From positions 1-37,867 of IMG/VR virus record IMGVR_UViG_3300037780_000019: a stretch of 37,867 bases of DNA. One strand, written 5' to 3'. Under the pieces are notes generated by a model, which saw only the letters and a program-made list of their open reading frames with translations, made no database searches and was not told where the DNA came from. This DNA comes from a virus (Duplodnaviria > Caudoviricetes). Positions 1 to 37,867 of the stretch are shown here, piece by piece. A program made the translations under genes and the position numbers. Numbering within the stretch: the stretch's first letter is position 1; each line of letters begins with the position of its first letter.

Positions 1-127
1 TATCGAGAACATCGCGGAGATAGAGCAGGTTTTGGTACGGAATGAGCCGCCGAAGTGCGCGGGTGTCCTGCTCCTGCCAGTCACCGGCAAAGGCCGCGCC
101 CGTGGTCTGCACGAAGTCCTGCGTCAG
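1..127. repeat. 127-bp terminal direct repeat (copy 1); circular-assembly overlap
   Basis: Bases 1-127 are identical to 37741-37867. The repeat lies inside a CDS, and 127 is a common maximum assembler k-mer. Confidence 0.95.
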
Positions 128-3010
128 TCCGAAGGTCGGGCCGAGCAGTGCGCCGGTCACGTTGCGGCTGGCATAGCGCGACATCTGCGGGCCACCGGTC
201 AGGGCCGAGATGCCGACCTTGCCGCGCGTCACCTTCTCCATGATATTGTTGGCCTCGAAGAACCAGCCGGTCAGGCCGGAGCGGTCGAAGCCCTCGGCGA
301 TCCATTTTTCAGGATCGTCGGAGAGTTCCCGGTCAGCCTGGTATTCCTTCACCGCGTAAGTCAGCATCCCGAGCCCGACCATCATCATCGAGCCGCTGAG
401 CGCCGCCATGTCGCGCTGCTGCAGGCCGCTGATGAGCGTGCGCTGCGTCGAGGCGACCGAGAAGGATTTGAACTGCCCGATGGTGCGGCCAAGGTCCGTG
501 GACATCCAGAGCGGCTTGTCCTGCCCCGGTGTAACGATGATCTTGTCGACCTCCTTGACCAGCCCGGCCCGGAACGCCTTCACCGCGCCCGCGTCCGTCC
601 ATGCCTCGGTGTTCGCCATCTTCACGCCGCGGTCCTCCGCGCCATGTTCCGCAAACTGCCGGGCGATGCGCTTGGCCATACCCGCATCGATGCCCTGATG
701 CGCCAGCTTGGCGATTTCCTTCTGGCTGATCGAGCCGTCGGCAACCGCCGCCGTGGCGTCCAGCATCCGCGACATGGTCACGATGCCGGAAAACTGCTTC
801 ATGGCCGCGTTCCACGGCGCCATCAGGGAGACCGTCCCGAAGCGGCTTTGCAGCGCCTGCAGGCCTCGTTCGAACTTGGTGCGCCGCCCGAAATCGTCCA
901 TCACGTCAGCGATGGACATGGTCCGGCTGTCGAGCACCATGTCGAGCGCAGTTCCGGCGAGCTTCACTTCGCGCGCCGCCAGCTTCATGCCTTGCAGGTT
1001 CGTGACCAGCGGGCGGATGCCGTCGCCGAAGACACGGGACAGTCCGTGCACCATCACAGGCCGGGCCGCGTCGGGGAAGGACGTGAGCGTCATCCCGCCG
1101 AGCAGGCGCTGAAAGTTCAGCGAGCGTGTTACCTGCAATGCCCGATGTACTAGACCGTCCGGATTGCTCGGCATGGCGTAGGTGTGGCGGATGCGGTCAC
1201 GGACGCCGGAGATGTCGCGGATGTCGGCTTCGCGCTTGGCGTTCAGTTTCGCGCGGTCCTTCTCGGGTGCCGCATTGATGATCCGCCGCCATTCCGCATC
1301 CACTTCCTTGATGGCCTCGGTCATCGACACGTCGCCATTGAATGCCCTGGCGAGTTCCACGTCAGGGGCCATCGAGCGGACATACATGCGCGAGATCATC
1401 TCGATATCGGATTCGAGGAAATCTTCGATCAGTTCGTCGGGAATATCGAACGACCGGGTCTTGAGCGGGCCTTTCACATTCGGGCGCGACTTGCCGCCAC
1501 GCGGGCGGATTTCCGAGAGGTCCACGTCATAGGGCATCCGGCCATCCGGCGTGCCGACGATGCGCGACCATATCTGTTCGGCAATGTCCTGCAGTTCCTC
1601 GTCGAGGGAGTCCGCATCGCGGGTGCGCAGCCAGTTCGCCGTGATCTGGATGAAGTCGGTCTTGCGGGTGGTCAGCGCCTGCTTGTTGTAGAGCCGCGTC
1701 AGGTAGGATGGCGCGGTGGTCACGTCGACGCCCTCGGGCAGCATCTTCAATTCGACGGCTGCATCTTTCAGCGGGTCGAACACTTCCTTGCGCAGCGCCT
1801 TGGCAGCCTGTGCAACATGCGGATTTGAATGCTCATCACCCCGGCGCATGGCTCGCCCGACTTCGATCTTGAAGTCATCGAAGGACATTGCATCCGTGCG
1901 GCTAAACACGTCGCCGATGGCGATACGCGCCCGGCCCTGCCGCTTGCCGCTGATCTGCTCGCGATAGGACACAAAGGCATCATCCAGCACCGTTAACCCC
2001 TTGGCAAGCGGCGCATCCCACATCTTGACGCGGGTCTCGACTGCGATGTCGGAGGCGATGCCTTCCTTGTTCTTGGCGACCATGACCGGCACTTCTGCGA
2101 TGCGCTGGATTGCCCGCCGCGTGGTGACCGCCGCAGAGGTCAAACCGCGCATGATGGGGTCCTGAAAAGCTACAGCCTTTTCGACGCCGAGAGCGCTTGC
2201 CAGCCCCTCCTGCGCCTTGGTGGTGAAATTGTCGACCGCCGCCGCAGAGAGTGAGCCGCCCTCCGGGTTGCTGGTGCTGATTTCCACCTCATCGAGTTCC
2301 GGGACATGCACGCTGTTCGGCGTCATCGGGTCAGGTTCGCCCGGTGCCGGTACGGTCAAATCCTGTTCGACGCGGCCACCGAGTTCCTGCGCCCGGGCAT
2401 TCACCGAGCCACGGCCCGCGATCTTGCCCGCAGCCGCACCGATCACGCCCGACAGGAACGTCGCACCAGCCACGTTGAAGGCGCTTTCCTCTACCGTCCG
2501 CGTCTCCTGCGTGGCATGCAGGGCCGTCTCTGCGATCACCGCACCGGTTGCCCCGGCCCGAGCCGTCGAGCCAGCCGCGCGGAGGATGGAGCCACCCGTC
2601 CTGTAGGCCCGCACAGCCGTGCCGCCAACGGGAACAAGGTTGATCGGATCTGCAATGCCCATCATCAGCCCGGCCATGAAACCGGACACGCCGGATTGCG
2701 CCAGCGTCTGCCGGTCTTCCATCTCGCGCCTGATCTGGCGGGTGATGCGCTGCGTGTCCTCCATGTTCTCGGCGAAGGCGTAGGACTTGGCGTATTCCTC
2801 CGGAATGTCCTCGGGCCGCTCGGCAATCGGGTCGAACGGGTCATCGAGGTCCGGCGCGGGGTTGAAGCCAGCATCACGGTTGAGCGCAGAGCCGACGGTG
2901 TTCTCCGTACGCCATGCAGCCCCGAGCGCGTCGAGGAAATCCGGATCGGCGGACTGCGGCGCGATGACCGCCTGCGTCGAGGTCCGGCCCTTGTCGTCAA
3001 GCCACGGCAT
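1..3010 (-). CDS. Large internal virion/DNA-ejection protein (T7 gp16 position), 5' part; continues across the origin to the stop at 37700, ~1016 aa in total
   Basis: ATG at 3010 overlaps the stop of the upstream gene (TGATG). Begins MPWLDDKGRTSTQAV and ends ...RRLIPYQNLLYLRDVLDKAEDGINDAFGVN* after circularisation. Absent from the ORF track because it runs off the window edge. Last of three internal virion genes before the tail fibre. Confidence 0.8.
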   Translation of the reverse strand, partial: MPWLDDKGRTSTQAVIAPQSADPDFLDALGAAWRTENTVGSALNRDAGFNPAPDLDDPFDPIAERPEDIPEEYAKSYAFAENMEDTQRITRQIRREMEDRQTLAQSGVSGFMAGLMMGIADPINLVPVGGTAVRAYRTGGSILRAAGSTARAGATGAVIAETALHATQETRTVEESAFNVAGATFLSGVIGAAAGKIAGRGSVNARAQELGGRVEQDLTVPAPGEPDPMTPNSVHVPELDEVEISTSNPEGGSLSAAAVDNFTTKAQEGLASALGVEKAVAFQDPIMRGLTSAAVTTRRAIQRIAEVPVMVAKNKEGIASDIAVETRVKMWDAPLAKGLTVLDDAFVSYREQISGKRQGRARIAIGDVFSRTDAMSFDDFKIEVGRAMRRGDEHSNPHVAQAAKALRKEVFDPLKDAAVELKMLPEGVDVTTAPSYLTRLYNKQALTTRKTDFIQITANWLRTRDADSLDEELQDIAEQIWSRIVGTPDGRMPYDVDLSEIRPRGGKSRPNVKGPLKTRSFDIPDELIEDFLESDIEMISRMYVRSMAPDVELARAFNGDVSMTEAIKEVDAEWRRIINAAPEKDRAKLNAKREADIRDISGVRDRIRHTYAMPSNPDGLVHRALQVTRSLNFQRLLGGMTLTSFPDAARPVMVHGLSRVFGDGIRPLVTNLQGMKLAAREVKLAGTALDMVLDSRTMSIADVMDDFGRRTKFERGLQALQSRFGTVSLMAPWNAAMKQFSGIVTMSRMLDATAAVADGSISQKEIAKLAHQGIDAGMAKRIARQFAEHGAEDRGVKMANTEAWTDAGAVKAFRAGLVKEVDKIIVTPGQDKPLWMSTDLGRTIGQFKSFSVASTQRTLISGLQQRDMAALSGSMMMVGLGMLTYAVKEYQADRELSDDPEKWIAEGFDRSGLTGWFFEANNIMEKVTRGKVGISALTGGPQMSRYASRNVTGALLGPTFGLTQDFVQTTGAAFAGDWQEQDTRALRRLIPYQNLLYLRDVLD

Positions 3011-5361
3011 CAGCGGTCGCCCTTTCTAGCCCGCGCCCGGCCTGTGGCATCAAGCGTAACGCCCGGCTCGTCAGGCTCGTCCGTGCCTGCCTGATATCGG
3101 TCAATCATGCTGCGCTGTTCGGCAGATACGCCCTTCACGTCGGCCTTGATCTCGCGGCGTGTGCGGTCGAGCGCCCGCGCTTCCGCCTCATGATCCACCG
3201 GGTCCGGCCTGTCGGGAGTTCTTGCCATCTGGCCGGGGCCACGGGTGCGGCGCGGTAGCGTCATGTCGCTGACCGTCTCGAACTCCACCCGTTCGCGGTC
3301 CACGTCCATACCCCATCGAGCCAACTTGCCATCTTCGCGGAGGGCGGGAACAAAAACACCGCTCTCGTTCTTCAGCCATATCGCATAAGTCGGTCGGCCA
3401 TGCTGCGCGGTTTCGCGTGTGCGCTTATCGCTCATAAGCTGGTAATCGCCCTCGTGACCAAGCCCGCGTACGGCCTGTTCCAGGTCAGCCTCGATGCGGT
3501 CGGGAAGGTTCGGCAGGAACGACAGGGTTTCGGCATAAGCCTGTTCCGGCGGATAGGCGATCAGGCGGGAGCCGCCACCGACCTTCGTAACACCCCACTT
3601 GGCCCGCATCTTCTTGCCCGCCACCTCCTTCGCCACGTCCTTGTCGCCGGTACGCTCGAAGGTGGATTCGAAGTTGAAGGCGAAGTCGCTGACGATGGCT
3701 GCCCGGTCACGGCGACTGTTGAATTCCGGCGTGCTGAACCATGAGTCGTCAAACGCATCACGCGCCCAATCGGGGTAGTCCTTGGCGTATTTCTCGTCCT
3801 TGATCTCGGTCTTTGCGAGTTCGCGGACTTCCTTGTTCTTCGGGTGCAGCCGCTCGCGCATCAGGCGCACGGCCTCTTTCTGCGTCTCCCCGGCAGAGAG
3901 CGCCCGGTTGACCATCTCGGCACGTTCCAGCACCTCGTCCGGCAGGGTCTGCACTGCAATCGGCGAGGCTTCCGTCAGATCATGCACCATCTCGGCGGCA
4001 CCAAGGACAGCCGCGTCGTTCATCTCGGACCGTAGCGAGCCCGTCAGGCGGTTTTTCAGTTCGGTCGGCACATAGGAGGTGCGCTTGACGTAATCCGTCA
4101 CCTTGCCCGCCATTTCGGCAGGAGAAACGCCCTCCGCGATCCAGTCATTCATCATGCCCGCGAAATGCTCGTCAGCGGCCTTCCGGTCGTCGGTGTTCGA
4201 CGGGTCCAGCACAGCCGTGCCGTCATAGAACCCGGCACCAAGGCGTCGGCGGGTCGCGGCTTCGTTCCGGTCGGCCTGCGCCTTGTCGGCGGCCATCGTC
4301 AGGCTTGTGCGCTGCGCCGCAGTGATATCGTCGGACTTGTAAGCCGCCTCGATGTCCGCATGTCCCGCATCGCCGCGCGAGACGGCAATCGACAGGTCGG
4401 AATGCTTCTTGGCCCGCTCGTCGGCCTCCTTCGCATCCGCCGCGTTGACCAGCGTGGACGCAAGGCTGATGGCCCGCGCCCGTCGTGCATTGTCGGGGAT
4501 CAGGCTTGGATCGCTGGCGAGCCGGTCGAGGTAGTCCGTCGCCGCATCGCGCCCGCCGGTCTCGTAGGCTTCCAACGCACCATCAACCACCAGATCGGTT
4601 GCGGCCTTCTCGGCCAACTTCTCGACTTCGGCGTCGGCCCGGTCCTTGATCTTGATGCGCTGCGTCGGGTCAAGGTCCGGCAGGAACTCCGCATCTTCAA
4701 GCCCCTCGGCCAGTGCTGCGGGGTTGTCCTGCATCATCCGGGTTGCAACGGCGGTATCGGCTTCCGAGCGGAACGACTGCTTGGCCTTGGCTGCGGACTC
4801 TGCCGTGATGACGCCGGTCTCGACACGCCCGTCGATCGCCGCGAAATACTCGTCCTCTGCCGCGTCCTGCTCGTCGGCGGTTTCCGCCATCATGTAGGAC
4901 TTGAGCGCGGCGTCTCCTTCCTCGACCAGCTGCGAGCGCGACACGTCCAGTTGAATCTCGCGGCTGCGAGCGCGAACACCCCGCTCACTGTCGGCGAAGA
5001 TGGTTTCCAGCCGGGTTCCGAGAATATCCCGCTGATAGTCGGAAATCCCCTCGGTGTGGGTCTTCTGCCACTGGTCGCGGAACTCGGCAAAGTCGGCATC
5101 GAACTTGCCGTAGTCGGTGCGCTCGTTCAGGCCCTCGCGGAACTCGGCGAAGTCGGCCCGCGCCTTGATCGTGAGATGATCGGCCTCGCGGCGCTGCTCC
5201 TCGGCCTCGAACGCCTGCGCAGTGTCCACGACGGTCTTGCCGAAATTCGTGACCGCGTTCGCCATGTTGACGCCTGCGCGGATCGTCGGGCTTGCAACGC
5301 CGGTAACATCAACGCTCGGCAGGTTGACGCCGGAGGAGGCGTACTGCGGAATTCTCGGCAT
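3010..5361 (-). CDS. Internal virion protein (T7 gp15 position), 783 aa
   Basis: MPRIPQY N-terminus typical of this podovirus class; helical and acidic; translationally coupled to both neighbours. Confidence 0.75.
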   Translation of the reverse strand: MPRIPQYASSGVNLPSVDVTGVASPTIRAGVNMANAVTNFGKTVVDTAQAFEAEEQRREADHLTIKARADFAEFREGLNERTDYGKFDADFAEFRDQWQKTHTEGISDYQRDILGTRLETIFADSERGVRARSREIQLDVSRSQLVEEGDAALKSYMMAETADEQDAAEDEYFAAIDGRVETGVITAESAAKAKQSFRSEADTAVATRMMQDNPAALAEGLEDAEFLPDLDPTQRIKIKDRADAEVEKLAEKAATDLVVDGALEAYETGGRDAATDYLDRLASDPSLIPDNARRARAISLASTLVNAADAKEADERAKKHSDLSIAVSRGDAGHADIEAAYKSDDITAAQRTSLTMAADKAQADRNEAATRRRLGAGFYDGTAVLDPSNTDDRKAADEHFAGMMNDWIAEGVSPAEMAGKVTDYVKRTSYVPTELKNRLTGSLRSEMNDAAVLGAAEMVHDLTEASPIAVQTLPDEVLERAEMVNRALSAGETQKEAVRLMRERLHPKNKEVRELAKTEIKDEKYAKDYPDWARDAFDDSWFSTPEFNSRRDRAAIVSDFAFNFESTFERTGDKDVAKEVAGKKMRAKWGVTKVGGGSRLIAYPPEQAYAETLSFLPNLPDRIEADLEQAVRGLGHEGDYQLMSDKRTRETAQHGRPTYAIWLKNESGVFVPALREDGKLARWGMDVDRERVEFETVSDMTLPRRTRGPGQMARTPDRPDPVDHEAEARALDRTRREIKADVKGVSAEQRSMIDRYQAGTDEPDEPGVTLDATGRARARKGDR

Positions 5362-5810
5362 CAGTTACCGCCCCCGTATTTCTCAAGCCGCTTCTGGTTC
5401 TGGATGCCGGACAGGACCGTACTTGCGGTATTCGTCACCGTCGTGCCGATACCCGCATAGCCCGCGATGCTGTTGGCCGTGCCTTGTGCGGCGGTTACCT
5501 GGTTGACCAGCGCACCACCGGCCCGGACATTCGCGATATCCCTTTCAGCGTCACGCGCGGACTGTGCCAGCACCTCAAGGGGTGTGCCTTCCATCTTCAC
5601 GCCGGACTTGGCGAATGCGACACGCTGCGCCGAACGGATGCGGTCAGCACGGCGGCGGATGTTGTCGACCTCGATGTCCGTGCGCTTCTGGTCCAGAGCC
5701 TGCTGTTTCTTGGTCGCGGCCTGCCCCTGCTTGATGCCCGCATACTGCAATCCGACGGATGCAGCAGTGCCAACGGCCATCGCCGTCCAGCCGACAATCG
5801 GATCACACAT
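5361..5810 (-). CDS. Internal virion protein (T7 gp14-like), starts MCDP
   Basis: GGAGG RBS before ATG 5810; Met-Cys start, Ala/Gly-rich hydrophobic N-terminus and AKSGVKMEGTPL motif; follows the nozzle gene. Confidence 0.75.
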   Translation of the reverse strand: MCDPIVGWTAMAVGTAASVGLQYAGIKQGQAATKKQQALDQKRTDIEVDNIRRRADRIRSAQRVAFAKSGVKMEGTPLEVLAQSARDAERDIANVRAGGALVNQVTAAQGTANSIAGYAGIGTTVTNTASTVLSGIQNQKRLEKYGGGN

Positions 5811-5812
5811 TC

Positions 5813-8191
5813 CTATTCCTCCGAAGTCGTCACATGCGGGATCAGGGCCATGACGTGGCCGCACAGCGGCTGGTCCTGAACGATGGTTACGCGGGCGTCT
5901 TCATCCCAGCCGCCATTGAAGGCGACCTGCTTGATGCCGTCGAACAGCGGCGGGGCCTGATCCATCGGGTCACCGGCCTTGCGGAACGGGATGGTGTCGA
6001 GGTCGCTGTTGTTGCGCCCGACCTTCAATCCGAGCGCGCGGCGGATGCGGACATCGACGCGATGGAACCGCTTGCGCTTGCCCTGCGACGTGCCGTTCTG
6101 CGAACCGGCCTCCGGACGCATCGAGCGGGCCTCGCAAGCATACGGCAGCCCTATCGAGCATTTCGCGACCTTGGCGCTGTTCGGCAGGGTAATCGAGCCG
6201 CTGGAAACCGTCTGGTTCGGGAACACCGCGCCGTCGCCGAGAATGGCAACTGTCTCGCCCTCAAGGTGATCCAGCCCGGAAATCGCGTTGATCTTCTCGC
6301 GAACCTCGCCGCCCTCGACATAGGCATCGTAGCCGGTGCCATCGATGTCGTTGCCGTCGCTGGTCAACTCGAAGGTGTCGGCAGTCTTGTTCGCGACCAC
6401 GTAGTCGTTGCCATTCAGTTCGGTCATACCGACAACGCCGCTGATCCGAACCGTTGCACCATCGGACAGACCATGCGCCACTGCCGTGATGACGACAGGA
6501 TCGGCCTGCGTTGCCCCGGTGATCGTGACGGGTGCGTCATAGCGCAGCCCGCAATCAACCTGGAATGCATCATCCGCCGAGGTCACGGTGTCGACCGGCT
6601 CGAATATCGGATCCAGTATTTCCACCGTCCGCAGCGTCGAGCCGTTGACCGTGCGCTTGACCAGCAACCAGAGTTCGTCGCGGGTCTCGGTCGAGATCGA
6701 CGTGACGCTCTCCACCACGCCATAGGCCGTGTCGTTGTAGGAGCCGCCCGGCTGGTGCTGATGCCATGCGACGACATCCTGATCGCGCTCGTAGGTCATA
6801 CCGATCAACTGCCCGTTATTGAGGCACATCCAGACGATGGAATCCGGGTCCTGCGTGTAGGTAATTTCCTTGATGCCGGTGTTCGTGATGTGTTCGGACA
6901 GGAGCGACAGGTCGGGTGCTACGAACCGGTCATTGTCGAAGGAATAGACGAACTCGCGAAGGCGGCGGGCATTCTTGCCGACAAACAGGGTCACAGCGCC
7001 TGTCTGGACCGGCTGGAGCGCCGTCGAGCCGTATGTGGTGTGTCGCTTACCCTTCACGCTGTTCGGCGTCAGGGCCTCGTCCACGCCCGCCCCCGCGAGG
7101 GTTCGGGTCGCGCCGGTCGTGCCGATCTGCAGTTGCTGGTCCTCGGCAATCCAGCGGATGGCGTTGACCTGCCCGGCGGAGATGGTGAATTCCAGCCCGT
7201 CGTCGTCGTTCGCGCCCGTGGTCAGGTTCTCGAAATCGCCGGTCTTGGAGAACCACAGCGTCTGCGGCTGCTCGGGCGTCGAACCCCATGCAAGCCGGTC
7301 TTCATAGAAGCCGACAACCCGCGGGTAATTGTTCGCGGCCCAATCGCTCGGTATGGCGGTGAAGGCGATTTCCTCGAACGACCACGAGGTATAGCCGATG
7401 CGCGACATCTTCATCGGCACATGGTCGGGATGCGCGAAATAGATGACATCCGCCGACTGCGTGTAATGGATCGCGGCCAGCTCGTCGTCATCGAAGGGCG
7501 AGCCGATCTCGACCGCGCCATCGTCGATGAAGGAGACATTGTCGAGCGTCGGCGAGCCGGAACCGAACCGGAACTGCACGTAGAAGGTCGTGTTGCCAGC
7601 GCCTGGCGTGAAGGCCCGGCAGTGATAACCCTTCGCGCAATCCTGATCCGCAAGGATTTCCTCGCCGCCGGACGTGGTGCCGACACGCAGCGAGAGGTAA
7701 TCGCCGGAGGCAGTACCGCCCACGTCGAAGCGGATGACGACTTCTTCCTCGGGGTCGGTGACCGTGATGGTCTGCGTCAGCGTGTCGCCGGACGTGAAGT
7801 CGACCACTCCGGAATTCCACGCAGCGCCGGAGTTCGTCCAGCCGGAAAGGTCGCTGTCAAAGGTGCCGTTGGTAATGGCCGCATCGGTGTCTGCGGCAAT
7901 GATCGTCCCGCCCGCCCGCATAAAGCGGAAATTCATCTCGCCCGCCACGATGACCACGCCGTCGTCATCGGAGAATTCAAACGGCAGCAGACGACCTAGC
8001 TTCGCGCTGTTCTTGACGGTGGCCGCGTATTTCGTACCCGGTCGGCAGGCAAGGCCACCATGCGGCAGCACGATCCAGTTGCGGCAGAGTTCCAGCCCGA
8101 CATTGTACATCGCCAGATCGACGCGGGCATGCAGCCGGGGGCTGAGTTCGCCGCGTGCGAAACTGGCCTGTATCGGGACAGCCTTGACCAT
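5813..8191 (-). CDS. Tail nozzle / tail tubular protein B (T7 gp12-like), 792 aa
   Basis: SFARGELSPRL...RPGT N-terminus, FYEDRL and LWFSKTGDFEN motifs; follows the adaptor gene. Confidence 0.9.
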   Translation of the reverse strand: MVKAVPIQASFARGELSPRLHARVDLAMYNVGLELCRNWIVLPHGGLACRPGTKYAATVKNSAKLGRLLPFEFSDDDGVVIVAGEMNFRFMRAGGTIIAADTDAAITNGTFDSDLSGWTNSGAAWNSGVVDFTSGDTLTQTITVTDPEEEVVIRFDVGGTASGDYLSLRVGTTSGGEEILADQDCAKGYHCRAFTPGAGNTTFYVQFRFGSGSPTLDNVSFIDDGAVEIGSPFDDDELAAIHYTQSADVIYFAHPDHVPMKMSRIGYTSWSFEEIAFTAIPSDWAANNYPRVVGFYEDRLAWGSTPEQPQTLWFSKTGDFENLTTGANDDDGLEFTISAGQVNAIRWIAEDQQLQIGTTGATRTLAGAGVDEALTPNSVKGKRHTTYGSTALQPVQTGAVTLFVGKNARRLREFVYSFDNDRFVAPDLSLLSEHITNTGIKEITYTQDPDSIVWMCLNNGQLIGMTYERDQDVVAWHQHQPGGSYNDTAYGVVESVTSISTETRDELWLLVKRTVNGSTLRTVEILDPIFEPVDTVTSADDAFQVDCGLRYDAPVTITGATQADPVVITAVAHGLSDGATVRISGVVGMTELNGNDYVVANKTADTFELTSDGNDIDGTGYDAYVEGGEVREKINAISGLDHLEGETVAILGDGAVFPNQTVSSGSITLPNSAKVAKCSIGLPYACEARSMRPEAGSQNGTSQGKRKRFHRVDVRIRRALGLKVGRNNSDLDTIPFRKAGDPMDQAPPLFDGIKQVAFNGGWDEDARVTIVQDQPLCGHVMALIPHVTTSEE

Positions 8192-8769
8192 CAGCGGCGA
8201 GCCAGTTCCCAGGTAGACGGTTCCTGCTGATCCGCCGTGCCTTCAAGGCCGTCGATCATGCGGGCCTCGCCGATCTTGTCGAAATAGACCTGCCGCGCAT
8301 CGGCAGCCATTGTGCGGGAACCGGTCAGGTTATAAGCAATCTGCCATGCCAGCCGGGCCGCGATGGCATCCACCAGTAGGGAATCCATTTCCGACGGATC
8401 GGTCAGGCGGCGGATATACATCACCTTCAGCGGTGCGGGCTCGTCGGTCACGATCTTGCGGCCTTCAACGCGGTGCATGATCGAGGATGTGCCGAGTTCA
8501 CCGTCACTGGTCAGCGGCAGCAGCCGGAGGCAGTCGGAGGGGAGTTGATATTGATACTGGAAGCCGAACGCGGGGGTTTCGGAAAGCGCGGGCAGCGTCG
8601 TGCGGACCAGCGCGCAGTTCCAGACATGGGCGCGCAGAACGGCGTCACGCATGACGGGATAGTTGCGGTCGCAGAGGCGCGCCTGTTTCGTGGCGTCAGC
8701 AAGATCGGTGATGGCGTATTCGCCAAGCTGATCCAGCGCGATGCGGCAGATACCGACAATCGAGGTCAT
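8191..8769 (-). CDS. Tail adaptor / tail tubular protein A (T7 gp11-like)
   Basis: ICRIALDQLG...RDAVLRAHVWNCA...YQLPSDCLR motifs; lies between capsid genes and nozzle. Confidence 0.88.
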   Translation of the reverse strand: MTSIVGICRIALDQLGEYAITDLADATKQARLCDRNYPVMRDAVLRAHVWNCALVRTTLPALSETPAFGFQYQYQLPSDCLRLLPLTSDGELGTSSIMHRVEGRKIVTDEPAPLKVMYIRRLTDPSEMDSLLVDAIAARLAWQIAYNLTGSRTMAADARQVYFDKIGEARMIDGLEGTADQQEPSTWELARR

Positions 8770-8785
8770 TTCAGAACCCTGTCAG

Positions 8786-8818
8786 GAAGGGAAAGGGCGG
8801 GAGCCGAAACCCCCGCCC
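8786..8818 (-). terminator. Hairpin/intrinsic terminator after the capsid genes
   Basis: Minus-strand GGGCGGG...TTCG...CCCGCCC stem followed by TTTCCCTTCC; weak U-tract. Confidence 0.55.
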
Positions 8819-8824
8819 GGTCCA

Positions 8825-9322
8825 TCAGTCGACGACGTACTCGATGATGAACGCCAGCGTCCCGGCCACAGCCGTGGCGGGCGTGGTGTCCACCGTCGCG
8901 GAGACGTAGTAGAGCGAATGGGGATCGACGGATGCGCCGGCATCCTCCCACGCGCGCTGACCGGTATCCGCGATGTCACGCACCTCGAACGCGTATTCGG
9001 TGAAGGCGGTGGCCGCCTGACCGAGCGTGATGTCGGTTGCGTAGCAGTCGAGGTCCGCCTCGGTGCCGTCGGTGTTGTGCAGGCCGACGTTCCAGAGGAG
9101 CGCCGGAGAGCCGCTGTCGAGATCGTCCGCCGCCAGCTTGATCGAGGTGATCGAAGCGTTGGACGGGATCGGGGCCAGCATGACGATGTCGTTGGCGTCC
9201 AGATCCGTGGTTGCGAGCTCGACAGAACCCTGAGCGATGCGAACGCGGCCTTTGAGTTCCTGAACCGCATTCATGGTGTCAGCTTCGTAGTTGCTGACGA
9301 GAGAGGTGTTTTTCGTGGTCAT
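8825..9322 (-). CDS. Capsid decoration/cement protein (position of BPP-1 Bbp16)
   Basis: 165-aa beta-rich acidic protein directly after the major capsid gene; strong AAGGAGG RBS. Confidence 0.65.
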   Translation of the reverse strand: MTTKNTSLVSNYEADTMNAVQELKGRVRIAQGSVELATTDLDANDIVMLAPIPSNASITSIKLAADDLDSGSPALLWNVGLHNTDGTEADLDCYATDITLGQAATAFTEYAFEVRDIADTGQRAWEDAGASVDPHSLYYVSATVDTTPATAVAGTLAFIIEYVVD

Positions 9323-9337
9323 GGTGCGTGTCCCTCC

Positions 9338-10219
9338 TTACTCGGCGCACTTGATTTCGACGACCTTGCCCTCTTCCATCCGGACCGCGCCGATATCCAT
9401 GGCGGCGTAGACCTGGGTGGAATAGGACTTGTCGGCGCGCTCGGTGACCTTCGCCGTCACACCCTTGCGCCGAGCCAGCAGCATCCCGGACTTGGCCCAT
9501 ACCGGCACACGCCGGTAGTCGTTGCCGTCGGTCGGGAGGCGTTCGGAGGCGACGAAGTGGAAGCCCATGAACTTCACGATTTCACCCTCGTCGAGCTTGT
9601 TGACGAGCGAGTAATCGCGATTGATGATTTCATCATCGTTCAGGAGTTCCTCGAACTGCTCGGCGCTGATCGCACAGAACAGGTCTTCCTCCTGATCCAC
9701 TTCGTTGGCGCGCAGGATTTTGCGGGCCTGCTTCAGCTTCGCCGCATTCAGGCCGACGTTACCGGAGCCGCCGTTGCCGACGGTGACGGCCACGACGTTG
9801 TTGCTGTCGAACGAGGCGGTGCCGTCCGCGTCTTCGCCGGTCGTCGCATCGGCGTAGAGCGCGGCGATGATGGCGTCGTCGGTGGACCGGTTCAGGGCCA
9901 TGACGGCGTTCATCACGTAGGGCGAGGTCGGGTCCGACAGCATCTGGAGCTTGTCCGCGTCGTCGATCAGGTCGGCCCATTCGTAGTAGGCCCCGAACAC
10001 CCAACGCCGGTCGTGCGGCGTTTCGATCAGCGGCGTGTCGCCGTGACGGGTGGTGCGCTTGACGGCAGCGGTTGCACCGATGCGGTCGAATGCGCCTTTC
10101 TTGCCGACCAGCGATTCAACGCGAACCGTCGGCATGAAGCGGGAATGCTTCTGCTGAAGCAGGATGTCGATGCCGCTGCGGTACTGTACCGAGCGTGCGG
10201 TGGTGATTTCGTTGGACAT
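9338..10219 (-). CDS. Major capsid protein, 293 aa
   Basis: GGAGG RBS; MSNEITT...LLQQKHSRF...DLIDDADKLQMLSDPTSPY...GAVRMEEGKVV, typical of BPP-1/epsilon15-like capsids. Confidence 0.9.
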   Translation of the reverse strand: MSNEITTARSVQYRSGIDILLQQKHSRFMPTVRVESLVGKKGAFDRIGATAAVKRTTRHGDTPLIETPHDRRWVFGAYYEWADLIDDADKLQMLSDPTSPYVMNAVMALNRSTDDAIIAALYADATTGEDADGTASFDSNNVVAVTVGNGGSGNVGLNAAKLKQARKILRANEVDQEEDLFCAISAEQFEELLNDDEIINRDYSLVNKLDEGEIVKFMGFHFVASERLPTDGNDYRRVPVWAKSGMLLARRKGVTAKVTERADKSYSTQVYAAMDIGAVRMEEGKVVEIKCAE

Positions 10220-10292
10220 GATGTCCTCCAAACAGTTGTGAGAGTTGACTGTTCAGAGAGGTTGCCCGGCGTGCCGGACCCCGCTTGAGGGA

Positions 10293-10604
10293 TTACGCGC
10301 CCTTACGCGCACCGGCTTTCCGGCGTGTCTTCCGGGGCCTCGCGGCTTGTCCGGTGGTCTTGGCTTCCATAGCGGGAGCCGGGTTTTTCTCGACGGGCTT
10401 GCTGTCGAAGAATTCCAGGTATCGGTCGGCAGTGGCGATGATGTCGCCCTCACCGGGGTGGTTGATTGCCATGGTCAGCGCCTGCAACCGCTTCTCGTCG
10501 GTTGCATACCCGGCATACATCTCGGCAATCTCGAATGTGTCATTGCCCCGCCGTCCTTTCGTGACCGTCAGGGCGAGTTCAAGGCATTCAGCGCGATAGG
10601 TCAT
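10293..10604 (-). CDS. Hypothetical protein between scaffold and capsid
   Basis: ATGA overlap with the scaffold stop; basic C-terminus. Confidence 0.65.
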   Translation of the reverse strand: MTYRAECLELALTVTKGRRGNDTFEIAEMYAGYATDEKRLQALTMAINHPGEGDIIATADRYLEFFDSKPVEKNPAPAMEAKTTGQAARPRKTRRKAGARKGA

Positions 10605-11443
10605 GAACCGTAGGCCCGCTCGTGCAGTTCCGCCCACTTCTTCACGGCGGCGTCATGACCGGCATGGTCGCGGTCGGTCAGCTGATCGATGAAGGTCTGA
10701 TCCGACGACAGCCGGTTGATCTCGCTGCGGGCGTCACTGATGGTCGCGTCACCGCCGCCGACCAGTGAGTCCTCGCCAAGCATCTCGCCAACCTTTGCCA
10801 GCGCCTTGATCATGATCGGGTTGTTGCCGAGACCGGCTTCCAGCAGGCCGAGCATGTCATTGCCGCCGATGGTCTCCGCAGCGCGGGCCGCGAGTTCGAC
10901 GTTCTGGTCGTACTTGCCACCCCATTCGCGCTTGAGGTTGTTGACGACCTCCGTGTGCGCCTGCTGCATCTCGGCAGCGCGGGCGCTCTGGATGTCGGCC
11001 ATGTGCTTGACGTAGCCATCATGCAGCCGCTGCGCCTGACGCGGTGACAGCCCGGCCTCGTGCGCCCATGCCCGCATTCCATCGCGCAGGTCCTCGGAGT
11101 AGCTGAAGTCTTCCGGCAGCCCTTCCGGCATGGCGAATTCGTAGCCGTCCTTGTTTTCCGGCCGCCCGAGCTTCGAGTAGAGCGCGGCCCAGTCGTCATC
11201 GGTCGCGTCCTCGCCCGGCACGGTCAGCCGCGCGTCGGGGTTGCCCATCAGTTTCTCAAGGCCCTGATAGCTTTGCAGCATGTCGTTCGGCGACTGCCAG
11301 CCCTTCGTCTGGACGAAAGACTGCGCGCCCTCGTCGAAGCCATCGGTCCAGCTGGTGGCTACCGCTTCGCCGCCACCTTCGCCCGGTGCGGCAGTGCCAG
11401 CATCCGGGTTGCCCGCATCAACGGACCCGTTTTCATCAGCCAT
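10601..11443 (-). CDS. Capsid scaffolding/assembly protein
   Basis: Acidic; YQGLEKLMG...KLGRPE...AHEAGLSPRQA...LKREWG motifs; lies upstream of the capsid gene. Confidence 0.85.
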   Translation of the reverse strand: MADENGSVDAGNPDAGTAAPGEGGGEAVATSWTDGFDEGAQSFVQTKGWQSPNDMLQSYQGLEKLMGNPDARLTVPGEDATDDDWAALYSKLGRPENKDGYEFAMPEGLPEDFSYSEDLRDGMRAWAHEAGLSPRQAQRLHDGYVKHMADIQSARAAEMQQAHTEVVNNLKREWGGKYDQNVELAARAAETIGGNDMLGLLEAGLGNNPIMIKALAKVGEMLGEDSLVGGGDATISDARSEINRLSSDQTFIDQLTDRDHAGHDAAVKKWAELHERAYGS

Positions 11444-11714
11444 GGAGTTGTTCGTCCTCTTTCATGTTGTCGATAAGCAGTGCGATCCGGTTATCCGTCA
11501 GGTTCATCTGCGTGATGATGTGCAGCGCTATAGAGCGCCGCCCCTCCTGATAAGCCATCTCGATATCGGAGGTCGGCGGATTGTCCGCGTGCCATCCGGA
11601 TTTGCGAAGCAGGTCGGCAAGCACGCGCTCGCCAGCATTGCCGCTGAATGTCTTGCGGTAGTCGTCACGCTTGTTAACGAAGAGCGCGAGAACCTTCTGC
11701 TTCCACTCAGACAC
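11436..11714 (-). CDS. Bbp19-like small protein following the portal
   Basis: YRKTFSGNAGERVLADL...AYQEGRRSI signature and position. Confidence 0.8.
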   Translation of the reverse strand: MSEWKQKVLALFVNKRDDYRKTFSGNAGERVLADLLRKSGWHADNPPTSDIEMAYQEGRRSIALHIITQMNLTDNRIALLIDNMKEDEQLHG

Positions 11715-13326
11715 CGCCCGCCTCCTGCATTGCCTTCATGCCAGGGGCTGCAGCGCCAACGGCCTGCGCGGTGTTCATGGCGACTTCCAGTTGCCGCTGT
11801 TGTTCCATCTTGTCGGCGCGGTCGCTGCGGATCTGCTTCACCTCGTCGGGCGAGCGCAGGAACTTGAGCGGCATGCCGTTGATCTCGGCGAGCCCGCGTG
11901 CGGTTTCCTCATCGTCCAGCACGTCCAGCACTTCAGGGTTGATTTCGGCGAGGCCCTGCAGCACTTCCAGCGTGCGCAGCGTGCCAACGCCTTCCTCGGC
12001 CTTCTGCATCCGGGCCAGCGGCGAGGTGTATTCAACCTCGATGGGCATTCCGGCCAGTTCCGGCGGCGGGGGCGGCAGTAGTTTCTTGCGCGTCAGGATG
12101 CCCATTTCGCGCTCGATCAGCGGGCCGAGCAGTTCGGACTGCTGGCGACCGGCAGCGGGGCCGAGCAACTGCGCCTTTTCGCGCGACCGTTCGATGACCT
12201 CGGTTGCTGTCATGGTCGGCGCGTCGACGAGAATCTGGAACAGCGTTACCCAGAAGGCGTCGTTCACCACTTCGCGGCGGCGCTCCATCATCTGCTCGCC
12301 AACATCGGGCCGCATGTGCTGTGCGAGAGACAGCGCCTTGATCTGTTCACGACCCTGATTGTCGATGCCGCCCGGATTGATCGCGCCGGGGTTCAGGTTC
12401 GGCCTCGCCAACACGCCGTCCGTGTTCACGGCAAGCGGCGGGTCCACCATCTTCTGCGCGGCACGCAGCGTGGTCTTCGCCATCTCGTTCAGCATCTTGA
12501 TATCGGGCAGGATGGTCATCGCCGGACCACGGCCCCAGGTTTCGCGCGGCGCGGTCGTGAACCGGCTGACGCAATACGGCATCTCGTGATAGCCGCCCTT
12601 GTGGACGAGGTGACGCTGTTCGACCTCGATGAAGCAGCTGTCGAACGCGTGAATACCCTTCTTCTCGGACGGATAGACCGCGTGGATCACGTCGACTTCG
12701 CGGTCCTTCTCCTTCTCGTCTTCAGCCCAATTCCGGACCTTCCCGGATACCTTGCCCTCACCGAAGCGCTGGATCATCTGGCGCGGCGTCATGCAGAACC
12801 GGCGGTAGACCGTGTCCACCATCCCGGCGAAGTTCGTGGCGATGAAGCACTCGCCGATATGCAGCGACCGGTAGAGGATCGGGGCCTTGTCGAAGCCCTC
12901 TTCCAGATAGAGCACCTGCGTGCCGAACGCGCCGAGGCTGACATAGCTCTCGTGCAGGTTCGACGCGAAGGCCGCATGCGCGCTGTAGCGCATCTGGAAC
13001 AGCTTCTCGGTCAGCGATTCCAGGTATCGCTTGGCCGCGTCGTTCTCGTTCATCTTGTCGTCAGGGAACCGCAGCCCGTGCCATTTCGACGTGCGCGGCG
13101 TCAGCATGGATTCCATGGCCGATGCGAACCGATCCAGCGCCAGCGATGCCGTGGCGTCGAAAATCTTTTCCGTGCGCTTCTCGCCAGCCGTCCGGCTGCG
13201 GAACGTGAACTCTGCCTGACGCGGGAGAATGCGTTCGGCAATCTCCTGCCAGTGGTGTTCCCACGTCGAACGGTCAGACGCCAACCGCTCCTGCCGGGCG
13301 ATGATGTCTTCGGCGATCTTGGTCAT
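11707..13326 (-). CDS. Portal (head-tail connector, T7 gp8 family), 539 aa
   Basis: Real start MTKIAEDII at 13326 (the ORF-track extension runs through a terminator); WEHHWQEIAERILP, WGRGPAM and MTATEVIER motifs. Confidence 0.93.
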   Translation of the reverse strand: MTKIAEDIIARQERLASDRSTWEHHWQEIAERILPRQAEFTFRSRTAGEKRTEKIFDATASLALDRFASAMESMLTPRTSKWHGLRFPDDKMNENDAAKRYLESLTEKLFQMRYSAHAAFASNLHESYVSLGAFGTQVLYLEEGFDKAPILYRSLHIGECFIATNFAGMVDTVYRRFCMTPRQMIQRFGEGKVSGKVRNWAEDEKEKDREVDVIHAVYPSEKKGIHAFDSCFIEVEQRHLVHKGGYHEMPYCVSRFTTAPRETWGRGPAMTILPDIKMLNEMAKTTLRAAQKMVDPPLAVNTDGVLARPNLNPGAINPGGIDNQGREQIKALSLAQHMRPDVGEQMMERRREVVNDAFWVTLFQILVDAPTMTATEVIERSREKAQLLGPAAGRQQSELLGPLIEREMGILTRKKLLPPPPPELAGMPIEVEYTSPLARMQKAEEGVGTLRTLEVLQGLAEINPEVLDVLDDEETARGLAEINGMPLKFLRSPDEVKQIRSDRADKMEQQRQLEVAMNTAQAVGAAAPGMKAMQEAGGV

Positions 13327-13338
13327 GCGTCGTTCCAT

Positions 13339-13365
13339 AAAAAAAGCCGCCCCGAAGGACGGCTT
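13339..13365 (-). terminator. Intrinsic terminator closing the moron, just upstream of the portal
   Basis: AAGCCGTCC-TTCG-GGGCGGCTT followed by a T run on the minus strand. Confidence 0.8.
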
Positions 13366-13387
13366 GAGAAAGGCTATGCGGCTGGTG

Positions 13388-13828
13388 CTACCAAAGCTCT
13401 TTTGGTAGCCCCTGTTCCTTTGCGTACCGGCACAGCATCGGTGGCAATCTCTTGCCTGAATGCTGTCTGAAATATGCCCCGGCGATTGCCAGAATGGCGA
13501 CTTCTGAGGCGGTTCGTGATTCGGCCATACTGAACCCGCCAAGCAATTCAGAGGCCGCCACCCGTCTGGCTACGCGCCCCTTGCTTTCAGGCTCGCTATC
13601 CCTGCACTGGTAGAAGTAAACCCATGCCCCGACAGTCGTTCGTGCGTAGTCCTCGTGTCGCTTTCCAAGGTCAAGCGTCGTCACAATTTCACCGATAACC
13701 CCATCCATAAACTCCCGGTAGGAGTCGTAGGACGGGAACGGATCCACTATCCCTGCCGTAGCGTTTGGCGCTGCGGTGATCGCTGTCAGTGCGGCAGCCA
13801 GCGCAAGCCGGATCGCCGTCACTCTCAC
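13388..13828 (-). CDS. Exported hypothetical protein (signal peptide), moron gene 2
   Basis: GTG at 13828 overlaps the upstream stop (GTGA); MRVTAIRLALAAALTAITAAPNATA signal-peptide pattern. Confidence 0.7.
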   Translation of the reverse strand: MRVTAIRLALAAALTAITAAPNATAGIVDPFPSYDSYREFMDGVIGEIVTTLDLGKRHEDYARTTVGAWVYFYQCRDSEPESKGRVARRVAASELLGGFSMAESRTASEVAILAIAGAYFRQHSGKRLPPMLCRYAKEQGLPKELW

Positions 13829-14577
13829 CGGTTCAGTTCCGCGAGCAGTTCGCCGATGATCTGGCGAGCGATAGGTAGCGCCTTGTCCCGGTGCATTCCG
13901 GGCTTGATGCGTTCGTCGTAGAGCGTGCGAAGGATTACCGCATCGGACCATGTGAGATCGTGGTAGGTCTTTTTCTCGAACGGTCGCCAGAGCGTGTCTT
14001 CGATGACGGTGGCGTCGTTGACGGGACCGAGTATCTGCGACGTTTCCTCGATGATGCACTCGGACAGAAAATCAACCGGCAACGATGGGCCAATCAGGAT
14101 TTTCGCCGCGACAAGCTCCCCGCTCTCTTTCCGTCCGAAAATGCCCCAACAGTGGTCATCTCGATGCTGCCCAGGCCGCGTGACGTACGCAGCGTTGACC
14201 CGCTTGTCTGTGGAATGGGTCGGTGTGAACTTAACCCCTGTCAGTTGCTCCAGCCTGTCTCCGGCGGATTGGATTTTCAGCCGAATGAGGTGTTGCGTAT
14301 CCACAGCGTAGTAGACCGGACCTGCCCATTTCTTGATGTACGGGTCCGGACCGTGCGTCTCGGTGATGAATATGATTGCATCAAATTGACGCACCAGTTC
14401 ATGCAGGCGGTCAGGTGTCGGAACCGGCCCTGCAAGCCCATTCACACCTGAAAGCGGCGTGGCGGGTGTTGGCATCGACACCCCCTCAGAAACCGGAGGC
14501 GGAAGTGGATTTGCCGTCGGGGTTACGGTCTGACAGGCCGCAACCAGCAGTGCGGCAATGGGGAGTAATGCGCGCAT
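13825..14577 (-). CDS. Lipoprotein, DUF2927-like, moron gene 1
   Basis: Lipobox LVAA-C; C-terminal CIIEETSQILGPVND...DAVILRTLYDERIKPGM matches the DUF2927 pattern. Confidence 0.75.
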   Translation of the reverse strand: MRALLPIAALLVAACQTVTPTANPLPPPVSEGVSMPTPATPLSGVNGLAGPVPTPDRLHELVRQFDAIIFITETHGPDPYIKKWAGPVYYAVDTQHLIRLKIQSAGDRLEQLTGVKFTPTHSTDKRVNAAYVTRPGQHRDDHCWGIFGRKESGELVAAKILIGPSLPVDFLSECIIEETSQILGPVNDATVIEDTLWRPFEKKTYHDLTWSDAVILRTLYDERIKPGMHRDKALPIARQIIGELLAELNR

Positions 14578-14583
14578 TCTGCG

Positions 14584-14612
14584 AATCTATCCGAGAGTTC
14601 CACTCACGCCAA
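14584..14612 (-). promoter_or_regulatory. Sigma70-type promoter of the moron; probably a leaderless transcript
   Basis: TTGGCG-17 bp-TAGATT, then 6 nt, then ATG 14577; no Shine-Dalgarno. Confidence 0.6.
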
Positions 14613-15030
14613 GCGGTTCCTTCTTGGACAGGACCGGCTTGCGGATGTTCGGAGCCGTCAGGATCGTCTTGCCGCGAGTTGCGCGGCGGGCATCGTCTTC
14701 CTTCTTCGCCGCCGCCGTGATGATGGTCTGGCCGCGTTGAGCCTCGGCTGACTGGCCGTTGCTGTTCGAGCCCTGACGGCTATCGCCGAGCGGACCGCCG
14801 GGGGATTTCACGCCATTCGGCAGAGAGCCCACACCAGCTGCAGCAAGACTGACCACGAGACCACCCAAGCCTGCCGCCATCTTGTTGCCCAGATTTCCGG
14901 CCCGGAGTCCGTAGTCGAGACGGTCAAGCGCCTCAATCCCGGTCGACCGGTTCACATCCTCCTGTGTCGGCAGGTCCTTGTCGGGCAGTTCGTCCGTGTT
15001 GCCGCCGTCGCCGCTATCAGATTCACACAT
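14587..15030 (-). CDS. Small virion-associated protein, Met-Cys start (T7 gp6.7/7.3-like position)
   Basis: MCESDS start; C-terminal RRATRGKTILT motif shared with the upstream neighbour. Confidence 0.6.
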   Translation of the reverse strand: MCESDSGDGGNTDELPDKDLPTQEDVNRSTGIEALDRLDYGLRAGNLGNKMAAGLGGLVVSLAAAGVGSLPNGVKSPGGPLGDSRQGSNSNGQSAEAQRGQTIITAAAKKEDDARRATRGKTILTAPNIRKPVLSKKEPLGVSGTLG

Positions 15031-15033
15031 CGC

Positions 15034-15228
15034 TCATTCCCCGAGTTTCGTCTTGGTCTCGTCGTCCTTGGACTTGCGCAGCCGCCCGGTCAGGATCGTG
15101 GATTCACGGCCCTGCCGGTTGCGCTCGCGCTTGCGTTCAGCCTCAAGAGCCGCCGCGCGCGCCGCTGCGTCGTCCGCTGGCTGCTGATTTTTCGAGGTCT
15201 CCGGTTCGTCGAAGTCCGGAAAGCACAT
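15034..15228 (-). CDS. Small virion-associated protein, Met-Cys start
   Basis: GGAGG RBS; MCFPDFDEP...RQGRESTILTG...KTKLGE. Confidence 0.7.
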   Translation of the reverse strand: MCFPDFDEPETSKNQQPADDAAARAAALEAERKRERNRQGRESTILTGRLRKSKDDETKTKLGE

Positions 15229-15706
15229 CGGGCTTCCTCCATGCATACAGGTAAAACGTCTCGCCACGCTTTCCGCGCAGCGGGCATTCGCACTCACGCA
15301 CAGCACCCAGCCATTCAAGCCAGCGGTGCGCGGTGTCGTGTCCTTCAATCGAGAGGCATTCAGCCCGGTGAACGCCCAGCGCCATCAGGTCCGGAATGAA
15401 CGTATCCCTGATGTAGCGCGAGACCGTGCCACTCACGCTTGACCAGCGATCCGTTGCGAACATCCAGACCTTTGCGACGCCGGGCGCCACCTCGCTTGCT
15501 CCCCCGCAAGCCACCGGCTGGCCGTCGTGCGATGCCGACCAGCGCTTGAAACTGTAATTCAGCCCGTCAAGGCCGATCTGCACCGGGTCTTCGCGGAACC
15601 TGGTGGCGTAAATCTCCCGCCTGTCCTCGGCCCGCATGTTGACCGCGATGAAAGTCAGGTCACGCGCAACCGGGTCTTCCGATATCTCAACCGAACGGTG
15701 ATTCAT
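15143..15706 (-). CDS. GNAT-fold acetyltransferase-like protein (T7 gp13-like)
   Basis: IAVNMRAEDRREI...VWMFATD...AHRWLEWLGA motifs; overlaps the terL stop. Confidence 0.75.
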   Translation of the reverse strand: MNHRSVEISEDPVARDLTFIAVNMRAEDRREIYATRFREDPVQIGLDGLNYSFKRWSASHDGQPVACGGASEVAPGVAKVWMFATDRWSSVSGTVSRYIRDTFIPDLMALGVHRAECLSIEGHDTAHRWLEWLGAVRECECPLRGKRGETFYLYAWRKPDVLSGLRRTGDLEKSAASGRRSGARGGS

Positions 15707-17240
15707 CCATCACCGCCGTGGTCCATGACCGCGTCGTCGCAGCCGAGCGCACCGGGAACGCGAAGGTCAGCGCCAGTGCATCACCCGCATCCGGAGAGAA
15801 ACCGAGCCGCTTCCTGATCTCGTCCTTGCGCTCTAACTGTATCCGGTTCGTCGAGTTGTGCGCCTCTTGCGGTGCCACGAGGTCGCGGTGCAGCCCGTCA
15901 TCATCGACGATGCCGACGCCGCCTTCCTCCATCAGCCAGTCGCGCATCAGGCCCCACATCTCTGCTCGCTTGTTCATGAACCTGTCCGGATCCGATGCCT
16001 TGGAGCCGAAATCAACGCCGGTCACGATGTCGCGGTATCCCATCTCGCGCAGCCGGTCGACGATGCCAGCGCCGACACCACCAACGTCGATAAACACCCT
16101 CGCCGGGTTCATCCTGTCGATCACCCGCGCAATGCGGCCAACCTGCTCCATCGCACCCATCGCGTGAATCGTCTCGTTGATCCGTGCGCCGGCCATCCGG
16201 CCTTTCCGGTCGATGATGCGTGTCTTGTCCTGCGTCAGCCCGATGTCGATGCCGAGTATCAGCGGGGCCGCCTCCTGTTCGGGCGGCGTGAACTTCCGCG
16301 CTCGCTGCACCCATATCGGCTTGATGAAGCTCTCATCGCCGGATACCTGGAACGCCTCATCAGGAGTCGCCGGGTATTCCTGCTTGAACTTCCAGCAGAT
16401 TTCGTCGCCCGTGTGTCCGTCAGCGCTCGCTAGTTCGCGGTTCTTGCGAAACAGCCAGTGCGCTTGTGCATCCGTCAGCTTGTTGAGCCGCGCATACTCT
16501 GCAATCTCGGGCGTCGGCTCCCATCCGACCGGCGGTTCAATCGCGTACTCGGGCAGCGCGAACCACGGCAGGAATACCAGCTCGTAGTCATTCTCGCCGC
16601 GCAATGCCTGCTGGCAGAGATTGTAGAACAGCCCGCCAACACCGTTCGCCGTCGATTCCAGCACACTCTCGGTGCCGGGTTCGTTGGCGATGGCCTGCAG
16701 CACGCCGGTAATGTGCTCACCACCCCGCGCCCAGAAAGCCACCTCCGAGCCGTGGAAAAACTGGATCGTGTCAGAACGCCCGACACCGGACGCCTGAGCA
16801 GTGCCGACGCGGTAGCTGCTGTCCAGCCGTCCGAAATCCAGTTCCGTCGCGTTGCTCGACTTGGTCGACGGTCTGACCACCTCCGGGCAGTTGTCGTGAA
16901 ATCGCTTCGTCATGGCGAACAGGTTCTGCGTCGCCGAATCTTTGTGCGTCAGGATGAACGTCCGCTTGCCCTTGCCGTGCGACGTTTTCCAGTAGAACCG
17001 ACCGCCAACATAGGTCGACGACCCCATCTGTCGGCCCTTGAGCACCAGTGCGCGAACCATGCCGGTCCGTGCGATCTGGTCCTCGAACTTCGCATGCAGG
17101 ATGCGTTGCGCCTCGTTCAACTCGAACGGCTCAAGCGCGCCCTTCTTCGTCCGGACCTTGAGGCATTTCGCTGCATAGTGCGGAAAGTCGTCTTTCAGCT
17201 TCTGCCGGATGTTGCGCTCGCGGTCGGTCAGGCTGCTCAT
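15687..17240 (-). CDS. terL: Terminase large subunit
   Basis: LKGRQMGSST Walker A region, FHGSEVAFW Walker B, LESTANG motif III, LGIDIG nuclease Asp, SPDAGDAL. Confidence 0.95.
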   Translation of the reverse strand: MSSLTDRERNIRQKLKDDFPHYAAKCLKVRTKKGALEPFELNEAQRILHAKFEDQIARTGMVRALVLKGRQMGSSTYVGGRFYWKTSHGKGKRTFILTHKDSATQNLFAMTKRFHDNCPEVVRPSTKSSNATELDFGRLDSSYRVGTAQASGVGRSDTIQFFHGSEVAFWARGGEHITGVLQAIANEPGTESVLESTANGVGGLFYNLCQQALRGENDYELVFLPWFALPEYAIEPPVGWEPTPEIAEYARLNKLTDAQAHWLFRKNRELASADGHTGDEICWKFKQEYPATPDEAFQVSGDESFIKPIWVQRARKFTPPEQEAAPLILGIDIGLTQDKTRIIDRKGRMAGARINETIHAMGAMEQVGRIARVIDRMNPARVFIDVGGVGAGIVDRLREMGYRDIVTGVDFGSKASDPDRFMNKRAEMWGLMRDWLMEEGGVGIVDDDGLHRDLVAPQEAHNSTNRIQLERKDEIRKRLGFSPDAGDALALTFAFPVRSAATTRSWTTAVMDESPFG

Positions 17241-17506
17241 TCAAGCTCGTCCAGTGCGTCCTCGTGCCGGACGGTCATATCGCCGCTCACGGTCGCGGAA
17301 GACAACTTCGGATGCACGAACGGCGCGGCTTTCTCCGCAGCCCACTTGCGATCATCGGGCGGCGCATTCTCGTCGCGCAGCATGTTCAGCATGAATTCGA
17401 GCGGCGTGATTCCCTCTTCGGCAATCTGGCTTTCGCGCTCGACGGTCGCCTTGTTCTTCGCACCCTTGGGCCTGCCCGCGCCGGGGCGTTTGCCACCAGA
17501 TGACAT
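17237..17506 (-). CDS. terS: Terminase small subunit
   Basis: GGKRPGAGRPKG N-terminus and AAPFVHPKL motif; ATGA-coupled to terL. Confidence 0.85.
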   Translation of the reverse strand: MSSGGKRPGAGRPKGAKNKATVERESQIAEEGITPLEFMLNMLRDENAPPDDRKWAAEKAAPFVHPKLSSATVSGDMTVRHEDALDELE

Positions 17507-17533
17507 TGCAGGTTCCTCTGATTTTTCGGGGAT

Positions 17534-17570
17534 AAAAAATCAAAACGCCCGCCGGGGTTTCCAGCAGGCG
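17534..17570 (-). terminator. Terminator at the start of the late operon (tR'-like)
   Basis: CGCCTGCTGG-loop-CCGGCGGGCG followed by TTTTGATTTTT, between the late regulator and terS. Confidence 0.65.
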
Positions 17571-17592
17571 CAATACTTCAGCCGATCAGCTA

Positions 17593-18015
17593 TTAACCCG
17601 GAATATGCGACATTTGCGACATCTCCGCAACGAGAAAATTCAGCGCCCTGTCATACCGCCTCTGCCACGTCCGTTTGTCGCGGTTATGGCCCGTCCAGCG
17701 CAGCCTCAAGACAATCCAGTTCCAGTCCGCATGCAGCGCCCTCGCCCACACAATCCGTCTCGACAGCGGGGTGAGTTTCAACACGGCTTCCAGCACGCGG
17801 TCGAGCTCGTCGATGTCCTGCGCGGTCGGCGTCGGTCGCGCTCCTACCTCGAAGCGATCCCGCATGGCGTCAGTGCCGAAGCTCTCGGAGGCCTTGCGCA
17901 CGATGTCCGGCCAGAACGAGCGGAAGCCACCCGGTCGAGCATCGGGCATGGCGAGCAGCGTCTGAGCGGCGCGGCACAGCAGGGCCTCGATCTCGATGCG
18001 CTCAGCCTGGGTCAT
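17593..18015 (-). CDS. DUF6362-like late transcription regulator
   Basis: AAQTLLAMP...SFWPDIVR...PTAQDIDELD...RRIVWARA signature; occupies the lambda Q position before terS. Confidence 0.7.
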   Translation of the reverse strand: MTQAERIEIEALLCRAAQTLLAMPDARPGGFRSFWPDIVRKASESFGTDAMRDRFEVGARPTPTAQDIDELDRVLEAVLKLTPLSRRIVWARALHADWNWIVLRLRWTGHNRDKRTWQRRYDRALNFLVAEMSQMSHIPG

Positions 18016-18206
18016 GTCACCCTCCGGGATATCGCTTTGACGCGGATGCGGGGTTTCGGCGCGCCGCCGCTTCGCCCACTAGAGCGCGGCAATTCCGTGG
18101 CGCGGAAGTTCTTCGGAACGAAATGCTTTTTTCTTGGCTTGGTCTGCGCCAGATCGTGCGCCCACGAAGGCAGTGTCTTCGGACGGGCGGGCCAGTTGAA
18201 GTTCAT
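18012..18206 (-). CDS. Hypothetical basic protein
   Basis: ATG overlaps the upstream TAA; stop overlaps the next ATG. Confidence 0.55.
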   Translation of the reverse strand: MNFNWPARPKTLPSWAHDLAQTKPRKKHFVPKNFRATELPRSSGRSGGAPKPRIRVKAISRRVT

Positions 18207-18496
18207 TACGACACCGCCTTCCGTACTTCGTTGATCGGCACCGGCAGTCCGTCGCCAGCATCCGTGAACCAGATTTCGTCGCCCTGATGGTAGTCGTGCA
18301 GCGGGTCGAGTATCGCCACACCCTCGAACCACTCCGACGCCATCTTGTCGCGCTCGTCGTCGGGCATGTCTGTGATCAGCCGGTTGCTGATGCGGCCCTT
18401 GAACGCGCCTTCGCCGATCTCGGTGACCTCGACCCATGGCCGCTCGCCGGGCAGAAGAACCTTCACGAAACCACCAACCTCAATTTTCTGTTCCAT
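18206..18496 (-). CDS. Hypothetical protein (ERPWVEV...GRISN, DUF2314-like pattern)
   Basis: AAGGA RBS; coupled ORF with a protein-like composition. Confidence 0.65.
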   Translation of the reverse strand: MEQKIEVGGFVKVLLPGERPWVEVTEIGEGAFKGRISNRLITDMPDDERDKMASEWFEGVAILDPLHDYHQGDEIWFTDAGDGLPVPINEVRKAVS

Positions 18497-18698
18497 CCTT
18501 CAACCATCCATTCCGTTTGCCATATCGCCTTGCGTCTTCCTCGGTCCAGAACCCCGCCAGATAGCTCGTCGGCTGCTCGGTGTCGGGGTCTTTCCACACC
18601 CGGTCTGCGTGCCACTGGTAGGGCGGTTGCTTGCCGGGGTTGTGGAGGAGCCTTACACCAGCGCCCGGCAGAGTTCTCTCGCCGTGCGGCGATCCCAT
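18480..18698 (-). CDS. Hypothetical protein (start uncertain)
   Basis: Fills the gap between coupled genes; GAGG upstream of ATG 18698. Confidence 0.45.
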   Translation of the reverse strand: MGSPHGERTLPGAGVRLLHNPGKQPPYQWHADRVWKDPDTEQPTSYLAGFWTEEDARRYGKRNGWLKDGTEN

Positions 18699-18994
18699 TC
18701 GGCAGCCTCGGCCATCGCGACACGCCGCACCCAGTCCGGATCTACTCCGGCGCAATCGCAGATCGTCCGGAAGCCGCGACTGTTGCCGAGCAGCCATTCT
18801 TGCGCGGTGTCTCGGGTCACGGTCAGCGACGTGAGGTTGCTCCGGGCGTTGGCCTCGGCGTAGTCGCCTGAGCGGTCACGGTTGATCGGCTTCTGCCGCC
18901 AGCGGGCGTCGAGGAAGGCGCGTTCGATGACGGCCAGCCAGATGGCTTGCGCGTCGTAGGGCGTGTCAGGCCGGATCGGGAGTATTGCGTTCAT
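18653..18994 (-). CDS. Conserved hypothetical phage protein
   Basis: ATGA-coupled; IWLAVIERAFLDA...AQEWL...FRTICDCAGVDPD. Confidence 0.7.
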   Translation of the reverse strand: MNAILPIRPDTPYDAQAIWLAVIERAFLDARWRQKPINRDRSGDYAEANARSNLTSLTVTRDTAQEWLLGNSRGFRTICDCAGVDPDWVRRVAMAEAAEWDRRTARELCRALV

Positions 18995-19545
18995 CCCACC
19001 TCTCCCCGCGCCGTCATGTCCGCCCGGTTCAGCATGCCCCGGATGGTCCCGCCACCAGCTGCTGCGCGGCCAAGCGCATCGTGCAGGGCCTTGCGTTCGG
19101 GATAGCCGTACTGGCCCATCAGCTCGACGATCTCCGAGACTGACGGACGCCATTTCCCGCCGGGCCGGTGCGGCCACTCGGCGAGCGCCTTCAATGCCAG
19201 GTCACCCGGATATCGCCGCAGACACTCGACGAACGAGCGCAGCGCAAAGCCGGTGTCGTCGACGCTCTCGGCACGGGCCTTGGTCACGGCGAACAGCACA
19301 GCCAACGCCTTGGCGAGCCGGTCGGAGGGTGCCGGTTGCATCAGCGGGTCGACGGCTTTCAGCGCCTCGCGGGCTTCGTCGCGGCTCAGGTCGAGGTCCC
19401 GGTATTCCACGAATTCGTAGGTTGCATCAAACCTCTCCGCCGATGTCAGCGAGGACCTGACGTGTGGCTTCAACGAGGCCACCGCCTGCTGCGTTCGAGC
19501 GGCGGGGCTGAGATTTGTTTCCGTGGTGGTCGTGAGTTCCTGCAT
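18991..19545 (-). CDS. Putative helicase loader (lambda P position)
   Basis: GGAG RBS before ATG 19545; overlaps the 3' end of the initiator gene; C-terminal KWRPSVSEI. Confidence 0.6.
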   Translation of the reverse strand: MQELTTTTETNLSPAARTQQAVASLKPHVRSSLTSAERFDATYEFVEYRDLDLSRDEAREALKAVDPLMQPAPSDRLAKALAVLFAVTKARAESVDDTGFALRSFVECLRRYPGDLALKALAEWPHRPGGKWRPSVSEIVELMGQYGYPERKALHDALGRAAAGGGTIRGMLNRADMTARGEVG

Positions 19546-20374
19546 CGGTTTTGCTCCGGTTGTGGAATTCGATGATGCCGCTTGCGCCGTAGCTGAGCCG
19601 GTCGACGGGCTGTTCGCCTGCCGCCTGCTTGCGACGCTGCACGTCGAGGAACCAGCCGTAGACCTCGGCGGCGGTGATGCCTGCCTTGGACCAGTTTTCG
19701 GCATGGGTGGTGTCGTCAGGGGTCGGCCATGGCCTGCGCTGGATGTCTGCCGCCTCCCTCGCTGCCTCGAAAGCGGCGATCAGGGTGACGGGCTTGGTCG
19801 AGCGGTTGAGGCTCCAGGGGATTTCGAGTGTTTCCGGTTCGGGTGGTTTTTCGACGACCTCGCGCGCAAGAGCAGCGCATCTATTACTATCGGTCTCGGG
19901 TTCGGGTTCGGGCTCGGTTGTATCGGTAGGGGTATCGATAGCCCTATCAGCGGACTTGAGTGTGTCGATTTTCGCGCCGAACCTATCCGACTGTAATTGC
20001 TGGATAATCTGGTCCCGTTCGCTGCATTTCGGCAGGGATAGGGCTATTTTTACAGCCCCTGCAGCGTGCTTCATGTTCGTAATGGGTGAATGAGCCAAAA
20101 AATCAGTGATCAGAACCACCCTCTCCTGCTGGTTCCACCCTATGAGTAGGGCTTTGCATAGTGCTTCGATAGCCCTATCGATACGGTCGAATTCCCATCC
20201 GAGGTCTTCGTAAACATAGCCCTTCGGCAAGCGGAAACATCCGATGGAATTCACATGCGGGCAGGTGTGGAGGTAGAGGTAGAACATCTTGGCGTCGTCG
20301 TTCCCGTCGAGTGACCGGAACTTCTTCGACTGCCACAGGCTGGTGGATACCTTGCCGTACTCTCGGAGGCTCAT
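19427..20374 (-). CDS. Replication initiator protein (lambda O position)
   Basis: N-terminal HTH-like YGKVSTSLWQSKKF...YLYLHTCPH...GCFRLP, an EPEPEP linker and internal iteron-like repeats. Confidence 0.75.
   Translation of the reverse strand: MSLREYGKVSTSLWQSKKFRSLDGNDDAKMFYLYLHTCPHVNSIGCFRLPKGYVYEDLGWEFDRIDRAIEALCKALLIGWNQQERVVLITDFLAHSPITNMKHAAGAVKIALSLPKCSERDQIIQQLQSDRFGAKIDTLKSADRAIDTPTDTTEPEPEPETDSNRCAALAREVVEKPPEPETLEIPWSLNRSTKPVTLIAAFEAAREAADIQRRPWPTPDDTTHAENWSKAGITAAEVYGWFLDVQRRKQAAGEQPVDRLSYGASGIIEFHNRSKTDAGTHDHHGNKSQPRRSNAAGGGLVEATRQVLADIGGEV
19935..20179. repeat. Iteron-like repeats; putative replication origin
   Basis: TCGATAGCCCTATC at 19935-19948 and 20166-20179; inverted GATAGGGCTAT at 20037-20047; locally AT-richer. 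Confidence 0.6.
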
Positions 20375-21111
20375 GCGCCAGCCTCCAGGATAGCCCGCCC
20401 GATCATCTCGGGGATTTGGGGGACGACGGCGTTTCTGATTCCGTCAGTTCTGTCCACCCGATAGGAAAGCCCATCATCCACTCTTCGAAACTCGCGCAAC
20501 GCACGTTCTGGAGTTCGGTTCCACGGAACGGATTGGAACTCCCGCCCCATTCCGAAAGCACCCCCGCAGAGTGATTCTTCCCGTGGTTGCTGACTCCGCT
20601 CGGGGTGGGCCACAATCCAGACACGTTCTCGACGATGGGGAGCGCCCACGGCTGCCGCCGGTATGTTCTCCCACTCCGCATCATACCCGAGGCGGGCCAG
20701 GTCTCCGAGAACTCGGCCAAACCATGCCCCTCGTTTTTCGCTTGGGCCAGCAAGCAGGTTTGCGACGTTCTCCAGGATGATGAACCGGGGTCGAAGGTCG
20801 CCAGCAAGTCGCACGATCTCGGACCAGAGGCCGGACCTTTCACCGTCAATCCCGGCTCGCTTTCCGGCAACGCTGAGGTCTTGGCAGGGGAAACCTCCGG
20901 TGATGACATCAACGGCAATTCCATCGGCAGCAAGCCGCTCTCCGGTGAGGGTTCGGACATCTTCATAGATCGGCACCTCCGGCCAGTGTTTGCGCAGGAC
21001 ACGCTGTGCGTATGGATCGATCTCACAGAACGCGACGGTCTCGAATCCTCCAGTCCGTTCAAGGCCGAGGGAGAAGCCGCCAATCCCGCTGAACAGGTCA
21101 AGGACGCGCAT
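20371..21111 (-). CDS. dcm: C5-cytosine DNA methyltransferase, alpha (large) polypeptide
   Basis: LDLFSGIGG (motif I), GGFPCQ (IV), LENV (VI), HRRERVW (VIII), NAVVPQ (X); TGATG-coupled start at 21111. Confidence 0.9.
   Translation of the reverse strand: MRVLDLFSGIGGFSLGLERTGGFETVAFCEIDPYAQRVLRKHWPEVPIYEDVRTLTGERLAADGIAVDVITGGFPCQDLSVAGKRAGIDGERSGLWSEIVRLAGDLRPRFIILENVANLLAGPSEKRGAWFGRVLGDLARLGYDAEWENIPAAAVGAPHRRERVWIVAHPERSQQPREESLCGGAFGMGREFQSVPWNRTPERALREFRRVDDGLSYRVDRTDGIRNAVVPQIPEMIGRAILEAGA
20403..20966 (-). CDS. Out-of-frame nested beta polypeptide of the methyltransferase, 187 aa
   Basis: GGAGGT-8 nt-ATG at 20966 inside dcm; contains TWPASGMM, LWPTP and EWMMGFPIGWT (motif IX-like), which the alpha frame lacks. 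Confidence 0.75.
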   Translation of the reverse strand: MKMSEPSPESGLLPMELPLMSSPEVSPAKTSALPESEPGLTVKGPASGPRSCDLLATFDPGSSSWRTSQTCLLAQAKNEGHGLAEFSETWPASGMMRSGRTYRRQPWALPIVENVSGLWPTPSGVSNHGKNHSAGVLSEWGGSSNPFRGTELQNVRCASFEEWMMGFPIGWTELTESETPSSPKSPR

Positions 21112-21308
21112 CACCCAACAACCCTCCCCGTCCTGATCGCCCACCGCGCCTTCACCATGGCTCTGTGTTCGCGGCACAGCCGGTCCTGCCACTTCTTGCG
21201 CGGGGCGTGCTCACGGATGGCCTTGGCGAGAGAAACGGCAGTGCTGTAGAAGCGGACCAGATGCTCGAAATAGGCGCGGATCGCGCGGATGCGGTTGCAG
21301 ACTTTCAT
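21111..21308 (-). CDS. Hypothetical basic protein
   Basis: ATGA-coupled to rusA; stop overlaps the dcm start. Confidence 0.6.
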   Translation of the reverse strand: MKVCNRIRAIRAYFEHLVRFYSTAVSLAKAIREHAPRKKWQDRLCREHRAMVKARWAIRTGRVVG

Positions 21309-21754
21309 CCCGTCACCCCGCGCCATTCCGTGACCTCGATTTCGAGCCGCGGGTTCTCGCTGTAGCGCTTGTGTGCGATCAGGTCGGCAACAAGGCTGTC
21401 GTCATCGAGAACGACGCCGTTGCAGGCATCCATGGCGGCTTTCACGTAGTTGTCGATATCCGGGCGCTTGGCCGGGACGATCTCGCCATTGACGGCCTGC
21501 AGGCGCTTGGCTTTCGAGTAGCTTTTCGGGATCGGGACATAGGCGCAGACCGCGAAGACGACCGGCCCGGCGATGGGCGTGAGGCCGAGCATTTCGACCT
21601 TGGCCCGTGTCTTGACGGCGTCCTCGTAGCTGCGGGTCTTCTTCGGCGTGAATGCGATAGGCTTGCCGTTCGCGGTCTTGCCGATCCGGGGGCGACCTTT
21701 GGCGACGGGAGCGCCTTCAATGGTAAAGCGGACGGAGCGCACGGTGTTGGTCAT
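21305..21754 (-). CDS. rusA: RusA-family Holliday junction resolvase
   Basis: GAPVAKGRPR, RPDIDNYVKAAMDACNGVVLDDDS and KRYSENPR motifs. Confidence 0.92.
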   Translation of the reverse strand: MTNTVRSVRFTIEGAPVAKGRPRIGKTANGKPIAFTPKKTRSYEDAVKTRAKVEMLGLTPIAGPVVFAVCAYVPIPKSYSKAKRLQAVNGEIVPAKRPDIDNYVKAAMDACNGVVLDDDSLVADLIAHKRYSENPRLEIEVTEWRGVTG

Positions 21755-22170
21755 GCTTCACCGCACCCCCGGCCCTGCTGGCCGGTATTGTCGGGATCAA
21801 CGAACTGCCGCCACGGAATCCAGCCCTGCGGACAGGCGAAACCCCAGTCGCGAATGACGGGACCGGTCAGGAAAAGCGTCCATGCTTCCTGCTGGTCGCG
21901 GACCTCAAGGCGGTGCAGCGCTGTTGCCCGGCGCAGGATGATGCTGCCGGCCCTCCGCGCCTTCCGACCAGTCGGGAGCACTTCCAGATAGCCGCCCTTG
22001 AGGATGATGGTCAGATTCCACCACGGATGGTCATGCAGCGCCCGGTCATCATCGCTATGCCGGATGTTGTGCAGGTAGATGTTAAAGAAGCGGTTGCGCG
22101 GGATCACCCACCAGCGCCGCAGGTAATCGTTGCCGATCACGAAATCAGGTGGGCGGCGAAAAAACATCAC
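21751..22170 (-). CDS. Cupin-fold phage protein
   Basis: LHDHPW...ILKGGYLE...LHRL...WTLFLTGP metal-binding cupin pattern. Confidence 0.75.
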   Translation of the reverse strand: MMFFRRPPDFVIGNDYLRRWWVIPRNRFFNIYLHNIRHSDDDRALHDHPWWNLTIILKGGYLEVLPTGRKARRAGSIILRRATALHRLEVRDQQEAWTLFLTGPVIRDWGFACPQGWIPWRQFVDPDNTGQQGRGCGEA

Positions 22171-22442
22171 GCCACCTCGTCAAAAAGTTCGCCCTGCGCT
22201 TCCATGCCGAGCGCACGCTTGTAGAGTTCCAGCAAATGCTCCTGCTCCTGTCGGTCTTCCTTGCCGAGTTTCCGGAGTTTCAGTACCTGGCGCATGATCT
22301 TCACGTCGAAGCCGGTTGCCTTGGCTTCCGCGAACACTTCCTTGAGGTCATCCGCCAGCGCCTTCTTGTCCTCTTCCAGCCGCTCGATGCGGTCGATGAA
22401 GGATTGCAGGCGCTCGGATGCGATGCCGCCAACGTCAGCCAT
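22167..22442 (-). CDS. gapR: GapR-like nucleoid-associated protein (DUF2312)
   Basis: RLQSFIDRIERLEEDKKALADDLKEVFAEAKATGFDVK...LYKRALGM; AAGGAG RBS. Confidence 0.92.
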   Translation of the reverse strand: MADVGGIASERLQSFIDRIERLEEDKKALADDLKEVFAEAKATGFDVKIMRQVLKLRKLGKEDRQEQEHLLELYKRALGMEAQGELFDEVA

Positions 22443-22613
22443 GATCAGTCTCCTTGATTGCAGGGGAAAGGTGCGGGTGCGCCCCGATTAGCCGTTGTCG
22501 GTCGCCGGAACATTGCACTGCTCCGGTGGGCTGCACGGCCTTGACGCTTTCGCGCATCGGGGCTGACCGGATACCCGCTGATCCGGTGAAAAGGCGCAGC
22601 CCAATGAAACTGG

Positions 22614-22649
22614 AAAAAATGCCCGGCGCTGATTGCCGCAGCGCCGGGC
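22614..22649 (-). terminator. Intrinsic terminator in the leftward early operon
   Basis: 11-bp stem GCCCGGCGCTG/CAGCGCCGGGC followed by ATTTTTT on the minus strand. Confidence 0.7.
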
Positions 22650-22883
22650 GAGTGGCTGCCACAGGGCGGGCAGCTGGGAGGAAGGGTGTCATGCCAAATA
22701 GTACTGAACTACTTTTGGTGCATATTTTAATAGTCTGGCTTCCGGTTTCTTTCCCTTTATTTCGTAACATCTTGTGCTTTTCTCCGGTTGCCCGCTATAG
22801 GTATTGGTCAATTAATCTTTTTTATTGAATATCGTTTCGCACTAGAAACAAACTGCTTGCGGGGTTGCCGCCCCGCCCGCAAT

Positions 22884-23102
22884 TCAGGCCGCTTCCGAGG
22901 TTGCCGCCCCGGTCGAGGTCTCGAAAAAGTCAGCCGGGCCAACCGCGCCTTTGGTTGCGCGGACAATTCTCGGCATGATCGCCGCACGAGGGATGCGAAG
23001 TCCCTCTGCGTACTTGCGAACAGCTTCGCCCGTGACAGAGATGCGCTGCCCGAAGGCGGCGTAGGTGATCTGGTTGTCCGAAAGGTATGCCTTGAGCTTC
23101 AT
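22884..23102 (-). CDS. cro: Cro-like HTH repressor
   Basis: MKLKAYL...AAFGQRISVTGEAVRKYAEGLRIP...TKGAVGPADF; divergent from cI. Confidence 0.85.
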   Translation of the reverse strand: MKLKAYLSDNQITYAAFGQRISVTGEAVRKYAEGLRIPRAAIMPRIVRATKGAVGPADFFETSTGAATSEAA

Positions 23103-23112
23103 GCTCACGGGT

Positions 23113-23193
23113 ATGAACCATTATGGTGTTTTCTGTCAATGGGAAAATGAACCGTATTGGTTCTATCCGAAATCACACCATTTCGGAGATACT
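23113..23193. promoter_or_regulatory. Operator/promoter region between cro and cI
   Basis: 17-bp quasi-palindromic operators ATGAACCATTATGGTGT (23113-23129) and ATGAACCGTATTGGTTC (23147-23163); minus-strand TTGACA at 23134-23139; possible -10 GATACT 7 nt before the cI ATG. Confidence 0.75.
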
Positions 23194-23200
23194 GCCGCCC

Positions 23201-23887
23201 ATGGCAAAAACACCAAATCGGCTCAGAGAATTACGTGAGGCCCGCGGATACACGCAGGCTGATCTAGGCGAGTTATGCAACACCAGCAGTCAACAGATCG
23301 GACGACTGGAAAAGGGTGAGCGCCGCCTGACGGATGACTGGATGGTCCGCATCGGCAAGGCGCTGAACGTTCCACCCTACTCATTGATGGACGGAGCACC
23401 CACGCACCAGCCAAGCGGCGCGGTTCCCGTGATAGGAGAGGTTGCAGCAGGACTTTTTCGCGAATCCATTGAATGGCCCGAAGAACGGCGCTTTGATGTC
23501 ACAATGCCAACAGATGAGAGATATATGGGATTGAAGACATATGGAGCGCGGGTATCCGGCCCGTCGATGAACGAAATTTACCCTGACGGGTCGATTGTGC
23601 ATTTCGTTTATCTATATGATCTGGACCGGAACCCTATGCACGGCGAGCGGGTCATTGTCCGCCGACGTAATCATCATGACGGATGGGAATTCACCATCAA
23701 GGAGTTGCGGATCGATGACGAGGGCGGTTGCTGGCTGTGGCCCCGGTCTCACGACCCGAAATACCAGGAGCCGTGGAAGCTGGAGTTTTCGGAGGACGAC
23801 GACGCAGCCGGCGTCCCGGATCTCCAGATCGTCGCGCTCGTTATCGGCAGCTACCGGCCGGAAGTCACATCGGCGGCAGTCCGGTAG
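23201..23887 (+). CDS. cI: CI-like repressor, XRE HTH plus S24 autopeptidase
   Basis: NRLRELREARGYTQADLG HTH, VAAG cleavage site, GPSMN catalytic Ser, TIK catalytic Lys. Confidence 0.92.
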   Translation: MAKTPNRLRELREARGYTQADLGELCNTSSQQIGRLEKGERRLTDDWMVRIGKALNVPPYSLMDGAPTHQPSGAVPVIGEVAAGLFRESIEWPEERRFDVTMPTDERYMGLKTYGARVSGPSMNEIYPDGSIVHFVYLYDLDRNPMHGERVIVRRRNHHDGWEFTIKELRIDDEGGCWLWPRSHDPKYQEPWKLEFSEDDDAAGVPDLQIVALVIGSYRPEVTSAAVR

Positions 23888-24164
23888 CGCCCTTCAAGTA
23901 ATGCTTCGCCACCTTAGGGCGCCGCATGGCCCTCCAAAGCGCGCCCTTACCAAGAAACCGGCCCTGTATCCTGACAATAATCTCAACGGACTCATTCAGG
24001 CGTTGTTCGTCTTCCGGGGAAAGCCGGAAGTTCTGCGCCCTCGCTTGAGATGACAAGATCACCGCGTTGCCGTGAGCGGACTGCATCATTTCGTCGAGAT
24101 CATCCATGTCGGCGACGCCAACCAACAGCGCGATAGCATCCTGTTGCCCCCCTGATAGCGGCAT
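23865..24164 (-). CDS. Hypothetical protein convergent on cI
   Basis: Purine-rich RBS upstream; 99 aa; 3' end overlaps the 3' end of cI. Confidence 0.55.
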   Translation of the reverse strand: MPLSGGQQDAIALLVGVADMDDLDEMMQSAHGNAVILSSQARAQNFRLSPEDEQRLNESVEIIVRIQGRFLGKGALWRAMRRPKVAKHYLKGATGLPPM

Positions 24165-24189
24165 ATCCCTCTCCCCCTCCCCTCAAAAT

Positions 24190-24283
24190 TGAACCAATCG
24201 AAGTGTGCATGAACCAACCCGGTCATGTGAAACACCATTTTGGTTCATTTTCCCATTGACGCAATTACACCAATATGGTTCAT
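24190..24283 (+). promoter_or_regulatory. Second operator/promoter region (rightward early promoter)
   Basis: Operators ACACCATTTTGGTTCAT (24232-24248) and ACACCAATATGGTTCAT (24267-24283) flank TTGACG (24256-24261); partial TGAACCA sites lie upstream. Confidence 0.75.
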
Positions 24284-24419
24284 TGGCTCATCGGCATCGG
24301 GGACGCGCCCCGATAACCAGAGAAGGCCCCGGCGGCGGAATAGATCGGCATCCCCCATCAACAGCCGATCCCTCCTGACCCTCAACCGACCGCCGCCGGG
24401 GCCGAGGAGATTTAGAGCG

Positions 24420-24737
24420 ATGAGCACCTACGACACGAGCTACGAACACATGATCGAGGGCGGCCATGCAGCCGACTATGACGTCCGCGTTCACTACGAC
24501 ATCGAGGACGGCGCGCCGTGGATCGAAAAGGTCGAGGTCGAGGTTCTCCGCATCGCGACCGATAGCAGCGTCCGACATGTACGCGTCTACGTCCCGGCCC
24601 CCGAATGGCTGGCAACGGCTGTCGAGGACGGTCTGGCTGATGACGACATCGAGCGGATGATCGAGAGCGCGGGAATTGACCCGCTGGTCGCCGCCGGTCG
24701 CCGCATGAACGCCGTCGCCCGGAGTGCTGCAGAATGA
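24420..24737 (+). CDS. Hypothetical acidic early protein
   Basis: GAGGAG RBS; first gene of the rightward operon. Confidence 0.7.
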   Translation: MSTYDTSYEHMIEGGHAADYDVRVHYDIEDGAPWIEKVEVEVLRIATDSSVRHVRVYVPAPEWLATAVEDGLADDDIERMIESAGIDPLVAAGRRMNAVARSAAE

Positions 24738-24949
24738 GCCGCGACATCACCATGACATCAACAGTCCGGTTCGAGGACGGCCAGCGCCTCCGGTTCGAGT
24801 TCGACGGCCCGGACAGCAAGGTTTTCGACGAGAAGGACCGGCCTATCAACGCGGCGACCCTGCCGGAATACAAGATGGTCCGCTTCGCCGAGGAGCGCGG
24901 ATATTACATGCGTTACCGCGAGGCTGCGCAGCGGGGGAGGATCGTTTGA
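24734..24949 (+). CDS. Hypothetical protein
   Basis: ATGA-coupled with a GGAG RBS. Confidence 0.65.
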   Translation: MSRDITMTSTVRFEDGQRLRFEFDGPDSKVFDEKDRPINAATLPEYKMVRFAEERGYYMRYREAAQRGRIV

Positions 24950-25080
24950 TGCGTAACCACCGCGAGCGCCTGACCTTTGCTGACTTCGCGGCGTGGTGCT
25001 TCGGCGGTCTGGCTGCGGTCTGCGCATTCGTCGTGATCGTGCACCAGGTATTGCTCGCCATCGTGAGGGCCGCAACATGA
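24949..25080 (+). CDS. Small membrane protein
   Basis: GGAGG RBS, TGATG coupling, one hydrophobic helix. Confidence 0.55.
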   Translation: MRNHRERLTFADFAAWCFGGLAAVCAFVVIVHQVLLAIVRAAT

Positions 25081-25973
25081 TCACCGAACCCGGCGTCTTC
25101 GACATCAGCGCGGAGGAATACCACGCGGACCCCTGCCCGGAGCCTTCGTTGTCTTCGTCCGGCGCCCGGCAGATTCTCCGCGAATGCCCGGCCCGCTTCT
25201 GGCATGACCGCAACAATCCGACCGAGAGCAGCGCCGCACAGGACATCGGCTCGCTCGCTCATTCGGTGATGCTGGAAGGCGAAGTCTGGCGCGACCGCTT
25301 CGAGGTGCTGCCCGAGGATTTCAATGGCCGCAAGAAGGGCGGCAAGGCGCTGAAAGCCAGCATAGAGGACGCGGGCAAGACGGCCATCAGGCACGAAGAC
25401 TGGCAGATGGTCTCCGCGATGGTCGAGGCGCTCCGCGCGCACGAGCTGGCGAACGCGGTTTTCATGAACGGCAAGCCCGAGCAGGCGATGTGCTGGAAAG
25501 ACCCGCGCTTCGGTATCTGGCGGCGGTCCCTGCTCGACTGGCTGCCGAACCCCGGCGGGCGCATCTTCGCGGACTACAAGACCTGCGTGTCGGCGCATCC
25601 CGCCGATCTGCGCAAGGCGATGTTCAACTACGGATACCACCAGCAGGCCGCATTCTATCTGGAAGGCATCAAGGCCCTGCGGCTGGCAACACGTCCGCGC
25701 TTCATCTTCGTGTTCCAGGAGAAGAAGCCGCCCTATCCCGTCACCATCGTGCAGCCGGACGACAACGCTCTGATGTGGGCGCAGATGCTCAACGACAAGG
25801 CCGCGTCGGTGTTCGCCGAATGCCTCGCTGCCGATCACTGGCCGGGTTACAGCGACGATATCGAGATGCTCGCCCTGCCCGGCTTTGCAACCAACGAATA
25901 CGAGCGGCTGGACGGCCTTGGTGCCTTCGATATCGCCGCCCGGTTCCAATCACCAGAGGAGAATGCAGCATGA
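25077..25973 (+). CDS. PD-(D/E)XK exonuclease, RecE C-terminal/DUF3799-like
   Basis: ISAEEYHAD...LSSSG...LLDWL...ADYKT...YGYHQQAAFY motifs. Confidence 0.85.
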   Translation: MITEPGVFDISAEEYHADPCPEPSLSSSGARQILRECPARFWHDRNNPTESSAAQDIGSLAHSVMLEGEVWRDRFEVLPEDFNGRKKGGKALKASIEDAGKTAIRHEDWQMVSAMVEALRAHELANAVFMNGKPEQAMCWKDPRFGIWRRSLLDWLPNPGGRIFADYKTCVSAHPADLRKAMFNYGYHQQAAFYLEGIKALRLATRPRFIFVFQEKKPPYPVTIVQPDDNALMWAQMLNDKAASVFAECLAADHWPGYSDDIEMLALPGFATNEYERLDGLGAFDIAARFQSPEENAA

Positions 25974-26875
25974 ACCAGATTACCACCAGCGACCGCAAGG
26001 CGGCTTCCAAGCCTGAACTGAAACAGGGTGGAGCGCTCGCCGCCATCGTCCCGCAGGACGTGGAGCAGACTTTCCGCATGGCTGAAATGATCCTCCGCGC
26101 CGGATGGGCGCCGAAGGGCATGGAGCGACCCGAGGCTATCACCGCCGCCATCTTCAAGGGTCTGGAGGTCGGCATGAAGCCGCTGCAGGCCGTCCAGTCC
26201 ATCGCATTCATCAATGGCCGTCCGACGATCTGGGGCGACGCCGCCATCGGTCTCGTTGCCGGATCGGATCTGCTCGTCGGCAAGAAAGAATGGATCGAGG
26301 GCGAGGGCGACAAGATGGTCGCCAAGTGCGAACTGCGCCGCAAGGGATGGGATGACCCGATTACCGGCGAATTCAGCATGGAAGATGCCCGCACCGCCGG
26401 ACTGCTCGGCAAGCAGGGTCCATGGAAGCAGTACCCGAAGCGCATGCTCCAGCTTCGCGCCCGCGCCTTCGCGCTCCGTGACGGCTTCGCTGACGTGCTG
26501 ACCGGCCTGCAGGTTCGCGAGGAAGTGCGCGACTACGAATCCGCCGCCCGCGAGGAAGCCAACCGCGAGCAGCAGGTAAGCAAGAGCGACATTCTCGCGC
26601 AGGCAGGTTTCGAGACCGGCAGCGACCCCATCGACGTGACCGACGACGCGCCGGAAGGGCCTGGCGCTCTCGAACTCGCCGCCGACATGGATCAGCGCAT
26701 TGCGGCCGCAACCACGGACACCATCGAGACCATTTCCGACGAGGTCACGGCTGCCGCCAACCGGCTACGCGAGGAGGGCTTCGGCGAGCAGGCCAACATG
26801 CTGGAAGGCCGGTACGAAATGCGACGGCAGGCCCTGACCGGCGAGGAAGACGACATGCCGGTGCTGTCGCTGTGA
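25970..26875 (+). CDS. RecT/Redbeta-like single-strand annealing protein
   Basis: GLEVGMKPLQAVQSIAFINGRPTIWGD...WKQYPKRMLQLRARAFALRD; coupled to the exonuclease. Confidence 0.85.
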   Translation: MNQITTSDRKAASKPELKQGGALAAIVPQDVEQTFRMAEMILRAGWAPKGMERPEAITAAIFKGLEVGMKPLQAVQSIAFINGRPTIWGDAAIGLVAGSDLLVGKKEWIEGEGDKMVAKCELRRKGWDDPITGEFSMEDARTAGLLGKQGPWKQYPKRMLQLRARAFALRDGFADVLTGLQVREEVRDYESAAREEANREQQVSKSDILAQAGFETGSDPIDVTDDAPEGPGALELAADMDQRIAAATTDTIETISDEVTAAANRLREEGFGEQANMLEGRYEMRRQALTGEEDDMPVLSL

Positions 26876-27087
26876 CCCTCACACCCCGGCAGATCGAAAT
26901 CTTGAAGCGCCTGCGTTGGGTGCCGTACCTCCATATGCATCAACTCTGGTTTGGCTCGGCAGAGGGAGTGAAATTCCTGCGCGACCGCGACCTTGTCTGG
27001 CTCGACACCTGCGAGCGCTATCCGGCCATCGGCATCACCCCCGCAGGCATCGAAGCCCTGAAGGAGATCGACAATGACCACGGTTAA
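26872..27087 (+). CDS. Small winged-helix-like hypothetical protein
   Basis: GTGA coupling; LTPRQIEIL...ITPAGIEAL pattern. Confidence 0.65.
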   Translation: MTLTPRQIEILKRLRWVPYLHMHQLWFGSAEGVKFLRDRDLVWLDTCERYPAIGITPAGIEALKEIDNDHG

Positions 27088-27261
27088 CGAAGTCAGCACC
27101 CCCGAAGGCGGGATCATGATCTGCGGGCGGTCTGATACCGATCTGACGCATCTTCGGGTCATCGACTACGACGGTGGCGAGGCATTCATCAACCTGTCCC
27201 ACTACCACCTGATCGAACTCGCTGACCACATCCAGAACCGCATCCGGGAGATCGACAATGA
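27063..27261 (+). repeat. 15-bp direct repeat of the RBS/start junction bracketing gene 27074-27268
   Basis: GGAGATCGACAATGA at 27063-27077 and 27247-27261. Confidence 0.85.
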
Positions 27262-27268
27262 ACGATAA
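27074..27268 (+). CDS. Hypothetical protein
   Basis: AAGGAG RBS; overlapping operon structure. Confidence 0.65.
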   Translation: MTTVNEVSTPEGGIMICGRSDTDLTHLRVIDYDGGEAFINLSHYHLIELADHIQNRIREIDNER

Positions 27269-27446
27269 CGCGAAGACATACGAAGACGGCGTGCGGGCTG
27301 GGTTCAAACAGGCATCGGAATTCATCCAAGGCCGGGCGCGTCATCACGAGATGGTCCGACGCGAAGAGGTTGCGAAAATGGATGCGGAAATCCAGTTGCT
27401 GCATAGGCTCGCAGCCGAGGTCGCGAAGGAGTCCCCCAATGACTGA
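27258..27446 (+). CDS. Hypothetical protein
   Basis: GGAG RBS; overlapping operon structure. Confidence 0.6.
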   Translation: MNDNAKTYEDGVRAGFKQASEFIQGRARHHEMVRREEVAKMDAEIQLLHRLAAEVAKESPND

Positions 27447-28131
27447 CATCCCCCTTCGCTGCAAAGCCCATCAGGTCCGCGCGATGCTGGGTGACCGTCA
27501 GACGCAGTTGCGGATGCCGTTAATCAAGTTGCGCCGGTTCGGGGCCGTCACGGAATTCGACCGCAGCAGCACGCCGGGTTTCGACTGGCATTTCCGTGAC
27601 CGTGCGATGCGCTGGCACGACCTGAGCGATGCGCAGTTGATGGAGTATCTGCCGTATCAGAAGGGCGACCGCCTGTGGGTGCGGGAGACGTGGAACATTT
27701 TTCAGTGCAGCCAAGATGGCGAAATGGCGTGGCCTTTCGAGACAATCCCGAAAGAGGACCCCCGCCCGAACAAGCACCGCTCGCAGATCGTCGTTGACTA
27801 TGCAGCGGACCCGCACAGTCCGGAAGACCGCTGGCGTCCCTCCATCCACATGCCGCGCTGGGCTTCCCGCATCACCCTGCTGGTGGATGACGTGAAGGTC
27901 CAGAGGTTGCAGGAGATCACCCCGGCTGACGCGATAGCAGAGGGCAACCGACCGGCGACCACCAACTACATGTCCGTCGATTGCGACACCCCGAACCCGG
28001 TCAATGATTTCCGCTCCCTCTGGAGCAGCCTCTACACCGGCCCTCTGTCATGGGACGCAAACCCGTGGGTGGTCTATCCGACCTTCCGCGTCATCAAGCA
28101 GAACATCGACCACGAAAGGAATGCAGCGTGA
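27439..28131 (+). CDS. Conserved phage protein (ASCH/PUA-like family)
   Basis: VRAMLGDRQTQLR...GDRLWVRETW...WRPSIHMPRWASRITL...WDANPWV; AAGGAG RBS. Confidence 0.8.
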   Translation: MTDIPLRCKAHQVRAMLGDRQTQLRMPLIKLRRFGAVTEFDRSSTPGFDWHFRDRAMRWHDLSDAQLMEYLPYQKGDRLWVRETWNIFQCSQDGEMAWPFETIPKEDPRPNKHRSQIVVDYAADPHSPEDRWRPSIHMPRWASRITLLVDDVKVQRLQEITPADAIAEGNRPATTNYMSVDCDTPNPVNDFRSLWSSLYTGPLSWDANPWVVYPTFRVIKQNIDHERNAA

Positions 28132-28376
28132 GTGATAAGTACAAGATCAAGCAGTTGGAGTGGGAGGCCGAGTTTCCCGTTGTTTGCCACGAAGCCAAAG
28201 GCATCGCGGGGAAATACAGCATCAGCAGCTTCGGTTCGGGCTGGACCGTCTTCATCGAGCCTGACGACGAGACGGTCGATGAGGTTGGCGCGGCATCCAC
28301 CCTAAATGAGGCCAAAGCCATCGCGGAGAAGGATAACGACGAACGTCTTCTCCCGTATCTGGAGGCTGTCGCATGA
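28128..28376 (+). CDS. Hypothetical protein, paralog 1 (IKQLEW)
   Basis: GTGA coupling; similar to the next gene. Confidence 0.7.
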   Translation: MSDKYKIKQLEWEAEFPVVCHEAKGIAGKYSISSFGSGWTVFIEPDDETVDEVGAASTLNEAKAIAEKDNDERLLPYLEAVA

Positions 28377-28729
28377 CTGACACATATCGGGTGCGGGATT
28401 TGGAGTGGGACGAATACGGCGATGCACTCGCTGCCAGAGGGGAGAGCATCTATCAGATCGAGCAGGACAAAGAGTCTGGCGGCTGGCGCGTTTGGTGGCA
28501 TCTCTTCGCCGACCTGAACTCGGAACTTGGCTTGCACGAATCCCTCTCCGCAGCCAAGGCCGCCGCAAACGAACACAACCGGCAGCGGATCGCAGAGAGA
28601 TACCTGGAGGTGGTCGAGACGCCGACAAACAAGGCAGTCAGGAAGGCATTGCAGAGGTTCAGCAATCCTGAGCGCCCCGAGCCGCTGAAAGGCTCAACGG
28701 TATTCGATGATGAGCGAGGTGCGCGATGA
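28373..28729 (+). CDS. Hypothetical protein, paralog 2 (VRDLEW)
   Basis: GGAGG RBS, ATGA coupling. Confidence 0.7.
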   Translation: MTDTYRVRDLEWDEYGDALAARGESIYQIEQDKESGGWRVWWHLFADLNSELGLHESLSAAKAAANEHNRQRIAERYLEVVETPTNKAVRKALQRFSNPERPEPLKGSTVFDDERGAR

Positions 28730-28941
28730 GTAAGACAGAAAAGCGGTCTTTCGGTGATGCTCGGGTTGTTGGGGCCAGACAGGATGAACTCATGAAGGAG
28801 TTGTCCGCAACCGCCGCGTGCTCGCTGCTGGCTGCCGGACGCTTTGCCGATGCCGCCAGAATCACCAAAGCGCAGGCCACCTATGACAACGTGATGGAAG
28901 CAGCCGCAAAGCTGGACAGGCTGAGAGGAGCGGGAGAATGA
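28726..28941 (+). CDS. Hypothetical protein
   Basis: GAGG RBS, ATGA coupling. Confidence 0.6.
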   Translation: MSKTEKRSFGDARVVGARQDELMKELSATAACSLLAAGRFADAARITKAQATYDNVMEAAAKLDRLRGAGE

Positions 28942-29117
28942 ACGAGTTTGTGATAGGTCTCGTGGTTGGGGTGCTCGCCATCGTCATGTTCGCTGCAGGT
29001 TCTGTGGATCGGGTGGCTGACGACAAGGCCCGCCAGATCGCCGCTGCATATGGCTGTGACTGCGTTGTCGCTCGTGACGGTGAATTTGTCTGGAGGGAGG
29101 CCAAGCGCGATGACTGA
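28938..29117 (+). CDS. Small membrane-anchored protein (59 aa, not in the ORF track)
   Basis: GAGGAG RBS; MNEFVIGLVVGVLAIVMFAAG hydrophobic N-terminus. Confidence 0.6.
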   Translation: MNEFVIGLVVGVLAIVMFAAGSVDRVADDKARQIAAAYGCDCVVARDGEFVWREAKRDD

Positions 29118-29202
29118 ATCCGAGGCCATTGCCTTCGTGGGCGGCGGTGCACTTTTCGTCCTGCTTGCGATATTCATTGTCGAGGTGATGAGCGATGACT
29201 GA
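29110..29202 (+). CDS. 30-aa hydrophobic peptide
   Basis: GGAGG RBS; MTESEAIAFVGGGALFVLLAIFIVEVMSDD; bracketed by GCGATGACTGA repeats. Confidence 0.5.
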   Translation: MTESEAIAFVGGGALFVLLAIFIVEVMSDD

Positions 29203-29230
29203 TCTGCTGCCGAAGCTGCTGGAGGTGTAA

Positions 29231-29461
29231 ATGGAACGCAGGGGTTATCCGAGAGTGCTGGCCGCTGAATACATCGGCATATCGCCGTCGAAGTTCAGTC
29301 AGCTTGTCCGCGAGAAGAAAATCCCCGAGCCTCGGGAGATCGACGGCGGTAAGCTGGTCTGGGATCGGTATGACCTGGATGAATACTTCGACGCGCAGCC
29401 CAGAAGGGGCGACCCGGGCGACGCAAGCGAGTGGGATGATCTGGCAAATGGCCAAGCGTAG
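29231..29461 (+). CDS. xis: Excisionase / AlpA-like HTH protein
   Basis: AAEYIGISPSKFSQLV...IPEP...WDRYDLD; GGAGG RBS; immediately upstream of the integrase. Confidence 0.8.
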   Translation: MERRGYPRVLAAEYIGISPSKFSQLVREKKIPEPREIDGGKLVWDRYDLDEYFDAQPRRGDPGDASEWDDLANGQA

Positions 29462-30464
29462 GAACAAGCCAAAGTACGTCGATATCGTCCGTAAGGGCGG
29501 TACGGAGTACCTGTATTTCCGAAAGGGAAAGGGTGCGCGGGTTCCGTTGCGCGGCCCGCTTGATTCCGTCGAGTTCTGGGCCGACTGGAACGCGGCAGCG
29601 GAAGGCTATGTTCACACCAGAGAGCGGGCAGATCGGCACAGCCTCCGGTGGCTGGTGGATCAGTATTACCGCTGGCCCGCATTCCGCGAACTGAAGGCCA
29701 GCACACAAACCGTCCGCAGGCGCATTCTGGAAGGCTTCTGCAAGGAGTACGGAAACCGTGGATACGCGACCCTGACCAGTCAGGCGGCGCGAGGCATCCG
29801 GAACATGAAGCAGGACACCCCGGCGGCCGGCAACAATCTCATCAAGGCGCTGAAGCAGGTTTTCAGCGAGGCCGTAGAGCACGGCATCATTTCATCGAAC
29901 CCGTTCGACGGCATCCGCAAACTAAAGGAGCGCAAGCAGGGCGCAACCCCGTGGAGCATCGAGGACGTGGAGAAGTACGAGAATCATCACGCCATCGGAA
30001 CACAGGCCCGCCTCGCGCTCGCCCTGTTCCTCTACACCGGACAGCGCAGATCCGACGTTGCCCGCATGGGTCGCCAGCACATCAAGCGCGAGACCCTGAG
30101 CATGACCCAGACCAAGACCGGCAATCAGATTGATATCCCCGTTCTGCCGATGCTGCGCGAAGTCCTCGACGCCACGGAGACGGGAGACCTCACGTTCCTG
30201 ATAACGACGCACGGGAAGTCATTCACGGTAAATGGCCTGGGGAACAAGTTCCGGCAGTGGTGCGACGAGGCGGGGTTGCCGGACAAGAGTTCGCACGGCC
30301 TCCGTAAGGCGATGGCCATCCGTCTCGCCGAGAAGGGATGCACGCCGCACCAGATCGGAGCCATCACCGGCCACGAGTCTCTGGCGGAGATCGAGCGCTA
30401 CACGAGAGGCGCGAACCGCAAGAAACTGGCCGAGAATGTCACGAGGCTGTTCAGCGATGATTGA
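29448..30464 (+). CDS. int: Tyrosine integrase, 338 aa
   Basis: YTGQRRSD (R), QTKT (K), HGLRK (H-x-x-R), TGH and ERY (Y) catalytic residues. Confidence 0.93.
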   Translation: MAKRRNKPKYVDIVRKGGTEYLYFRKGKGARVPLRGPLDSVEFWADWNAAAEGYVHTRERADRHSLRWLVDQYYRWPAFRELKASTQTVRRRILEGFCKEYGNRGYATLTSQAARGIRNMKQDTPAAGNNLIKALKQVFSEAVEHGIISSNPFDGIRKLKERKQGATPWSIEDVEKYENHHAIGTQARLALALFLYTGQRRSDVARMGRQHIKRETLSMTQTKTGNQIDIPVLPMLREVLDATETGDLTFLITTHGKSFTVNGLGNKFRQWCDEAGLPDKSSHGLRKAMAIRLAEKGCTPHQIGAITGHESLAEIERYTRGANRKKLAENVTRLFSDD

Positions 30465-30481
30465 ACACCTGATGAACAGAA

Positions 30482-30664
30482 TTACCCAACCGCGATGCAG
30501 ATTTTTGGGGAAAGTTCCGAAAAACGCTGGAAAATCAATGGCGTTTTTGAAGGGTGGCGACCCTGCAGGGACTGCCATAAACTCCCGATATCAACGGCTT
30601 AACCGCCGATTTCCCCAAAATACCCGACATAACATTTCAATGGGTTACATGCCGTTTTCCCAAC
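30482..30664. other. Putative attP
   Basis: Non-coding gap after int. Dyad core TGGCGACCCTGCAGGGACTGCCA (30555-30577) resembles a tRNA 3' end. Inverted TTGGGGAAA/TTTCCCCAA arm-like sites flank it, and there is an IHF consensus TATCAACGGCTTA at 30589-30601. Confidence 0.7.
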
Positions 30665-30709
30665 TGGAAACGCGCGTGTTCTCCACGTTTCACATGAAAG
30701 GATGATGAG

Positions 30710-31024
30710 ATGAGCTGGGACTTTTACCTGGTCGATGACAACGGCGATGAGATTACCGGAACGTGGTTCAACTACACCTACAATGTCAGCGGCATGTTCG
30801 ACGCTGCCGTAGGCGAGACCCCCTCCGAATGGGACGGACGAAAGGCTGGTGATCTTGTCCCGGTCTGCTCCAAGATTCTCGCGGACTTCGCCGACAGGCC
30901 GGAATTCTACCGGGCCATGAACCCCGAGAACGGATGGGGCGACTTCGAAGGCGCACGGACATTCATCAGGAACATTCAGGACGTGTGCGCTGATCGTCCG
31001 GATGCACCAGTGCACGTTTGCTAA
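30710..31024 (+). CDS. Conserved hypothetical phage protein
   Basis: NYTYNVSGMF...AMNPENGWGD; clean ORF with AAGGA upstream. Confidence 0.75.
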   Translation: MSWDFYLVDDNGDEITGTWFNYTYNVSGMFDAAVGETPSEWDGRKAGDLVPVCSKILADFADRPEFYRAMNPENGWGDFEGARTFIRNIQDVCADRPDAPVHVC

Positions 31025-31045
31025 CCCCCACGGAGGATTGAGACG

Positions 31046-31261
31046 ATGACCACCATCAAGGCAGAGGTCACGGTTGAATACCTGATTCCGAGACCGGCGA
31101 ATTACATCAAGACGGCTGACGGGCGAACAGTGCCGGTCGGAAACATCTCCGAGGATGCGCTGCGCGAGATCGGCAAGGCGTACACGGAAGCCCTCGTTGC
31201 GAACGCCAAGGAGCGTGGGCCGCAGCCGGAAGGGGCTGTCACGCACCGGGAAATCGAATGA
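31046..31261 (+). CDS. Hypothetical protein
   Basis: GGAGG RBS. Confidence 0.7.
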   Translation: MTTIKAEVTVEYLIPRPANYIKTADGRTVPVGNISEDALREIGKAYTEALVANAKERGPQPEGAVTHREIE

Positions 31262-31416
31262 CCCCGCTCCCCTGCCCCTGGTGCCGCAACACCCTCCTCG
31301 TATTCACCCCGAATGCGATGACGGCTGTTCAGTGCAAGAGCTGTCTGTGCCGTGGACCTGTGGCGTCGTCGAGGCGGCTGGCTATCGAGCTATGGAATGA
31401 AAGGACGAAGGAATGA
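31258..31416 (+). CDS. Lar-like (restriction alleviation) zinc-ribbon protein, 52 aa, not in the ORF track
   Basis: MTPLPCPWC...VQCKSCLCRGP...AIELWNER; ATGA-coupled at both ends. Confidence 0.7.
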   Translation: MTPLPCPWCRNTLLVFTPNAMTAVQCKSCLCRGPVASSRRLAIELWNERTKE

Positions 31417-31673
31417 GTGACATGCCCGAAGAAGAAGCGGCTGAACTGGCGTATGGCCTGCTATGGCACACCACAAATGACACATACACACCAATCGGAA
31501 GGCTGACATCGACAGCCAGGATAACTCTCGGCAATGCGATTGGAATGGAACGGAAAGGCCGCGGCATACAGGCAGCGAAAGAGTGGATGAAGGCTCACCC
31601 GCAAGAGGTTCGCTGTCAGAGGCGAGTTTGGACGTGGCGGGAAATGATGGATGAGTGGCCGGAAGATGACTGA
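31413..31673 (+). CDS. Hypothetical protein
   Basis: ATGA coupling. Confidence 0.6.
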   Translation: MSDMPEEEAAELAYGLLWHTTNDTYTPIGRLTSTARITLGNAIGMERKGRGIQAAKEWMKAHPQEVRCQRRVWTWREMMDEWPEDD

Positions 31674-32061
31674 CGACCTGATCGGCAACCTGCGGGCCAT
31701 TGCGAATGGGGCAGGCAGCACGACCGAGCCGTGGCACGTGATGGCCGGACAGGCCGCCGACCGTATCGAGGAACTGAAGGCAGAGAATCAAAAACTGCTA
31801 GAGGATATCGACAGCGCTCTGGATGCGACCAACAGCGAAGCCCGATATGCCGACGAACTGAAGGCGGAGAACGAGAGGCACGTCGCTGAGATCACCCGGT
31901 TGCGGGGGAGAGTCGATGCGCTGACATCTGAGCGCCTGAGTGTGGAATCGCGGCACCTGAAAGACCTGATCGCAATGGCTGAGTCCGAGGGTGATGTTGT
32001 CGGGTCTACCAGCCTGCGAAGTCGCCTTGAGCAAGTCGAAAAGGAACAGCGCAATGACTGA
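31666..32061 (+). CDS. Coiled-coil hypothetical protein (AADRIEELKAEN)
   Basis: Starts at an MTDD junction repeat; heptad pattern. Confidence 0.65.
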   Translation: MTDDLIGNLRAIANGAGSTTEPWHVMAGQAADRIEELKAENQKLLEDIDSALDATNSEARYADELKAENERHVAEITRLRGRVDALTSERLSVESRHLKDLIAMAESEGDVVGSTSLRSRLEQVEKEQRND

Positions 32062-32656
32062 CGACCCGCAGAACGTGGACGATGCAATCGCCCGAATGGA
32101 AAAGCGCATCGCAGAGAACCCAAACGCCAAGGGGTTGAATCTTGGGTTGCGCTCACTGAACAAGCGGAAGACTTTCGACCTGAAAGCGGCACCTGAGCAA
32201 TACAGTAGAACGCGGAGTCATGTTTTAGGAATTGTCCTGCCGATGATGGCCCCGAATGATTTTTCTTTCTTTGCCGGATGGACGCGGGAATTGGCCAGAT
32301 TCATCAGACAATCTTCATTCCCGGTTGCGTGCGAGTACCCGGGAGAAATTGAGGATTGGTGCAAAAGGATTGAATGCAGCGACGGGGACGGCATCACAGG
32401 CAACTGCGCATTCGTCCGGAAGAAGATACAGGAAATCGACTACGAGGACGGGTGGCCAGTTGATAGGTACGGGAATGCCCTGAATGCAGTTTGTCTCGGC
32501 ATGCTGATGTATCAGGACACCCGCTGGCCTGATGAGGCAGCTGAAAGTGTCTTTCGTCTTATCACGGGCATGACCGCTTACAACGACACCACATCTAAAA
32601 TGATGAGGGAGTGGAAACTCGACCTCGCACTTAAATGCGCGGAAGCAGCAGAATGA
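32054..32656 (+). CDS. Hypothetical protein, 200 aa, lower GC
   Basis: AGGA RBS within the junction repeat; AT-richer codon usage. Confidence 0.65.
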   Translation: MTDDPQNVDDAIARMEKRIAENPNAKGLNLGLRSLNKRKTFDLKAAPEQYSRTRSHVLGIVLPMMAPNDFSFFAGWTRELARFIRQSSFPVACEYPGEIEDWCKRIECSDGDGITGNCAFVRKKIQEIDYEDGWPVDRYGNALNAVCLGMLMYQDTRWPDEAAESVFRLITGMTAYNDTTSKMMREWKLDLALKCAEAAE

Positions 32657-32970
32657 CCGAGATCAAAGCGTGCCCTTTCTGTGGTGCGAGCGGTGAGGAT
32701 GTGTCTGTCTACGGCGACATGGTGACCCCCTACTATATCGAGTGCAACAAGTGCGATGCATGGGGGCCGAACGCTGACACTGAAGCCGAAGCCATCCAGA
32801 AATGGAACGCCGCCGCCGACCGTATCGAGGAACTGAAGGCGGAGAACGAGAGCTTGCGGGCGGCCCTGCCAACACTGGCCCGTTTCACCCGCACCATTTC
32901 AGCGCCAGTGCCATCCGCCAAGGACGAACAGTGCAACATCCAGATCATCGAGGAACAGCGCCATGACTGA
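32653..32970 (+). CDS. Lar-like zinc-ribbon protein fused to a coiled coil
   Basis: IKACPFCG...IECNKCDAWGP...EAIQKWN followed by AAADRIEELKAEN. Confidence 0.75.
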   Translation: MTEIKACPFCGASGEDVSVYGDMVTPYYIECNKCDAWGPNADTEAEAIQKWNAAADRIEELKAENESLRAALPTLARFTRTISAPVPSAKDEQCNIQIIEEQRHD

Positions 32971-33009
32971 CGACCTGAAAGCCCGCCTGCTCGCTGTTAT
33001 CGATGCGCG

Positions 33010-33396
33010 GGAGAACCAGTGATGAACACCTACGGACAGTACCAATATCCCGGTCGCCCTGAATGGTATCCCGATCCTGCCAGCGCTCAGAGGAACATCG
33101 GAATGTTCAGGACGCCGGATCATGCGGTTGCCGAGTGCATCGAAAAGCACGGCGTCGCCATCGAACGGTCAGTCAGTTGGAAGACCACGGAAGGATGGGT
33201 ATCGCGTGTCACGGTCGGCCCGTACCCGGATTGGAAGACGGCGAACGTCGAAGCCTATCAGTCGGCATTCGCGATGGGCATGCCCTTCCCGAAGATCCGC
33301 AAGCACTGGTGGGAGTTCTGGAAGACGGAGTATAGCGCGGAGGAGGAAGAAGCCATCCGCGAGGCGTGGAATCTGTTCACGGAGAACCAGTGATGA
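33010..33396 (+). repeat. 16-bp direct repeat of the RBS/stop/start junction bracketing gene 33019-33393
   Basis: GGAGAACCAGTGATGA at 33010-33025 and 33381-33396. Confidence 0.85.
33019..33393 (+). CDS. Hypothetical protein
   Basis: GGAG RBS; Trp/Tyr-rich 124-aa ORF. Confidence 0.65.
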   Translation: MMNTYGQYQYPGRPEWYPDPASAQRNIGMFRTPDHAVAECIEKHGVAIERSVSWKTTEGWVSRVTVGPYPDWKTANVEAYQSAFAMGMPFPKIRKHWWEFWKTEYSAEEEEAIREAWNLFTENQ

Positions 33397-33608
33397 CGTG
33401 GCGGGACATCGAGACAGCGCCGGAGGAAGGCAGGGAAATCGAATGCTGGAACCCCGTGACCGGCGTCTACAGGACAAAGCGAGGGGGCGATGAGTACCCT
33501 TTCCGCAACTGGATATACGAGGGCAGCATCCACTATCCAAGGCCGCGAAAATGGCGGTACGTAGGGCAGGAAAAGTTGCGCAAATCGGCGGATTCTGCTA
33601 TAAAGTGA
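33393..33608 (+). CDS. Small phage protein (WRDIETAP, DUF551-like)
   Basis: TGATG coupling; MTWRDIETAPEEGREI...PRKWRY. Confidence 0.7.
   Translation: MTWRDIETAPEEGREIECWNPVTGVYRTKRGGDEYPFRNWIYEGSIHYPRPRKWRYVGQEKLRKSADSAIK
33576..33604 (+). promoter_or_regulatory. Sigma70 promoter driving the candidate ncRNA
   Basis: TTGCGC (33576-33581), 17 bp, TATAAA (33599-33604), with an extended -10 TG at 33596-33597. Confidence 0.7.
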
Positions 33609-33609
33609 G

Positions 33610-34150
33610 GGCAAGTCCAATGGTCTTGCCACGAGATCGCGAGCGGCGTGGAAAGCAGACACGCACGAAAAAGCAGCACCGGATAGTGGTCGGGTCGGCG
33701 TCAGGGAAACCAAGTCGGCGGAGGACGCTCCTCGGAAGGCCGGTTAGCGGGAGTAGCGCCCCGCCTCGCGACACTTAGGAGACAGGCCATGTGCCTTGAG
33801 ATGAAACACGGAGACGCGGGAAGCGCGGGTTAGGTGACGTCAACCGGCCCGTTTTCAGGGGTGCGAATGGCGTTAAACCCATGCCCCGCAACGGTTTAAG
33901 CCTGACGTCGGAAGTGAGGAAGTGCAGCCCGCCATATCGGCAATCTTGGCTATCACGCGGAAGCCTGAGGGGCCTTGTCACCAAGCAAGGACTGCCTGAA
34001 TTTTCTAGCATGCAGGCCGGTGGCGATCAAGGAATCGGGTTAGGAATACATGGGTGTGGCAAGAAATGCGCACACCAGCCGCCGGGTAAGGCGCGTTGCC
34101 CCCGGCGGGAAAATCAGGGAGCCGTCATCTTCGGATGACGGCTTCTTTTG
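33610..34150 (+). ncRNA. Candidate large structured non-coding RNA (~540 nt) with a tRNA-like 5' domain
   Basis: Own promoter and terminator, no convincing CDS, and about ten complementary segment pairs including nested long-range helices (see findings). Confidence 0.6.
34120..34150 (+). terminator. Intrinsic terminator ending the ncRNA/rightward transcription
   Basis: AGCCGTCATC-TTCG-GATGACGGCT followed by TCTTTTG; sits between convergent transcription units. Confidence 0.85.
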
Positions 34151-34160
34151 TGGTTGACAG

Positions 34161-34676
34161 TCAGCGCCGGAGGTCCTTTTCCTTCGAGCCGCGCGAGGAC
34201 CCGAATTCAAACTGGAACGCATCCCCGATCATCTTGAGGATCGCCCCGATGGCCATGTTGAAGATAGCCAGGATTTCGCCGGGCAGATCGAGCCGCGACT
34301 GATAGATCGCCCATACGATTGCGCAGAGGCACCCGAAGGCAAGCGTGAGCATGATGTCGGCGCGGTAGTTGTGATACCCGGCTTGCCGCATCTTCACGTC
34401 GCGGTCGCGGGCGTTTTGCCGGTCAGCCAGATAGGCTTTCTCCAACTCTGCGTCGAGCGATGCCATTCTGTTCTGGAACCGCAGCACCGCCTCCGGATCG
34501 GCTTTCACCGCCTCCACGGCCTTCTGGGGATCGGCTTCGCCCGTCACAGCCTTGGCAACATCGACGACCTTCTCGGCCACGTCGGCCGCATTGTCTCCGG
34601 CGAAATGACGGACGATGCCCGGCGCGAATTCCGAGACCAACGTCATGGCGAGCGGGATCAGCGGGAAAGCTACCAT
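34161..34676 (-). CDS. Putative holin
   Basis: Two C-terminal transmembrane helices; DRQNARDR and FEFGSSRGSKEKD motifs; follows the endolysin. Confidence 0.7.
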   Translation of the reverse strand: MVAFPLIPLAMTLVSEFAPGIVRHFAGDNAADVAEKVVDVAKAVTGEADPQKAVEAVKADPEAVLRFQNRMASLDAELEKAYLADRQNARDRDVKMRQAGYHNYRADIMLTLAFGCLCAIVWAIYQSRLDLPGEILAIFNMAIGAILKMIGDAFQFEFGSSRGSKEKDLRR

Positions 34677-34679
34677 GGT

Positions 34680-35057
34680 TCAATACTTCCAGACTGCGGG
34701 CCGCGCTGCATACGCGTGGCCGATGTCGATATGGATGAAGGTCTGGGCGACACCGATGCCCATGTCCATGCCGAGGCTTCTCTCGGCAAGGGCTGCCTCG
34801 ATGATCTCGAAACCCTCCATGCCGTTGGAAATGGCAAAGTCCACCGCCAGCCCCTGATTGTGTGCGCCGGGGTTTGCCTTCTTTCGTTCCTCGGGATGCG
34901 ACCGGTCACGCCAGCCGGAGGTCACCTTGAGCGGCCTTTCAAGCCGGGTGCGGATCCGCTGGAAAAACTCCATCGCCTCGGGCTGCATGTGACAGCCGCC
35001 GGTATGCGAGCAGGCGAATTCACTCTCGGAGAAATTCGGGTATTTCGACCAGTCCAT
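34680..35057 (-). CDS. Endolysin, peptidase M15 family
   Basis: NFSESEFACS...VTSGWR...AHNQGLAVD...FIHID zinc ligands; GGAGG RBS. Confidence 0.88.
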   Translation of the reverse strand: MDWSKYPNFSESEFACSHTGGCHMQPEAMEFFQRIRTRLERPLKVTSGWRDRSHPEERKKANPGAHNQGLAVDFAISNGMEGFEIIEAALAERSLGMDMGIGVAQTFIHIDIGHAYAARPAVWKY

Positions 35058-35058
35058 T

Positions 35059-35262
35059 TCAGGCCTCCTTGGTCTCTTGGCAAAAGGTGGTGATCTGCGT
35101 TTCAACGTCGGGGAACTCGTGCCATCCCATCGACCGGGCGAGCGGCATCAGGGTCATGGCAATCAGGCGGCACTGCCCTTCCGTGCTGACCGGCCCGGAA
35201 CCGACGGCAACGCAATCCGTCGTGTTGAGGACACAGATCAGCAGGATGGCAGAAAGCATCAC
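35059..35262 (-). CDS. Small Cys-containing exported protein in the lysis cassette
   Basis: Hydrophobic N-terminus, four Cys, GTGA coupling. Confidence 0.55.
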   Translation of the reverse strand: MMLSAILLICVLNTTDCVAVGSGPVSTEGQCRLIAMTLMPLARSMGWHEFPDVETQITTFCQETKEA

Positions 35263-35501
35263 TTCTCCCCGAGCCGGGCGCGCAGTTCGGCCTTCTCGCG
35301 CTCACAATCGGTCTGGCAGTGAATCAGCGCATCGCGCAGTTCTTTCACTTCGCCGCGCAGCCACTGCATCGTTTCCATGATGCCGTTCCTGGTATCGGGC
35401 TTGTCCTTGGCCTGCTTGCCAATGCGATGCAGGAGCCAGAGGACGACAGGACCGACTACAGCCGTGACGAGTGCGACTTGTACGTCTGGCGCGATTTCCA
35501 T
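35259..35501 (-). CDS. Single-TM plus coiled-coil protein (lysis module)
   Basis: GGAGG RBS before ATG 35501; N-terminal TM helix, C-terminal coiled coil. Confidence 0.65.
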   Translation of the reverse strand: MEIAPDVQVALVTAVVGPVVLWLLHRIGKQAKDKPDTRNGIMETMQWLRGEVKELRDALIHCQTDCEREKAELRARLGEK

Positions 35502-35893
35502 TCCGGACCTCCGTATGCAGGGACATATCGCGTTGCCCATATCGAACAGATCATGATTGCAGTGTATGTCGTGTCGCCGGTGGTGAAGGCCCCGGACGAG
35601 TAGAAGACCCCTGCCAGAACCATCCACCAGACAGATGAGGCGTAAGAGCCAATGAATTCGCACCATTGCCGAAGATAGGGCCCAAGATGGTCGCCGGGCA
35701 GGCCAGCTACCTGCATGGCTCCAACAGCAGCCGATGTGAGTGCCCAGACCCACGAAGGCATGATGTTTTCCATCGCCATGTGCGACTGGCTGGTGAAGAC
35801 GATGTTGGGATTCAACGTCAGCGCAACCACCCATCCCAGGTGAAGGAGCGCGGAAACGAAATGGACCGTGTGCCGGTCGAGATAGAATTTCAT
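35456..35893 (-). CDS. Multi-TM membrane protein (lysis module)
   Basis: About four hydrophobic segments; ATGA coupling. Confidence 0.65.
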   Translation of the reverse strand: MKFYLDRHTVHFVSALLHLGWVVALTLNPNIVFTSQSHMAMENIMPSWVWALTSAAVGAMQVAGLPGDHLGPYLRQWCEFIGSYASSVWWMVLAGVFYSSGAFTTGDTTYTAIMICSIWATRYVPAYGGPEWKSRQTYKSHSSRL

Positions 35894-36030
35894 GATTTCT
35901 TCGCCTTCTTCTTCAGCGCCTTGAATGCCTCGGTCTCGGCATCACCCTTGCGGATCGCCTCAACCTCTTTGACAAGCGCCTCAAGGTCACCCTTGGCGAC
36001 CGCCGGCCGCTTCCATCGTTTCGCGCTCAT
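35890..36030 (-). CDS. 46-aa basic protein after the tail fibre
   Basis: GAGGT RBS; MSAKRWKRP...KKKAKKS; stop overlaps the next ATG. Confidence 0.55.
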   Translation of the reverse strand: MSAKRWKRPAVAKGDLEALVKEVEAIRKGDAETEAFKALKKKAKKS

Positions 36031-36038
36031 GACTCACC

Positions 36039-37688
36039 TCATGCCCATTGTTCGACTGTCCCGTGGATCTGGATCGACTTCGTGTTCGCCGTCCTGATCC
36101 GGTAACGCATGTCTGTTCCGGAAGGCTGAGCGGAGATATCGATCTCGTTGTCCTCGTAAGCGATGGTCCCGTCGGCCAGCGTCTGGACAGCCACCAGCGT
36201 TGCCGTTGTCCATGTCGAGCCGTCATCCCGGCTGACATCGGCCAGCAAATCCGTGTTGATCGTGATGGCTTCCTGCGGGGCTGCCTGAACATGAATGCGG
36301 GCGATGTCCGGCTCGCTGTCCGCCGTGAAGGCTTCGGAGACGATGGTCATGTCGGAAATGACTTCGGCATAGATCGCCTGACAGAACCGGGAATAGTTCG
36401 ACGCGGCGGTGTAGGTCTCGCCGGTACCGGTGGCGTCTCCCGAGTAGTAGGAAACGTCATGCGTTGCGTTGACGCGGTTCATGTTCGACGCGGAGTAGCT
36501 GCCGAGCCGATAGGTACCGGACCCGGGGATCGCATATGGCGTCGTCAGGTTGAACGTCTCCCACCCCGAACCGGTATGCGAGAAGGATTCGTCGTAGACT
36601 ACGTCAATGTCGGTGGAAGAGTTTTCCAGTCCGATCTTGGCCTTTACCGTGACGGCGGAAGCGCTGTAGATCGCTACCTGAGAGACGGTCTTGCCATTGG
36701 TCAGCGAGAAGGTCCGGTCGAACATCGTAGTCCCGCCCGACCCCGAGACGCCCGGCGTCGTATGCCCGCCGTCCGACGTGCCGCCTCCGGTGAGGTTATG
36801 GTAATAATCGTTCGTCGCGTCGTAGTTCTGGTTCGTGGATGCGCTCGTATCCACGTCGGTTTCATCCTCGTAGGCATCGGCAATGCCGTCGCTCATGTTG
36901 AGCCGGTCTCTGGACAGTTCTGCCAGCAGGAGGAAGGCGAGCCGCATGTCGGTTTCAGTGGCGTTGGCAGGTGTGGCTGCCGTCCATGTAGAGCCGGAGA
37001 AGGTGAGCACCTGGCCGTCTGTGGGGGTAAGCGCCGCAATGGCCGTCAGGTCACTATCGAGGGGTTGAGCGCCAAGCCCGGTCAGCGTGGCCGCTGCCGT
37101 CCGGTTCACCCACCCCGTGCCGTCGTAATAAATCGTGTCTCCGCTTGCGACACCTGAAAACACGGCATCCAGAGACCCCTCGATGTTTGCAACGGTGGCC
37201 ACCTCCAGAGCAGTTCCGGCGCTGTTCCATTTCACGACAGCATTTGCCACCGCCTCCGGAAACGTGATGCCCGTCAGCGTCGAGGAGATCGGCAGTTTAA
37301 TCGACCGGTCGAGTTCCTCGGTCTGCTGCTGGTTGATCATCGTCAGCTTGTCGAGGGCGCGTTCATGCGCTTCCGCCGTGAAAGCATCGTTCTCGACGTA
37401 ATCGGTTTCCTGCGTGATATCGACATACCGCAGGATAACGACACGCTCGCTGGCCGCCGGGGTGTAGTCCGTCGGTGTCGTCTTGACCGTGATCGAGCCG
37501 CCCGCCGGATCACCTGCCCCGGAGACCGTGTAATGCGTGTTCAGCGTCCACGTTGTCTCGACGCCGTCCACATCCCGGTGAACGACAAGCAGGTCGCTGT
37601 CATTCAGGAAGTAGAACGGGACCGCAAAGGTAACAGTGGACCCGTCCCCCGAGTAACTGGCCCGGGAGGTATCGCTGGAAACAGTCAT
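36039..37688 (-). CDS. Tail fibre / receptor-binding protein, 549 aa
   Basis: T7 gp17-like N-terminal anchor (YSGDGSTVTFAVPF...HERALDKLTM), AQPLDSDLTAIAAL linker and Thr/Ser/Gly-rich beta C-terminus. Confidence 0.85.
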   Translation of the reverse strand: MTVSSDTSRASYSGDGSTVTFAVPFYFLNDSDLLVVHRDVDGVETTWTLNTHYTVSGAGDPAGGSITVKTTPTDYTPAASERVVILRYVDITQETDYVENDAFTAEAHERALDKLTMINQQQTEELDRSIKLPISSTLTGITFPEAVANAVVKWNSAGTALEVATVANIEGSLDAVFSGVASGDTIYYDGTGWVNRTAAATLTGLGAQPLDSDLTAIAALTPTDGQVLTFSGSTWTAATPANATETDMRLAFLLLAELSRDRLNMSDGIADAYEDETDVDTSASTNQNYDATNDYYHNLTGGGTSDGGHTTPGVSGSGGTTMFDRTFSLTNGKTVSQVAIYSASAVTVKAKIGLENSSTDIDVVYDESFSHTGSGWETFNLTTPYAIPGSGTYRLGSYSASNMNRVNATHDVSYYSGDATGTGETYTAASNYSRFCQAIYAEVISDMTIVSEAFTADSEPDIARIHVQAAPQEAITINTDLLADVSRDDGSTWTTATLVAVQTLADGTIAYEDNEIDISAQPSGTDMRYRIRTANTKSIQIHGTVEQWA

Positions 37689-37699
37689 GTCTGATCGTC

Positions 37700-37867
37700 C
37701 TAGTTTACGCCGAATGCGTCGTTGATGCCGTCCTCGGCTTTATCGAGAACATCGCGGAGATAGAGCAGGTTTTGGTACGGAATGAGCCGCCGAAGTGCGC
37801 GGGTGTCCTGCTCCTGCCAGTCACCGGCAAAGGCCGCGCCCGTGGTCTGCACGAAGTCCTGCGTCAG
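37700..37867 (-). CDS. C-terminal end of the origin-spanning internal virion protein (start at 3010)
   Basis: The frame from 3010 continues through the circular junction to TAG at 37700-37702. Confidence 0.8.
   Translation of the reverse strand: MTQDFVQTTGAAFAGDWQEQDTRALRRLIPYQNLLYLRDVLDKAEDGINDAFGVN
37741..37867. repeat. 127-bp terminal direct repeat (copy 2)
   Basis: Identical to 1-127. Confidence 0.95.

Follow-up and report, generated by a model that had tools for sequence, protein, structure and literature searches.

The window analyzed here is the whole of an IMG/VR virus record, 37,867 bp long, which has direct terminal repeats. The original prediction, made from this DNA, described the virus as a temperate podophage, and its gene content bore this out with an integrase (29304-30464), a CI-like repressor (23123-23887), and virion genes of the T7 type. 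The other phage genes identified encode RecE/RecT-like proteins, a portal, a major head protein, tail tube proteins, and internal virion proteins. A unit of + strand genes and a late unit on the - strand converge on a gap in which the list of open reading frames offers no gene (Table 1). Four open reading frames of 60 to 85 aa lie within the gap, and none had a match in Pfam or PHROGs. In a related DNA contig, X5, several 1-nt indels fall in 34059-34091, and reading frames there would be broken by them. We therefore concur with the earlier view that 33609-34160 holds no credible coding sequence, and regard the gap as a non-coding locus, likely transcribed, with a promoter-like module and a terminator of its own.

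Table 1. Features in and around the gene-free gap, with positions in the 37,867-bp window
Feature	Positions	Strand	Details or basis
Lar-like restriction-alleviation gene	32635-32970	+	Upstream in the + strand unit
Last ORF of the + strand unit	33366-33608	+	5' neighbor of the gap
Promoter-like module	33570-33609	+	-35 TTGCGC 33576-33581, 17-nt spacer, TATAAA 33599-33604
Gap without a gene	33609-34160		Between converging + and - strand units; ORF list
5' hairpin	33610-33630	+	GGCAAG 33610-33615 / CTTGCC 33625-33630; at the predicted start
Conserved RNA core, 135 nt, cloverleaf-shaped in the model	33637-33771	+	Model R1, family alignment
P1, closing stem, 7 bp	33637-33643/33765-33771	+	Member geometry
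Linker CG	33644-33645	+	Member geometry
P2, 5-bp stem	33646-33650/33660-33664	+	Loop GAAAGCAGA 33651-33659
J2/4	33665-33677	+	Geometry
P4, closing the variable center	33678-33682/33740-33744	+	Compensatory changes
UA	33745-33746	+	Geometry
P3, 5-bp stem abutting P1	33747-33751/33760-33764	+	Loop AGUAGCGC 33752-33759
3' piece B1, common to several variants	33772-33815	+	Separate RNA contig 33778-33815, depth 61-82
3' piece B2, 220 nt, present or absent between variants	33816-34035	+	RNA contigs
3' piece B3, two local hairpins, unconserved	34036-34115	+	X5, organism A contigs
Bidirectional intrinsic terminator	34116-34155	both	Between converging units
phrog_1544 protein, late unit	34161-34676	-	Converging on the gap
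M15 endolysin, late unit	34680-35105	-	
T7-type tail fiber, late unit	36039-37688	-	

The module at the 5' edge of the gap had been read as a near-consensus sigma70 promoter. Its elements are present and include an extended -10, with TG at 33596-33597 preceding TATAAA, from which transcription is predicted to start at about 33610-33612. The -35 hexamer, however, agrees with the consensus TTGACA at only 3 of 6 positions, and a promoter scan under a stricter rule returned no sites, TTGCGC-17-TATAAA included, so that the promoter is better called promoter-like. In X5 exactly 33570-33609 recurs, followed by unrelated sequence. The hairpin proposed at the predicted +1 was found there and is part of the minimum-energy fold. 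The terminator with a UUCG loop and a U-tract was likewise confirmed, reading on the + strand as 14 pairs with a UUCG loop and a T run at 34116-34147; the - strand reading gives a 10-pair stem with a T run, and the terminator is thus bidirectional.

Assembled contigs from four RNA-seq runs of one study of organism A cover 33583-34129 at 97-98% identity, with 4 differences in 225, 8 in 251, and 12 in 422. Contig depth over the locus was 47-63 in X3 and X4 and 9.4-9.9 in X8 and X9. The other related prophage pieces of organism A were 88-92% identical to the phage, had a depth of 2.6-8, and were scattered over a 19.9-kb stretch, so that the depth at the locus was 6- to 20-fold that of the related prophage genes; phage regions without RNA contig cover are no sign of silence. 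Organism A thus has a related prophage whose RNA locus exceeds its genes in conservation and, by far, in abundance in the RNA library, which fits expression in the lysogen. In the high-depth runs the contig begins at 33583, which is 5' of the predicted +1; contigs of the low-depth runs begin at 33615 and 33622, and these two positions are a weak hint at the transcription start site. The proposal of an independently produced transcript is therefore upheld as far as cover of just this locus at high depth can carry it, but the contigs are assemblies from libraries that may contain DNA and cannot give strand, ends, or level.

A related provirus, G001, has a 23-nt exact match to the gap, away from the syntenic place, within a non-coding stretch adjoining tRNA-Met. 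A 16-mer from P2 occurred at no fewer than 121 IMG/VR loci among the matches listed (about 460 estimated), and GCGGC stood directly 5' of it in 101 of those 121. When these loci and the core locus were searched with a simple script, 95 of the 122 sequences showed, 48-284 nt further 3', a second motif, which is GUAGC within the loop of a hairpin. An independent 19-nt pattern for P3 alone found at least 122 further loci among the matches listed, with about 500 estimated; 54 of the 122 contained the exact 16-mer and 87 a 22-mer within 5 changes, while in many of the remaining loci the first motif was split by an inserted hairpin. The exact core motifs are thus estimated to occur in 460-500 IMG/VR stretches.

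The arrangement of these motifs was compared in 147 unique elements. P1, most often of 8-9 bp, was in 135 of them a contiguous stem of at least 7 bp bounded exactly by the CG linker and P3; the CG linker was present in 137, and the P2 loop, GAAAGCAGA, was identical in 139. The variable center differs greatly in length and sequence, giving whole elements of 93-331 nt, and insertions occur even within the P2 loop of some members. The center is usually followed by an A and then by P3, which has 5 bp and an 8-nt loop, RGUAGCGN, and which the 3' strand of P1 abuts with zero bases between. First and last bases of the P3 loop were A/C in 85 elements, A/A in 28, and G/U in 17, and the loop does vary, being UUUAGCGC in organism A and GUUAGCGA in Pseudomonas phage Persinger. 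A model, R1, was built from a seed of 37 short members with P1, P2, and P3 only. It matched the full element 96 times when 100 loci selected with nothing but the P3 pattern were searched, and 94 times in 100 selected with nothing but the P2 16-mer. We consider it very probable that the element is a real RNA family.

All three helices of the model covary. In the P3-picked set 98.3% of the cells of the P1, P2, and P3 alignment were paired, which dropped to 33-41% when helix partners were slid by 1-3 columns, and the covariation score was 0.533 compared to 0.119 for shuffled alignments, with none of 500 shuffles as high. Overall, the score for the helices was 0.53-0.55, against 0.12 in shuffles, at about 98% pairing. 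Double changes were seen in 7 of 8 pairs of P1 and 5 of 5 pairs of P2 in the P3-picked set, and in 5 of 5 pairs of P3 in the P2-picked set; these pair counts lean towards structure, since the alignments, A3 and A4, were fitted to R1 and pairing was the criterion for choosing the seed P1. G·U exceeded A·C in the helices by 25 to 6 and 33 to 10, and this excess of about 3-4 to 1 indicates an RNA read from the + strand. The secondary structure is firmly supported.

The core of the phage gap scored 68.7 bits with R1 (E 3.8e-13), being itself among the seed members, and it has P1, the CG linker, and the abutting P3 in the family geometry, P2 with the loop GAAAGCAGA, and P3 with an 8-nt RGUAGCGN loop. 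It is modeled as a four-way junction whose strands follow the order seen in a cloverleaf. In P4, which closes its center, two compensatory changes were found relative to the three closest members (L025, L054, and L093). The closest members are 81-84% identical to the core over 33643-33765 and have no similarity to the phage beyond it. The locus proposed originally is thus real and its size was wrong: a single structured RNA of about 540 nt had been expected, and only the 135 nt of 33637-33771 are kept beyond near-identical relatives.

Folding stability gave no useful signal at the gap. The whole 547 nt folded with z = -2.6 (2 of 100 shuffles were as stable), the 3' 343 nt with z = -0.64, and the conserved core alone with z = -0.44, and the suggestion that complementary segments cover most of the interval accordingly amounts, for the most part, to pairing at the level of chance. 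The covariation that had been proposed as a check was found in P1, P2, and P3 across the family; of the 8 substitutions seen in the 3' part, 3 disrupt pairs of the predicted fold, with no compensating change.

The approximately 360 nt outside the core are a mosaic of exchanged modules without structural support. The main form in organism A has other sequence after 34036, and a form lacking B2 is represented by RNA contigs that join 33815 to 34036 at a depth of 8-12, compared to 47-48 for the form containing it. X5 carries 33778-34131 behind unrelated sequence and without the core, and its B3 is strongly diverged with many indels. In organism A there is also a joint of 33655 to 33746 with 125 other bases between, and this joint indicates a second family member in that organism. 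Because other genomes combine the promoter module, the core, and the 3' pieces differently, the locus is a mosaic, and 33772-34115 are likely exchangeable pieces on the same transcript as the core. The locus shows how phage non-coding regions are built, as a promoter module with exchangeable RNA cargo.

It could be argued that the entire transcript of about 490-540 nt is functional, as one large RNA or by including a second regulatory RNA, for example one antisense to late mRNA. Single RNA contigs of the low-depth runs do span from 33615 or 33622 to 34036, the segment 33786-34036 is 97% identical in organism A compared to 88-92% for its prophage genes, and X5 has 3 listed differences over 33778-34036. 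Furthermore, a 15-nt exact repeat (33874-33888, the same as 13617-13631) could pair with a - strand transcript upstream of the portal gene, although such a 15-mer is expected 0.02-0.1 times by chance and six comparisons were made. The closest family members, however, share nothing with the phage past 33765, and the losses and replacements just described, namely the form without 33816-34035, the different sequence after 34036 in organism A, and the X5 3' piece without the core, are joined by the unremarkable z of the 3' part and its uncompensated substitutions. On balance we find a functional whole transcript rather doubtful.

The family is widespread in phages and prophages of many hosts. Some large phages carry members within tRNA clusters (L017, L043, L051, L070, and L078), and tRNAs were found in 9 of 60 scanned family loci, on the strand of the element in all 9. 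Spacers to the tRNAs were 2 and 4 nt in L078, 2 nt in L051, 1 nt in L070, and 7 and 11 nt in L043, and thus included spacers of 1-7 nt in four loci. The argument from tRNA arrays rests on these other members, as ARAGORN called no tRNA or tmRNA gene in the full 37,867-bp phage. Other members adjoin small RNAs, such as Proteo-phage-1 RNA and a sub-threshold SorX-like match. No partner gene recurs: among 80 loci with full flanks (L017-L096) the largest cluster of neighboring ORFs comprised 4 loci, with ORFs overlapping the element. The element is stand-alone, needing no phage partner gene and being interchangeable with tRNAs in array slots.

A BLAST search of 50,697 phage records with the 601-nt gap gave no matches at E<=1e-5, the gap DNA was unmatched at the syntenic place in 10 relatives found through the phrog_1544-type neighbor, and a second neighboring protein used as query found no related loci; the element was present in 1 of 5 whole related records. 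Among bacterial genomes its occurrence was sporadic: 3 of the 151 sampled from one class had it, the center genome included, all 5 genomes tested for copy number had a single copy, and phage-family genes adjoined it in 5 of 7 bacterial loci. A scan of bacterial genomes with the 16-mer gave an estimated 250 or so matches compared to about 277 expected by chance by our own arithmetic. The GCGGC prefix was present in 39 of the 120 matches listed, and 21 were an unrelated Streptomyces coding motif. By their titles, the GCGGC-prefixed matches came from many phyla, including Planctomycetota, Acidobacteriota, Gemmatimonadota, Verrucomicrobiota, and candidate phyla.

Known RNA families were compared with the core and with other members. 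Rfam 15, which includes GOLLD, ROOL, tmRNA, tRNA, and known ribozymes, gave no match at the gathering score in the whole 37,867-bp phage, in agreement with the original failure to place the RNA among known families by eye. At E<=10, a search of 33450-34300 returned only sR47 (E 4.6, 33486-33542), which lies outside the gap, and no Rfam family fell on the element in member loci, 20 of them searched at the gathering score and 20 more at E<=1. Literature searches by motif string and keyword found no description of the family RNA, the motif strings leading to unrelated papers only. The family is therefore apparently uncatalogued, with no entry in Rfam 15 and no published description found.

The element resembles tRNA in its modeled four-way junction and strand order, in a closing stem placed on a 5-bp 3' hairpin, and in the 2-nt linker to the 5' hairpin; P1 and P3 of the core have 7 and 5 bp, and members stand in tRNA arrays on the tRNA strand. 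Unlike tRNA, the family has no anticodon arm and no T- or D-loop sequences, its P1 mostly has 8-9 bp, and there is no CCA signal, with CCA following P1 in 11 of 145 elements, which is no enrichment. In 60 family loci ARAGORN placed no tRNA on the element, and the Rfam tRNA model did not call it either. We therefore reject identity with tRNA or tmRNA and regard the likeness as topological only.

GOLLD and ROOL are carried by phages and prophages, often beside tRNA genes, have no known function, and are 580-800 nt long. The family shares this genomic habit but has elements of 93-331 nt and no Rfam match. To our knowledge, the purpose of the small stable RNAs that phages encode among their tRNA genes has been unexplained since T4 species 1 and 2, and we know of no function for these two RNAs, rnaC and rnaD. 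By analogy, the family is most like such RNAs of phage tRNA clusters: in the T4 annotation rnaC (species 1) and rnaD (species 2) are small, stable, non-coding RNAs among tRNA genes with spacers of a few bases, the same type of slot as that of some family members, and neither is in Rfam. Homology was rejected, R1 with filters off giving at most 5.4 bits (E 1.4) on the T4 region. T4 rnaC has GAGUAGCGU twice, in bases that lie in stems of its predicted fold, and this likeness to the family may be chance.

Two further phage-borne RNAs were considered and rejected. YrlA and Y RNAs are non-coding and described as having a tRNA-like module; phages carry some of them, RNase P cleaves some, and YrlA is defined by an adjoining Ro60/TROVE gene and canonical T- and D-arm nucleotides (PMC4201824). 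TROVE (PF05731) had no match in the phage record, with control genomes matching; the family has no conserved neighbor, and its loops are GAAAGCAGA and RGUAGCGN. The vrRNAs of VIPR are phage-encoded and, like the element, combine a variable part with a conserved folded cap, there a 3' tail, and they require 9-16 GGY/NN tandem repeats (bioRxiv 10.64898/2026.04.26.720920). No run of 4 or more GGY/NN was found on either strand of the window, and the gap had at most 4 of 10 GG positions at a period of 5. The family could be among the 10,006 unnamed candidates of Fremin et al. 2023 (PMC10690425); its motif was not found in those supplements of that paper that were searchable as text.

The above considerations are jointly best explained, with a confidence slightly better than even, by a member of a widespread family that is likely transcribed, is predicted to be trimmed in the manner of a tRNA, and would act on a host factor as decoy or adaptor. 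We infer the start site, processing by RNase P or RNase Z, a tRNA-like three-dimensional shape, and the decoy or adaptor role. Transcription from the promoter-like site at 33576-33604 would produce a non-coding transcript of roughly 490-540 nt, and tRNA-processing enzymes would trim it to a stable tRNA-shaped RNA. RNase P would cut at the next tRNA and possibly also at P1, and the 3' side would be trimmed by RNase Z, RNase E, or exonucleases. P1 may be stacked on P3, as the acceptor stem is on the T arm, and the P2 and P3 loops may touch, forming one surface. The tRNA-shaped RNA would then bind a conserved host factor as decoy or adaptor. Because the loops persist in phages whose hosts differ widely, the target would be some part of the host that is itself highly conserved. 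Taken by itself, the tRNA-shaped decoy or adaptor is a tentative proposal whose chances we put clearly below even. A more elaborate version, in which a portable tRNA-shaped chassis is cut by host enzymes, its loops dock a factor common to many phyla, and the free arm carries phage cargo, strikes us as unlikely. The roles in anti-defense, immunity, or scaffolding that were suggested originally are speculative.

The invariant frame might instead be a scaffold that displays the hypervariable center as a guide or antisense arm, that is, an sRNA in a tRNA-like chassis. The wide variation in the size of the center within an unchanging frame, and the tolerance of insertions even in the P2 loop, would be in keeping with this. 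Nothing of 13 nt or longer in the center of the core, however, matches the phage's own genome, whether in sense or in antisense, and the centers are folded domains with a covarying P4, making a guide arm quite unlikely. We view as very improbable an RNA that punctuates polycistronic phage transcripts by cleaving itself or by directing their processing. A small core with near-invariant unpaired nucleotides, widespread in phages, might be expected of such an element, as might positions flush with tRNAs, at the 3' end of an operon for the core, and directly behind the integrase in Persinger; yet no known ribozyme model in Rfam matches, and it is two terminal loops, not a junction core, that hold the conserved bases. 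Little credence at all can be given to an element acting as DNA (an attP core, origin, or packaging site) or to a small protein gene hidden in the gap, as the position in Persinger and the 60-85 aa ORFs might suggest, given that the G·U preference over A·C, the shared orientation with tRNAs in 9 of 9 loci, and the RNA-library cover point to RNA, that the element is mid-record rather than at an end in provirus G001, and that the ORFs lack family matches and have frames broken by the X5 indels.

For the favored decoy or adaptor, the breadth of conservation bears on the nature of the target. The loops are almost unchanged in phages of Proteobacteria, Planctomycetota, Acidobacteriota, and candidate phyla and in low-GC phages of the jumbo type, which argues for a universal host target. 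If the chassis proposal were true, an unlikely prospect, phages would have in it a general RNA tool for decoying or redirecting host tRNA-handling machinery or tRNA-targeting defense machinery.

Cultured and genetically tractable carriers exist in the Pseudomonas phages Persinger and PotUPM1 and the Orimi/Orisa group. With a firm structure, constant loops, such carriers, and apparent prophage expression, the old question of the small stable RNAs becomes directly testable. In Persinger, the R1 match starts 12 nt 3' of the integrase stop codon, and in Ochrobactrum phage POI1126 it lies in a 590-nt gap. PotUPM1 has a partial R1 match near cI, and Orimi01 has one beneath an annotated 'hypothetical protein', where the motif matches of Orisa01-03 are likewise located.

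Persinger, a Pseudomonas phage, carries a member of the cloverleaf-shaped phage RNA family with the P3 loop GUUAGCGA. Only 12 nt separate the integrase stop codon from the start of this element, placing it at the position at which attP is usually expected. A canonical hairpin of the GGUUCRANNCC type lies within the variable part in 6 of the 143 members, and in a single member, from the IMG/VR locus L183, the P2 loop holds an insertion made up of a T arm, an acceptor-like stem and a D arm, whose order is permuted.

Other small RNAs were identified beside family elements. In two loci (L041 and L162), a Proteo-phage-1 RNA is located approximately 210 nt upstream of the element, and in a third (L187) a SorX-like match follows the element directly, scoring 40.2 bits, just under the Rfam cut-off of 46.6 bits.

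Coordinates of the RNA elements and window genes discussed here.
Feature	Sequence	Positions	Strand	Basis
Family element	Persinger (L382)	1495-1596		
Family element	L183 (IMG/VR)	444-647	-	
Proteo-phage-1 RNA	L041	896-976		Rfam
Proteo-phage-1 RNA	L162	83-163		Rfam
SorX-like match	L187	481-546		
rnaC (T4 species 1 RNA)	phage T4 (L381)	70908-71046		
Lar-like restriction-alleviation gene	window	32635-32970	+	Pfam PF14354, phrog_599
Cysteine-dioxygenase-like PHROG match	window	21751-22170	-	phrog_4786, E 6e-57
DNA methyltransferase	window	20371-21192	-	

The rnaC of phage T4 contains two copies of GAGUAGCGU, the same bases as the family P3 loop; these copies fall in predicted stems, unlike the family loop, and rnaC gave no match to the family model. 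Among the 120 listed matches to the exact 16-mer P2 search motif in genome contigs, 21 shared the prefix GGATG (for example L273, L283, L284, and L300) and were from Streptomyces wherever the record title was listed. They represent a conserved sequence that has no relation to the RNA family.

Within the window, a 15-nt exact direct repeat joins the gap RNA (33874-33888) to a second site (13617-13631), a match that is marginal versus chance. Organism A, whose RNA-seq contigs cover the gap locus, has a substitution at 33886, inside the repeat. The gap RNA would pair perfectly with the minus-strand transcript at a point approximately 75-90 nt ahead of the portal gene, which begins at 13542.

The Lar-like gene shares its strand with the RNA locus and lies two genes ahead of it, and the early region houses the cysteine-dioxygenase-like match and the DNA methyltransferase.

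Follow-up and report, generated by a model that had tools for sequence, protein, structure and literature searches.

Positions 33637–33771 of the virus record IMGVR_UViG_3300037780_000019 carry one copy of a widespread family of phage RNAs with a tRNA-like layout. The window that we analysed is the whole of this IMG/VR record (37,867 bases), which has direct terminal repeats and looks complete. The element is a cloverleaf composed of a closing stem, two short hairpins with near-invariant loops and a long variable arm, and its three core helices all covary across the family. The family is apparently absent from the catalogues of known RNAs. Our leading explanation for this widespread covarying cloverleaf, held with slightly less than even confidence, is that it is likely excised from longer transcripts in the manner of a tRNA, with its two invariant loops predicted to form the surface through which it acts.

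The element in the source phage

The source virus looks like a temperate podovirus-type phage. Its structural genes, coding for a T7-type tail-fibre N-terminus, tail tube proteins, the portal, the major head protein and the terminase, are found on the minus strand. The plus strand carries the repressor gene (23123–23887), the exonuclease VIII/RecT genes, the integrase gene (29304–30464) and a Lar-like gene (32635–32970). The final ORF of the plus-strand arm (33366–33608) encodes 80 amino acids without a family match, whereas the convergent minus-strand arm ends, after the M15 endolysin, with a phrog_1544 gene (34161–34676). No credible ORF was found in the 552-nt stretch between the two arms. 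The cloverleaf element begins 29 nt past the stop codon of the 80-aa ORF, on the same strand as the upstream arm. The sole terminator-like call between the arms is a two-way hairpin (34116–34147, inverted repeat I8) with a 14-pair stem on the plus strand, a 10-pair stem on the minus strand and T-rich tails on each side. Since there is only one such hairpin, the element would sit in a ~540-nt 3′ untranslated tail of the plus-strand arm, of which it would form the first part; this arm would be the early/lysogeny arm. Searches of viral, genome and metagenome collections with the 34161–34676 protein, and further ones with the two upstream small proteins, found relatives of no more than 65% identity, none of which has the gap in common at the DNA level.

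All parts of the element are described here on the plus strand. The closing stem (P1) pairs TCGCGAG (33637–33643) with CTCGCGA (33765–33771). Its 5′ strand is followed by the 2-nt linker CG (33644–33645) and by hairpin 1, GCGUG-GAAAGCAGA-CACGC (33646–33664), the D-like arm of the original prediction. The variable arm (33665–33746), delimited from sequence and fold, starts with an A-rich joiner (33665–77), is closed by the stem ACCGG/CCGGT (33678–82/33740–44) and contains inner hairpins, among them GAGGA-CGC-UCCUC (33721–33). The T-like hairpin 2, GCGGG-AGUAGCGC-CCCGC (33747–33764; the loop is AGTAGCGC in DNA letters), abuts the 3′ strand of P1 with zero bases in between. Thus every stem that had been named from the sequence, i.e., P1, the D-like and T-like stems, ACCGG/CCGGT and GAGGA/TCCTC, is present where it was placed. 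The minimum free energy (MFE) fold recovers the closing stem, hairpin 1 and hairpin 2.

Taken from this one sequence alone, the element is at chance level. The fold of the 135 nt on the plus strand has a z-score of −0.44, with 58 of 200 shuffled sequences folding equally well or better, and the minus-strand fold has a z-score of +0.31. A script for the geometry of a 7-bp stem, a 2-nt linker, a D-like hairpin and an abutting 5-bp T-like hairpin finds a single site in the 37,867-nt sequence, while at least one site occurs in 34 of 100 dinucleotide-shuffled genomes (mean 0.45 per genome). The element is judged real because of its conservation and covariation in other phages.

Screens against known RNAs gave no identity. 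As had been predicted for tRNA finders, ARAGORN detects no tRNA gene (0) in the whole sequence. Rfam 15 has no match in the element at gathering scores, and a search with E-values up to 10 over 33400–34300 returned only an irrelevant match elsewhere (E = 4.8), with no tRNA and no ribozyme model. The element was also unmatched in 15 further loci (E up to 0.5 for ribozymes), where the Rfam matches were limited to neighbouring tRNAs, Proteo-phage-1 RNA and a sub-threshold match to SorX.

Distribution and covariation of the family

Six other, unrelated viral contigs share an exact 24-mer of hairpin 1 with the source phage. By blastn, similarity to these contigs is limited to ~124 nt (33643–33765) and reaches 81–84% in three of them, the flanks being unrelated. 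An alignment of the seven copies contains a 26-nt invariant 5′ block, which is identical in 7/7 copies and encloses hairpin 1, and a conserved 3′ block; compensatory changes affect P1, hairpin 2 and the stem at the base of the insert. A pattern combining the hairpin 1 core with GTAGCG retrieved 87 viral loci, and 83 distinct cores were found in 94 occurrences, the source phage included. The 3′ block of hairpin 2 alone served as an independent handle, giving at least 122 viral loci, with ~370 estimated for the collection. Among the first 100 of these at least 122 loci, 93 contain a full-length element according to the covariance model R1. A census by regular expression yielded 146 distinct copies, and some contigs carry two copies of the element. 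In the source phage, the full match to R1 (33632–33778, plus strand, 81.7 bits, E 1.7e-18; the source-phage copy was among the 81 sequences used to build the model) is the only one in the 37,867-nt sequence on either strand. The block comprising the 5′ strand of the closing stem, the CG linker and hairpin 1 (33637–33664) is identical to the family consensus.

R1 also matches cultured phages, namely, Persinger, PotUPM1, Orimi01, POI1126 and Ssp-JY40, which are phages of Pseudomonas, Ochrobactrum and Synechococcus. A further match is in a 59-kb ‘plasmid’ of Brucella pseudintermedia that is nearly identical to POI1126. POI1126 and its close relative on this plasmid are N4-like, and the capsid gene of the plasmid is annotated as belonging to the N4-gp56 family. 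None of the named carrier records annotates the element; the spot is given as empty or as a hypothetical protein. The element is rare in bacterial genomes as sampled with limited sensitivity. A narrow pattern with a 40–70 nt gap, which would miss most members, had no match in 401 bacterial genomes. R1 matched one of 101 genomes from the class of the Thalassobaculum MAG and gave one weak match in 151 genomes from its phylum, in searches of limited sensitivity that scored only 22–33 first-look candidates per genome. E. coli genomes contain no match to the element.

Covariation was assessed in two alignments, A2 with 81 sequences, in which the source-phage copy is ungapped, and A3 with 93 sequences found by the 3′ block only. 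P1 (8 bp) is 95% paired in A2, with double changes at 8/8 pairs, and 96.5% paired in A3, where 7/8 pairs covary. Hairpin 1, which was not part of the search handle for A3, is 98.4% paired in this alignment and has double changes at 5/5 pairs. Hairpin 2 is 99.8% paired in A2, again with double changes at 5/5 pairs. The covariation score is 0.528 in A2 versus 0.112 for shuffled alignments and 0.477 in A3 versus 0.099, and in neither case did any of 500 shuffles score as high. When the pairing partner is slid by one to three columns, only 30–42% of cells are paired and the score drops to 0.03–0.11. Mutual information calculated for 136 distinct core sequences agrees with this result: the top ten column pairs are all helix pairs of the closing stem and the hairpin stems, and a ninth closing pair is backed as well. 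No pair between the loops of hairpins 1 and 2 is within the top 30 in the same set, and the loop sequences have no Watson–Crick complementarity to each other beyond 2 bp; neither observation supports a contact between the two loops. On the strand of the element, G-U/U-G pairs outnumber A-C/C-A mismatches by 28 to 11 in A2 and 23 to 9 in A3.

The original prediction was of a closing stem followed by a linker of 2 nt and a D-like hairpin, with a long insert in place of the anticodon arm and a T-like hairpin set directly on the closing stem. This architecture is backed by covariation in the 81 and 93 sequences. The tRNA-type ‘7+5’ geometry is true of the source-phage copy, but the closing stem of the family is mostly 9 bp long: among the 146 copies it has 9 bp in 51, 8 in 23, 7 in 18 and 10 in 12, with a maximum of 25 bp. 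Homologues preserve a D-like arm that pairs and covaries but not the 7-bp length. The span from P1 to P1 is 83–233 nt (median 150, 93 sequences). The linker is CG in 85 of the 93 A3 sequences. The hairpin 1 loop has 9 nt in 71/93 sequences and reads GAAAGCAGA in 58/93; under the 3′ handle its variants include GAGAGCAGA, GAAAGCGGA and others, and in some members hairpins of up to 116 nt are inserted within this loop. The hairpin 2 loop has 8 nt in 92/93 sequences and consists of AGUAGCG followed by C, A or U in 92/93, a count in which GUAGCG was preset by the patterns used for searching. How invariant the loops appear is partly due to ascertainment, since these patterns prescribed GTGGAAAGCAGACAC, GTAGCG or the 3′ block. 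The GCGGG/CCCGC variant of the hairpin 2 stem is also found in L085, L121 and Ssp-JY40. The variable arm (27–178 nt) is neither alignable nor conserved across the family, and its closing stem covaries with GCGGG/CCCGC in L037, L038 and L040. The strands of the junction have 2, 1–2, 1 and 0 nt.

Bacterial RNase P prefers U at position −1, whereas U is the least common base at this position in the family (20/141). The 3′ flank has A at +1 in 61/141 copies (background A 23%) and C at +2 in 56/141 and at +3 in 60/141 (background C 28%), a weak ACC-like tendency. CCA is found within 5 nt of P1 in 16 of the 146 copies. No conserved cleavage-site dinucleotide was found at either end. The T-loop and the anticodon loop, noted as absent from the single copy, are missing from the family as well, and CCA is not conserved. 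Strict tRNA mimicry is not upheld, given the 9-bp closing stem in the largest length class, the 8-nt AGUAGCGM loop, the missing conserved CCA and the rarity of U at −1.

Genomic context and possible function

All 18 tRNA genes recorded in loci of the family are co-oriented with the element, and ARAGORN places such genes next to it in several contigs. A tRNA is present in the available DNA of 15 of 205 loci, the other 190 being without one. By model coordinates, tRNA-Ile ends 3 nt upstream of the closing stem in L053 and tRNA-Met begins 5 nt downstream of it. The stem is found 3 nt after tRNA-Met in L105, 3 nt before tRNA-Arg in L085, 4 nt before tRNA-Gln in Ochrobactrum phage POI1126 and 12 nt before tRNA-Tyr in L222. 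Five junctions with a tRNA gap of 3–5 nt are therefore known, two in L053 and one each in L105, L085 and POI1126. In L237, a whole tRNA is located inside the variable arm (Rfam 41 bits, gathering score 29). No ARAGORN tRNA call overlaps the element in the loci scanned. The co-orientation and the placement in tRNA slots in L053, L085, L105 and POI1126 speak for the tRNA analogy of the original prediction, if not for strict mimicry.

No protein family is shared by the flanks in 90 loci, and the largest ORF cluster comprises five loci and overlaps the element itself. With no recurrent downstream gene family, the element is not a riboswitch or another gene-specific regulator. In Pseudomonas phage Persinger, the element is located 18 nt after the integrase gene, whereas in PotUPM1 and Orimi01 it heads the early operon, beside the repressor gene. 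In Synechococcus phage Ssp-JY40, it separates the large terminase gene from the gene that follows. The class-level bacterial match, G080, is a chromosomal copy located where a glycogen/trehalose operon that faces rpiA ends on its 3′ side. Of 82 loci, 10 have a terminator-like site within 150 nt downstream of the element and 10 have one upstream. The element is thus without a terminator of its own, there is no downstream enrichment, and the element does not behave as a transcription unit by itself.

The near-empty junction, together with hairpin 2 abutting P1, is suggestive of coaxial stacking as in tRNA. Stacking of P1 on hairpin 2 and of hairpin 1 on the variable arm would shape the four-way junction into a tRNA-like L, and the two invariant loops may thereby meet in an ‘elbow’. 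Excision by host tRNA-end nucleases is suggested by the occurrence in tRNA slots, the missing own terminator and the free placement in operons. RNase P would cut on the 5′ side and trimming would form the 3′ end, freeing the RNA from polycistronic or tRNA-array transcripts. We count the variable length of the closing stem, the absent T-loop, the rarity of U at −1 and the weakness of the ACC tendency against this explanation, along with the scarcity of CCA next to P1 and the small share of loci with a tRNA. The identity of the loops in gamma- and alphaproteobacterial and cyanobacterial phages, combined with the lack of an encoded partner nearby, suggests a universal host partner. The conserved loops would bind the same partner in Pseudomonas, Ochrobactrum and Synechococcus, presumably a core host machine and not a phage protein.

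Four rival functions were ranked in the order of cis-acting mRNA element, self-cleaving ribozyme, defence decoy and DNA-level site. A cis-acting element, which we consider possible but rather unlikely, would be a structured stretch of intergenic or of 5′ or 3′ untranslated sequence; it would set transcript ends, shield transcripts from exonucleases or modify the polymerase, with no release of the RNA. Such a role agrees with the constant co-orientation with neighbouring genes and the lack of an own terminator, as well as with the placement in the operon 3′ tail in the source phage, after the integrase gene in Persinger, after the glycogen/trehalose operon in G080 and at the early-operon start in PotUPM1 and Orimi01. 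In the source phage, L037 and L039, a ribosome-binding site and an ATG follow ~20–50 nt after the element. However, the ORF that follows in the source phage has only 14 codons, the flanking genes are of no common family, and a spacing of 3–5 nt inside tRNA arrays is odd for an mRNA element. There is also no similarity to the early region of HK022: R1 gives at best 10 bits (E 0.13) on positions 24000–32000, which we take to hold the put sites, and no likeness to the put antiterminator RNA was found. A site acting as DNA, i.e., an attachment site or another recombination target, is very improbable. Two related provirus records do end right after the homologue of the 34161–34676 gene, in the equivalent gap, and the element follows the integrase gene in Persinger. 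Yet the helices stay paired while their sequence changes freely, unlike in a protein-recognised DNA site, and the excess of G-U pairs over A-C mismatches on the strand of the element as well as the invariable agreement with the strand of neighbouring tRNAs point to RNA. Moreover, the element is present in the N4-like phage POI1126 and its plasmid relative, inside a tRNA array, and the integrase gene of the source phage is 3.2 kb from it. An attP was rejected as the identity of the element (as distinct from the rest of the gap), with no tRNA fragment near the integrase gene or in the gap, and the Thalassobaculum MAG has no host match for the attP idea.

A new class of self-cleaving ribozymes, with the loops and the junction as the active site cutting phage transcripts or tRNA precursors, is distinctly unlikely. 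Its phage-borne nature, the lack of gene association, the variable peripheral stem, the near-invariant short blocks and the occasional presence of two copies per contig would all suit a ribozyme. Known small ribozyme cores are nevertheless unlike this element, in which the junction strands are almost empty and the conserved bases are in terminal loops. None of the models of known self-cleaving ribozymes (hammerhead, HDV-like/theta, twister, twister-sister, pistol, hatchet) matches the element in Rfam at the E-values given above, and a conserved cleavage-site dinucleotide is missing at both ends. There is a precedent in the HDV-like theta ribozymes that adjoin phage tRNAs, as described in PMC10879173. 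Lower still we place the second option of the original prediction, in which the tRNA-shaped RNA would be a decoy that sequesters a host defence factor or toxin, either a nuclease or a modifying enzyme, directed against tRNAs. Phage tRNAs are thought to supplement or decoy cleaved host tRNAs, according to PMC13096335, and the tRNA-like topology, the placement with phage tRNA genes and the rarity in bacterial genomes (1/101 and 1/151 sampled) are in line with such a role. On the other hand, the element has no anticodon loop or conserved arm that mimics the usual targets, the arm at this position being the most variable one. Defence systems have a patchy distribution, but identical loops occur in phages of very different hosts, which points to a universal partner. 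Chance inverted repeats without function, as the unremarkable fold energy and the frequency of the pattern in shuffled genomes could suggest, are refuted by hundreds of homologues with compensatory changes and by the covariation in A2 and A3, and the probability left to them is negligible.

A broader proposal, which we regard as doubtful, is that the family represents a new class of functional RNA, a natural ‘tRNA scaffold’ whose cloverleaf could be released by tRNA-end nucleases from whatever transcript carries it. Its two-loop elbow would engage a universal part of the host machinery, for example the ribosome or RNase P, and its fourth arm could carry variable cargo up to a whole tRNA. The AGUA... 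and GAA... loops are, as we assume, two halves of a loop-E/sarcin-ricin-type motif. Phage annotation is almost wholly protein-based, and this element is an RNA gene or module under strong conservation that hundreds of viral contigs carry. Were it excised in tRNA fashion, it would be a portable processing signal for phage operons, and the species 1 and 2 RNAs of phage T4 would be joined by another, far more widespread case. The cultured carrier phages make it directly testable.

Comparison with known RNAs

A search of the literature by motif string and keyword found no description of the element. The catalogue PMC10690425 reports 10,006 candidate structured RNAs of viruses and phages from the same IMG/VR collection, with 8,495 unnamed IMG/VR candidates, and includes unnamed tRNA-like candidates. 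The motif strings are absent from six of its supplementary files, and a prior listing in its three others is possible.

The tRNA-like domain of tmRNA and the Y-RNA YrlA resemble the element in having an acceptor-like closing stem and a long insert at the position of the anticodon arm. Both keep a tRNA-type T-arm. To our knowledge, this is true of every natural tRNA mimic handled by RNase P or the CCA-adding enzyme. The element has no Rfam match to these RNAs, and ARAGORN, which also seeks tmRNA, found none. Bacterial tRNA mimics are treated in PMC4201824. 

GOLLD and ROOL are RNAs of several hundred nucleotides with many stems. The element shares their mix of genomic contexts, including one chromosomal copy, and a tRNA is nested in one of its members, but it has no Rfam match to either. 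The tRNA and prophage contexts of GOLLD and ROOL are described in PMC5737381.

Non-tRNA RNAs encoded in line with phage tRNA genes, as the element is in some of its carriers, offer another parallel. R1 scores at best 6 bits on the T4 tRNA region and has no significant match in Streptomyces phage R4. The stable species 1 and 2 RNAs of T4 (rnaC and rnaD) are encoded at the end of the T4 tRNA cluster, and their function has been unknown for decades; species 1 RNA is processed by RNase P. Like the element, they are structured RNAs of ~120–140 nt. The octamer GAGUAGCG, the same string as the hairpin 2 loop of the element, occurs twice in rnaC. However, these strings do not form hexaloops in the MFE fold of rnaC, which, unlike the element, keeps a canonical T-arm.

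A structural parallel is tRNA itself (RF00005). The differences are in the closing stem, which is mostly 8–10 bp long in the element, in hairpin 1, with its 5-bp stem and 9-nt GAAAGCAGA loop in place of a G18G19-type D-loop, and in the hairpin 2 loop, where the 8-nt AGUAGCGM replaces the 7-nt T-loop. In addition, the element has no anticodon loop and no conserved CCA and is undetected by ARAGORN and by the Rfam tRNA model. Its identity as a tRNA is ruled out by the closing-stem lengths, the loops, the missing anticodon loop and the presence of CCA in only 16/146 copies. What the element and tRNA have in common is the order of the four arms, the 2-nt joiner after the closing stem, the 5-bp last hairpin stacked without a spacer, and the occurrence of the element within tRNA arrays, with tRNA-like spacing and on the same strand.

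Surroundings of the element in the window

The window gap that holds the element (33609-34160) may also harbour the site at which phages of this group attach, since two related provirus records, G001 and G003 (loci L002 and L005), end just past the homologue of the phrog_1544 gene (34161-34676 in the window), namely 663 nt and 30 nt beyond it. At 34116-34147, a hairpin of 10 perfect base pairs is flanked on either strand by a T-rich tail and is probably a terminator common to both convergent arms. The remainder of the gap folds better than its shuffles at 33772-33900 on the plus strand (z -2.69) and at 33980-34115 on the minus strand (z -3.52), and these regions may represent further structured RNA. 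Neither has a homologue among the fetched loci or a match in Rfam. Directly 3' of the element, at 33775-33834, a ribosome-binding site, AGGAGA, is followed by an ATG at 33790, which opens a frame of 14 codons only; the equivalent spot in two other loci, L037 and L039, is the start of 104-aa ORFs.

Copies and companion RNA genes at other loci

Some viral contigs contain the hairpin 2 block twice, with the two copies separated by between about 0.8 kb and 25 kb (locus pairs L159/L160, L175/L176 and L139/L186). In phage Orimi01 (L132, 2494-2967), the element is overlapped by an annotated hypothetical protein, XAI70718.1, which may be a mis-called ORF. One copy (L237, 288-460, minus strand) carries a tRNA nested in its variable arm, scored at 41 bits by the Rfam tRNA model and called by ARAGORN at a lowered threshold only. 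In one contig lineage, Proteo-phage-1 RNA (RF03044, 69-72 bits) lies ~210 nt upstream of the element (L047, 1196-1276; L155, 25-105; also L048, L057, L069 and L079), and the two make up a small cluster of genes for non-coding RNAs.

A full-length copy of 66 bits is present in a bacterial chromosome, G080 (L261, 1501-1666, minus strand; L262). It is positioned directly 3' of a glycogen/trehalose operon with TreS-like, GlgB, GlgX and amylase-family genes, and it faces rpiA and a ROK-family gene. Ten ORFs were scanned in the 20 kb adjoining this copy; five are annotated by Pfam, all of them metabolic, and the other five have no Pfam match. PHROGs returned nothing for the six ORFs that adjoin the element.

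Comparison with T4 species 1 RNA

The T4 species 1 RNA (rnaC; L256, 1409-1547, minus strand), with a predicted fold at z -4.57, has a canonical T-arm. It contains GAGUAGCG twice, a string identical to that of the hairpin 2 loop of the element, and its presence in both RNAs may reflect a common module.
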